Source: Eledone cirrhosa
Lineage: Eukaryota
DNA: 64,000 nt
Direction: 5' to 3'
NCBI GenBank assembly: GCA_964016885.1
Contig: OZ024747.1
Coordinates: 78,740,001-78,804,000, forward strand
Positions 1-64,000 of this stretch are shown piece by piece. A program made the translations under genes and the position numbers. The notes beneath the pieces were generated by a model. That model saw nothing but the letters and a program-made list of their open reading frames with translations, had not been told where the DNA came from and ran no database searches. How positions within the stretch are numbered: position 1 is the first letter of the stretch; the number at the start of each line of letters is the position of its first letter.

Positions 1-178
1 GTGTCTGTGTGAGAGTGTGTGTGTGTTAGGAATGGCATCCAGTTGTGAAAACCAAGTCAAAATCAGTTCTGTATGAGCAAGACATGGCCACCTGACTTAG
101 CATTGCCCACAACAGGACAACTAGTCTAACCCATGCTAACCTGGTTAAATGGACATAAAATCCTTTTTAATCTTTGTT

Positions 179-218
<40 letters not shown>

Positions 219-302
219 GCATGGAACAGTGCTTTTGTTACTGTATGAACATTAATAAATAATATATCAGCTCTCTACCTGATTGAGCACTGTTTTCCTT
301 TG

Positions 303-340
<38 letters not shown>

Positions 341-1404
341 TATATGCGTTCACTGCCCATGTCTCGCTACCATGCAGCATGACACTTCACACACAGGCAT
401 TTTACAGCTGACCTTTCATTCGCAAGGAGAAACGTTTTATTGTTACTAATTCTATAAAATTCTTCCATCCTGTCCTTATTCTAGCTACTATGCTCTCTGA
501 ACAGCCTCCTCCACTGATAATTATATCACCTAAAGTTATATTCCTTATTTCAATATTAAGATGGTATTTGTAACATAACAGAAGTAAAATTGTATTGGAA
601 GGTTTTATTTTAAACAGAAACCGTCTGAAACGGGTTGTTTTGTTCCGTAGAACCAGAAGCAGGTTGGTTTCAAAAGTATTACACTGAAATATTCATCGTT
701 ATATGAACCCAAGAGCAAGATTCAAGGTTAGAGAACTCTTTCTTATCTTCACAAGTGAAAATAACAAAGTGGAAAATAATATACAGAAGTTATGTCCCTT
801 GCAACATTTCCTTCTATCTGTTGTATACAATATTTTATAGAAGTAAATTTTCACAACTCTCACAGAAGCAATATTAATTTCTAATATCTATTTTTGCACA
901 TAATATGCACTACCTCTTTAAACAAATGATAATCTAGGTTAAGTTTTTATTTTTATTTATTCAATAGTGAGCTTCTGTTTATCAAATATTTCAGAATACA
1001 CTGTCCCATTTTTTTAATATGATAATTAATTCAGAGGAATATGTTTGGCTTCACATTCCATTGCAATAACTACAAGAACAATATCACAGACAGGGACTAC
1101 AAGTATATTCTAGACTAGGAATCTTCAAATTTAAAGGGTTATAGCATCATGAAGAACATCCAGCCCCCAAAAGTCCTGTCCAACCCGTGATAGCATGGAA
1201 AGGTCAGTGTAAAAAAGATGATGATGGGATATCCATCAATGGGTTAACAGTAGTAACAATTTTAATGAAAGAAATCGAATGGATTTTTCTAACATCATAT
1301 AAGTTTAATTATTCCAAACAAAAATCAAAACTGAGTTTCATTTTCATATGAAGCTGAAAAATTGCCAAATTCCAAGGATTTGCTATGATCTGCTCATTAC
1401 AAGA

Positions 1405-1570
1405 AAGCAAGTAGCCTACTGGTTAGGGTGTTGAACTCTTCATCATATGGTCATGGGTTTGATTCCTGGACTGAGTGGCATATTATGTGCTTAGACAAGA
1501 TGCTTCATTTCACATTACTTCAGTCTACTCAGTTGAAAAATAAATCAGGACCAGCATCTGGCATCCAGTC
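1405..1570 (+). mobile_element. Decayed tRNA-derived SINE
   Basis: A-box-like tagcctactggttagg and B-box-like gggtttgattcc, followed by a body (gacaagatgcttcatttcacatt) shared with the minus-strand copy at 1760-2020. Confidence 0.6.
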
Positions 1571-1759
1571 CAGAGAAGGGCAGAGTTTTTATGATAGGAT
1601 TGTGACCTTTATTATTAAAACACACATGATAAAAATCCTTGCAAACAATAAATCTAAAAATTATAAATTTAAATTGTGCAACTAACATGATACAGTACTT
1701 CCAAATAAAGACTCCCTTTGGTAATAGCTGATTATCATTTAGCACCTAGAAAGATGCTC

Positions 1760-2020
1760 TCTAAAGTGCAAGACTAGGTAAGGTGAGTTGTGGAAAGCCA
1801 GCAGTTACTCATATCGGCAAGTCTCTTCTCTCCACATCACCAATGTTGCTTACAGGAAAAGCAAATGCCTTTACAGCCTGGTATAAGTGATATCGCAGGC
1901 AAACCAAAGCAATGTGAAATGAAGTGACTTACTCAAGGAAAAATGCCGCGTGCAGTTTTAGAATAAAAACCATGCCCTTATGATCATAAGCCCCAAACCC
2001 TAACCACTTGGCCATCCACA
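1760..2020 (-). mobile_element. Decayed tRNA-derived SINE with RTE-like tail
   Basis: Minus strand starts tggccaagtggttaggg (A box), then cttgagtaagtcacttcatttcacattgct. A related decayed copy lies at about 23890-24340. Confidence 0.55.
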
Positions 2021-2758
2021 GTACTTCCAAATACATCTCACAATTTTAGGTTATATCATTCGAAAAGGTATCCAAAATTAAACAAATGTAAAGTTGTTAA
2101 TATTAAAATATTTGCAGAATTATCAAATTAAAAACTGTATGGAAACATTTATATTAAAATGTTAAGAAAATAAGACAAGCTAAACAAAAATGAAATAAAG
2201 AGAAATAAAAAAAAAATAGTAAATTAGTATAGAAATAAAATCAAACTCAATTGAACCTCTGTTTAAATTAGGAAAATATTTTAAGTGTGGGGTTGTATTG
2301 AAAATCACTGACATCTGGGTAGCAAGGTGAGAAAAGATTGGAGAAAGATGAAAGAATCTCAGACTATATGATCATGACACATAACAGTGGAACTGATGTG
2401 AAATTACAGAGGAAAATTAATGGCATCTTCTAATAACAAATAATTAAAACCAACAAATGTGACGGGCAACTATTTTATAGCTTAAATTGACACAGGCCTA
2501 CTTTGTTGTTTGTATTTCTGGAAGGCTAAGAAGTCAACCATTCTATAATCTGAATTTTTATTTTATTTATTTAGTTAGTTTGATTTGGTTTGAAGGAAAG
2601 GTGAGACTGATGTTGTTAATGTTCTGCTTAAATTGTTGCAAGTTAATAGCTGCAAAGAAAGGGATGTGCAAGAAGGGAATTCCAGGTAGTTACATTATTA
2701 CTGACTTAATTACTGTTGTTGTTTTGGGGGGTTTTACTTGGTATGTCAAGAAGAAGAG

Positions 2759-4952
2759 ACACAGGCCATGGTCTTCACAAGCCATGGTCTTCACAAGCCA
2801 TGGTCTTCACAAGCCATGGTCTTCACAAGCCATGGTCTTCACAGGCATGGTCTTCATAAGCCAAGGTCTTCACAAGCCATGGTCTTCACAAGCCATGGTC
2901 TTCACAAGCCATGGTCTTCACAAGCCATGGTCTTCATAAGCCAAGGTCTTCACAGGCCATGGTCTTCACAAGCCATGGTCTTCACAAGCCATGGTCTTCA
3001 CAAGCCATGGTCTTCACAAGCCATGGTCTTCACAGGCATGGTCTTCATAAGCCAAGGTCTTCACAGGCCATGGTCTTCACAGGCCATGGTCTTCACAGGC
3101 CATGGTCTTCACAGGCCATGGTCTTCACAAGCCATGGTCTTCACAAGCCATGGTCTTCACAAGCCATGGTCTTCACAAGCCATGGTCTTCACAGGCCATA
3201 GTCTTCACAGGCCATAGTCTTCACAGGCATGGTCTTCATAAGCCAAGGTCTTCACAGGCCATGGTCTTCACAGGCCATGGTCTTCACAAGCCATGGTCTT
3301 CACAAGCCATGGTCTTCACAAGCCATGGTCTTCACAAGCCATGGTCTTCACAGGCCATAGTCTTCACAGGCCATGGTCTTCACAGGCCATAGTCTTCACA
3401 GGCCATGGTCTTCACAAGCCATGGTCTTCATAAGCCAAGGTCTTCACAGGCCATGGTCTTCACAGGCCATGGTCTTCACAAGCCATGGTCTTCACAAGCC
3501 ATGGTCTTCACAGGCCATAGTCTTCACAGGCCATGGTCTTCACAAGCCATGGTCTTCACAAGCCATGGTCTTCATAAGCCAAGGTCTTCACAGGCCATGG
3601 TCTTCACAGGCCATGGTCTTCACAAGCCATGGTCTTCACAAGCCATGGTCTTCACAGGCCATGGTCTTCACAAGCCATGGTCTTCACAAGCCATGGTCTT
3701 CACAGGCCATGGTCTTCACAAGCCATGGTCTTCACAAGCCATGGTCTTCACAAGCCATGGTCTTCACAAGCCATGGTCTTCACAAGCCATGGTCTTCACA
3801 GGCCATGGTCTTCACAGGCCATGGTCTTCACAAGCCATGGTCTTCACAAGCCATGGTCTTCACAAGCCATGGTCTTCACAAGCCATGGTCTTCACAAGCC
3901 ATGGTCTTCACAAGCCATGGTCTTCACAGGCCATGGTCTTCACAAGCCATGGTCTTCACAAGCCATGGTCTTCACAGGCCATGGTCTTCACAGGCCATGG
4001 TCTTCACAGGCCATGGTCTTCACAGGCCATGGTCTTCACAGGCCATAGTCTTCACAGGCCATGGTCTTCACAAGCCATGGTCTTCACAGGCCATGGTCTT
4101 CACAGGCCATGGTCTTCACAGGCCATGGTCTTCACAAGCCATGGTCTTCACAGGCCATGGTCTTCACAGGCCATAGTCTTCACAAGCCATGGTCTTCACA
4201 AGCCATGGTCTTCACAGGCCATGGTCTTCACAGGCCATGGTCTTCACAGGCCATGGTCTTCACAAGCCATGGTCTTCACAGGCCATGGTCTTCACAGGCC
4301 ATAGTCTTGACAGGCCATGGTCTTCACAAGCCATGGTCTTCACAGGCCATGGTCTTCACAAGCCATGGTCTTCACAGGCCATGGTCTTCACAAGCTATGG
4401 TCTTCACAGGCCATGGTCTTCACAGGCCATGGTCTTCACAAGCTATGGTCTTCACAGGCCATGGTCTTCACAGGCCATGGTCTTCACAGGCCATGGTCTT
4501 CACAGGCCATAGTCTTCACAGGCCATGGTCTTCACAGGCCATGGTCTTCACAGGCCATGGTCTTCACAGGCCATGGTCTTCACAGGCCATGGTCTTCACA
4601 GGCCATGGTCTTCACAGGCCATGGTCTTCACAGGCCATGGTCTTCACAAGCCATGGTCTTCACAGGCCATGGTCTTCACAGGCCATAGTCTTCACAGGCC
4701 ATGATCTTCACAAGCCATGGTCTTCACAGGCCATAGTCTTCACAGGCCATGGTCTTCACAGGCCATGGTCTTCACAAGCCATGGTCTTCACAAGCCATGG
4801 TCTTCACAGGCCATGGTCTTCACAAGCCATGGTCTTCACAGGCCATGGTCTTCACAAGCTATGGTCTTCACAGGCCATGGTCTTCACAGGCCATGGTCTT
4901 CACAAGCCATGGTCTTCACAAGCCATGGTCTTCACAAGCTATGGTCTTCACA
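2759..4952. repeat. 16-bp minisatellite (CACA[A/G]GCCATGGTCTT)n, ~137 copies
   Basis: Tandem repeat read directly; it accounts for all ORFs at 2.5-5.0 kb. Confidence 0.98.
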
Positions 4953-6030
4953 TGTCTTCCAAAACTGGAGAGACCAAAGTTGTTGATGTTCTGCTTAAAC
5001 TGTTGCAAGTACACTCCTTTTGGAAAGACATAACCAGGAAGGGAGTTCTAGGGAACTAACATTCTAGACAGGAAGGAGTGGGTGTGGCAGCTAGTTTGGG
5101 GCTTGAGGGAAGTGGGTGATACAATATGGATGATGAGGAAAGTTGACTGATTTTGAAGCACTTAACACAAGACTTTTGAGTTCTAAGAAGCAGAAACAAT
5201 TGTTATAATATTAGAAAAAACAGAGTGAGAAGACAGCCTGCTTGTGGGACAGTGATTGGAATATATCAATTGAGTGACCATTCTTTGGGTACAGTCTAGG
5301 TTGTCTGTGTATATGTCAGTTCAGTGACCATTCTTTGGATAATGTCTAGGTTATCTGTGTATATACCAGCACCAACCTAGATGTATTAGTACTCCATTGT
5401 GAGACTTAGCTGGCTCTCTAAAGAAAACAGCCTATCAGAGATACAGTCTTTGCTAAGTTAACTTTTAACATCCTGTGATGATTTAGTGGAAAAGCAGGTT
5501 TGTTGATTTAAATGCTTATAGTAACTTTATTGGTGGACAGATCAGTGAAAAAAATCCAAGTAAAGACTTGGATTTTTAATGTATGCAATCATAGTGATGC
5601 TTTGTACTTTTTGAGAATGTCTTGCAAATGCAGTTTGATATGGTGCAAGACATTAAAAGTGTATTCTTTAGGAGAGATCCTCAGTGATAATGAGGCCTAC
5701 CATTTGAGGTGACCAAAATGGTTCTAGTTGTGTACAGTTTGTGTTTAAACAGAGTGAAGTGAGCCAATGTTTTCTTGGTATGTGCAGTGATTATGTTTTT
5801 GTTGATGAAGGTAAGAAGATTAGACTGGCCCCATTGATGGTTGTGTCAAAGGTCCCTATTCATAGAATCAGTGCAGATTTGGCATGAGGTATCTAAGTTG
5901 GATACAGAAGGTTAAGAAGGAATTAAATGTAGTATCATATGACTAAGAATTGACAGTTGATGATAATGGCAAGTAGGTGATTGGAATAAAACCCTGGAGT
6001 ACACCAGACTTGATAGAATGTCTCATTTGT
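4953..6030 (-). mobile_element. Decayed CR1/L2-type LINE, RT and C-terminal part
   Basis: Minus strand shows SGVLQG (GVPQG-like) near 6000 and a C-terminal NSLPGYVFPKGVYLQQFKQNINN near 4980-5050, with many stops. A second copy of the 3' end lies at about 2600-2690. Confidence 0.6.
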
Positions 6031-6052
6031 AGTAGTATAACTACATCTATCA

Positions 6053-6273
6053 TTAACCCTTTTCATACCATATTTCTAATGGTTTACAAATAATTGTGAA
6101 AATTACAAGAAATTTCAATGTATTTAGTAATATAACTAACTTTCTCATTAAGCTGGTGATTAGAACAAAGGTTCTTACATAAGATTAAGATGGAAGGTTT
6201 TTAGATAAATATAAACACTTTAAAACAGTTTCGTATTGTAGAACCAGTGGTGCTTTGGTATGAAAAGGGTTAA
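6053..6273. mobile_element. TTAA-flanked ~220-bp MITE (piggyBac-like termini)
   Basis: TTAA|CCCTTTTCATACCA ... TGGTATGAAAAGGG|TTAA; more than 10 related copies in the window. Confidence 0.8.
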
Positions 6274-6316
6274 AGAAATGGTATAATGATGAGATCTACA
6301 CTAAATTTCCACCTAC

Positions 6317-6543
6317 TTTGATGTGTTCTTGCAATTGCTTTTCATGTTCTTGAGCAAGCTGCTTTTGCTGCTGCTGGAACTGGTGCAGCAACATCTCTTG
6401 TTGCAGCTGATGTTGCTGTTTTATAGAAGCAAGTTGTTGCTGAAACTGCTGGTCTGTAAAAATGCTACCAGGCAATGTCTGCGCTGCCTGTGCTGTTGTG
6501 GTCGGTGCAGACCGCCGTGCAACAGGAGGAGAGGGTGGAAGAT
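6317..6543 (-). CDS. HDAC4: Internal coding exon of a class IIa histone deacetylase (HDAC4/5/9-like), glutamine-rich N-terminal domain
   Basis: Minus strand reads tttcatttcattccag|ATCTTCCA...CACATCAAA|gtaggt; 227 nt, phase 1 to phase 0. It translates as (x)LPPSPPVARRSAPTTTAQAAQTLPGSIFTDQQFQQQLASIKQQHQLQQEMLLHQFQQQQKQLAQEHEKQLQEHIK, which aligns by eye to human HDAC4 [46 protein letters not shown]. The exon is absent from the ORF track. Confidence 0.88.
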
Positions 6544-7420
6544 CTGGAATGAAATGAAATTAAACATTTAAATTTTATGTTAGAAGTTTAATAGCAAAAA
6601 CACACTTGGATTTTATAAAAGAGAAGTAATCAGAAGTTGCATGATTTAAGAATTTCTATGGAGGAATTAAAAGTAAAATTACCTATAGTGGGATTTGAAC
6701 TCTGATCCAAATACCAAAAAGTATTTTGTCTAAAGTTCTACCATATTTGGTACATCACCATCCTTGCAACAATAACAACAACAATAATAATAATGACTAT
6801 TTCTTTTGTTGCCAAATAAAAGGCTATAAGAACTTTTTAGTTGTGTGAAAGATATGGCCACCTAGCTAGTGCCGGTGATCTACATGGTAAAGTAATTGAT
6901 GAATGGAAGGACAACTAGAGGGTGAGGAGGATTCTTCAGATGTGTCAAAAACATGACAACCTTCCTAGTGCTGATACCATGATAAAATACACTCAGTAGA
7001 ACGTGGGAACATATGTGAGATGCAGGCCTCCAACCAATCTAAGAAGTCAGTGGCTCTGCTTGAATACTGACTATGTAGACCTGTCTAACCCTTGCTAGCT
7101 GGGAAGACAACTGTTAAGTGATGATGATGACTAATGATGAGGATGATAAATCCCCACAATAACTGATCAGAGCACAATTGAACTCAGAAAAGCAAGATAC
7201 CCACAAAGTTTCCTAATATTAGAAGCAAATCCACTATAATAATGAGGACAAGGAGAATGTGATATATTGATGATAATGTGAATAATGTTTTTATTATCTT
7301 AATTATGAAGATTCAAATTAAGCTAATTAGAATTGGAAAGTTATATTATACCAGTGACTTTTTACTTCATGATACAAACTCCAGATATTACTGAGAGGCT
7401 TACAAAGAAACCTTAAATTT

Positions 7421-7600
7421 AATAATTGTTTCTACTTTAGGCACAAGGCCAGCAATTACCCAGTGCATTACTGGTACTTTATTTTATCGACCCCGTAAGG
7501 ATGAAAGGCAAAGTCAACCTCGGCGGGATTTGAACTCAGATCGTAAAGAGGTGTAACTATGCTGGAAAGCATGGCGTCCGACCCTCTACCGATACTGCCA
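7421..7600 (-). mobile_element. Young Nin/Deu-domain tRNA-SINE
   Basis: B box gagttcaaatcc followed by gcctttcatccttacggggtcgataaaataaagtaccag; nearly identical to the copies at 10560, 29570 and 32760. Confidence 0.85.
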
Positions 7601-7834
7601 AAATAATAGGAAGAATATATATACACCTTTTTATGTACATATTTTATTGGCACATAGTATGGCAGGAAACATCCCAGTTTAGTCTCAATTGTTGCCTTTT
7701 TGCACCAAATTCCTCATCCTAGCAACATCAATAACAAAACGAAGAGATTAAAGGGGAAAACATTCTTTCAGTTTTTCAATATCACTATAATCTGTATGTG
7801 TGTATGAGTATATGTATATAAACACACACACACA

Positions 7835-7870
<36 letters not shown>

Positions 7871-8275
7871 AACACACACACACATAAATAAATATAAATA
7901 AAGTTCTTATCATTGGCCAAGGGATCCTCCTAGCCTTACAATATGAACAGATAAGTGAGACAATACAGTATACTGGATATTTACTAGTATGTCTTCAGAG
8001 AAATATCATCATTATAAATGCAAATGAAAGGTACAATTTGTTTTCAGATACAAAAATTGCAACGCACACGCGCACACACCTATGCACGTGCACCCACACA
8101 CACACTCAATCCTACAGTTGGCAGTGTCTGAAAAAATATATCATCCAATCATATCTTGCTGAACAGAGGCCAATCATAATTCATTAATACTGACTTTAGA
8201 AAGCAAGAGTAATATTAATAACCATAAATTATTTCTCTCTAAAACACCCACCCACACATGCAACTGTTCATATGC

Positions 8276-8519
8276 TTAACCTTTTTGATAGAAATTTCTT
8301 TTGAAAGACAGTTCTCATATAATTTTGAAAATAATCAAATATTTGGAGGAGTTTAGTAAAATAACTACCTTTTTTTTATGAATAAATTGATATTTGGAAC
8401 ATAACAAAAAATTCTTATATAAAATTATGATGGAATGTTTTAATATAATGAAGAATTCTTTAAAATAGGTAGTTTTGAATCACAGGCAGATTCTGACTGT
8501 TTGCATTGAAAAGGGTTAA
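8276..8519. mobile_element. TTAA-flanked MITE copy
   Basis: ttaacctttt...aaaagggttaa with internal similarity to 6053-6273. Confidence 0.7.
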
Positions 8520-10159
8520 ACTACACTGTATAACAACTGCTCATATATATACTCTTTTGGAATTGAGATTATGGTATTATGATGCTGATGATGTAGTTGA
8601 ACTTTGCTTTGACAGATATATGGCACACAGCTAGCCAAGAAACAACTTAGAAGTCTCTGTATTTTGGATATAGTTTGAATTCTGTATTCTGGATCTAATT
8701 TAAATTAAACTTAAATGAAGACACTGCCATTGATCTTTAATTATTTTGAAACTAAACAAGAATTTATAGGGATTTAGTTACATAACTTTCTAGTTAAGCT
8801 GGTGTTTAGAACATATCAAAGGTTCTTACATAAAACCATGACAAAGGGTTTAAATTTAAATTTGAACATTTCATGATGAGTGGTTTCAGGCAGTTTGGTA
8901 GCTGAATGGTTAATTGGAATTCTAATTGAAGGTCAAATCTTTAAAGATAATGTATTGAGTTGGTCAAGTCATTAGGTAGAAAATCCTTCACTGGTTTGCA
9001 AAAATATTGTGGTTTGTCCTTAAGCGTAAGGTTGTTAGGTAAGGTTCGAATCAACTGAGTTCATCACTGTATTTATTACTGGTACTTATTTCATCATTTC
9101 CAGAGAAATAAAAGTTATAACCAGCCCTTGTAGGATTTGAACTCCGAATATAGACAGGCAAAGGTAAATAATCTAAAACCCCACTGCATTCCTCATGTAA
9201 GAATTTATATCTAAGAATTTCCAACTTAAATTCAACACAAATTTTAGTGGAAGCCCTTCCCCTGCATGAAATATCAAAAAAATTCAGATGAATACAACAC
9301 AGCCATCTTTTACATTAAGACAATAAATCATTAATTCTTTCTCAGTTGTTAGCAGTTAATATATCTTCTATGGACTATAGTCACAGTTATCAAAGATTAG
9401 ATCACCTCATGAAAACACTATTATTTTCCTCAGCTCACTTAACATGCTTTTGATAAATATTGTTTTTCTTTAAAAGAAATTCCCTTCATAATTTCATGTC
9501 ATAATTGTTTAAGATAAATAGGAAAGTTTAATAGGAATTTGAAATACAAACGAGAGCCTTTGTAAATCATGACATTAAATCCTTTTCCCCCATCACAGTG
9601 AGAACAGGTTAATTGCTCTAGTCTTCTAGGCTACCGCAATTTTCTTATCATTTATTTAGTATACTACTGATACACTACACTTCCTTATATTCTCCAGTCA
9701 GAATAGGTTATGTACTCCTGCAACTGCTGATGGTTTAATTATTATTGGTGTTTTCGGCAACCCAGTAACTAAATCAATTATTTAGTGAAGTGGCCTTAAA
9801 CCTTTCATTACCATATTTCAAATGAAACACACTGTCTATAATTTTCAAATAATTTTGAAAATAATATTAAAAAAGGGAAGGATTTTGTAAAATAACTCAT
9901 TCAGGTCTGGTATTCGGAGTATAATCTAAAAAATGTTCTTAAATAAAATTATGATAGAAGGTTTCTACATAAACATAAACACTTTAAAATAAACAGTTTT
10001 GTATTGTAGAACCAGGAGCAGTTTCAGGAAACTTAGTAAAGTTTAATTAGGGAGCCAAGAAATCTTAATTATTTAAAATCACACCCATAATTAAGAGAAG
10101 CAGTCATTTGTTATCATAATGAATAGACAACTCTGAAATATGGATTTTAAATAATGGTG

Positions 10160-10233
<74 letters not shown>

Positions 10234-10559
10234 CACTCAATTACAGTAAAAGATAGTCCACAATCCTCTTCCAACCATTTCATTATAAGTTGTGGGCCCA
10301 TGGTGAAGTAATTAACCCTGGACATAGGCAGGATTGGAATCCCTAGATAGAAAGCAATGAGTTAGAACAGAGCTACTGTGTTGAGACAGAATTATATATT
10401 ACTAATCAAAGTTTGATATATATATATTACAAATGAACACATTTAATGGTATTAAACTAATCTAACATTTAATTTTGTATATTAGTAAATTAAACATATA
10501 TTATTAATCATATATTATCTGAAACATCTAATTACATATTATTAATTTAAAATATGCAA

Positions 10560-10748
10560 AGGGTGGTGGATTGGCAATATCGGTAGAGGTTCGGGCGCCA
10601 TGCTTTGCAGCAAAGAGTTACGGCCCTTTATGATCTGAGTTCAAATCCCGCCGAGGTTAACTTTGCCTTTCATCCTTACGGGGTCGATAAAATAAAGTAC
10701 CAGTAATACACTGGGATAATTGCTGGCCTTGTGCCAAAAGTAGAAACA
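10560..10748 (+). mobile_element. Full-length Nin/Deu-domain tRNA-SINE with 19-bp TSD
   Basis: A and B boxes, Nin/Deu core, and TSD attaatttaaaatatgcaa at 10541-10559 and 10749-10767. Confidence 0.9.
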
Positions 10749-10765
10749 ATTAATTTAAAATATGC

Positions 10766-10980
10766 AATTGTATATTACTAATTTACAACATTTAATTGTA
10801 TATTACTAATTTACAACATTTAATTGTATATTACTAATTTACCACATTTAATTGGGTATTACTAATTTACAACATTTAATTGGGTATTATTAATTTACCA
10901 CATTTAATTGGGTATTACTAATTTACAACATTTAATTGGGTATTATTAATTTACCACATTTAATTGGGTATTATTAATCT
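10766..10980. repeat. 28-bp AT-rich minisatellite, ~7.5 copies
   Basis: Unit aattg(t/g)(a/g)tattactaatttac(a/c)acattt repeated in tandem. Confidence 0.9.
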
Positions 10981-10994
10981 AACACATTTCCCAC

Positions 10995-11584
10995 AACACT
11001 CATACATAAGTCGAAGAATATGTGACATAAAAACAAAAAAAAAAACATGTTAAAATAAGGTTCAGCTGATATTCAAGGATATATTTTTCTGAGTTTCACC
11101 AACTTTAAAATTCTATGTAAATGAGGTGCTAAAATATTCTTGCTTTGGTGGTGAATATTATTACACTGGTTTCACTTCCGATGTGAAATTCATACTTACT
11201 ATTGTTTTTGACATGTTTTGAATGAATATAGCTTTCAAAACGATCAGAAATTGGTAAAAAACTATCATAACATAATGGAGTTGTGAAACAAAAACTATAT
11301 TCTAAACCAGTGGTTGCCAAACTTTTGACCTCATGGACCACTAATATGAATTTTTTTTAAAAAGATGAATACATCAAAATTTTTCTGCAGACCACTGGTA
11401 GGCAACCACTGCTTTAAACAACACTTTAAAAATGTTAAATATCAAAACTTCATAAATATATTCTCCACTTAAGAGAATTTCAAAACTGCACCATCTAAAT
11501 ATAATGTGTTGATTATCTGCCTCGGATTATAAACAGGGTTTGGAACTTATACTCAGATTGGCTTATATTTGAGTATATACGGTA
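10995..11584. mobile_element. Non-autonomous Tc2/pogo-like DNA transposon relic
   Basis: Right end ggcttatatttgagtatatacgg|ta matches a CCGTATATACTCGAGTATAAGCC-type TIR; the body is homologous, in inverted orientation, to 21962-22441. Confidence 0.7.
11308..11411. mobile_element. hAT/Charlie-type MITE (104 bp) nested in the Tc2-like element
   Basis: TIRs cagtggttgcc / ggcaaccactg; near-matching 8-bp TSD ttctaaac / ctttaaac; absent from the sister copy at 22 kb. Confidence 0.85.
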
Positions 11585-12479
11585 ACTGTATATTACTAAA
11601 TCATTACAGGATGTTAAAAGTTAAAACAGTTTTATGTCACTGAATCAGGAGTGGTTTAAGGTAGTTTTGTATCTAAAAGGTTGGAGTAAGGAATATTGTT
11701 TATATTGAATACAAAACTTCTGACAGAGAGAGAGCAAGCCTTATTTTGTACAATTTCTTCAAAAAGATAAGATTTAGCCATGTTATACATGCCACAAAAG
11801 AAATTCTATGCTCTAAATATTCTTTCAAACATTTTAAAAGATCTAATGTCCCCTGCTGCTAAACCCTGTACTTACAGTTTCAAATATGAGTTAAAAGAAA
11901 GAGTTGGGTTACAGAGAGAGCCATGTCATTTTATTACAGTATTTGGGTGGAGTAGTAGGGAGATGGGGAAACACATTCTCATCTTTTAGGTTTCAAGGAT
12001 GAACTCAAAATGTTCTCTTCTGTGAAATAAGATACCCATTATCCATTGTCACTGCTGGAAGACAAGGATTTGTTTCTCAAGTTGATGCCTATGACAACAC
12101 ACACACACACACACACACATTAATAGCAACACATTTGAACATCTTGAATGTCAAGGTTCAAGGCAACAACAGATTAACTGGGTCAAACATGTGGGAAAAC
12201 ATTGTAAGTATATAAACAAATGAATGAATAAACAAACAAATAAAAGGCAATGATCTTTCATGAATTCAACACTTGTCTAGAATCTTTTCAGATAAGTTTA
12301 CTGAGAATCTTTCTACAGAATATGAATTTTAGAAAAATAAAAAAAATCTTTTTATTACAAGCATCATCACCCCAACATGATAACCATCATTGTACAAGGG
12401 AACAGTTCATTATAGAAGAAACCTAATTTTCCCCACCCAATGATATTTACAGCACCCACTAACCCAGAACACACTAAGA

Positions 12480-12675
12480 ATTATTTCTAATTTAGACACA
12501 AGGTCAGCAATTTGTTGGGTAGAGAAAGTCACTTATATCAACCACAGTACTTGACTGGTACTATACTTTATTGGCCTTTCTCAGCAGAATTTGAACTCAG
12601 AACTCAAAGGGTCATAACTAAAAACTAGAAAGTATTTTCTCCAATACTCAAATGACTCTGCCAATCCACCACCCT
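12480..12675 (-). mobile_element. Older Nin/Deu-SINE copy
   Basis: Same head (gagttcaaattc) and tail (aattgctgaccttgtgtctaaattagaaataat) as the young copies, but diverged. Confidence 0.65.
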
Positions 12676-13233
12676 TCAGAACACTAAAAATACTACCTTA
12701 GAAACTATCCCTCCCACTTAAACCTAAATAAACACAAAATAAAATACACACACAAAAATAGCCACAGAATCAATAGCCTCATAATCCCCCAAAATATTCC
12801 CAAGTTCAACTTGTTTGCTTCAGCTATAGTCATACCCAGGAATAAAATAAAGGCAAGAAAAAGATATAGAGGAACAGATTAGACAGTAGAGGAAACACAT
12901 GTTCAGATTGCTACAATAAAGTACTGCATGTTAAAGTAGATAGTGTAAACCTGATCTATAGAGAGATAGATCTATGGCTTTCATCATAAATAACATATAC
13001 AGCTTTCTTAAAAATAAATAAGTATATGTTAGATCAACTAAATGCCTAGTTTTAATGAATATTTGTATAATAGTATACACAATATATATATATGTATGTG
13101 TGTATGTGTAGTAATAATAATAATGTGAAGACTAAAATCCAAAGAGGATTCGATAAAGATAAATATATAAGAACCCTAGAAGATCCCATTAAGGGTGAAC
13201 ACAGTGATTCTTTGCTTCAACTTTAATCTATTA

Positions 13234-13283
<50 letters not shown>

Positions 13284-13357
13284 TATTGAAGTTTCCGTTG
13301 AAAATTGAAAAAGTCATAGGAGTGAAGAGTGCTCTATGTAAGTTACAGAGCTAAATT

Positions 13358-13685
13358 TAATGTATAATAAACAATACAACATAATTACCTCGTTACCAGA
13401 GGTTTCCCGAATAAGACGAATACAAGAAGCGTCCGCCAGACAAGGCAATTTAAAACATAGTGAAATATTTGAAAAATCTCCCTCAAGAAAGGCAAAAGTT
13501 TAATGGGCATATATATATTTTTTTTGCCCGTTAAACTTTTGCCTTTCTTGAGTAGATTTTTCAAATATTTCACTATGTTTTAAATTGCCTTGTCTGACAA
13601 ACGAATGCGGACGTTTCTTGTATTCGTCTTATTCGGGAAACCTCTGGTAATGAGGTAATTATATTGTATTGTTTATTATACATTA
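13358..13685. repeat. Inverted repeat (hairpin), ~150-bp arms and ~15-nt loop, between (TA)n tracts
   Basis: 13358-13509 is the reverse complement of 13525-13685 apart from a few mismatches and small indels. Confidence 0.93.
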
Positions 13686-15952
13686 TATATATATATATAT
13701 AATTGAAAGAGCATCGAACAAATTGCCTTGTGGTATTTGTTGCAGCTTGTTATTTTCTGAGTTTAAATTCTGTTGAGGTCAATCAGTATAACCGTACTGC
13801 ACAGTACCTTGGGTAGTTGTCTTTTCTACCATAGCTTTAAGTTAACCTAGGGCTTGTGAGAGAATTTGGTAGATGGAAACCGATTTAGTAGAGAATATCT
13901 AAAAACTGGTTTATTAGTTCAAATGTTTATAGTATCTTTACTAGTCCACTGATCACTGTGAAAATTTGCAATATTAGAGTAAAAACTTCAATGCTTAATC
14001 CAACACAGTCATAGTTCTGTTTTATACTTTCCAAGAATATATTGTTAATGTGGTTTGATGAGATGCAGGATGTGAAGAGCTTATAGATGTTTTGTTTTCA
14101 GCAGTTGTTTGTTACATTTTATGTATTTCAATATTTCTTAGCTGAAAAACAGGTGCCATTCTTATTTCTTGTTTAAGAACTTGGTTTTTCTTATGTTATC
14201 ATATATCTTATCGGATATAAGGATAAAAAAAAGACCATGTAATGTTTGGCATAAATTTGGTGGAAATATATATCATATAGGTGAACAACAAAGTGTTGTG
14301 TGAAATAAGGTGGTTGTGGGAGAGTATAACTAGAAACCCAAAAAATCTATTAACTCTTAATGTCCTGTACCGCATGAAACTGCATTAGCAAGGGATTCTT
14401 TAAAAAAACAGCACTCTGATTGTATTATTAAAAATCAAAGTCTTTCCTCTATTAATGCACATTTTTACAACAATCTGACCACTAGAAAATATAGATGTTA
14501 TAAACATTTAAAAGGACAAACCCATTTTTAGATATTTCCTGCTAAATCACAAGAGTTAAATGGTAGAGAGAGAGAGAGAGAGAGAGAGATGGGGAGGGGA
14601 ATGTAGTATGGCAATGACTAAAGGTTTGTATTAAGGGCAGATTTATATATGACGCAAATAACCTTCTTTTGAATTCAGTTAAGATGTCAGTTATTACAGA
14701 AGAGTGTCATTACATTTATGAAAGGAGGACACCATATTGAAACTGATCTGCTAAAAAAAGCATTTACTCATTTTAAAGGAAAAGCTAAGTTATTAGATGC
14801 AGTTTTAATATGAAACTTCTATCAGAAATCATTGGAGATGGTGAGTTAACAGCCTCTTTTGAGTGTGGAATAATAAAAGAGCGTACAACAGTTAAAATAC
14901 TTGCTTCAATAGTTCAAATTTTATTACAACATTGCTATACTATATTGCTGATCAAGGAGTGACAATAACTAATAGCTCCTGTTTAACTTACAGTTGAGTG
15001 GTTAGTAGCTTGAAGGGAATCCAGCACTAAGATTAAACTGTTCCATGTAAACATGGTAAAAGGATATAAAACTATCAAAATATATGCAGTGGAAAGTTAT
15101 TATTTGTAACATCCTATATGATCTCTTTTAGAGGAGTATTTCAATTAATACACTTGTTTCTATCTACTGAACCTATTACTACAAAGAAACTAATGTAACC
15201 TTATGAATACAAATATCCCCAACTGATACGAAAGGTTAGACGTTATAGCTGTGTTGCATGCAAACTGTTAATGTTTCCTTTCAGCATTTTTTAATTAAAA
15301 ATTTTACATTACAATCATAAAACCATAAATAGTTTTCTTAGTCTCTGAGTTTATATAGTATTAGTAATTTTCTAATTTAATAAAAAAAAAAAAAAATAAT
15401 AATAATTCCTAAATTGTAATAACACAAGTTTATGTACATATTAAGTTATACATTAAATTTAATTAATTTACTTTGAAAGCAATATCTTCAAAAGTACCCA
15501 AGTTAATTATATTCTGTTTGATACACAAGTTATCAGTTCAGGTGTAAAACAAAATGCATTCAATTCTGAAAATGCAATTGGTAAATAATTCATGTCTGTT
15601 ATTTAAACTGAAACGCTTATAAAAAAAATTGTTTCAACGTTCAATACAATTTATATATTGGGATTTTAGTAAACAAAATCATTAGTTCAACTACTGATGT
15701 GTCAAGTGGTTTACCCCAAGATAAAGTATATTTACTAGTCTTTATCTGACGTGTTTGAAAATAGTTAAGAGGTGCACACCCATAGCATTAGTTGTTATCC
15801 ACTCACTATCTCTTACCATCACCCATGTTGTCCTTCAGCCCCCAATCTCTTTCTCTCACACTACCCCTCCCATTATATCTCTCTCTCACACATTACCCCT
15901 TCCTTTGTTACTCTTTGTTGACATAAATTACTTGTTGATTTACATTAGTTTC

Positions 15953-16520
15953 CCCTCCATTACTTTCAACACCTTGTCTCTCCACAACACATACTTCTAT
16001 CACTGACTCCCTTCAATTACTCCCTCCCTTACTACTCTATCTCTCCCCTCCATTACTTTCAACACCTTGTCTCTCCACAACACATACTTCTATCACTGAC
16101 TCCCTTCCATTACTCCCTCCCTTACTACTCTATCTCTCCCCTCCATTACTTTCAACACCTTGTCTCTCCACAACACATACTTCTATCACTGACTCCCTCC
16201 CTTACTACTCTATCTCTCCCCTCCATTACTTTCAACACCTTGTCTCTCCACAACACATACTTCTATCACTGACTCCCTCCCTTACTACTCTATCTCTCCC
16301 CTCCATTACTTTCAACACCTTGTCTCTCCACAACACATACTTCTATCACTGACTCCCTTCCATTACTCCCTCCCTTACTACTCTATCTCTCCCCTCCATT
16401 ACTTTCAACACCTTGTCTCTCCACAACACATACTTCTATCACTGACTCCCTTCCATTACTCCCTCCTTTACCACTCTATCACTCCCCCCCCCCCCACTGA
16501 CTCCCTCCCTTACCACCCTA
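15953..16520. repeat. 93/80-bp pyrimidine-rich minisatellite, 6 copies
   Basis: tactttcaacaccttg recurs at 15961, 16054, 16147, 16227, 16307 and 16400. Confidence 0.95.
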
Positions 16521-16959
16521 TCACTCAGTCTCCCCCATCATACTCTTTCTTCTAGTCACTCTCTCCTTCACAACTGTTTTGAACAAATGGAGACAACATG
16601 CAGAAAATATTTTAGTCTTGCAGGGCAACTTTATAGTGCTGGTGCCATGATAGAATGCACCCAGTACACTCTGTAAAGTGGTTGGTATTAAGCAGGGCAC
16701 CCAGCCATAAAAATCATACCAAATGAAAAGTACAAGGAAGCCAGGGTCCTCCAGTTCATCTATGATGGGTAGTAACCTCAAACAGGAGCTAACTCAGACA
16801 ACTTATACAATCTAGTCTCACATGAAAAAACAGACATGATGATGATGATGACAAATAATTTATTTCATATCAAATTATTTCCTGATACCTTAGATACAAT
16901 TGCTTTTCTTTATTTTTTTAAGGGGGTGGGCAGATCTTGAGACAAAATCATTAATTAAT

Positions 16960-17430
16960 TTTGGGGTCTGTGTGGACGGTGGGACTGGGGGGGGGGGGGC
17001 TGTATGGATGGTGGGACTGGGGGTTGTGTGGATGGTGAGACTGGGGGCTGTGTGGATGGTGGGACTGGGGTCTGTGTGGATGGTGGGACTGGGGTCTGTG
17101 TGGATGGTGGGACTGGGGTCTGTGTGGATGGTGGGACTGGGGGGGACTGGTGGCTGGGGGTGAGACTGGGGGCTGTGTGGGTGGTGGGACCGGGTGCTGT
17201 GTGGGTGGTGGGACTGGGGGGGACTGGTGGCTGGGGGTGAGACTGGGGGCTGTGTGGGTGGTGGGACCGGGTGCTGTGTGAGTGGTGGGACTGGGGGCTG
17301 TGTGAGTGGTGGGACTGGGGGCTGTGTGAGTGGTGGGACTGGGGCTGTGTGAGTGGTGGGACTGGGGTCTGTGTGGGTGGTGGGACTGGGGTCTGTGTGG
17401 GTGGTGGGACTTGGGCTGTGTGGGTGGTGA
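16960..17430. repeat. G-rich ~24-bp minisatellite (gtgggactggggtctgtgtggatg)
   Basis: Tandem units; the array is flanked by the direct repeat aaaatcattaattaatt. Confidence 0.93.
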
Positions 17431-18156
17431 GACACAAAAATCATTAATTAATTACTTTTGTATGACAATGACTTTCTAACAATATAACTTCACTTCTAAT
17501 TAAAAATTACTTATGTAGACAATATATTGAATTAAATATTCCCTCATGATTCCCCAGAATATTATGACTAAAGGTTATTTTAAAAAGATGTTCTTCACAT
17601 CTTTGGTATATTAATAGCAGATAGTCAGAAAATAGAACTTATGTTTAACATTATAAAGGATTAGGGAGAAATATATATACAATAAATAAAATTAAGGTGT
17701 TCGCTCCAACATTGCTGTATACATGTATTTAAAGTTTGTATATCGAATAATATAAGATATGTTTACAAATAAACATTTGAAAGACTTTAGCTAGGAATTT
17801 TAAAGGTGATGGCTGGTGCCATCTATCTTGTTCCAGCAAAAGCAAGTAGGAAGCAACTGGCAGCTGTTTCTCGCTGTGTGGCCATCGTCAAGGTTACGCA
17901 CTGCTTTCTTCACCCCATACTGCAACTCAAATACAATCAATGAATTAATAAATGTTTAGCTTTTTTCTGTCATAGAAATGGTAAAATCTGTCAAAATCAT
18001 TATCAAATACTTATTTAGAATTAAAGGAACAAAAATATAAGACAAAAGGGATGAGTGTTTTAAAATGTTTATAAGTAAACATATAACATAACTGAGTATC
18101 TTGTAGTTTAAGGTGCTATTAGGAATAAAAATGCAGGGGTAACAAAGCAAATGTAT

Positions 18157-18191
<35 letters not shown>

Positions 18192-18491
18192 CCAATGAAT
18201 AGCCATTGTTAGCTTAAATGAACCTTAAAAACCAGGAGTGCCTCACTAGTGAGTACCTGTCTGCAGACACTTAGCTTGAATTCTTTCTGCCTTTGTTCCT
18301 CTAAATATAAGTTTTAAAGAATTACCTTTTCTTTAAATCCATCAACCAATGACCTCCACCCATCCCAAACACCACCCTCTCCTTCCACCAGATAAGGCAT
18401 AAATACCACCATATTACTTAGACAGTGTGCTTCCAGATGATTTCTTCTGAATGGAACAGTTCTAGTCCTGTAGAAGCCATTTCTATATTAA

Positions 18492-18526
<35 letters not shown>

Positions 18527-18532
18527 TACACA

Positions 18533-18704
18533 TGTATGTATGTATGTATGTATGTATGTATGTATGTATGTATGTATGTATGTATGTATGTATGTATGTA
18601 TGTATGTATGTATGTATGTATGTATGTATGTATGTATGTATGTATGTATGTATGTATGTATGTATGTATGTATGTATGTATGTATGTATGTATGTATGTA
18701 TGTA
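18533..18704. repeat. (TATG)n microsatellite
   Basis: Perfect tetranucleotide run. Confidence 0.98.
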
Positions 18705-21161
18705 TTGTTATAACTGTATACATATAAGTATGTAAATTTTGTATATCAGATAATATACAATATGTTTATGAAGAAACCTTTGAAAGCCTTTAGCAATGAA
18801 TTTTAAAAGGGGGAAAGGTGAAGTTGACCACGGTGAGATTTGAACTCAGTAAGTGCATAGAGTTGGAACAAATACCACAAAGCATTCTATCTGATGTTCT
18901 AACAACTCTGCCAATTCACCACACTTGTCCTGCCTGTTAGAATACACAAATGATGGTGATGACGAAAGTTGTGAAATTACTTTCTATTTCTTATTAGTGT
19001 AGTTGTCATCATTGTGCTAGCTTTGATATGATTTCCAATGGTGATCTCAGTTATATAGGTTAACAATAAAGTCAGCTTCAATACATCCTCATCTTGTGTC
19101 ATCTCATCATATAATATTGGAAGTCTTCTTCTTCAGATCTCAATTAATTCTTTACAAGTTTTCTTTGGCCTACTTTAAGTATAGCTATCCATTATCAAAC
19201 TCATGGCACGTTTCTCATTCAGAATGCATTTTTCATTTGTATGACATTTTCATATTAATGCAGTCAGTATTTTTAATCTCCATTATTTTCTCAACTTATA
19301 CTCAGTTTTACCTATAAATTAACAATATACACCAAAAAGACTCCTTTCCCTACAGTTCATATATATACAATGCATTAACTGTTCATATTATATTATCATG
19401 TAGCACCATCGCTTTGTTTTAAAATGTTTATATCTATTTTTAAATATTCCATCATAATTTTATGTAAGAACATTTGTTAAACTATATCCAAAATATCAAC
19501 TTGGCAATGAAGTTATTTGACTAAATCCCTCCTAATTCTTGTATATTTTCAAAAATATTTGAAAACCATTCCCAGTGTATTTCATTAGATATATGGTGAT
19601 GAAAACATTAACAGAAAGAAAAAATGTATCAATGAAATACTAAGCTGATTTAATACCCTGTTTCTTCTAGAAAAATATTTTCATGCTTCATGAAAACAAA
19701 TCAATAGTAGCAAATTACTTGTGCATTAACAGTACTTTGTTTCAGTGTTATACTGTATAACAATATATCTATAGATTGTTAGCCAACACTATGTAGACAG
19801 ATGTAAACTTCTTGTCTCTTTATACACTATTTCTGTCCATGAAGATACTGTATATAGAAACAAGGTGACTACACTGTCTATGACATATAGTATTGGGTAA
19901 AATCTAGAGCAATATTACTGCATCAACAGGTCTTTAATAAATAGCAAAATCTTATGCAAATAAGAGTTCACCAAACATCTAGAAATTGACTTTAATGAAA
20001 ATATTATTAACTTTCTGTTTTCTTTTTCCAAATTTGACATCAACTTCATTCATTTACACACAAATAGAATTATGTAAAAAAACTACCATCTATTACCTTC
20101 ATTGCTTTCTGATGATTCATTTTTGTCTAATAATTATACCAAAAATAGGAATTTAAAACATTGATCAGATTAGTATCTTTTGACTTAGCTGAAATTTTTT
20201 GGAAAAATTTTCCATTTTAATTATTTCATTTTTCCTTTTATACAGGAAATATCCTTCATAAATTTTAATTAAGCTAATCTTATTTTGATAAGAAATATCA
20301 AAATTATGTGACAACATAATACAGTCTGTCAACTAATATTAAAAGTTTATTATGAGTTTCAACTAAATAGATCAGGTTTTAATATTATTATGGTTGGTAC
20401 CCTAGGGGAGTTAGAGAAAATAACATTTCATTATATATTCGAGGTATTTTGTAGATTTTTTTGTTGATTTTTATATCACAAAGAAAACAAAACAAAACTG
20501 ACTGCTTCATAATTACTCAAGCCATATAAATTATAATAATATATGCTTTTGACACCAACATATCTGAAACTGACCCTAGTTTTGTGGTACAAAGCTGCTG
20601 TTTTAATGCATTCATATTTAAATTAAAACTTTCCATCATAATTTTATGTAAGAATATTTTGTTCCAAACAACAGCTTAATAATAGAAAGATGAGGAAATT
20701 CTTCCAAATTTATCATTATTTTCAAAATATATTGAAACATAGGCTATAAGGATTGTGGTAATAGAAAGGTTGTAACACACAGAATGTAGGTTTTCAAATT
20801 GCTACTATAATTATCATCATCACTTCTATAGCTGTTACCATTATCAACATGGTCATCATTAGTGTCACACTAGTCATTGCCATTATTTTTATTAATCCCA
20901 TCATAATTGGCATCTTATTCAAGAATCTTTATCATCTTCATTGCAATCACAGTGACAATCCTCATCACTGTGGGTATCACCATTAATTTACTGACATTGA
21001 CTTCATCATCCTCCCCTCCATTATTGACTGTTATTGTGATCACCATTACTGCCACCGTCAGCAATAAATGACAGTCATTCTCATCAACTGGCCTATATTC
21101 CTTCTAGTCTCTCAGTTCATTAAAATAATTACAAAGCTATACAGCATAATTATATAGTTTA

Positions 21162-21400
21162 TTAACCTTTTTGATACCAACCTGCTCAAAACTGCCTCTA
21201 GTTCTATGGAACAAAATCATCCATTTTAAAGAGTTCCTATTTAAATTAAAATCTTCAAACATGATCTTATATAACTTTTTTGTTATGTTACAACAAACCT
21301 TTTAATTAATGAAATAAATATAGAATAAATATAGAAATCCCTTCAAATACATCATTGAATATACAGCATTTGATGAGATATTTGGTAACGAGAGGGTTAA
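21162..21400. mobile_element. TTAA-flanked MITE copy (opposite orientation)
   Basis: ttaacctttttgatacc...ggtaacgagagggttaa. Confidence 0.7.
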
Positions 21401-21961
21401 TGTAGTAAAAAAGAGACTGAACATCAATGAACAGAAAGCAGCATGATATTTTTATATTTGAGTATTATTCAAGACGTGTATTTAAATCTATTTTTGTTTA
21501 TATTTATAAGGCTTTGCATTATTTTATATATTCACGCACCCACAGCAAAATGAGTAAACAAACTATAAGTTCAACAGATGGTCAGCTAAGATGGTTAGCA
21601 CTTCTCACTTGCAACAACTTCTTTATCTCTCACCACAAAAAAAGACAACATTGTATTATTTACTTTACAAAGCCTAACTACAGTTGAAGAGAGCCAAGAG
21701 GTAAATTAACATTAATTCCAGCAATGTAATAAAAACAAATCTAAAGACCCCAGTCTTCCTTCATATGACAGTGATAATAATACAGATTTAATACAAATAT
21801 ATACTGCAAGTATAAAATTTAAAATGCCACAAGAAGACAGGAGGTGATCTGCCAAGATAAGTGGTACATTCTTGAGGTTTCTCAGTTCTTCTCATCCAAC
21901 CATCTTTTAATGATTTCTAATTTAAGCACAAGGCCAGCAATTTGGATGAAGGAAAGTCAAT

Positions 21962-22441
21962 TACTCGAATACAAAGCCGATCTGAATATAAGCTGACCAC
22001 CTATTTTATGACTGTGGAATAGACCAAAATCCAAACCTCGTTTATAAGCTAAAGTAGGAAATCAACACATTATGTTTAGATAGTATGGTTTTGAAATTCA
22101 CAAAAGGTTTTAATATTTTGATATTTTAAACGTTTTAAGTGTCATTTAGAGTATAGTTTTTGTTTCATAACTCCATTACGTAATGGGTTTTTGTCAATTT
22201 CCAACCATTTTGAAAGCCATATTCATTCAAAACATCAAAAACCATAGGAAATATGAATTTAACAACAAAACTGAAACCAATGTAATATTAACCTCCAAAG
22301 GGAAAGTATTTTAACATCTCATTTACATAGAATTTTGAAGTTGGTGGACAATCAGCAAAAATATTTACCTCAGATATAAGCCAACCCCCTATTTTACCAT
22401 CAATTTTTTAGTCACTTCTCGGCTTATATATAAGTATACAC
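21962..22441. mobile_element. Tc2/pogo-like non-autonomous element inserted in an old Nin-SINE (about 21910-22600, minus strand)
   Basis: Ends tactcgaatacaaagccga ... tcggcttatatataagtata. The SINE tail lies to the left and its Nin core and head to the right. Confidence 0.7.
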
Positions 22442-23268
22442 AATAAGCCAACCCCAGTACTTGACTGATACTTTATTTTATCAGTTCAAGAAAGATGAAA
22501 GACAAAGTTAACATCAGTGGGATCTGAAATCAGAATGTAAAGGGTCATAACTAAATGCAGCAAAGTATTTTGTCCAACAGTAATGACTCTGCTAATCCAC
22601 ATGCCAAGGAAATCTGTTTTTCTCCACCCAACTATTAGTATAACAATAAATAAATAAATATTTATATTTGCTACTGCTTACACTTAAAAGAAGGGGATTA
22701 AATATTCAATATTACAAAGAACATAGGAATGTGTTCTTGGTAAAAAAAATACTAACAAAATATACAGGTACAATATATGAAGTAGAGAGAAAATGTTCAA
22801 AATAAATCTATCTGTAAACTGCTAAGAAATTACAATTTTCATTCTAAACCTATTAATAGGGTGTGTATATTTAAAGCGAAAATACATTCATGAGAGTTGA
22901 ATCACATAGTGTTTATTATGCACACACACACACTTCTTGTTTTTATGTATATGTGTGCATACATGTAAGTGAATATGCACATAAAACATAACTTGTGATG
23001 TTTATGGAAAGGTGTACACCATTAACTGAATAGGTCAAGACAGTATTGTGTTTATTTTTGAAGATGGAATATTAATTCTCCTTTAAAGAGATAAATATAG
23101 TCAATCAAGTATGTGTATTAAAATAAGAAAGCCACCAATCAAAGCAACTTTGTAATTTCCATGCTAGCGTGGAAGATGGACGTTAAACGATGATGATGAT
23201 GATAAAGAATACTAATACAAATAACTGAGATCTATAAAAAGATATTTTCCTATAGTCCAAACCCTTAC

Positions 23269-23287
23269 CTCTGCTTGTATGAGACAT
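23269..23287 (-). CDS. Candidate short first coding exon (MSHTSR, phase 1) of the HDAC gene
   Basis: ggcataATGTCTCATACAAGCAGAG|gtaagg: A at -3, a strong donor, and a phase compatible with the 6317-6543 exon. Could occur by chance. Confidence 0.22.
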
Positions 23288-24931
23288 TATGCCAGATTAA
23301 TAAATTATTAGTACCATTAAATTTTATGAAAAGCCAAACACTTGTGTCTTTCCTTATATATTAACATTCTACACATGTACATATTCCCAGGGTGTATAAT
23401 TTTAACCCTTTTATCATTTACATTACGCTATATATACTATTATATTTTCACATAAAAGCTTTACCTCACATAATTATCTTATAATATCAAATCTATCAGA
23501 TTTTGATATTTATTTTGAGAACAATACCTTAACATCTGTATGAGCAGCCGGTTATAGCTGGTTTGAACAGAAAGAGGTGAGATAATTTTGGCTAGTTACA
23601 GCTGATTTAAATGCTAAAGAGTTAAACTTTTCATAACCATATTTCTAATGAAAGGTAATACTAACAATTTTTTAATAATTTTGAAAACTAACTTTCTCGT
23701 TATTAAGCTGTTGTTTGGAACATAATGTAACAAAGTTCCTTAGAGGACAAATTTTTAGATAAATATAAACATTTTAAAATAAACAGTTTTGTATCATAGA
23801 GCCAGGCAGTTTGATATCAAGTGTCAACGAGATTAATAAGCATAGCATCCACTGAAAATATCTAAAGGAAAGCACACTCTTTGGTCAATTGACCATGGAT
23901 CCTGGGTTTGCCCCTCCAAGGTATAAGTTTAAGAAGACCAACAGTTGCTCATACAAGCTAGTCTCCCTTCACTATGACCCATTCATGACACCTATGTTGT
24001 CTCAGGGAAAGGAAAAGGTCGATATATATTGGAACCAGAGCCGTCACAAATCATTTTCTCCAGTTGAATGTACCAGAGCAATATAGTAAAAAGGCATGTG
24101 AAAAATAATAAAAATTAAAGTTACAGTTTACATGTATGTGGGTTTAGCTGGCCTTCTATGAGGTCATATCTCATCGGAAGTTCCTTGTGTGTTTTTATGA
24201 TAGGGGTTTCAGTCCTATTATGAAAATCAACATGAAATGAAGGGTCTTGCCCAAGAACACAATGTGTTACCTGGTTCAACAATTGAACCGCCAACTTTAT
24301 GAACACGAGTCCAACATGTAAACTGTAAGGCCATGCAGCAGGGATGACTAGCATGGGGAATAATAGATACAAAGACTACAATACAAAAGCTGGAATATAA
24401 ACCTATCAACTGATGCTAATAAAGTAAATATGAGCATTAAAGTATGTATCATAGAAAGATGGAGATTGAAAAATAATGGAAAGAGAACAGTAGAAAGAAA
24501 ACAGCAAAGGTAGGGAGGGAGAGAGAGAGGGGGAGATGGAGGGGGGAGGAAAGAAGGATGAAAGGAAGGAAGGAAAAAACAGATTACAAATAATGTAGAA
24601 GATATCAAATTGCTTGGCAGTTTGGAGGATTGAGAAACAATGAAACAATACTGAGTCATTACATCACATCTTATAAAACAAAACAAGACAAAACATACAC
24701 ACAAACAAACATACATACACACATATACATATAAAACTAACTCATTGGCTACATCACAATAAGATGTAAGCCGAAAATAATATAAGTCAATAATTTAACC
24801 ATAAATGTTTTGGACGAGTGACCAAAAGTAAAGATTACTAACTAACAATTGACCAGTGATTTTTGAAGAGCATTATAAATATTGTTTACTTGGCAACCAA
24901 CTTTACAACATTTTGGCACACATACACACAC

Positions 24932-24962
<31 letters not shown>

Positions 24963-25599
24963 TGCATACATACATACGTGCATACATACACACACACACA
25001 CACATGCACACACAATATTTCTATATTAAAATCTCCCCCTACTCTGTTATATAAGAGCACCATGTGTTGATTCTCTTAACCAGTTATAGAAGTATCAATA
25101 GTAACCTTATATGCTACAGCCATAGTGGTAGGTAGCTGTTATCATAGGCAAAGCTGGAAATGTTTACATCAGAGATTTCTTCTATTCTGCTTGTTATTGT
25201 TTTCAGTAAGCATCTCATGTGTATGTGTATGTGTCTATGTATATGAGTGTGTGTGTATATGTGTGTGTATGTGTGTGTGTGTATGTGTGTGAGAGAGAAT
25301 GAGAGAGAGCGGGTGGGGGTGGAGATTTTTCAGACAAAGGATATTTCCTACAGAGAAACCAATGATAAGGATGACAAATTTAGAACTTGAGATCTATTTA
25401 TAGCTTTGGCTGCTGCTGCAGGTAAAGAGATGCTATTTGCCTATACAACTACAGCTACTACCACTACCACTACCACCACCTACTGCTGCTATCACCACCA
25501 CTAGTGTCATTACAACCATCACCACCACCACCACCATCATCATCAATTAAGTACTAAGACTACCACCACCACCACCACCATCATCAATTAAGTACTAAG

Positions 25600-25633
<34 letters not shown>

Positions 25634-26070
25634 ATTAAGTACTAAGCCTCTGGTAGCTGCCATTACCATAGCATTGTTTCTGTATGAATCCATAGCAATA
25701 GACATTGCCTAGCAGCGTTAGTACTGTAGGCACTGGCTGTCCTTGCTTTATTGTCAACTCTAGCTTCTCTTCATAGCAGTTCTGCATCAGGACAATGGCA
25801 GAAGACAGCAACAGCAACAGAAGACAAGCAGTAGCAGGTGTACAACTAGTAGAAACTAAAATAACACTTAGGTAGAAAGCTAGAGAAACCATGAATGGCT
25901 AAGCAACACCTCCTACACACTCACACACATATATATATATATACACACATACACAAATAACTAATAAACTGATTTCTCTGCGTGGGTGTAAATCAGTGAG
26001 CCAAGACTATATATATATATTATATAAAAATAAAATCAGAATTTTAATTTTCGCTCTAGTGTGTGTGTGT

Positions 26071-26105
<35 letters not shown>

Positions 26106-26143
26106 TTGCGAGGTTTTTTATATGAAATCGTGTGTCGAAACAG

Positions 26144-26440
26144 ATATTGTTATATTTGGGGAGGGTCATATTTGCGTAATATTGCCAGAATTAATAACAG
26201 AACACACTCACTGTTTGGTTGGTTTTCGCTTCTCGCTGTCTTTTATATATATATATCTGCGATCTAACTTACTCGGTCCTCAATGTTGCCATTGACTGAC
26301 CGGCGGTCAAAAATAAAATAATACAGATACAATATAGACAAACACATATATATATAGTTTACATAAATCTTTCGTTGCACATCTGCAACATCGTCAGTGG
26401 TGTTATATTCATTGTTCCTCCTGTTGTGTTGTATGTCTAC

Positions 26441-26471
<31 letters not shown>

Positions 26472-26809
26472 GTTCAAATAAATATATAGACGGACTGAAC
26501 AAAAAAAAAAAAAAAATGGCGTAGACATACAACACAACAGGAGGAACAATGAATATAACACCACTGACGATGTTGCAGATGTGCAACGAAAGATTTATGT
26601 AAACTATATATATATGTGTTTGTCTATATTGTATCTGTATTATTTTATTTTTGACCGCCGGTCAGTCAATGGCAACATTGAGGACCGAGTAAGTTAGATC
26701 GCAGATATATATATATAAAAGACAGCGAGAAGCGAAAACCAACCAAACAGTGAGTGTGTTCTGTTATTAATTCTGGCAATATTACGCAAATATGACCCTC
26801 CCCAAATAT

Positions 26810-26817
<8 letters not shown>
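26144..26817. repeat. Near-perfect inverted repeat, ~325-bp arms and 19-nt loop; probable Penelope-like relic
   Basis: 26144-26476 and 26496-26817 are reverse complements except for poly-T/poly-A length; each arm contains a hammerhead-like core. Confidence 0.95.
26564..26591 (+). ncRNA. Hammerhead-ribozyme-like core (mirror copy on minus strand at 26370-26397)
   Basis: CUGACGA-U-GUUGCA-gaug-UGCAAC-GAAA, i.e. both conserved core boxes around a 6-bp stem II. Stems I and III are weak. Confidence 0.5.
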
Positions 26818-26860
<43 letters not shown>

Positions 26861-27125
26861 AACCAGTAAGACCCCGACAGCTGAGCTCAAGCCGTTTCGA
26901 CGGCTAATTCTGCCCCATCTATATATATATATATATATATAGATGGGGCAGGGTACATATTTACAAATATATATATATATATATATACACACACATATGT
27001 CTGTATATCCTGGGTTTAGTTGGGGGCACCACAGTAAGTAAGGTACTCAATACATAGCAGAGTATAAATTTTTAATATAGAAATGGCTTCTACAGGAATA
27101 GAACTGTTTCATTCGAAAGAAATCA

Positions 27126-27163
<38 letters not shown>

Positions 27164-28108
27164 GAAAGGTATATATATATATATGCATGCACACACACAC
27201 AAAGACACACACACACGCGTGTGTGTACAGATAAAATCTCATCAGCCTTCTATCTCTTTCTCTCGATGTATTTCTCTCTCTCTTCCCACTGTTTACCATC
27301 TAGCCCTCTCCTTCCTTTCTCTCCACCCCTTTGTCTAAATTCCTCTCTTTCCTCTTCTCCAGTCCTCTCCCTTCTCTCCCTACCTCCCACTCAAGACATG
27401 AACCCCAGCTAAATGGACACATTAAGAAAAGCAATGCCTATAAAAACCAACGAAACTGGAATTCAGCTGATGGTTCCCTGCCAAACAAATTAATTGCGGA
27501 GATCCTGAAGAGTTATGGCTTTTTAAGAACAATGACACAAATACAGAAAAATGGAATTCATCAAAACTGACCAAGGAAACAATGTTTCCAGTGGTCTTTC
27601 CATCGCTGATACTATCTGCCTATCACATCTCCTGGCAGAAGGAGCAATGTGAAATAAAGTGTTTTGATCAAAGACATAGTGTATTGCCTGGTATGGGACA
27701 CAGCCTCCCGATTGTGAATCCAATTCTCAAACCACTAAGACTTCACTTTAGAGAAAAAAGAATTAAATTATTCTTGCCTATGTCCTCATAAAGCCACCAC
27801 ATATGGAATTATTGAGTCATATCCTCAAGGAAGAGAAGACCAAAGAAAAATACTAGTCACAAAGAAACAATGGAACCCGAGAATGACGTGAGAGCTGCCA
27901 CGAGTGAGATCGCCTGCAATACAATGTCAATGGACAGGCCAAGAGGATAGAATGAAACACTAGAATATGGTAAAGGTAAAATAAGGAACCACCAAGTGGA
28001 GCCCAATAAGAAAGAGCCAAAGAAACAAGAAGGAAGTGACCAGTGAAGGATAGAAAGTGAGAAAGGAAGAATTAGCCCCAGTGGTTGACTGGTACATTTT
28101 TTATCAAC

Positions 28109-28160
<52 letters not shown>

Positions 28161-29569
28161 TATTTATAGAGAGAGAGAGATATACACACACACATATATA
28201 TATACATACATTTATATATATACATATACATACATACACATATATATACACATACATATATATATATATACATACATACATATACACACACACGTACACA
28301 CACAGACACATGTACACATATAAATCTATATTTATGTTTCTCAGAATGTGTGGTGAAATATTTTAGAGTGCTTCATGCCTCTGGGTTCAAATTTTGGCAG
28401 AATTATTTCAAACAGTTTATTTCAATGTTTAGAAGGGATATTTAATGAAATAAAATACCAGTTGTACACTGAGGTCATGTCTGAACTTAATAAAAAACAC
28501 AGCTCTGTGTGTGTGTGAGTTCGTGTGTATGTGTGTATACATATATATGTATATATAAATATATATATGTGTGTGTGTGTGCGAGTGTAGGAGGGAATAC
28601 AAGAATATTATTAATGTGCTGATAAGTATATGTTGTGACCATAATGGTTTACATAGTAACCATCTCCAAGTATACCTTGCCAATGACAAGCAGATTGAAA
28701 ACTATCATTGATTACACAAATCTTCTGATCTAATCTATGCCTCCCTTGATTAACTCTTTCCTTACTATATTTCTAATGAAATATACTGTATTTTAATTAA
28801 TTAATGAAGAAAGAATTTACAGAAATTAATTATTTCATTATTGAGATGGTATTTATAACACAACAAAAGGTTCAAATTATGTTGGAAGATATTAATTTAT
28901 ATTGGAATCCTTTTTATTTTGAAGAGGCAGTTTTGGGTGGTTTAATATGAAAAGGGTTTGGCCCCTAAGGTAGGAAACAAGCTTCATATAATTTGCTGGC
29001 ACTTTAAAAACACAACACACAATATAGCAGTTCTCATACAGAGTTACTTTTCTTTTCTTTCTTTCACATTTGTTTGTGTTTATGTGCATACATTGCATCT
29101 ATACACCACATTTAGATGTCATATTTTTAGCAGAACAAGTTAATTAGTGAACACACAGTCTCCCAATATAGAGTACTGACTAAGAAATCCCCCCAACCTA
29201 CCCTCCTATTTTTCAAACTCAAGTTTCATATGAGTAAACATGAGGTCAAATGAAACAATCTTTAACCCTGTTCTTCAATAGTAACATTACAAAATAAATG
29301 AGTCAGAGAGAAAAATAGACCCATTCATGATAATTTTATAAGATTCACATAAGATAAAGGGAAGGAAAATAATTAACAGTTTCGTTAACATGTTTCTAAT
29401 AAAAAGCCCTGACTATAGTGTTCAAATCATTTAGAAAATAATCAAGAATTTGGAAACATATAACAAGAAAAATGGCCTTTTAAATGTCTTGTGGACCCAG
29501 CCCCACAAAATTTCTGGACATGTGCCCATGTTATAAATAATTACTGCCATTAATCTTTATTATTATTAT

Positions 29570-29705
29570 TACGGCCCTTTATGGTCTGAGTTCAAACTCC
29601 GCCGAGGTTAACTTTGCCTTTCATCCTTACGGAGTCGATAAAATAAAGTACCAGTAATGCACTGGGTATTTGCTGGCCTTGTGCCAAAAGTAGAAACAAT
29701 TATTA
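29570..29705 (+). mobile_element. 5'-truncated young Nin/Deu-SINE
   Basis: B box, Nin core and tail essentially identical to the 10560 copy. Confidence 0.85.
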
Positions 29706-32700
29706 CTATTTTCTTTAATAAAGTTTAAGGTGGTACAAATGGAATAGTTTCTGGAACTGGGCTTCATGATGTGCAGTATCAAATTATATTCCGAAGTTAA
29801 ATTTCGCTTTTGACCCCTGCAGAGTTTATTAACCCTTTTTATAATTTTGATAATAATCAGGAATGTGCAGGGATTTAGTAATATAACCAACTTTCTTATT
29901 ATTAACAGGTGTTTGGAGCATAACTGAACAAATCATCTGACACACAATTATGATGAAAAGCTATAAACACTTTAAAAGAAACAGTTTCGTATAATAGAAG
30001 CAGGGGTGGTTTTGGGTGGTTTGATATCAAAAGGATTCATCATTCAGGCACTGATATTCTATTATGTAAAATTTATAACTTCCTTATATATAAAAATATA
30101 AATAAAGACCAGTGAAATTTCATAAAGTCTAATATAAACTTATAATACATTATCATATAAAATGCTTAGCTTAGGTAAACAAATAAAATAAATAATAACT
30201 TGAGGTATTTCAATATACTATAAACAATAAGATCTTTTAACATTTTCAAAGAAGACAGGCTTTGGTAAATAAGCCACAAAATGCAATTCATATATGATCC
30301 AGAGATCCTTTAACCTTTTTAATACTAAAACCACCTGGAACATCCTTTAATTCTATCATTAAAACTGTTTGCTTCAAAGTTTCTATATTTATCTAAAAAC
30401 CCTCCACTATATTTTTACGTAAAAACATTTATTAAGTTATGTTCCATATGCAAATTACTAAATCCCTTCAAATTCTTTATTATTTTCAAAATAATTTGAA
30501 AACCATAGGCAGTGTTTGTTTGTTTTTTGTTTTTTAGAAATATGGTAATGACAGGGTTATGTAGAAACTAAAATTTAAAGATACATGTTCTACTTTTACT
30601 TTTGATAATATATTTAAATATTCCTTGGATGTGCTGAAACCAGCACTGGTTTTATAATATAAATCAGTTTATTTTGAAATGCTAAAAACATTCCATCATA
30701 ATTTCATGTAAGAACATTTATTAAATAATGAAAAAGTTATTTTACTAAATCCTTCTAAAATCTTGATTACATAAAAAAAAGTTTTTTTTGGAAAATCATA
30801 AATGTGGATCTTAGAAATATGGGAATGAAAGGGTTAAATAGTTAATTTGTAGCCAGAAGCTTTTTGTAACTGTTAATCAATTCTGAATTGATAGCAACAG
30901 ATATACAATATGTTATAAACAAAAGAATTATTTACAAATCATGTATAAATCCAAGATTATATTACAATTGACACCATAGCTATTATCTTACACAGAGAAG
31001 CATCATGGCAACACATCATATTACAAGAAATGTTCATGTATAACTATCATATCTTAAATTTAATGATTACTTATGAAATCCAGTCAAACTGCAGTGGAAT
31101 ATGTTCAATAAAACATTGTAGATTAACAATTATTATACAGGGCTTCAGCTAAAACTGAAGATGCGTAGGTGAGAATATTTCACCATGTAATCAACATGTC
31201 AGAAGGAAAATTAAAAATCGCCTAAGATTCAGTCAAACCCACACATATATATGTACACACACACACTCACACATACATAAGCATATATATGTAAACAAAC
31301 ACACATATACACAGAAACACACATACAAACACACTGTAAAGTAATCGTATAGGTGTCACAACAAAAAGTATCAGTACAAGCCAAAATCAGTTCTGTATGT
31401 GCAAGACATGGTCATCTGATCTGGCCTGTCTCACAGCAGGACAACTCGTCTAACCCATGCTAGCATGGAAAAATGGACATTAAACGATGATGATAATGAT
31501 GATATACACATACACACACACACACTTATACAGGCATATATACATACACATGCATGTACATGAGATCCTGTGCCATTCAACCAAATGAACCACATACTTA
31601 TTAAATTAACATATTAGTAGTTGAGTATTCCATAGACATATCCTAAACATAATGCTGAAACTGAGTCAGCAAGACAATATGTGACAAGACTGAACATAGA
31701 ATGTCAGGCACAATGGGTTTCCACACAATTTCTCTTAATTCCCTCACAAGGCTGAAATTAACCAAAGACTACAGTAAAAGACTCTTGCCAAGATGTCATA
31801 CAGTGGAATAAAAGCTAGGACATGATAACTGAAAAGCAAATGTCTTAACCACTCGACCATGCCTGCAACTATAACCACAGCCCCTACTTGTTTTTAAATA
31901 AGGTAAATTGATCTTCAAATATTGGACTGCTGAGCTGCAGAACATAGTGTTCATGGTTGTCTAAGTGGTATCAATGTGAATTCTAAAATTATCACTTTTC
32001 AAGATGTCTGACTAACAATAACATATTCTTTCTCTCCTTTCTACCTTTTTTTCCTATTTTCTTTCTTTTCTTATTTTCATCTATCTTCCTATTTCTTCTT
32101 CTCTCTCCGAAACATCTCTTTACTCCCTCATTTTAACCTAGTGGTTTGACAGAAAGAGATTGATGAAGTAAGAACCAGACAAAAAATATGTACTGGGATC
32201 AATAGGATTAACTAAATCCCTTTATAGTGGTGGTGCCCAGCAGAGTTGTAATTTAATGACTGAAACTAGTAAAAGGAAGAAAAAAAGAATCATTCAATGG
32301 AATTCTCAAACAGATGTATCTTTGGTGAAGTGAAAACTCTGTGTTTTAATGCTGTTGGAGATAAATGGACTTTACAATGGATCAAGGATTAGAATAACTT
32401 GCTGAAGGTCGTATTGTTACTGAATGGAAAACATGTCATTGTTTGAACAATTAAAGTGAGAATGTCTCACACTACAGTCATTCACTGTTACAGAAATAAC
32501 AGCTAATAAATCTCAATGACAGAGTAAAATAGGTCTGTTCTTTATGACAGATCTATTTGTTCATAGAAAATTGTATGTAGCTCACTCCTCAACTTACAGT
32601 GCTAATGCTATACAATGTGAAAAGAAAATACAAGAAAGAAAAAAACATTGTGTACATTGAAGTTTTTCAGTGTTAAAACTTTTATATCATTCAAATACTT

Positions 32701-32759
32701 CAGTTCAGTGAGTGTGTGTGTCATCATCACCAACACTTTTTGATGTTTATTATTTTCCA

Positions 32760-32945
32760 GGCGGTGGATTGGAAGTATCAGTAGAGGGTCGGACGCCATG
32801 CTTTGACGTATAGAGTTACGGTCCTTGCCATTCTGAGTTCAAATCCCACCGAGGTTAACTTTGCCTTTCATCCTTACGGGGTCGATAAAATAAAGTACCA
32901 GTAATGCACTGGGTATTTGCTGGCCTTGTGCCAAAAGTAGAAACA
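32760..32945 (+). mobile_element. Full-length Nin/Deu-SINE with 11-bp TSD
   Basis: TSD attattttcca at 32749-32759 and 32946-32956; it interrupts an older (GAT)n-tailed element on the minus strand. Confidence 0.9.
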
Positions 32946-33111
32946 ATTATTTTCCATGCTTGATGGTTACTATTTCTAGATTCTCTTTCTAACACCACGT
33001 CACGGTGTGTATTGGGTGTGTTTTATCATGGCATCAGCACTAGCACTTTACAGAGTGAGTTGGGTGCATTTTATTGTAGCACTAGTACTACCACTTATTG
33101 ATATGTATATA

Positions 33112-33880
33112 CGGGGTAGTATCAAAAGGTTCCTGGACTAGTCTTTAAAAAAACTAATATATTTATCTAAGTTTTAACATCATCTTCAAAATAGTCACCT
33201 TGCACAGCAATACATCAGTCCCAGAGTTCCTGCCACTTTTGGAAGCCAACCTGGAAGTCATTTTCTGTAAGTGAGTTGAGGACCTTCTGCGATTCACTGT
33301 TGTTTTTGGTGAGAAACTCACAAGTGAGGAGAGCTCGGTGACAGGGTGCATTGTCATTGTGGCGAATCCAATTCTTTGCGCTCCCCAGATCCGGTCACTT
33401 TCGTGGAATGTCCTCCCTCATATGCCTCAAAACATTGCAGTAGAACTGCTGATAAATTTTATCCCTATTTCCAGGTGTGACACTGGTCGCAGGTCTTCCA
33501 GATTGCTTGTCATCTTCCAGGGATGTTCTTCCAATTTTAAAGAGCCTGTGCTACTTGAAACATTGCATATGACCCATGTTTCGTCGCCAAAAGCTTGCCG
33601 AAACATGCTCAATGACTCTGTAACAGACTTCCCAAGTTGAACGCAAAATTTCCCGATGGTTCTTTGTTCCAGTTTTCTATTCATGGCAATATTGCAGGCT
33701 ACAGCATATACATGTGACCACAAAAACACAAACTTCACAACTTGCGAAGTGAACACAACAATGTCACTTGGCACACTGGCGCATGAAGGTCACAGCTAGC
33801 TCTCACTGCGTGCACAACAGTGTGTTGCCATCTGCTGGCATGCTACAGAACAAGTCCAGAAACCTTTTGATATCACCTTG
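33112..33880 (-). mobile_element. Internally deleted mariner (Tc1/mariner) transposon, transposase pseudogene
   Basis: TA|cggggtagtatcaaaaggttcctggact ... agtccagaaaccttttgatatcaccttg|TA. The transposase N-terminus reads MNRKLEQRTIGKFCVQLGKSVTESLSMFRQAFGDET, followed by frameshifts. Confidence 0.9.
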
Positions 33881-34489
33881 TATATATATAAATTTTCCAA
33901 CATAATTTTATATTAAAAAAAAAACAAATTTTTATTAAGATATGTATCATCTTAATTAAAACATCAATATGATTAATTAATTGAAATACAGTGTATTTCA
34001 TTATATTTATAATCAGAAAAGGGTTAATGTTTGAGGATATACAGACATTCTAGCTACTTACTACTTGTTGAATGAAGTTAATTCTTCTTTGTTAATAATG
34101 TTTACAAATATCAAGCTCATGACAGCATGGAAAAATGGTAATGAAAACACTCATACACACATGTAATTAAAAGTCTACATATATGTCTGTATACATAGAA
34201 GGGAAATAGTGAGATGGGAAATAGACTTAGTGTAGAAGAGTTTTAAGTTATTTAATTGCGACTACAACAACTAATACTACAGTTTTAAGATATTGTGATG
34301 GTTGGGAAACATCCATTACTCTGCTCCTTTTAAATATCCAACACTCACCAAAAAAAAGATATCCTCCATAGGCTACATGTTGTATGGACCAAAGGGAAAC
34401 ATATGTAAAGCTCTAAAGCAGAGCAACATTTTACGATGAGACAATGTCAGCAAAGGCCTTCAATAGCTGGCATTATAAATCTAAGGGCT

Positions 34490-34675
34490 GTGAATAAATG
34501 CTAAGCAGTATTTGTTCTGAGTCTTTAGATTCCGAGTTCAAATCCCACCAAGGTCAATTATACCTTCCACTTTTTTGAGGTTGATAAAATAAAGTACCAG
34601 TCAAGCGCTGCATTGATATAATCAACTTCCCCTCCCCTCAAAATTGCTGGCTTTGTACCAAAATTAGAAACCATT
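34490..34675 (+). mobile_element. Older Nin/Deu-SINE copy
   Basis: gagttcaaatcccacc, ttgataaaataaagtaccag and the family tail. Confidence 0.7.
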
Positions 34676-34781
34676 ATACGTAGAGTGGTGTCTGCTAAGT
34701 ATGAACAGAAGTTCCAAAATTTTCTAACACAGACCCAAGTTTGGTATCAAAAGGTTTAAGTCTCTCAAAACTAATTGAAAG

Positions 34782-35345
34782 CTAAAGGTAGTTTAGGATA
34801 GACTAAAGGTGTTAAAAGGTAGTTTAGGATAGACTAAAGGTGTTAAAAGGTAGTTTAGGATAGACTAAAGATGTTAAAAGGTAGTTTAGGATAGACTAAA
34901 GATGTTAAAAGGTAGTTTAGGATAGACTAAAGATGTTAAAAGGTAGTTTAGGATAGACTAAAGATGTTAAAAGGTAGTTTAGGATAGACTAAAGATGTTA
35001 AAAGGTAGTTTAGGGTAGACTAAAGGTGTTAAAAGGTAGTTTAGGATAGACTAAAGATGTTAAAAGGTAGTTTAGGATAGACTAAAGATGTTAAAAGGTA
35101 GTTTAGGATAGACTAAAGATGTTAAAAGGTAGTTTAGGATAGACTAAAGATGTTAAAAGGTAGTTTAGGGTAGACTAAAGGTGTTAAAAGGTAGTTTAGG
35201 ATAGACTAAAGATGTTAAAAGGTAGTTTAGGATAGACTAAAGATGTTAAAAGGTAGTTTAGGATAGACTAAAGATGTTAAAAGGTAGTTTAGGATAGACT
35301 AAAGATGTTAAAAGGTAGTTTAGGGTAGACTAAAGGTGTTAAAAG
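34782..35345. repeat. 31-bp minisatellite, ~18 copies, with a 155-bp higher-order period
   Basis: Unit gactaaagatgttaaaaggtagtttaggata; the gggtag variant occurs at 35013, 35168 and 35323. Confidence 0.97.
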
Positions 35346-35514
35346 TTGGCACTACTGCATCACCTCAGAAAGGACAGAGTTATTTGTGATGACGATAAAA
35401 TCTTAAATAAAAGGACACAAAGGATAAAGAAAAAAATGATGATGAGAGTGCCTAACCTCTGCAGTAGCAGAAAAATGTATAATAAAATTGATGTTGTTGC
35501 AGCTGCTACCTCAA

Positions 35515-36150
35515 ATAATGATGATGATAATGATGATGGTGGTGGTGGTGGTGGTGGTGGTGATGATAATGGTGGTGGTGATGATGGTGATGATAATGAT
35601 GGTGGTGATGATAATGATGGTGGTGATGATAATGATGGTGGTGATGATGATGATGATGATGATGATATATTCATCATCATCATCATGGATAAAGATGATT
35701 GGTAGTGTTGATTCCTTCCTCTAGCTCATACCAGTAAGATTAAAAGGGTAGCTTGATGAAATGTTGTGTGCCATAAAGGATGAGATCATTGTCTATCTTG
35801 ACATATGAGTGGCTATAAATAAATATTGAGAGAGGGACAGAGAAGGGGAGGAGAGAGAGAGAGAGAGAAGAATTAAGTTGAATAACTAGAAAGAAAAGGA
35901 AAAACTAGTCTGAGATAGAAAGACATTTAGAGGGAAAATTAATCTCTTTTAGAAAGTAGAAGAAAAGAAAGAATGAGAGAGTGAGTGTGTGTGTGAGAGA
36001 GAGAGAGTGTGTGAGAGAGAGAGAGTGTGAGAGAGAGAGAGAGTGTGAGAGAGAGAGAGAGTGTGAGAGAGAGAGAGAGTGAGAGAAAGAGAGAGTGAGA
36101 GAAAGAGGGAGTGAGAGAAAGAGAGAGTGAGAGAGAAGGAGGAGAGCGAA
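35515..36150. repeat. (GAT/GGT)n and (GA)n simple repeats
   Basis: Read directly from the sequence. Confidence 0.9.
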
Positions 36151-37604
36151 AGGTAGAAAGAGTGAAAAATAAAAATAAAATAGCAGGGAAAGGTTACTAT
36201 AGTAAATAGGAAATTTAATGCATAACACAAACGATAGAATGTGTATGGAGGATCTCGATTTAGCCAGATGATTCTATTTCTGGTCAGATCGAAATAGACT
36301 GGTTACTGCACATGTTGGTTAAGAGCTGTGTGTGTGTGTGTATGTGTGTCTGTTTGAGTGTGTAGAAAATGGTGGAATGTAGCAGACTAAGAGGGAAGGA
36401 AACAGAGAAATGGAATAAACACTCACTCCCTCTCTCTCTCCCTGCTACAAACACACACTTACACATATACAGACACACTTACACATATACAGACACACAC
36501 ACACTTACACATACATATACACACACACACTCACAGCTATATACAAATATCCAGACACACATTCTTGTTGCTATACACACACAAATACAGATTCCACTTC
36601 ATACACATGCTTTCAAACACTCCATCATGCCCTGCAAAATAACAGCCTCCCACCAACACCACCACACACACATACACACACTTACCAGTGTTTAACTACA
36701 TACATCATGCACATTCAACAACCATCTACTACATTCACACAGAGAAGCAGACACACTACTGACATTTATATAATCTTCTCTCACTTATACAACACTCGCA
36801 CATATATTTATGTGTGTGTATATATGTGTATATAAATATAAATATATTATGTGTACACAACACACACATGTACATACACACATATGTACGTACACACACA
36901 CATATGTACGTACACACACACACACATATGTACATACACACACACACACAATGTACCAAAAGTAACTCCTTCAGAATATAGCAATGCTTGGGTTGCCACA
37001 AATAGAAACATTGAAAAAGAAATGAAGAATTATGTATAAATCAATAAAAGCAACCACCACAAGGATTTCCACAGAAAGGCTTCCATATGCCAGCCAAGCT
37101 TAGATTGTCTGACTTATTAAGAAGATATACTCGCAGAGGTATATAAAACTTATGAAAAGCAGCCTAAAGATAGACTTCCTGGATGAGACAAACAAAACAC
37201 TATGGCAAGCAGTATTAATTAGAAGTCGTTTGTTCTTTAGCTACTTTAGCTAAGCATATGTTTATTCATAGGTAAAAATAAAGATCATATAATCAACACA
37301 CAGACACAGACACACACACAGAGACACACACACACACACAGACACACATACTCAGACACACACACAGACACACATACTCAGACACACACATGCACACACA
37401 GACACACATTATTTTATGAACCTAAGGGTAGTCAAAAAGATCCCATTTGTAATATTTAATAACTGTAATAATCCTAACAGTCCAGAGAGAAATGGGCTCT
37501 GCCAGGCTGGTTTTGACCAAAATATGCTGCAAAGCAGCGCCCCATAACCCAAGAGGGCTGAGGAAAATTTGAAGTGATGTGAAGTGAATAATCTAATAAT
37601 GATG

Positions 37605-37880
37605 ATTTTCTACATAGGCACAGGGCCACAAATTTGGGAGAGGCACGGGGCTGCAAATTTGGGAGAGGCACAGGGCCACAAGTTTGGGAGAGGCACAGGG
37701 CCACAAGTTTGGGAGAGGTGCAGAAAGTTGACCAACTGAATCACAGACTTTAAACAAGTACTGTATTTTGTCGATTCCAGAGAGCTGAAAAACAAAGTCG
37801 ACCTCAGCAAGATTTGAACTTGGAAACTAAAAAGCTGGAAAAACTATAACAAGGCATTTTGTATAATACTCTAATAAACC
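37605..37880 (-). mobile_element. Old Nin-SINE with an internal 25-bp x4 tandem expansion
   Basis: aggcacagggccacaa(a/g)tttgggag x4 at 37616-37718 lies in the SINE tail; gatttgaact B box near 37815. Confidence 0.65.
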
Positions 37881-39069
37881 CACTAATATATCAACCTGAT
37901 TATAATAATAATGATTTCTAATAAAGATAGAAATTCAGATATTTAGGGGAGAAGTTAGTCAATTAGATGATTGGTACTTTATTTTATCAATCCCAGAAGG
38001 AAGAAAGATATGGCTGACCTTGGCAAAGGGAGGCAAACAAAGAACAGAAATGCAGAGAACCATATGTAATTACAATTTGATATGGCATGAAAAAAATATA
38101 AGATCAAACACAAACTTAAAATAGCTATAATTACTGGTGGTGGTGGTAGTGTTGGTGGTGGTGGTGGTGGTAGTGTTGGTGGTGGTGGTGATAGTGGTGG
38201 TGGTGGTGATAGTGGTGGTTGTGGTGGTGGTGGTGATGGTGGTTTGTATAGATGAGGTACAAAGTTGATTTTGTAGATGGAGAAAGTTTTATTGATTTAA
38301 TTAACCCAGTGTATTTCAAGCACTTATTAATTTATTTTTTTTACTTCCTAAAGAGAGGATGTCAGAATATGATGGGTCAGGCTTCTGCCTGATACTGGTA
38401 CCATATAACCCAATGCTCCATGGTCTGGTGAGGCGGAACCCCAGCTGCACAAGAAACAAAAGCTGTTAAAAAGGTCAGAAGAACTCCTCATCCACCCCAG
38501 CTGTGGGTTACATAGCTTCACTAACCCTGGCCAAGTATGGTAACTATGGCTACAATGCCAACATGACCAAAACCAAAGAGAAACCAATGGGGATCAACCA
38601 GGGAGGAGTTCCTCCAACAGAAGAAGGGATTGGACTAGAAAGAAAGGAAGTCAACTGTAGTGGAAATTGAAATTAAAAGAAAAGGAAAATATAAGTGAAA
38701 TATAAACTACTTAACTATTGTGTTGTTACTACTACTACTACTATCACCACCACTACTACCTACTTTTATATATATTTACTAGACCACCTGTGGCAGACCA
38801 GTCAAATCAGTGTAAAAAAGGAGATTTACTGCAGCTAAAGTGTAGTTGTTTATATCAGCAACATCAATAACATTGAAATATTAATATAAACAATTTCAAA
38901 ATTAAAACAAAACTATCAAAACAAACTGAAAGCAAGTTTTAAATAATGGGAATTCTATAAAATCTGACAGTCACAGTGGCAAACACTGTACAGGTACCAG
39001 AGATCAGGTACCTTGTGGTTGATAATCCCAACAGTCGCAAACACTGTACAGGTAGCTGGGATCAGGTAC

Positions 39070-40220
39070 CATAGTATTTCAGTGTGCCACTCTAAGTCTA
39101 CCATAGTATTTCAGTGTGCCACTCTATGTCTATCATAGTATTTCAGTGTGCCACTCTATGTCTATCATAGTATTTCAGTGTGCCACTCTAAGTCTACCAT
39201 AGTATTTCAGTGTGCCACTCTAAGTCTACCATAGTATTTCAGTGTGCCACTCTAAGTCTATCATAGTATTTCAGTGTGCCACTCTAAGTCTACCATAGTA
39301 TTTCAGTGTGCCACTCTAAGTCTATCATAGTATTTCAGTGTGCCACTCTATGTCTATCATAGTATTTCAGTGTGCCACTCTATGTCTATCATAGTATTTC
39401 AGTGTGCCACTCTATGTCTATCATAGTATTTCAGTGTGCCACTCTATGTCTATCATAGTATTTCAGTGTGCCACTCTATGTCTATCATAGTATTTCAGTG
39501 TGCCACTCTATGTCTATCATAGTATTTCAGTGTGCCACTCTATGTCTATCATAGTATTTCAGTGTGCCACTCTATGTCTATCATAGTATTTCAGTGTGCC
39601 ACTCTATGTCTATCATAGTATTTCAGTGTGCCACTCTATGTCTATCATAATATTTCAGTGTGGCACTCTATGTCTATCATAGTATTTCAGTGTGCCACTC
39701 TATGTCTATCATAGTATTTCAGTGTGCCACTATATGTCTATCATAGTATTTCAGTGTGCCACTCTATGTCTATCATAGTATTTCAGTGTGGCACTCTATG
39801 TCTATCATAGTATTTCAGTGTGGCACTCTATGTCTATCATAATATTTCAGTGTGCCACTCTATGTCTATCATAGTATTTCAGTGTGGCACTCTATGTCTA
39901 CCATAATATTTCAGTGTCCCACTCTATGTCTATCATAGTATTTCAGTGTCCCACTCTATGTCTATCATAGTATTTCAGTGTCCCACTCTATGTCTATCAT
40001 AGTATTTCAGTGTGCCACTCTATGTCTATCATAGTATTTCAGTGTGCCACTCTATGTCTATCATAGTATTTCAGTGTGCCACTCTATGTCTATCATAGTA
40101 TTTCAGTGTGCCACTCTATGTCTATCATAGTATTTCAGTGTGCCACTCTATGTCTATCATAGTATTTCAGTGTCCCACTCTATGTCTATCATAGTATTTC
40201 AGTGTGCCACTCTATGTCTA
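39070..40220. repeat. 32-bp minisatellite, ~36 copies
   Basis: Unit catagtatttcagtgtgccactctatgtctat, head-to-tail with no spacers. Confidence 0.98.
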
Positions 40221-41051
40221 TCATAGTATTTCAGTGTGCCTTAGAAGTCCATAGTAGTCCCATCTCCACTCCAAGTATCCAGACCCTCCTCACTAAGTTT
40301 AGCCCGCTAGCATAAGCAGTTACCAGGGTATGGCTGACAAATGTCCTGGAGTCAGAAATGAGAGTCAGGTGAGAACCAGAGTACCCATCCATCCTTAAAG
40401 ATGGTGTAGCTGGATATCAAGGTATTCTCTCTACCCAAATTCCCTGGTTTTGAAATAATATTTCTTTAAATATTTCTCTCTATTTTCAAAGAAACTTTAG
40501 ATAATGCGCTGTCCATTATTGAAATAACATTTCTTTAGATCATTTCACTCAATTTTCAAAAAGATAGTGGGCAATAGTATGACCAGTTTTGAAATAGTAA
40601 TTCTTTAAATTCTAGATAATGATATATCTTGCATTGATGCAGACATGGTTGGAGTAAAGAAAAAGAAAATATTTTCAGATTTTTAGATGTTACACAATAA
40701 CTGTAAGGTCACGTGAACATTTTGCCCATTGAACAAACAGAAATCCAGCTCTTGCTTCAACAAGACTATTTGTAGAAGCTAACACTAGTGAATATCAGAT
40801 GAGCTATTATCAGAACTAAAAGAATCATTCATTGGCAATGAATGGGTATGTAACTTCACAGCCATTCAAAACCATCAGCAAGGCACCAAAAACTTGCCAA
40901 CTGATCTGTGAAATGAGAAGCAGATGACAACATAATGAGCCTGCCCTTACTAATAACATCAGAAAGCAACCTGATTAATTGCTACAACAGTAACTCTCTA
41001 GTAACAGTAAAATAAATTTAATAATTCTAGAGGAAAAAAAAATCAGTGATA

Positions 41052-41276
41052 TTAACACTTTCATTGCAACATCTCTTAGTAAATACACTGTATTTGAATT
41101 ATTTAATGAAGTATTTGAAGGGATTTACTAAAATTATTAATTATTTCATTGCAATAGTATTTGAAACATAATAAAAGTTCAGAAGATTTTAATTCAAATA
41201 GGAATCCTTTAAAATAACTGGTTCTGTTTCATAGAACCAGGCACAGTTTGGGGCAGCTTAGTATCGAAAGGGTTAA
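41052..41276. mobile_element. TTAA-flanked MITE copy (another at 41715-41960)
   Basis: ttaacactttc...gaaagggttaa. Confidence 0.7.
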
Positions 41277-43146
41277 CTCTTCCCAAGAAATGATTCTTAA
41301 GAAAACAGAAGCTATCATTGACAGACATAAACTGCCTAGAGTATGCAGCTGCTCTACTTACAGTGTTAACAAAGTTCATATGCAATGTAAGAAAGAATTC
41401 ACTAACATTAAATTGAATGCCAGAAAAAATATAGGGTTATAGAGAAAAGATCTGTTAATATTGCCACATCTACCAGTAATAATTACACTGAAACTGGTAA
41501 AAATATAGCAGACTTGAGGGAAACAGCTGAAATAATTAAACAATATTAGAAAGTATAAAATAAAATGTAATTCTTTGGACAGAACAAAATTTCTTGGGCA
41601 AATCTAAAACATATTCTTTAGAGCTGATGAATAAAACACACTGATCACTACATGCCCAGATGAAACATTCATAAGGAACCTTGAAGGAGTTATGAAAGAA
41701 AGATCTGTTTCATATTAACCCATTTTGATATCAAACCATCTGAATCTGTTCATTCTATGATAGAAAACTATTCATTTAAAAACGTTTGTATTTATGTAAA
41801 CACTTTCCATCATAATTTTAAGTGAGAACATTTGTGAAGTTTTAAATACCTGGTAAACATTAAAAAAGTTAGTTACAATACTAAATCACACCAAATTCTT
41901 GATTATTTGAAAATCATAGGTAGTGTCTTTTATTAGAAATATAATAACAAAAGGGTTATAAATTCCTAATTGTTGCAAACAGCAAAAGAAAAGCTAAATA
42001 ACTACATTACTAAAATGGAAGGCAATCTCATAAAAAGAGGTTAGAGAGAGTCTGACATCCAAAAATTAAAACTCAGTAGAAAACAACAGTACTTCATATC
42101 TCTAGGGAACTATATGTCTGTTACAGTCATGAATCCTTCAACTAAAACACTCAGTAAACTCAATAACAAATAAAAAATAAATAAAGTGACAAAAATAAAT
42201 AGGAAACCAAAGAAAGACAAGTATTTCACAGCCATTTTCCCTGCTAAAACAGGGGGGCTCAGCCTCACAGGTTCAATTCCTGGATCAAGCAACCTCATAG
42301 GAGGCCAGCTATATCTGCAGGTGTGAACAATTTTATTTCAGCTCTGTGGGTTCCATGGCAGACTTAATCATGTTTTGTTGTGGTATTTTTTATTTTTGTG
42401 TAAGGCAATGTTTTACAACCAGATGCTCTTCTTGGGGCCAACACATTTTGTCACCTCTTACACCATGCAGGGATATTGTGTAACTGTTCTGAACCAAATA
42501 AATACAGCTGCTGGGAAACACACACTCTTGAAGGATTTTGAAGAACAGAACTATTTAACTAAAGTCTGTGACACATCAGAACTCCAGTCAAGAGACGAGT
42601 TAATTAAATAACAAACCATATCGCTGTTATATACATATTGATCCTATAAAGAAACCAGATAGTAAAGACAGGTGTGAATTGAATTTAGAAATATTCAAGT
42701 ACCTAACTGAATCCTCTAAATATGGTTCACTACAAATTGCACTCCTAAATCCAACAATAAAATTGGTTTAAAAATATATAAAACTTTAAAATAACAGTAG
42801 CGTCAAAAATAAATAGAAAAAAAAAATCGACGGAATGAAGAAACCAAAAATACAAAATGATAAAAAGGAAAGAAAAAAAAACGAATTTAATGCCAAAAGA
42901 ATTAGTGGTAAGTCAGCAAATAATAAAAAGAAAAAAAGAGAAAATACACAAACATTGGTAAAATCTATATTTCATGGGAGATATATACCATTAAATTCTT
43001 TGTAGATTATTATACTTCTCGAGAAGACGTACAATCTGTCACTCTATCTATCTATCTATATATATCTAACAGACATAAATGCAGACATGCATACATATAT
43101 GTATATTTATGCATATGTATTCACACACACACACACATATATATTC

Positions 43147-43190
<44 letters not shown>

Positions 43191-43846
43191 CATACATACA
43201 TACACACACAATAATATATATGCATAATATATATATATACAATAATATATATATATGCATAATATATATATACATAATATATACATAATATATATACATA
43301 ATATATATATACATAATATATACATAATATATATATATACATATATATATACATAATATATATATATACATATATACATACATGTATATATATATACACA
43401 CACACACACACATATATATATACACATATATACACACACACACACATATATATATATCATATATACATATATATACACATATTCATATACATACACAAGC
43501 ACACAGACACGCACACATGAACAAACAGCTGATTTTAGAAAGACAAAAATAACTTTTTAAAGAAGACATAAATAGCTGTGCACAGGAATAGCAATGAGCA
43601 GAGTGAGGGAGGGGCGAGAGGTATGAGGGAGAGGAGCATCACATAACATATGCCAGCAGTCAGTGCACACACATAGAGAGAGAGAGAGAGAGAGAGAGAG
43701 ACTTGTTAGAACATCAAGAAGAGAACAACAGCTTAGTATGAGTTGATATAGCACCAGAAATCAATATTCTTATACTGCGACCTACATTGAATAGCACTGG
43801 ATGTGTGTCAGCATTCAACAATTGATGCATCAATAGATGTTGTGTC

Positions 43847-43922
<76 letters not shown>

Positions 43923-44095
43923 CGTGTGTGTGTGTGTGTGTGTCTGTGTGTGTGACTGTGTGCCTGCATGTGTGTGTGTGGGTGTATGTCTGCATGTGAG
44001 AGAGAGGTGGGTGTAGAGAGAAAAAATGGATAATTAAATATGGACACAAAACCACATGAGACACCAGAGGTCAATTTGTTTAAATGCTAATTGAG

Positions 44096-44154
<59 letters not shown>

Positions 44155-44329
44155 TGGTGTGAGGTGTTCAGAATTTGGAGGCAATGTGTTAGGGAAAATT
44201 GTGATGATGTTGGAGAGAAGTGTGTCCAAGATGATAAAGGAGTTCTTGCCCTCTTGGACACTGAAAAAAAAATGTCGCAAGGAAGAGCCATTATGACAGA
44301 TTACTGAATGAGGAGAATGCATGGGAGAA

Positions 44330-44742
44330 AGATGACCTACCCCAAGTAGACCCTACAGAGATCTCTGGTGTTATGCAGTAATACAGAAGACCCGCCTTCC
44401 CACGAGCACACGTTGAAACATACATCTAGTATACACCACCTTCCTCTCCATACCCCTTCCATACATCTCCCACATCGTAACACACCACACCTCATACATA
44501 TCCCTAGATATACCCTGCCCCACCCAAATCCACAGCCAACACTGTAAAGTGTACGTGTAGGTGTCACAACAAAAAGCACCCAGTACTCACTGTAACTGTG
44601 GTTGGTATTAGGAAGGGCATCCAGCCATAGAAACCAAGCCAAAACCAGTTCTGAACAATTCATGGACATCTGACCTGGTTTGTCTCACAGCAGAACTCGA
44701 CTAACCCATAGTAGTGTGGAAAAATGTACATTAAATGATGAT
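44330..44742 (+). mobile_element. Decayed RTE 3' UTR fragment with (GAT)n tail
   Basis: acagagatctctggtgttatgcagtaatacagaagacccgcc and gtattaggaagggcatccag match 55155-55603. Confidence 0.75.
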
Positions 44743-45274
44743 TAAATTATATATATATATACATATATACACACACATAAATATACATACACATATATAC
44801 ATATATGCATGCATATACACATACATACACACACATATATACATAGATGTAGATATATTATGTAATTTGGTAACCAAAATTCCAAGTCATACTGAAAGGT
44901 TTCATGCAGTCCTGTCTAGCCAGCTGTTCTCAATAGTGGGTTGAAAAGAATAACATAACGGTTTAACATATCAAGTGACAAATGACGTAATAAGCTGGTT
45001 GTGTAGCTCATCACATCAAGGGCCTCTCATATGCACCAAGAATGTCTTAAAGTTTATGAGAAGGATCTTGTGTACTAAGATTGTCTTTCTTAAAGTTTAT
45101 GAGAAGGAACTTGTGAAATTAACTGGAAATTTAGAAATGAAAGAATACAAAACATTGTATGGAATTTTTTTTCTTTTCCTGGACAAAACACCAATGTTTA
45201 GAAATAGGTAAAGTTATAACGAGAAATTGCTTACTTTGAATTAAAACTTGCAGTATAATCAAATTCTATCATTA

Positions 45275-45548
45275 TCCACCGCAAGGTGGTCGTGGAGGTG
45301 CCACGGCAAAAAAGCACCCAGCCCACACTGTAAGGTGGACATGTAGGCGCCACGAAAAAGCACCCAGCACTCACTGTAAATGAGGTTGGTGTTAGGAAGG
45401 GCATCCAGCTGTAGAAATCAAGCCAAATCAGTTCCTGTATGAGCAAGGCATGGTCAGCTGACCAGACACTGCCCACAACAGGACAACCCGTCTAACCCAT
45501 GCTAGCGTGGAAGAACGGACGTAAAACAGTGATGATGATGATGATGAT
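45275..45548 (+). mobile_element. RTE 3' UTR / RTE-tailed SINE fragment
   Basis: ggtgttaggaagggcatccagctgtagaaa...aacccatgctagcgtggaa...(gat)n. Related tails occur near 22-160, 6950-7145, 16640-16850, 31350-31503 and 56130-56285. Confidence 0.8.
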
Positions 45549-45630
45549 CTACTATATTTAACCCTTTTGATACCAACCCACCCAAAAGCAGCTCTGATTC
45601 TATGAAACAAAACCACTCAATTTAAAGCAT

Positions 45631-45870
45631 TGGAATGGACATATGCACATGGATGATGATGGTTGGGTGAAGAAGTGCTAGGAGATCCCAGTGGTAAGAA
45701 GTCGCAGGAGAGGTAGACTAAGGAAGACCTGGGCAGAAGTGGTGAGAGGTGATCTCAAGTTGCAGAGACTCCCAGAGACAAAGGAACATGGTGAGTGGAG
45801 AGATTCTGTGCTGCAAAGGACCTGTCCAACCCATGCGAGCCTGGAGAAATGGATATAAAAACGATGATGA

Positions 45871-45873
<3 letters not shown>
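45631..45873 (+). mobile_element. Decayed RTE C-terminus and 3' end (second subfamily)
   Basis: WNGHMHMDDDGWVKKC*EIPVVRSRRRGRLRKTWAEVV followed by a (gat)n tail. Confidence 0.75.
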
Positions 45874-45906
<33 letters not shown>

Positions 45907-46507
45907 AAGAGAGAGAGAAGTGACTAGCATTCTAGATGTAGGAACAATAGTTTAGTGTTAAACAAACACATACCTTTATACAATTTGAATTATCTAGTTT
46001 GCAAAAGAAGAAATCATTCTTTGTAATACAATCTCAGGTTTTTAGATCAACATGAGATCAACATGAGAGGTCATCTTTTGCATCAAATGTGGTGGTTTTA
46101 GTTGAGTGTAGTTCATGAATTGTATGACTTCTCAGATATGTAGTATGTGTTTTCGTGTTGAATACAATGTTTGACAGAAATGAAAGTTACTCATATATAA
46201 TCCTGTATGTCATTTATATATACATGCTGAAAATATATGTAACTATGAACTAGAAATAAATAAAAAAAATACAACATTTTTATCTTTAATGACTTCCATC
46301 TGTCGACATAAACTATAGGGTTTCTCTTATGCAAACTATTAGTTTATCAAAACACAAATTTCCCAGTTTGTGTGATTGTAATCCAATTCTGGACTCGAAA
46401 AATTAAATACCTTCAGTGACATTACCATCATTATTCATGGCACTGGTCCACTAGTTTACAAATATAGGCTTGATATGCTTGAAAACTACATTACCTCTTA
46501 ACCCTTT

Positions 46508-46707
46508 NNNNNNNNNNNNNNNNNNNNNNNNNNNNNNNNNNNNNNNNNNNNNNNNNNNNNNNNNNNNNNNNNNNNNNNNNNNNNNNNNNNNNNNNNNNNN
46601 NNNNNNNNNNNNNNNNNNNNNNNNNNNNNNNNNNNNNNNNNNNNNNNNNNNNNNNNNNNNNNNNNNNNNNNNNNNNNNNNNNNNNNNNNNNNNNNNNNNN
46701 NNNNNNN
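46508..46707. other. Assembly gap (200 N)
   Basis: Run of N. Confidence 1.
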
Positions 46708-46753
46708 TATATTATATATATGCATATATATATATATGTATATATATATATGC

Positions 46754-46830
<77 letters not shown>

Positions 46831-46835
46831 TATGC

Positions 46836-46872
<37 letters not shown>

Positions 46873-46887
46873 TATATGCATATATAC

Positions 46888-46939
<52 letters not shown>

Positions 46940-46953
46940 GTATATATATATGC

Positions 46954-46989
<36 letters not shown>

Positions 46990-46991
<2 letters not shown>

Positions 46992-48618
46992 CATCATCAT
47001 CATCATCATCAGGTTTAGCGTCCGTGTTCCACGCTTGCATGGGTTTGGACGGGGGTTTTCCCACTTGAGGCAAGAGTGGTTGTCTTGCTCGCATAGGACT
47101 GTCTGGCGGGTTTTCTACAGTTGGATGCCCTTCCTAACACCAACCACATTTACAGTGTGGGGCTGGGAGGTTTTTACCGTGTTGCCTACACGGCCACATT
47201 ACAGCGTGGACTGTCTGGCGGGTTTTCTACAGCTGGATGCCCTTCCTAACACCAACCACATTTACAGTGTGGGGCTGGGAGGTTTTTACCGTGTTGCCTA
47301 CACGGCCACATTTACAGCGTGGACTGTGTGTTTTTTGTCGTGACACCGACACGATCTCATTTGTTTCGGCCTGGATGTTGTGGGACCAACATAACTTTAC
47401 ATTGAAAGGGGCGGTGTGGGTGGGGTGGAGGTGGTGGGACGGGGGTGTGTTTTGATAGAGGTGCCTACTGACTGTAGTAGGTTTTTACTTTGTATTTAGG
47501 TAAGGCGGGTCTTCTCTATTACTGAGTACCGCCAAAGGTCTCGGTCCAGTGACATTGTCTTGGAGAGGTGTAAGCGTGTGAGGTCGGAATTTATCAGCTC
47601 GTCCCATGTTTTTCTGGGTCTGCCTACTCCGTGGCTACCGTCTATCTTTATTGCCCTGCACTTTGTTATACAGCTGTCGTCTTTCATGCGCATCACGTGA
47701 CCGTACCAACGTAGCCTTCTCTCGAGTAAACAACATCTGATCCCTCTTATTTCTAATTTTTTCCTTAGTTCGTTTATGCTTTGCCGTTCACGTATATTAC
47801 TATTGCACATCCAGCGGAGCATGCAAGCTTCGTTCCTCTCTAGTCTGCGTATATCCTCTGCACACAATGCCCAGGTCTCACTGCCATGCAGCATTGCTGT
47901 TCGTATGCAGGCATCGTATAACCTGCCTTTCATTTTTAGGGAGAACCCTCTAGCGGCTAATAGTGGTATAAGCTCTCTGAACTTTTTCCATCCAGTTCTG
48001 ACTCTAGCTACTGTACTTTCAGAGCACCCTCCCCCACTGCTGATTTTGTCACCCAGATAACGGAAGCTGTCCACTATTTCTATAGAACCCTCTGCGCAGT
48101 TGAAGGAGCTAGTATTTTGTGGCCACTTGCTGCTACTTATTGCACCAGAGCACCGGCCACATGTAAAATCTATGTTCTTAGTTAGCTTACCTGTGATCCC
48201 ACTACATCTTTTATGCACCCATACTTTGCATTTGGGACATAAAATGGAGTTTCTACCTACGCCTTTCCTACACACTGAGCATGGCCATTTCCCCGATGGG
48301 ACCGCCGCCTTATTTTCTTTCCTACAAACTAGAACTTTAGTCTTAGCCAGGTTAATTTTAAGGTAGTCTTAGCCAGGTTAATTTTAAGGCCTTTTGATTC
48401 TAGGCCGTGCTTCCACGTTTGGAATTTCTTCTCTAGTTCGGTCATTGATTCAGCTATGAGCGTTAGATCATCTGCGTATAGGAGTTCCCATGGGCAGCCG
48501 GTCTTGAACTCCTCTGTTATAGCCTGAAGGGCAATAATAAATAGTAGGGGGCTAAGTACAGAGCCCTGATGGACACCAACTTTTACGCTAAACTCTTCAC
48601 TATATTCGTTGTTAATTC
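46990..48618 (-). mobile_element. 5'-truncated young RTE-clade LINE with (GAT)n tail
   Basis: RT motifs [20 protein letters not shown] and FRYLG, C-terminal RRLRWYGHVMR and GRPRKTW; stop at 47496. The 3' UTR has a 112-bp tandem duplication (47096-47320). Confidence 0.95.
47496..48618 (-). pseudogene. Partial RTE reverse transcriptase ORF, frameshifted by a 26-bp tandem duplication
   Basis: tagtcttagccaggttaattttaagg occurs twice at 48338-48389 and splits the ORF, which is otherwise open. Confidence 0.9.
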
Positions 48619-48640
48619 TATATATATATATATATATATA

Positions 48641-48674
<34 letters not shown>

Positions 48675-48818
48675 TATATGCATATATATATATATATATA
48701 TATATGCATATATGCATATATATATATATATATATATATATGCATATATATATATATATATATATATGCATATATATATATATATATATATATGCATATA
48801 TATATATATATATATATA

Positions 48819-48912
<94 letters not shown>

Positions 48913-48962
48913 TATATATATATATATATATATATGCATATATATATATATATATATATATA

Positions 48963-48996
<34 letters not shown>

Positions 48997-49048
48997 TATA
49001 TATATATATATATATATATATGCATATATATATATATATATATATATA

Positions 49049-49104
<56 letters not shown>

Positions 49105-49128
49105 TATATATATATATATATATATATA

Positions 49129-49184
<56 letters not shown>

Positions 49185-49398
49185 TATATATATATATATA
49201 TATATATATGCATATATATATATATATATGTATATATGCATATATATATATATATATATATATATGCATATATATATATATATATATATGTATATATGCA
49301 TATATATATATATATATATGTATATATGCATATATATATATATATATATATATATGCATATATATATATATGCATATATATATATATATATATATATA

Positions 49399-49465
<67 letters not shown>

Positions 49466-49468
49466 GCA

Positions 49469-49781
<313 letters not shown>

Positions 49782-49795
49782 GTATATATATGTAA

Positions 49796-50478
<683 letters not shown>

Positions 50479-50502
50479 TATATGTGTATATATATATATA
50501 TA

Positions 50503-50535
<33 letters not shown>

Positions 50536-50554
50536 GTGTATATATATATATATA

Positions 50555-50585
<31 letters not shown>

Positions 50586-50604
50586 GTGTATATATATATA
50601 TATA

Positions 50605-50663
<59 letters not shown>

Positions 50664-50706
50664 GTGTATATATATATATATATATATGTGTATATATATA
50701 TATATA

Positions 50707-50873
<167 letters not shown>

Positions 50874-50892
50874 GTATGTATATATATATATG

Positions 50893-50957
<65 letters not shown>

Positions 50958-51107
50958 ATATATATGCATATATATATACATATATATACATATATATATA
51001 TATGCATATATATATACATATATATACATATACATATATATATACATACATATATATATACATATATACATATACATATACACATATATATATATACATA
51101 TATATAT

Positions 51108-51744
51108 GGTGGCTGCCAACTCGTTTTCGAGTACGGCCACTACTTTACATCCATGTAGGATAACCCCTACTGAAGCGCTGAACGAGTGTGACTTTTTAGT
51201 CCAGCCAGCGACTTGAAACCTCTGGTACAAACACTACACCTGTGACAATTATTGACACATAGTGCTAGGCCCATGATAGGACAATTATTGACACATAGTG
51301 CTGGGCCCATGTGAGGACAAGTGCAGAGAGATCTCCAGATATAAAGCAATGCCTGTGCCGTGAAGCTTTTATAGTGAGCAAAGGCACTGCACAAAGCCAG
51401 TCCCACTCTCTTAACCAAGATGCTATTTACCAAAAAGAAGAACAAGTCAACATCATTGGATACCATCAGGGTTGCAGGTGTTATATCAGAGTTTTCCTTC
51501 TCCTAGAATTCTGCCTTGACTAAGGCTAAAGGGGTCATCTCTCCCGGTGATTTTGGATGGCCATTGACTCTTAAGAGCTCCTTTGCCCTTTGACAGGTTT
51601 TGTTTTTAGTCCTGCAGGATGTCCAAAGTCACCCTCCTCACCAAGAAACCTTGGTGGGGTTGCCAGTTTAGTCGCCAACGACCCGACCATGAGACAGGTT
51701 GTACTGGGATACATGTTACCAGTAGCACCAACTGGTGACCTGAC
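51108..51744 (-). mobile_element. Non-autonomous bipartite RTE derivative (5' UTR fused to 3' end)
   Basis: The 5' part has an RTE-5'UTR-like ctaggagaaggaaaactctga. The 3' part encodes a zinc-finger-like [20 protein letters not shown] ending in a stop, then a short 3' UTR ending ggcagccacc(ta)n. No EN or RT is present. A 36-bp tandem duplication (51244-51311) lies near the junction. Confidence 0.7.
51663..51740 (-). ncRNA. HDV-like ribozyme fold (probably decayed)
   Basis: GGUCA(P1); accagu-uggugcu-acuggu J1/2 hairpin; CCAGU(P2); aca aCC uguc uca; UGGUC(P1'); GG(P1.1); gUCG-uugg-CGA(P4); CUAA(J4/2); ACUGG(P2'). P3 is mismatched. Confidence 0.62.
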
Positions 51745-52062
51745 ATATATATATACATATATATATACATATATATATATACATATATATATACATATAC
51801 ATATATACATATACATATATACATATATATATACATATATATATACATATATACATATATATATATACATATATATATACATACATACATATACATATAC
51901 ATATATATATACATATACATATATATATACATATACATATATATATACATATACATATATATATATACATATATATATACATATACATATATATATATAC
52001 ATATATATATATACATATACATATATATATACATATATATATACATATATATATACATATAC

Positions 52063-52094
<32 letters not shown>

Positions 52095-52156
52095 ATATAT
52101 ACATATACATATATACATATATATATATACATATATATATACATATATATATATAC

Positions 52157-52201
<45 letters not shown>

Positions 52202-52216
52202 CATATATATATATAC

Positions 52217-52359
<143 letters not shown>

Positions 52360-52644
52360 CATATATATATATACATATATATATATACATATATATATAT
52401 ACATATATATATACATATATATATATACATATATATATATACATATATATATATACATATATATATATACATATATATATATACATATATATATACATAT
52501 ATATATATACATATATATATACATATATAAATATACATATATATATACATATATATATATACATATATATATACATATATAAATATACATATATATATAT
52601 ACATATATATATATACATATATATATATACATATATATATATAC

Positions 52645-52689
<45 letters not shown>

Positions 52690-52706
52690 CACATATATAT
52701 ATATAC

Positions 52707-52753
<47 letters not shown>

Positions 52754-52896
52754 CATATATATATATACATATATATATATATACATATATATATATACAT
52801 ATATATATATACATATATATATATACATATATATATATACATATATATATATACATATATATATATACATATATATATATACATATATATATATAC

Positions 52897-52950
<54 letters not shown>

Positions 52951-52974
52951 ATATACATATACATATATATATAC

Positions 52975-53006
<32 letters not shown>

Positions 53007-53087
53007 ATATACATATACATATATATATACATATATATATACATATATATATACATATATATATACATATATATATATATATACACA

Positions 53088-53119
<32 letters not shown>

Positions 53120-53292
53120 CATATATATATATACATATACATATATATATATACATATACATATATATATATACATATACATATATATATATACATATAC
53201 ATATATATACATATACATATATATATATACATATACATATATATACATATACATATATATATATATACATATACATATACATATATATATAC

Positions 53293-53323
<31 letters not shown>

Positions 53324-53458
53324 CATATATATATACATATATATATATATATACATATATACATATACATATACATATATATATACATATATATATATAT
53401 ATACATATATATACACATATATATATATACATATATATACACATATATATATATATAC

Positions 53459-53501
<43 letters not shown>

Positions 53502-53686
53502 TATACACATATATATATATATATACATATATATACACATATATATATATATACATATATATACACATATATATATATATATACATATATATACACATAT
53601 ATATATATATATACATATATATACACATATATACATATATATATATACATATATATATATACATATATATATACATATATATATAC

Positions 53687-53721
<35 letters not shown>

Positions 53722-53732
53722 CATATATATAC

Positions 53733-53764
<32 letters not shown>

Positions 53765-53857
53765 ATACATATACATATATATATACATATACATATATAT
53801 ATACATATATATATATACATATACATATATATATACATATATATATATACATATACA

Positions 53858-53914
<57 letters not shown>

Positions 53915-54114
53915 CGACAAATTCCTCCAAGTAATCCCGGACAAACCACCCACACCCGGATATGTCTCCGCAAACAGTAATTCTCTTCTCGAATGGGCCA
54001 TGGTGCCCAAATCCTGAATTGAAAGACTTCGCCAGGTGGTGCTATTAAGTTAGACATGGCCTGGGCCAATACTGGCCAAAACATTTCAAAGTTATTCAAA
54101 GTTATTCAAAGTTA
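53915..54114 (+). mobile_element. 3' end of a CR1/L2-like LINE
   Basis: Frame [33 protein letters not shown] (stop 54015-54017), 3' stem-loop ggcca-atac-tggcc, and tail (TTCAAAGTTA)3. Confidence 0.7.
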
Positions 54115-54227
54115 TATATATATATATACATATATATATATGTATATATATATACATACATATATATATATGTATATATATATACATATATATATATATA
54201 TGCATATATATATATATATATACATAT

Positions 54228-54260
<33 letters not shown>

Positions 54261-54263
54261 TAC

Positions 54264-54313
<50 letters not shown>

Positions 54314-54328
54314 GTATATACATATATA

Positions 54329-54360
<32 letters not shown>

Positions 54361-54375
54361 CATATATATACATAC

Positions 54376-54451
<76 letters not shown>

Positions 54452-54479
54452 GTATACATATATATATATATATATATAC

Positions 54480-54537
<58 letters not shown>

Positions 54538-54703
54538 ATACATACATACATACATACATATATATATATATACATATATATACATACATATATATATATA
54601 TACATATATATACATACATATATATACATATATATATATACATATATATACATACATATATATACATATATATATATACATATATATACATATATATATA
54701 TAC

Positions 54704-54740
<37 letters not shown>

Positions 54741-55076
54741 CATATATATATATACATATATATACATATATATATATACATATATATACATATATATATA
54801 TACATATATATACATATATATATATACATATATATACATATATATATATACATATATATACATATATATATATACATATATATATATACATATATATACA
54901 TATATATATATACATATATATACATATATATACATATATATATATACATATATATATATACATATATATACATATATATACATATATATATATATACATA
55001 TATATATATACATATATATATATATATGCATATATATATATATATATGCATATATATATATGCATATATATATATA

Positions 55077-55603
55077 GGCAGACCTAGAAAAACCTGGGAC
55101 GAGCTGATAAACTCCGACATCACACACTTACACCTCTCCAAGACAATGTCACTGGACCGAGACCTTTGGCGGTACTCAGTAACAGAGAAGACCCGCCTTA
55201 CCTAAATATATAGTAAAACCTACTCCAGCCAGTAGGCATCTCTAACAAAATACACCCCGTCCCACCACCACCACCCCCACCCGATCCACACCACCCCGTT
55301 CTATGTAAAGTTATGTTGGTGCCGCGCCATCGAGGCCGAAACAAATGAGATCGTGTAGGTGTCACGACAAAAAAACACACAGTCCACGCTGTAATGTGGC
55401 CGTGTAGGCAACACGGTAAAAACCTCCCAGACCCACACTGTAAATGTGGTTGGTGTTAGGAAGGGCATCCAACTGTAGAAAACCTGCCAGACAGTCCTAT
55501 GCGAGCAAGACAATCACTCTTGCCTCAAGTGGGACTACCCCCGTCCAAACCCATGCAAGCGTGGAACACGGACGTTAAACGTTGATGATGATGATGATGA
55601 TGA
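55077..55603 (+). mobile_element. Second, severely 5'-truncated copy of the RTE, inverted relative to 46990-48618
   Basis: [42 protein letters not shown], the same 3' UTR without the 112-bp duplication, and a (gat)n tail. Confidence 0.95.
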
Positions 55604-55634
55604 TATATATGCATATATATATATATATATATGC

Positions 55635-55675
<41 letters not shown>

Positions 55676-55692
55676 TGCATATATATATATAT

Positions 55693-55939
55693 CACAGAAA
55701 AAAAGAGAATCAGTGGTGCGACGAATGCCATTTATTGGACATTTTACAATTGTTTCTCTGGCGACCAGCTTGAGGCATGATCGGTGTGATGATCGAACCT
55801 GACCCTGAAAATTGCAAGGTGCTCAGATACCTCTTGATTCTACGAAGCAGATCGTGCCACGAGCTGGTCCCCACAGAAACGATTGTAATATCTCCAATAA
55901 ATTCCATTCGTCGCACCGCTGATTCTCTTTTTTCCTGTG
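55693..55939. mobile_element. Fold-back MITE with ~100-bp imperfect TIRs
   Basis: cacagaaaaaaagagaatcagtggtgcgacgaat... pairs with ...attcgtcgcaccgctgattctcttttttcctgtg. Confidence 0.85.
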
Positions 55940-57502
55940 ATATCATAATCTGTTCTATGAGAGCATCGAGTGCTCATACGCCCTACTGCATACGGATGTA
56001 AGCATGCAACACCAATTTTATACACACACACACACACACACACACACTTGAAACATTCATATATATTCTGGAGAAGTACGAGTGACCTATATGGAAAGAA
56101 AGGGTTTGTGAAGGTATAAGATTGTGGGCTCAATTCCTGGACTAAGTGGAAGGGCATTCGGCCATAGAAACCATGTCAACATATGGAATATATGAGCAAG
56201 ATATGGTTCTCCAATTCATCTTTTCTCAGACCATGCTGACCCATCCAACCCAAGTATGGAAAGCAGACATAATGATGATGATGGTGGTATTGGTAGTGGT
56301 GGTGATGGTGGTGGTGGTGGTGGTAGTTTACAGATCAAACCACAAATAAGAGGCCCCGGCTTGTGCCTTGAAGAGGAACTTTCCAAGTGCAAACCCATGA
56401 TCAGTAATGAATGAAGGAAACCTATATATAGATGTGGCAATGTGGTATAGCAGGGAAGTTCAAGATGTAGAGAATCTGAAGAAAAACTGAGTCAAATAAT
56501 TTTCTTATGATTCAATCAAGTCAAAATAAAATAAATGTAATTAACAAAAACGTTTTTTTTTTTTAAACTGTAAGAAAAACTGACCAAGTGAGTTTCTGTT
56601 GAAGGAATTCCCTCTAAACACATCTGAAGCAGCAGTTAGGGGAAGAGAATAAAAGGAAAGCAACTGTAAAGTTAATTTATTGAAACATTTACAGGAAGTA
56701 ATTACAAAAATCTAATGATTTTGAAGAGAAGGAAAAACAATAATAATAATAATGATTTCTTTATTTCTTTATGATGCCAATGGAGACAAGAAAGATGTAT
56801 AGAATGTGACAAATAAATAAATGAATAAAGCAATTTTTAAGGATATAAAATGACAAACTCATTGTGAAGAGTAATCTAAATGAAAAGAATTGAGTCAATT
56901 ATTTTCCCATTTAGTGGATAGTAGCTATCAGTAATTATAATCATTGATTTATTTATCAGGGACAGAAAATTTATTGTAATTAAAATACTATCTAATTTTA
57001 TTCTGATGTGACCAAATTATACTTTAAAGGAAACTTGTCCCCAAACTAATTTCTGATGAAGTCAAGCAGAATAGAAAGAACATTGTATCCTTTGATGAAT
57101 GAGAGAAATCATTCTAGACTTATTACTTTACTAATATCAGTTTGATAACTAAGTGTCACCTTTCATCATGTGATATGGGAGAAAGAAATTAGAAGATAAG
57201 AAAACAAAAAAGAATTTTAAAAAAAAAATTTTTTTTATTAAACTTGTTTTAAATCACATGCACACATTCTTAACATTTCAATAATTTAGTTTTAAAAAAA
57301 AAAAAACTAAAATAAGTTTGAAAACAATTTCAACTTATAATTAAATTGAAGTGCCAGTGTATTTGTAAAGAACAAATTGCAGAGAATATGAGAATTAACT
57401 GTTTAGTAGGAAATAAGTAAATATAACATAGCACAGATAATACATATGAATCTAACAAAAATATAATTTGGAACTCCATCATAAATATTTACTATGAATA
57501 AA

Positions 57503-57548
<46 letters not shown>

Positions 57549-57977
57549 ATGTCTGTGTTTGCGTTTACTGTTTGTTTTTGTTCTGTAAATTAGGGGCTTG
57601 GCAAGAAAGAGATCAAGAAGAAAATACTGGGGGAGAGGGGTACATGATCGCCTAAATTCCTTCAAAGTGTGGTGCCCCATGGCCTAAGGAATAAAACCAG
57701 TAGAAAAAAAGAAACAGAAATAAAATGTTGGTGATAGATTGACAATATTTTATCCTTATTGAGTCCTACAATAGACTGTGTCTGATACACCTTTGACACT
57801 TTGTTAGTAAATACATCACTAGTTTCAGTAAGACAAAATTCTACAATTGCTATTGGGGAAAGAGTTGGCCACCTGCAGGAGTGAGCCACACAAATTGGAG
57901 TGGATCTTTCAGTGCATTTCCCTTGCAATATCTGGGGTAATACTTTCTATATTCTGTTTGCTGACAGTCTGAGGATA

Positions 57978-60900
57978 TATACACATGAGGTTCTGTATGT
58001 TGGTAAAGCAGAGCATGTATACACATGAGGTTCTGTATGTTGGTAAAGCAGAGAATGTATACACATGAGGTTCTGTATGTTGGTAAAACAGAGAATGTAT
58101 ACACATGAGGTTCTGTATGTTGGTAAAACAGAGAATGTATACACATGAGGTTCTGTATGTTGGTAAAGCAGAGAATGTATACACATGAGGTTCTGTATGT
58201 TGGTAAAGCAGAGAATGTATACACATGAGGTTCTGTATGTTGGTAAAACAGAGCATGTATACACATGAGGTTCTGTATGTTGGTAAAACAGAGCATGTAT
58301 ACACACGAGGTTCTGTATGTTGGTAAAACAGAGCATGTATACACATGAGGTTCTGTATGTTGGTAAAGCAGAGAATGTATACACATGAGGTTCTGTATGT
58401 TGGTAAAACAGAGAATGTATACACATGAGGTTCTGTATGTTGGTAAAACAGAGAATGTATACACATGAGGTTCTGTATGTTGGTAAAGCAGAGAATGTAT
58501 ACACATGAGGTTCTGTATGTTGGTAAAACAGAGCATGTATACACATGAGGTTCTGTATGTTGGTAAAACAGAGCATGTATACACATGAGGTTCTGTATGT
58601 TGGTAAAGCAGAGCATGTATACACATGAGGTTCTGTATGTTGGTAAAGCAGAGAATGTATACACATGAGATTCTGTATGTTGGTAAAACAGAGAATGTAT
58701 ACACATGAGGTTCTGTATGTTGGTAAAACAGAGAATGTATACACATGAGGTTCTGTATGTTGGTAAAACAGAGAATGTATACACATGAGGTTCTGTATGT
58801 TGGTAAAACAGAGCATGTATACACATGAGGTTCTGTATGTTGGTAAAACAGAGAATGTATACACATGAGGTTCTGTATGTTGGTAAAACAGAGAATGTAT
58901 ACACATGAGGTTCTGTATGTTGGTAAAACAGAGCATGTATACACATGAGGTTCTGTATGTTGGTAAAACAGAGAATGTATACACATGAGGTTCTGTATGT
59001 TGGTAAAACAGAGCATGTATACACATGAGGTTCTGTATGTTGGTAAAACAGAGCATGTATACACACGAGGTTCTGTATGTTGGTAAAACAGAGCATGTAT
59101 ACACACGAGGTTCTGTATGTTGGTAAAACAGAGCATGTATACACATGAGGTTCTGTATGTTGGTAAAACAGAGAATGTATACACATGAGGTTCTGTATGT
59201 TGGTAAAACAGAGAATGTATACACATGAGGTTCTGTATGTTGGTAAAACAGAGAATGTATACACATGAGGTTCTGTATGTTGGTAAAACAGAGCATGTAT
59301 ACACATGAGGTTCTGTATGTTGGTAAAACAGAGAATGTATACACATGAGGTTCTGTATGTTGGTAAAACAGAGCATGTATACACATGAGGTTCTGTATGT
59401 TGGTAAAACAGAGCATGTATACACACGAGGTTCTGTATGTTGGTAAAACAGAGCATGTATACACATGAGGTTCTGTATGTTGGTAAAGCAGAGAATGTAT
59501 ACACATGAGGTTCTGTATGTTGGTAAAACAGAGAATGTATACACATGAGGTTCTGTATGTTGGTAAAACAGAGAATGTATACACTTGAGGTTCTGTATGT
59601 TGGTAAAACAGAGAATGTATACACATGAGGTTCTGTATGTTGGTAAAACAGAGAAAGTATACACACGAGGTACTGTATGTTGGTAAAGCAGAGAATGTAT
59701 ACACACGAGGTTCTGTATGTTGGTAAAACAAAGAATGTATACACACGAGGTTCTGTATGTTGGTAAAACAGAGCATGTATACACATGAGGTTCTGTATGT
59801 TGGTAAAACAGAGCATGTATACACATGAGGTTCTGTATGTTGGTAAAGCAGAGAATGTATACACATGAGGTTCTGTATGTTGGTAAAGCAGAGAATGTAT
59901 ACACATGAGGTTCTGTATGTTGGTAAAACAGAGCATGTATACACATGAGGTTCTGTATGTTGGTAAAACAGAGAATGTATACACATGAGGTTCTGTATGT
60001 TGGTAAAACAGAGCATGTATACACATGAGGTTCTGTATGTTGGTAAAACAGAGCATGTATACACATGAGGTTCTGTATGTTGGTAAAGCAGAGAATGTAT
60101 ACACATGAGGTGCTGTATGTTGGTAAAACAGAGAATGTATACACATGAGGTTCTGTATGTTGGTAAAACAGAGAATGTATACACATGAGATTCTGTATGT
60201 TGGTAAAGCAGAGAATGTATACACATGAGGTTCTGTATGTTGGTAAAACAGAGAATGTATACACATGAGGTTCTGTATGTTGGTAAAGCAGAGAATGTAT
60301 ACACACGAGGTTCTGTATGTTGGTAAAACAGAGAATGTATACACATGAGGTTCTGTATGTTGGTAAAACAGAGAATGTATACACATGAGGTTCTGTATGT
60401 TGGTAAAACAGAGAATGTATACACATGAGGTTCTGTATGTTGGTAAAGCAGAGAATGTATACACATGAGGTTCTGTATGTTGGTAAAACAGAGAATGTAT
60501 ACACATGAGGTTCTGTATGTTGGTAAAGCAGAGCATGTATACACATGAGGTTCTGTATGTTGGTAAAGCAGAGAATGTATACACATGAGGTTCTGTATGT
60601 TGGTAAAGCAGAGAATGTATACACATGAGGTTCTGTATGTTGGTAAAACAGAGCATATATACACATGAGGTTCTGTATGTTGGTAAAACAGAGCATGTAT
60701 ACACATGAGGTTCTGTATGTTGGTAAAGCAGAGAATGTATACACATGAGGTTCTGTATGTTGGTAAAACAGAGAATGTATACACATGAGGTTCTGTATGT
60801 TGGTAAAGCAGAGAATGTATACACATGAGGTTCTGTATGTTGGTAAAACAGAGCATGTATACACATGAAGTTCTGTATGTTGGTAAAACAGAGCATGTAT

Positions 60901-61493
60901 ACACATGAGGTTCTGTATGTTGGTAAAGCAGAGAATGTATACACATGAGGTTCTGTATGTTGGTAAAGCAGAGAATGTATACACATGAGGTTCTGTATGT
61001 TGGTAAAACAGAGCATGTATACACATGAGGTGCTGTATGTTGGTAAAACAGAGCATGTATACACATGAGGTTCTGTATGTTGGTAAAACAGAGCATATAT
61101 ACACATGAGGTTCTGTATGTTGGTAAAACAGAGAATGTATACACATGAGGTTCTGTATGTTGGTAAAACAGAGAATGTATACACATGAGGTTCTGTATGT
61201 TGGTAAAACAGAGAATGTATACACATGAGGTTCTGTATGTTGGTAAAGCAGAGAATGTATACACATGAGGTTCTGTATGTTGGTAAAGCAGAGAATGTAT
61301 ACACATGAGGTTCTGTATGTTGGTAAAACAGAGCATGTATACACATGAGGTTCTGTATGTTGGTAAAACAGAGAATGTATACACATGAGGTTCTGTATGT
61401 TGGTAAAGCAGAGAATGTATACACATGAGGTTCTGTATGTTGGTAAAACAGAGCATGTATACACATGAGGTTCTGTATGTTGGTAAAGCAGAG
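57978..61493. repeat. 40-bp minisatellite, ~88 copies
   Basis: Unit tatacacatgaggttctgtatgttggtaaa(a/g)cagag(a/c)atg; it explains the three ~1200-aa ORFs. Confidence 0.98.
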
Positions 61494-63051
61494 TAGATGA
61501 AGGAGGTGGGGCAGATGTTGTGAAAACCTTTCTTCAACTGGTTCATGCTGTCACTGTCGGCCACTACATGCAAACATACACACTTATACAAATGTAAGAT
61601 AGATAGGAAAGATAGCATGACCGTTTACTTTGACTATACCAAAACTAATAACAAATCTTAAAAGAACAGAATTTTTTAAAAACCTGATTGCACATTAAGT
61701 TCTCTCTCTCTCTTTCTCCCTCACACACACTCACACATACACGACTGTATACTGAATTTGTTGAGTTACAAGTTCTAAGGTGTTTTCCTTAATTTTCAAA
61801 CAATCAGTGCAGTGAAACATTTTTCTTTTTTTTTCCTTCACATATAATTCCTAAATGACCATAAGACCCTCTAGATTGCCTACAGATGTAGAGCTTCTAA
61901 ACAGATGAATGTTTAATGAGGAAATAGTGGCAGTTAATATATTGGCAACCTAACTAAACATACAAAAGGAAGCCGCAGATTTCCATTAAAAAATATTTCC
62001 CTGCTGAATAAAATTAGACATGCTATTTTTGTAATTTTTCTTATTTGCTTTTACCTCTTGTTTTTACTCCCTATTTGGATAAACAAAAAGCAAATTTGTG
62101 ATGATGATCATTAGTGTCAGCTAGACTTGGTGTCAAAAGGTTAATGCATAAGTAAAAGGATGTCACAGTCAAATATTATTGTAAACTTTGAGAAGTAAAA
62201 CAAATAAAAAGATAACTATTCAAATAAATACAACAAAACTATCAGAAAATGTAGAAGTGAGGCTAAAATATAACATAAAAGAGCAACAGTTATTTGATGT
62301 TAGATAGATGGCACTCTCCTAATGGTGAGCTTTCCTCAAGAAAGAACCAAACTAAAATAGTCAAATCTGCTAGAATAATCATAATTATTTTCCATAATAA
62401 TTCCTTGACATCTTTAAGGGGTGAGTGGTATATTGGAATTGACTCAGCAATTCTGGCAAAATTCCAGTTTTAGAGATTCTCTCTACAAATATGAGATGTC
62501 CGTTCTATTCATATTGCCCCATACTGAATTAATATAAACTGGCAGAGAATCAGATACAAAATTTGGCATCAATTTTATAAAAGAAGAGATTTTAGAAACA
62601 TCAAAAGTAAAATCAAAATTCTTTTTTTCTTTCTTTCTTTTTTTTCAATTGAGAGAGGAAATATGAATATCATTAAATTTCCCGAGTTGAGACTAGAAAT
62701 TATGAAATGAAATGGTACTAGTCATAGGAGAGATGGCAGACAAGTGAAATGGTACTAGTCATAGGAGAGATGGCAGACAAGCGAAGTTATTAAAGAACAA
62801 TCTATCCTAATTTAGTGCAAATAGGTTTACAATTTTTACAACTGAGTTAAATGTAAACCTCATGTAAAATGATACAATCAGGAAGGATTTAGTTATTAGT
62901 TCAAATCCTAGTTGAAATATAGAAGAAGGGGTTTAAAAATGAGAAAGATCAACTAATACAGCTGCAGGATGACTGTTTTGTAAATACTAATAAATAGAAA
63001 TAGAAAAACCCAGTATTTTGTTGCAGCAAATCTCAGAGATGAAAATGTTAC

Positions 63052-63165
63052 CTGATAGGCAAGGTGTCTTTTTGTATTGACTAATAACTAGCAGCTCAGC
63101 TATCAAATGATACAATGATACTGACAATCTAGAGCGAGAATAATATTTCATAAAACAGTGTCTGT
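63052..63165 (-). CDS. Candidate 114-nt symmetric (phase 1-1) exon
   Basis: Long polypyrimidine tract ending gatag as acceptor, CAG|gtaac donor, and an open frame RHCFMKYYSRSRLSVSLYHLIAELLVISQYKKTPCLS. No recognisable homology. Confidence 0.2.
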
Positions 63166-64000
63166 CTATCAAAAAATAAAAAAGAAAGAAAAGAAAAAAA
63201 TTCCTCAATTTACAAAATATTTCAATCTATGTAAACAGCCATTATGTGAGAAGTGGCAGCATTCAAAGGCAGACAAAATCAACAAACATTAAAATAAACA
63301 GAAGCCGCCTGCAAAGAAGAGATTACCCCGTAAAAGACACAATGACCTACATCTTTCAATACAAGACAATTATTTGTTGCCTAAGTTATATTTAAGCAAT
63401 GGTCCAATTAAAACACTGACAATCTTACTCCTCACTATAAATAAATCAAACCAAAACAAAACATTATGAGAAGAATAACAAAAGAAGTAAGAAACTAAAT
63501 GTAAAGTATTTATTATTCCATCTTAGTCACCCATACAAAGTATATGGAAGCTTAAAGTTAAGCAGCATCCAACAAAACTGATATTAGATCACTAAGTAAA
63601 AATAATAATAATAATTCAAGATCTTAAGAAGAATTAACCAGCTGCTGTGGCAACTAATCAGCATTTTGCTGTTTTAAACAATAAAGACTTTTTCCAGTGT
63701 TTCATTAACAATGTTATTTTTCAGGAAAAACATCTGGTTGTCAAAATATACCAGAAATCTTAGCATTGGTAAAAGAAAAAGTAAGACTATTTCAAGTCTA
63801 AAAAGTCTAAGGAGTATTAAAGAAAACGGATTTAATTTAGTTGTCATTAAAAAATAATATAAGTGAAAAAAAACTAATAACCAAATTATCTGACAGTCTG
63901 TAGCAAGACAATGACAATATATCAAACTCAATAATAAAGAATGCCTCATTCTAAACTCATTTCTATCTACAATTTGGTACTTCGGCAACTAAGACATAGG

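What the first reader, a model, noticed from the sequence alone, without database searches (positions are those of the whole stretch)
51108..51744. Ribozyme-headed, (TA)n-embedded, non-autonomous RTE derivative
Seen in sequence: a 637-bp island on the minus strand whose first ~80 nt fold with HDV-like topology (P1, J1/2 hairpin, P2, P1.1 CC/GG, P4, candidate catalytic C in CUAA). The predicted cleavage G (51740) is only 4 nt from the island edge. An RTE-type 5' UTR follows and joins directly to a C-terminal zinc-finger-like coding stub and 3' UTR, with no EN or RT. Established: RTE retrotransposons can carry 5' HDV-like ribozymes, and 5'+3' bipartite RTE derivatives such as Bov-A exist. Inference: this could be a SINE-like family with no Pol III head that cuts itself out of read-through transcripts and borrows an RTE RT. 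It may be undescribed in cephalopods. P3 is mismatched, so this copy may be inactive.
Basis: partly seen in the sequence, partly recalled or inferred. Interest (0 to 1): 0.72.

Follow-up and report, generated by a model that had tools for sequence, protein, structure and literature searches.

The report
Flavivirus-type nuclease block heads RTE retrotransposons
A jumping element with over 18,000 copies in this animal genome begins not with the proposed self-cutting RNA but with a sequence whose conserved base pairing matches the knot that flaviviruses use to stall the cell's RNA-chewing enzyme, so the host enzyme likely trims and protects the element's front end, a role not yet tested and one for which I found no report outside viruses.

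Summary
The 637-bp island is real: a young copy of a non-coding RTE derivative with at least 18,220 copies in TA/TATG repeats. The HDV ribozyme reading fails: P3 does not pair, P1/P2 do not covary, and 8,625 copies start at 51744 against 131 at the proposed cut site. Instead, the first 57 nt fit a flavivirus subclass 1a exoribonuclease-resistant RNA (xrRNA): three-way junction, junction C, U-A-U triple positions, two pseudoknots, downstream hairpin. The fold heads two distant autonomous RTE families here and RTEs in metagenome contigs. Across 17 heads 92% of cells pair, and all five PK2 pairs, never part of a search pattern, covary. A model built without viral rows finds a true flavivirus xrRNA (E 5e-6). 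Extra bases at insertion junctions end where Xrn1 would halt. Likely mechanism: host 5'-3' exonuclease trims read-through RNA to the knot, defining and shielding the 5' end. Resistance is untested, no RNA reads were available, and many RTEs lack the head. The scan noted what seems to be this family before (e1-9517817), not the xrRNA reading. A 2025 paper states no such structure is known in cellular RNAs.

The parts
51108..51744 (-). Whole non-autonomous RTE-derived element (family A), young subfamily
51688..51744 (-). Subclass 1a xrRNA-like head: G-U leader, P1, P2, junction C, P3, CA, P1', PK2
51738..51742 (-). P1 5' strand (pairs with 51695-51699); junction pair U-A here, C-G in family D and in flaviviruses
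51726..51737 (-).
51725..51725 (-). Single C between P2 and P3, the subclass 1a discriminator
   Evidence: sequence; PMC8374639, PMC7527734
51702..51724 (-). P3 (6 bp) and loop L3; A 51723 and U 51703 are the predicted triple partners of U 51743; L3 CAUG at 51712-51715 is the 5' strand of PK2
51700..51701 (-). CA junction; C predicted to pair with G 51744 (PK1)
51688..51691 (-). PK2 3' strand, 3 nt after P1'
51671..51687 (-).
   Evidence: sequence; covariation not counted
51745..51747 (-). Three flank bases (TAT) up to the predicted exonuclease halt, 5 nt before P1; in this copy not separable from the repeat
   Evidence: PMC5760640, PMC13161572
51548..51744 (-). Head module shared with the 5' UTR of an autonomous RTE family (L034 type, 90% with two gaps) and with families B-D
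51346..51553 (-). Middle piece homologous (71-74%) to the 5' UTR of a second, intact RTE (L456/L457)
51279..51306 (-). 28-nt duplication marking the young subfamily (present in 2 of 26 unbiased copies that span it)
51179..51244 (-). C2H2 zinc-finger coding stub, homologous to the last finger of the L457 ORF
51110..51139 (-). 3' terminus, 87% identical to the 3' end of the intact RTE L457/L458 (likely mobilising partner)
48619..55055 (.). (TA/TG/CA)n array that holds the insertion

Best explanation
The island is a copy of an abundant non-coding RTE-derived retroposon whose first 57 nucleotides carry the conserved, covarying base pairs of a flavivirus subclass 1a exoribonuclease-resistant RNA, which likely stalls the host 5'-to-3' exonuclease so that a longer read-through transcript would be trimmed to a defined, protected 5' end before an intact RTE's enzyme likely copies it into TA-rich repeats. 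Shown: family, copy number, fixed start, target-site duplications, 5' truncations, shared 3' end with an intact RTE, covariation of P1, P2, P3 and PK2, likeness to flavivirus xrRNAs, presence on distant autonomous RTEs. Inferred: the ring-shaped 3D fold and base triple, nuclease resistance, read-through transcription with decapping or cleavage upstream, which enzyme (Xrn1 or Xrn2) trims, and which RTE supplies the protein. The head acts as a movable module: family A joins the head of one RTE lineage to the 5' UTR middle and 3' end of another whose intact form lacks the head, as a tRNA head does in a SINE.
For: Best Rfam match of the island by score is Flavivirus_SLIV, 24.5 bits; a true flavivirus copy scores 27.3 bits on that model. 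My class 1a descriptor hits once in the 64-kb window, at 51744, and in 3 of 2000 shuffles of the island. A pattern predicting a U-A to C-G swap in P1 found 16 related matches, 0 in the control. 28 of 35 metagenome pattern hits fit the full descriptor and 7 of 35 lie upstream of an RTE EN/RT frame on the same strand. On 17 heads without viral rows: 92.2% of cells paired, 12 of 23 pairs changed on both sides, PK2 5 of 5, 0 of 500 shuffles as high. PK2 was in no search pattern; own partners give 59 Watson-Crick pairs against 46.9 +/- 3.4 for permuted partners among 16 representatives, p about 0.001. A covariance model from those 17 heads finds the first xrRNA of a flavivirus 3' UTR at 33.3 bits, E 5e-6. 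One core pattern gives 6 stretches in 2.9 million viral contigs: 4 flavivirus 3' UTRs and 2 capsid-bearing virus-type contigs. Heads were also found without using the core: family C through a downstream anchor, autonomous families through 5' UTR DNA and through protein (3 of 12 stretches). 8,625 copies start at the first G, 131 at the fifth base. TTAT precedes 13 of the 30 youngest copies against 14 of 994 in the flanks; TAT is the commonest extra between duplication and element (9 of 44, plus 2 TTAT), placing the RNA end 5 nt before P1, where mosquito-borne flavivirus xrRNAs halt Xrn1 (5-6 nt, PMC5760640).
Against: No resistance assay and no RNA 5'-end data. The invariant core letters in the homologue set were partly forced by my patterns, and related rows inflate the shuffle tests. 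The two junction-closing pairs are mostly U-A (P1 14 of 17, P3 17 of 17) whereas 4 of 4 flavivirus examples have C-G and PMC13161572 reports C-G there. The first PK1 pair depends on the flank and is kept in 7 of 17. The three-way junction is the nested minimum-energy fold of the 56-nt head but not of a 93-nt or 88-nt context, and z-scores are weak (-0.73; the flavivirus example -0.85). Rfam scores are far below the 54.5-bit cut-off, and none of 11 metagenome or virus-contig loci matched that family at E up to 2. 20 of 44 copies show no extra bases and 5 of 18 autonomous copies have a G before the head, which a capped transcript could explain. None of 72 protein-selected RTE-like loci has the head (descriptor; model on 53 of 72), though only about 11 include the 5' region; 7 of the 17 aligned heads have no RTE frame on their contig.
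Confidence: 0.6

Rival explanations
1. The head is a true xrRNA but only protects: the RNA is made capped from an internal Pol II promoter starting at or just before the first G, and the knot saves it after decapping.
For: An extra G precedes 5 of 18 full-length autonomous copies and several family C copies; that reverse transcriptases copy a cap as G is recalled, not from a call. The 194-nt region behind the knot is conserved across families and could hold a promoter; L1Tc/NARTc combine promoter and ribozyme in one 5' end (PMC3383444, listing only). 20 of 44 copies have no extra base.
Against: The extra TAT in young family A copies lies outside the element shared by all families and ends at the expected halt; the extra letters differ between families, as expected for donor flank.
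Confidence: 0.22
2. The fold is real but serves another job, such as a handle for the RTE protein or the ribosome, or self-cleavage by an undescribed chemistry; likeness to xrRNA is structural only.
For: Junction pairs are weaker than in flaviviruses; a second, diverged unit sits inside the autonomous 5' UTR where no end is formed; 5' HDV folds of retrotransposons are credited with several roles (PMC6765202, PMC12222951, passages).
Against: All subclass 1a signature positions and spacings are kept together; non-coding families that need no translation keep it; it sits at the exact 5' boundary in most compared paralogues.
Confidence: 0.12
3. The first reader's HDV-like ribozyme cleaving at G 51740 (or a variant HDV register).
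For: RTEs with 5' HDV-like ribozymes are reported (PMC5786205 citing Ruminski 2011); CUAA, GG, a 5-bp P2 and a hairpin are present in this copy and in family B1.
Against: P3 fails; P1+P3 46.7% paired, no compensatory change; P2 complete in 2 of 39 heads, 19 of 39 lack CUAA within 60 nt; copies start 4 nt upstream of the cut, 8,625 against 131; no HDV-type Rfam hit. My HDV descriptor had no positive control.
Confidence: 0.04
4. Chance resemblance; the 5' end is an ordinary conserved UTR.
For: Rfam E 0.075 and weak folding z-scores.
Against: Covariation in helices that were not searched for; descriptor hit rate 3 of 2000 shuffles; 0 control matches.
Confidence: 0.02

Closest known systems
Subclass 1a exoribonuclease-resistant RNAs of mosquito-borne flaviviruses (PMC8374639, PMC7527734, PMC5760640; Rfam RF01415)
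   Same: Three-way junction P1/P2/P3, 5-bp P1 of nearly the same sequence, one C between P2 and P3, U-A-U triple positions, CA junction for PK1, PK2 from L3 to just after P1', following hairpin, variable P2, similar spacing.
   Different: Lies at the 5' terminus of a genomic retroelement instead of a viral 3' UTR; junction pairs mostly U-A; first PK1 base comes from the flank; resistance and 3D ring untested.
Bipartite ORF-less non-autonomous RTE elements (Bov-A, RTESINE1/2, WALLSI3, RTE-N2_Lch; Kojima 2018, PMC5786205)
   Same: RTE 5' UTR piece joined to an RTE 3' end, no ORF, no Pol III head, high copy, target-site duplications, 5' truncations.
   Different: Three pieces from two RTE lineages (head swap); head is xrRNA-like, not an HDV ribozyme; a zinc-finger coding stub is kept.
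HDV-ribozyme-headed non-LTR elements (R2, L1Tc/NARTc, some RTE; PMC6765202, PMC12222951, PMC5786205)
   Same: A compact knotted RNA marks the 5' end and is thought to release the element from a longer transcript and to resist exonucleases.
   Different: No HDV core here; the end would be made by a host nuclease stopping, not by self-cleavage.

Membership tests
Subclass 1a xrRNA | Three-way junction of P1, P2, P3 | tested here: met
   P1 100%, P2 94%, P3 97% of cells paired with compensatory changes in each; nested minimum-energy fold of the 56-nt head, though not in longer context
Subclass 1a xrRNA | Single C between P2 and P3 | tested here: met
   C 51725; 17 of 17 rows, partly forced by the pattern; also in family C found without it
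Subclass 1a xrRNA | U-A-U base triple (leader U with second pair of P3) | tested here: inconclusive
   The three letters are in place in the window and 17 of 17 rows; the triple itself cannot be seen and invariant letters give no covariation
Subclass 1a xrRNA | PK1 of at most two pairs, second a G-C | tested here: met
   G-C 17 of 17; first pair U-A only 7 of 17
Subclass 1a xrRNA | PK2 between L3 and the strand after P1 (3-8 bp) | tested here: met
   4 bp in the window; 5 of 5 columns change on both sides; permutation p about 0.001
Subclass 1a xrRNA | C-G pairs closing the junction (PMC13161572) | tested here: not met
   U-A at P1 in 14 of 17 and at P3 in 17 of 17; described as conserved, not as required
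Subclass 1a xrRNA | Halt 5-6 nt before P1 | tested here: inconclusive
   Indirect: extra TAT at junctions puts the copied end 5 nt before P1 in 9 of 44 copies; 20 of 44 have no extra
Subclass 1a xrRNA | Fold-dependent resistance to Xrn1; 15-16-nt ring around the 5' end | not testable with these tools
   needs assay and structure
HDV-like ribozyme | P3 of 3 bp with L3 and P1.1 | tested here: not met
   2 of 3 P3 pairs mismatched; 33% paired across heads
HDV-like ribozyme | Conserved P1 and P2 with covariation | tested here: not met
   P1 5 bp, 56% paired, no compensatory change; P2 complete in 2 of 39
HDV-like ribozyme | Element 5' end at first nucleotide of P1 (PMC4908430) | tested here: not met
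   131 copies start there, 8,625 start 4 nt upstream
HDV-like ribozyme | Mg-dependent self-cleavage | not testable with these tools
   bench assay
Non-autonomous bipartite RTE element | RTE 5' UTR sequence plus RTE 3' end, no ORF | tested here: met
   matches to L034, L457; Pfam EN and RT on partners
Non-autonomous bipartite RTE element | Amplified as a unit by target-primed reverse transcription | tested here: met
   29 of 30 unbiased copies share the 3' end, 17 of 30 are 5'-truncated; duplications of 8-16 bp in informative flanks
Pol III SINE | tRNA, 5S or 7SL head | tested here: not met
   no tRNA, no such Rfam match

The most novel reading that the evidence does not exclude
Several lineages of RTE retrotransposons carry authentic flavivirus-type xrRNAs as their 5' end, the first in cellular genomes; host Xrn1/Xrn2 is their 5'-end maturation enzyme, a third route beside internal promoters and ribozymes; the head is swapped between elements like a SINE head; and the fold shares ancestry with flavivirus and other RNA-virus xrRNAs through exchange between retroelements and viruses of aquatic invertebrates.
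Probability: 0.4. Interest if true: 0.95.

Novelty: categorically new. Interest (0 to 1): 0.86.

Why it matters
Both parts are known apart (bipartite RTE elements; viral xrRNAs), but the pairing is not: reviews pose cellular xrRNAs as an open question (PMC8374639) and a 2025 paper says none has been identified (PMC12081666). This gives dozens of natural, covarying candidates that a one-gel assay can test. If they resist Xrn1, it explains how promoter-less, ribozyme-less LINE derivatives keep a precise 5' end, opens the question of where flavivirus xrRNAs came from, and offers non-viral 5' stabilisers for retrotransposon-based gene insertion, where 5' stability limits efficiency (PMC12222951). 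It also warns that such heads are easily misread as broken HDV ribozymes.

Tried and rejected
Pol III head: none. One-off deletion: rejected. Rfam on 50000-53000 was swamped by TA-repeat matches. Rfam RF01415 over the own genome gave 3 sub-threshold matches, all heads of these families, and also rang in 7 of 14 control genomes. A loose pattern in viral contigs gave mostly chance matches: 4 of 80 loci fit the descriptor. A pattern for P3 variants in the own genome gave 161 matches; the listed ones are single mutants of known families, with no new compensated family. One search used a window-specific variant and found only 8 copies. Sequencing runs: no RNA holder listed; four contig runs were laid and cannot show RNA ends. 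RTE protein search in viral contigs found nothing. Homologous-protein search gave few names. The TSD script had an off-by-one end and was redone. Ruminski et al. 2011 is not held. Repbase and Dfam could not be searched; supplements of PMC13282606 and PMC5786205 were not read and may list this family.

Full report
Observation. The island lies at 51108-51744 on the minus strand inside a (TA/TG)n array. It has no EN or RT, no tRNA head and a C2H2 stub (Pfam E 0.0024). It is one copy of a large family: 40 of 40 scored matches are full length, and the 29 other fetched loci differ from it at 2-3 positions; a 24-nt 3' motif occurs 18,220 times, 0 in the control. Of the first 30 copies picked by that motif alone, 29 share the 3' end, 13 start at base 1 and 17 are 5'-truncated at bases 10-484. 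Informative flanks show 8-16-bp duplications beginning with AT. This is the signature of LINE-driven insertion. The window's copy belongs to a young subfamily with a 28-nt duplication found in 2 of 26 unbiased copies.

Anatomy. Bases 1-197 match the 5' UTR of an autonomous RTE family (L034, EN and RT by Pfam; 256 candidates); 18 of 30 fetched copies hold the complete head and start at the same G. Bases 192-399, 538-565 and 606-635 match a different, intact RTE (L457, 1,181-aa frame without stops, 71-87% identity) whose RT is 29% identical to that of L034 and which lacks the head. A third, zinc-finger-ended RTE family found by protein alone carries a variant head in 3 of 3 fetched copies (3 of 12 stretches in all). 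So family A is a head from one lineage on a deletion derivative of another, and the L457 type is the likely mobiliser. Other non-coding families with variant heads exist: B (308 exact matches), C and D.

The HDV reading fails. No HDV-type Rfam family matches. Across 16 aligned heads P1+P3 pair in 46.7% of cells with no compensatory change; P2 is complete in 2 of 39 heads and 19 of 39 lack CUAA (two heads at contig ends were dropped). HDV ribozymes cut at the first base of P1 (PMC4908430, passages), yet 8,625 copies begin at 51744 and 131 at 51740 after the same flank letters.

The xrRNA reading. The top-scoring Rfam match of the island is Flavivirus_SLIV (24.5 bits, E 0.075, cut-off 54.5); a genuine flavivirus copy scores 27.3 bits on it. 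Read that way, the head has each listed feature of subclass 1a (PMC8374639, parts 1-3 of 5; PMC7527734, passages): P1 51742-51738 with 51699-51695, P2 hairpin, one C at 51725, P3 of 6 bp, CA, PK2 of 4 bp three bases after P1', and a hairpin. A descriptor of this layout hits the 64-kb window once, at 51744, and 3 of 2000 shuffles. A predicted P1 swap was found (16 matches, 0 control). A tight pattern gave 35 metagenome loci; 28 fit the full descriptor, 7 lie about 600-950 nt upstream of an RTE EN/RT frame, one is a bacterial chance match. Among paralogous contigs homology mostly begins within 5 nt of the head's G; two groups extend further upstream. On 17 heads that I chose as non-redundant and non-viral (5 of them near this genome's families; 7 with no RTE frame on their contig), 92.2% of cells pair and 12 of 23 pairs change on both sides, 0 of 500 shuffles as high; slid controls give 27-45%. 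PK2 was never in a pattern: all five columns covary, and own partners beat permuted ones (59 against 46.9 +/- 3.4; p about 0.001; 16 representatives of 39). The fourth P3 pair is Watson-Crick in 14 of 16, in four types, against 25% across rows. A covariance model from the 17 heads finds the xrRNA behind a flavivirus NS5 frame at E 5e-6 in 408 kb, and a shared core pattern returns 6 stretches from the viral collection, four of them flavivirus 3' UTRs; side by side the spacings agree.

Mechanism. Mosquito-borne flavivirus xrRNAs halt Xrn1 5-6 nt before P1 and also block unrelated exonucleases (PMC5760640, passages); a designed one stops it two bases before PK1 (PMC13161572, passages). Here that predicts an RNA end at 51747, three bases outside the element. 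TTAT precedes 13 of the 30 youngest copies against 14 of 994 comparable places in their flanks, and TAT is the commonest extra between duplication and element (9 of 44, 2 more TTAT; 20 have none). I infer that a donor copy is read through from a host promoter, the RNA is decapped or cut upstream, the exonuclease stops at the knot, and the trimmed RNA is copied by an RTE protein bound to its 3' end; when the extra TAT anneals to the TA target it disappears into the duplication. Resistance, the ring, the enzyme and the transcription route are not shown.

Against. No RNA data. Core letters are partly forced by my patterns and rows are related. Junction pairs are mostly U-A where flaviviruses have C-G. 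In 88-93-nt contexts a nested-only fold prefers other pairings. An extra G before 5 of 18 autonomous copies may point to a capped start. The head is not general to RTEs: none in 72 protein-selected loci, about 11 of which include the 5' region, and none in 9 of 12 own-genome RTE stretches.

What is known. Bipartite RTE elements are well known, and their 5' ends are attributed to HDV-like ribozymes (PMC5786205, parts 1-3 of 5; PMC6765202, passages; Ruminski 2011 seen only as a citation). R2's 5' ribozyme is thought to give exonuclease resistance (PMC12222951, passages). xrRNAs are described only in viruses: PMC8374639 (2021) leaves eukaryotic ones open, PMC12081666 (2025, passage) says none is identified in cellular RNAs, PMC12397905 (passages) does not mention retrotransposons. 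Six searches listed no paper on xrRNAs in retrotransposons; subscription journals, Repbase and Dfam were not covered. An octopus repeat annotation lists 893 recently active unclassified SINE families and does not contain the word ribozyme (PMC13282606, passages; supplement unread), so the family itself may be catalogued. RTE target duplications are linked to 3' microsatellite-like ends (PMC6007223, abstract). Earlier scan notes describe what seems the same family and one reads a similar head as an HDV variant; no note holds the xrRNA-retrotransposon reading. I formed that reading before seeing them.

Verdict. The element class is known; the head is new. I put about 0.9 on the fold being the subclass 1a layout, 0.8 on its resisting Xrn1, and 0.6 on trimming setting the 5' end.

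Noticed in passing
L233:1150-1213 and 1497-1540 (same as L242), L421:1501-1544: Class 1a-like xrRNA folds in non-flavivirus, virus-type contigs whose upstream frames carry an S-domain coat protein (Pfam PF00729); two in tandem between ORFs in L233/L242, one after the coat frame in L421. Subclass 1a is described only from flaviviruses in the papers read.
   Followed up: partly
L034:8139-8179 (minus): A second, diverged xrRNA-like unit inside the autonomous RTE 5' UTR, about 250 nt after the first, with compensated P3 and a different PK2 but no clear P1; recalls tandem xrRNAs.
   Followed up: partly
L262:727-780 (minus): A complete fold with a 7-bp PK2 in an AT-rich contig between a protein-kinase frame and another frame, with no RTE frame nearby; may be a cellular, non-retroelement case.
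   Followed up: no
window 38374-38427 (+): Decayed family C head.
   Followed up: no
window 47496-48620 and 55080-55205: The 6.4-kb (TA)n array interrupts an RT-like LINE fragment, and a piece of that fragment's end recurs on the far side in the other orientation.
   Followed up: no
window 53900-54110: A second, unrelated island of about 200 bp inside the same (TA)n array; similar starts appear in other flanks (L005).
   Followed up: no
L075-L078 (G000:C8, about 18.06 Mb): The family C head amplified as a 103-104-bp tandem array of at least 10 units.
   Followed up: no
L236, L237, L245, L248, L255: Heads whose P2 begins with the same letters as P1 often carry an extra 5-nt repeat of their first bases, as if the cDNA end re-annealed and was copied twice.
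   Followed up: no
L029, L038, L040, L046, L279: Copies often sit in the (TATG)n tail of another copy, forming stacks.
   Followed up: no
L319-L390: 72 contigs of bacterial and archaeal genome bins encode animal-type LINE proteins, presumably host DNA in the bins.
   Followed up: no
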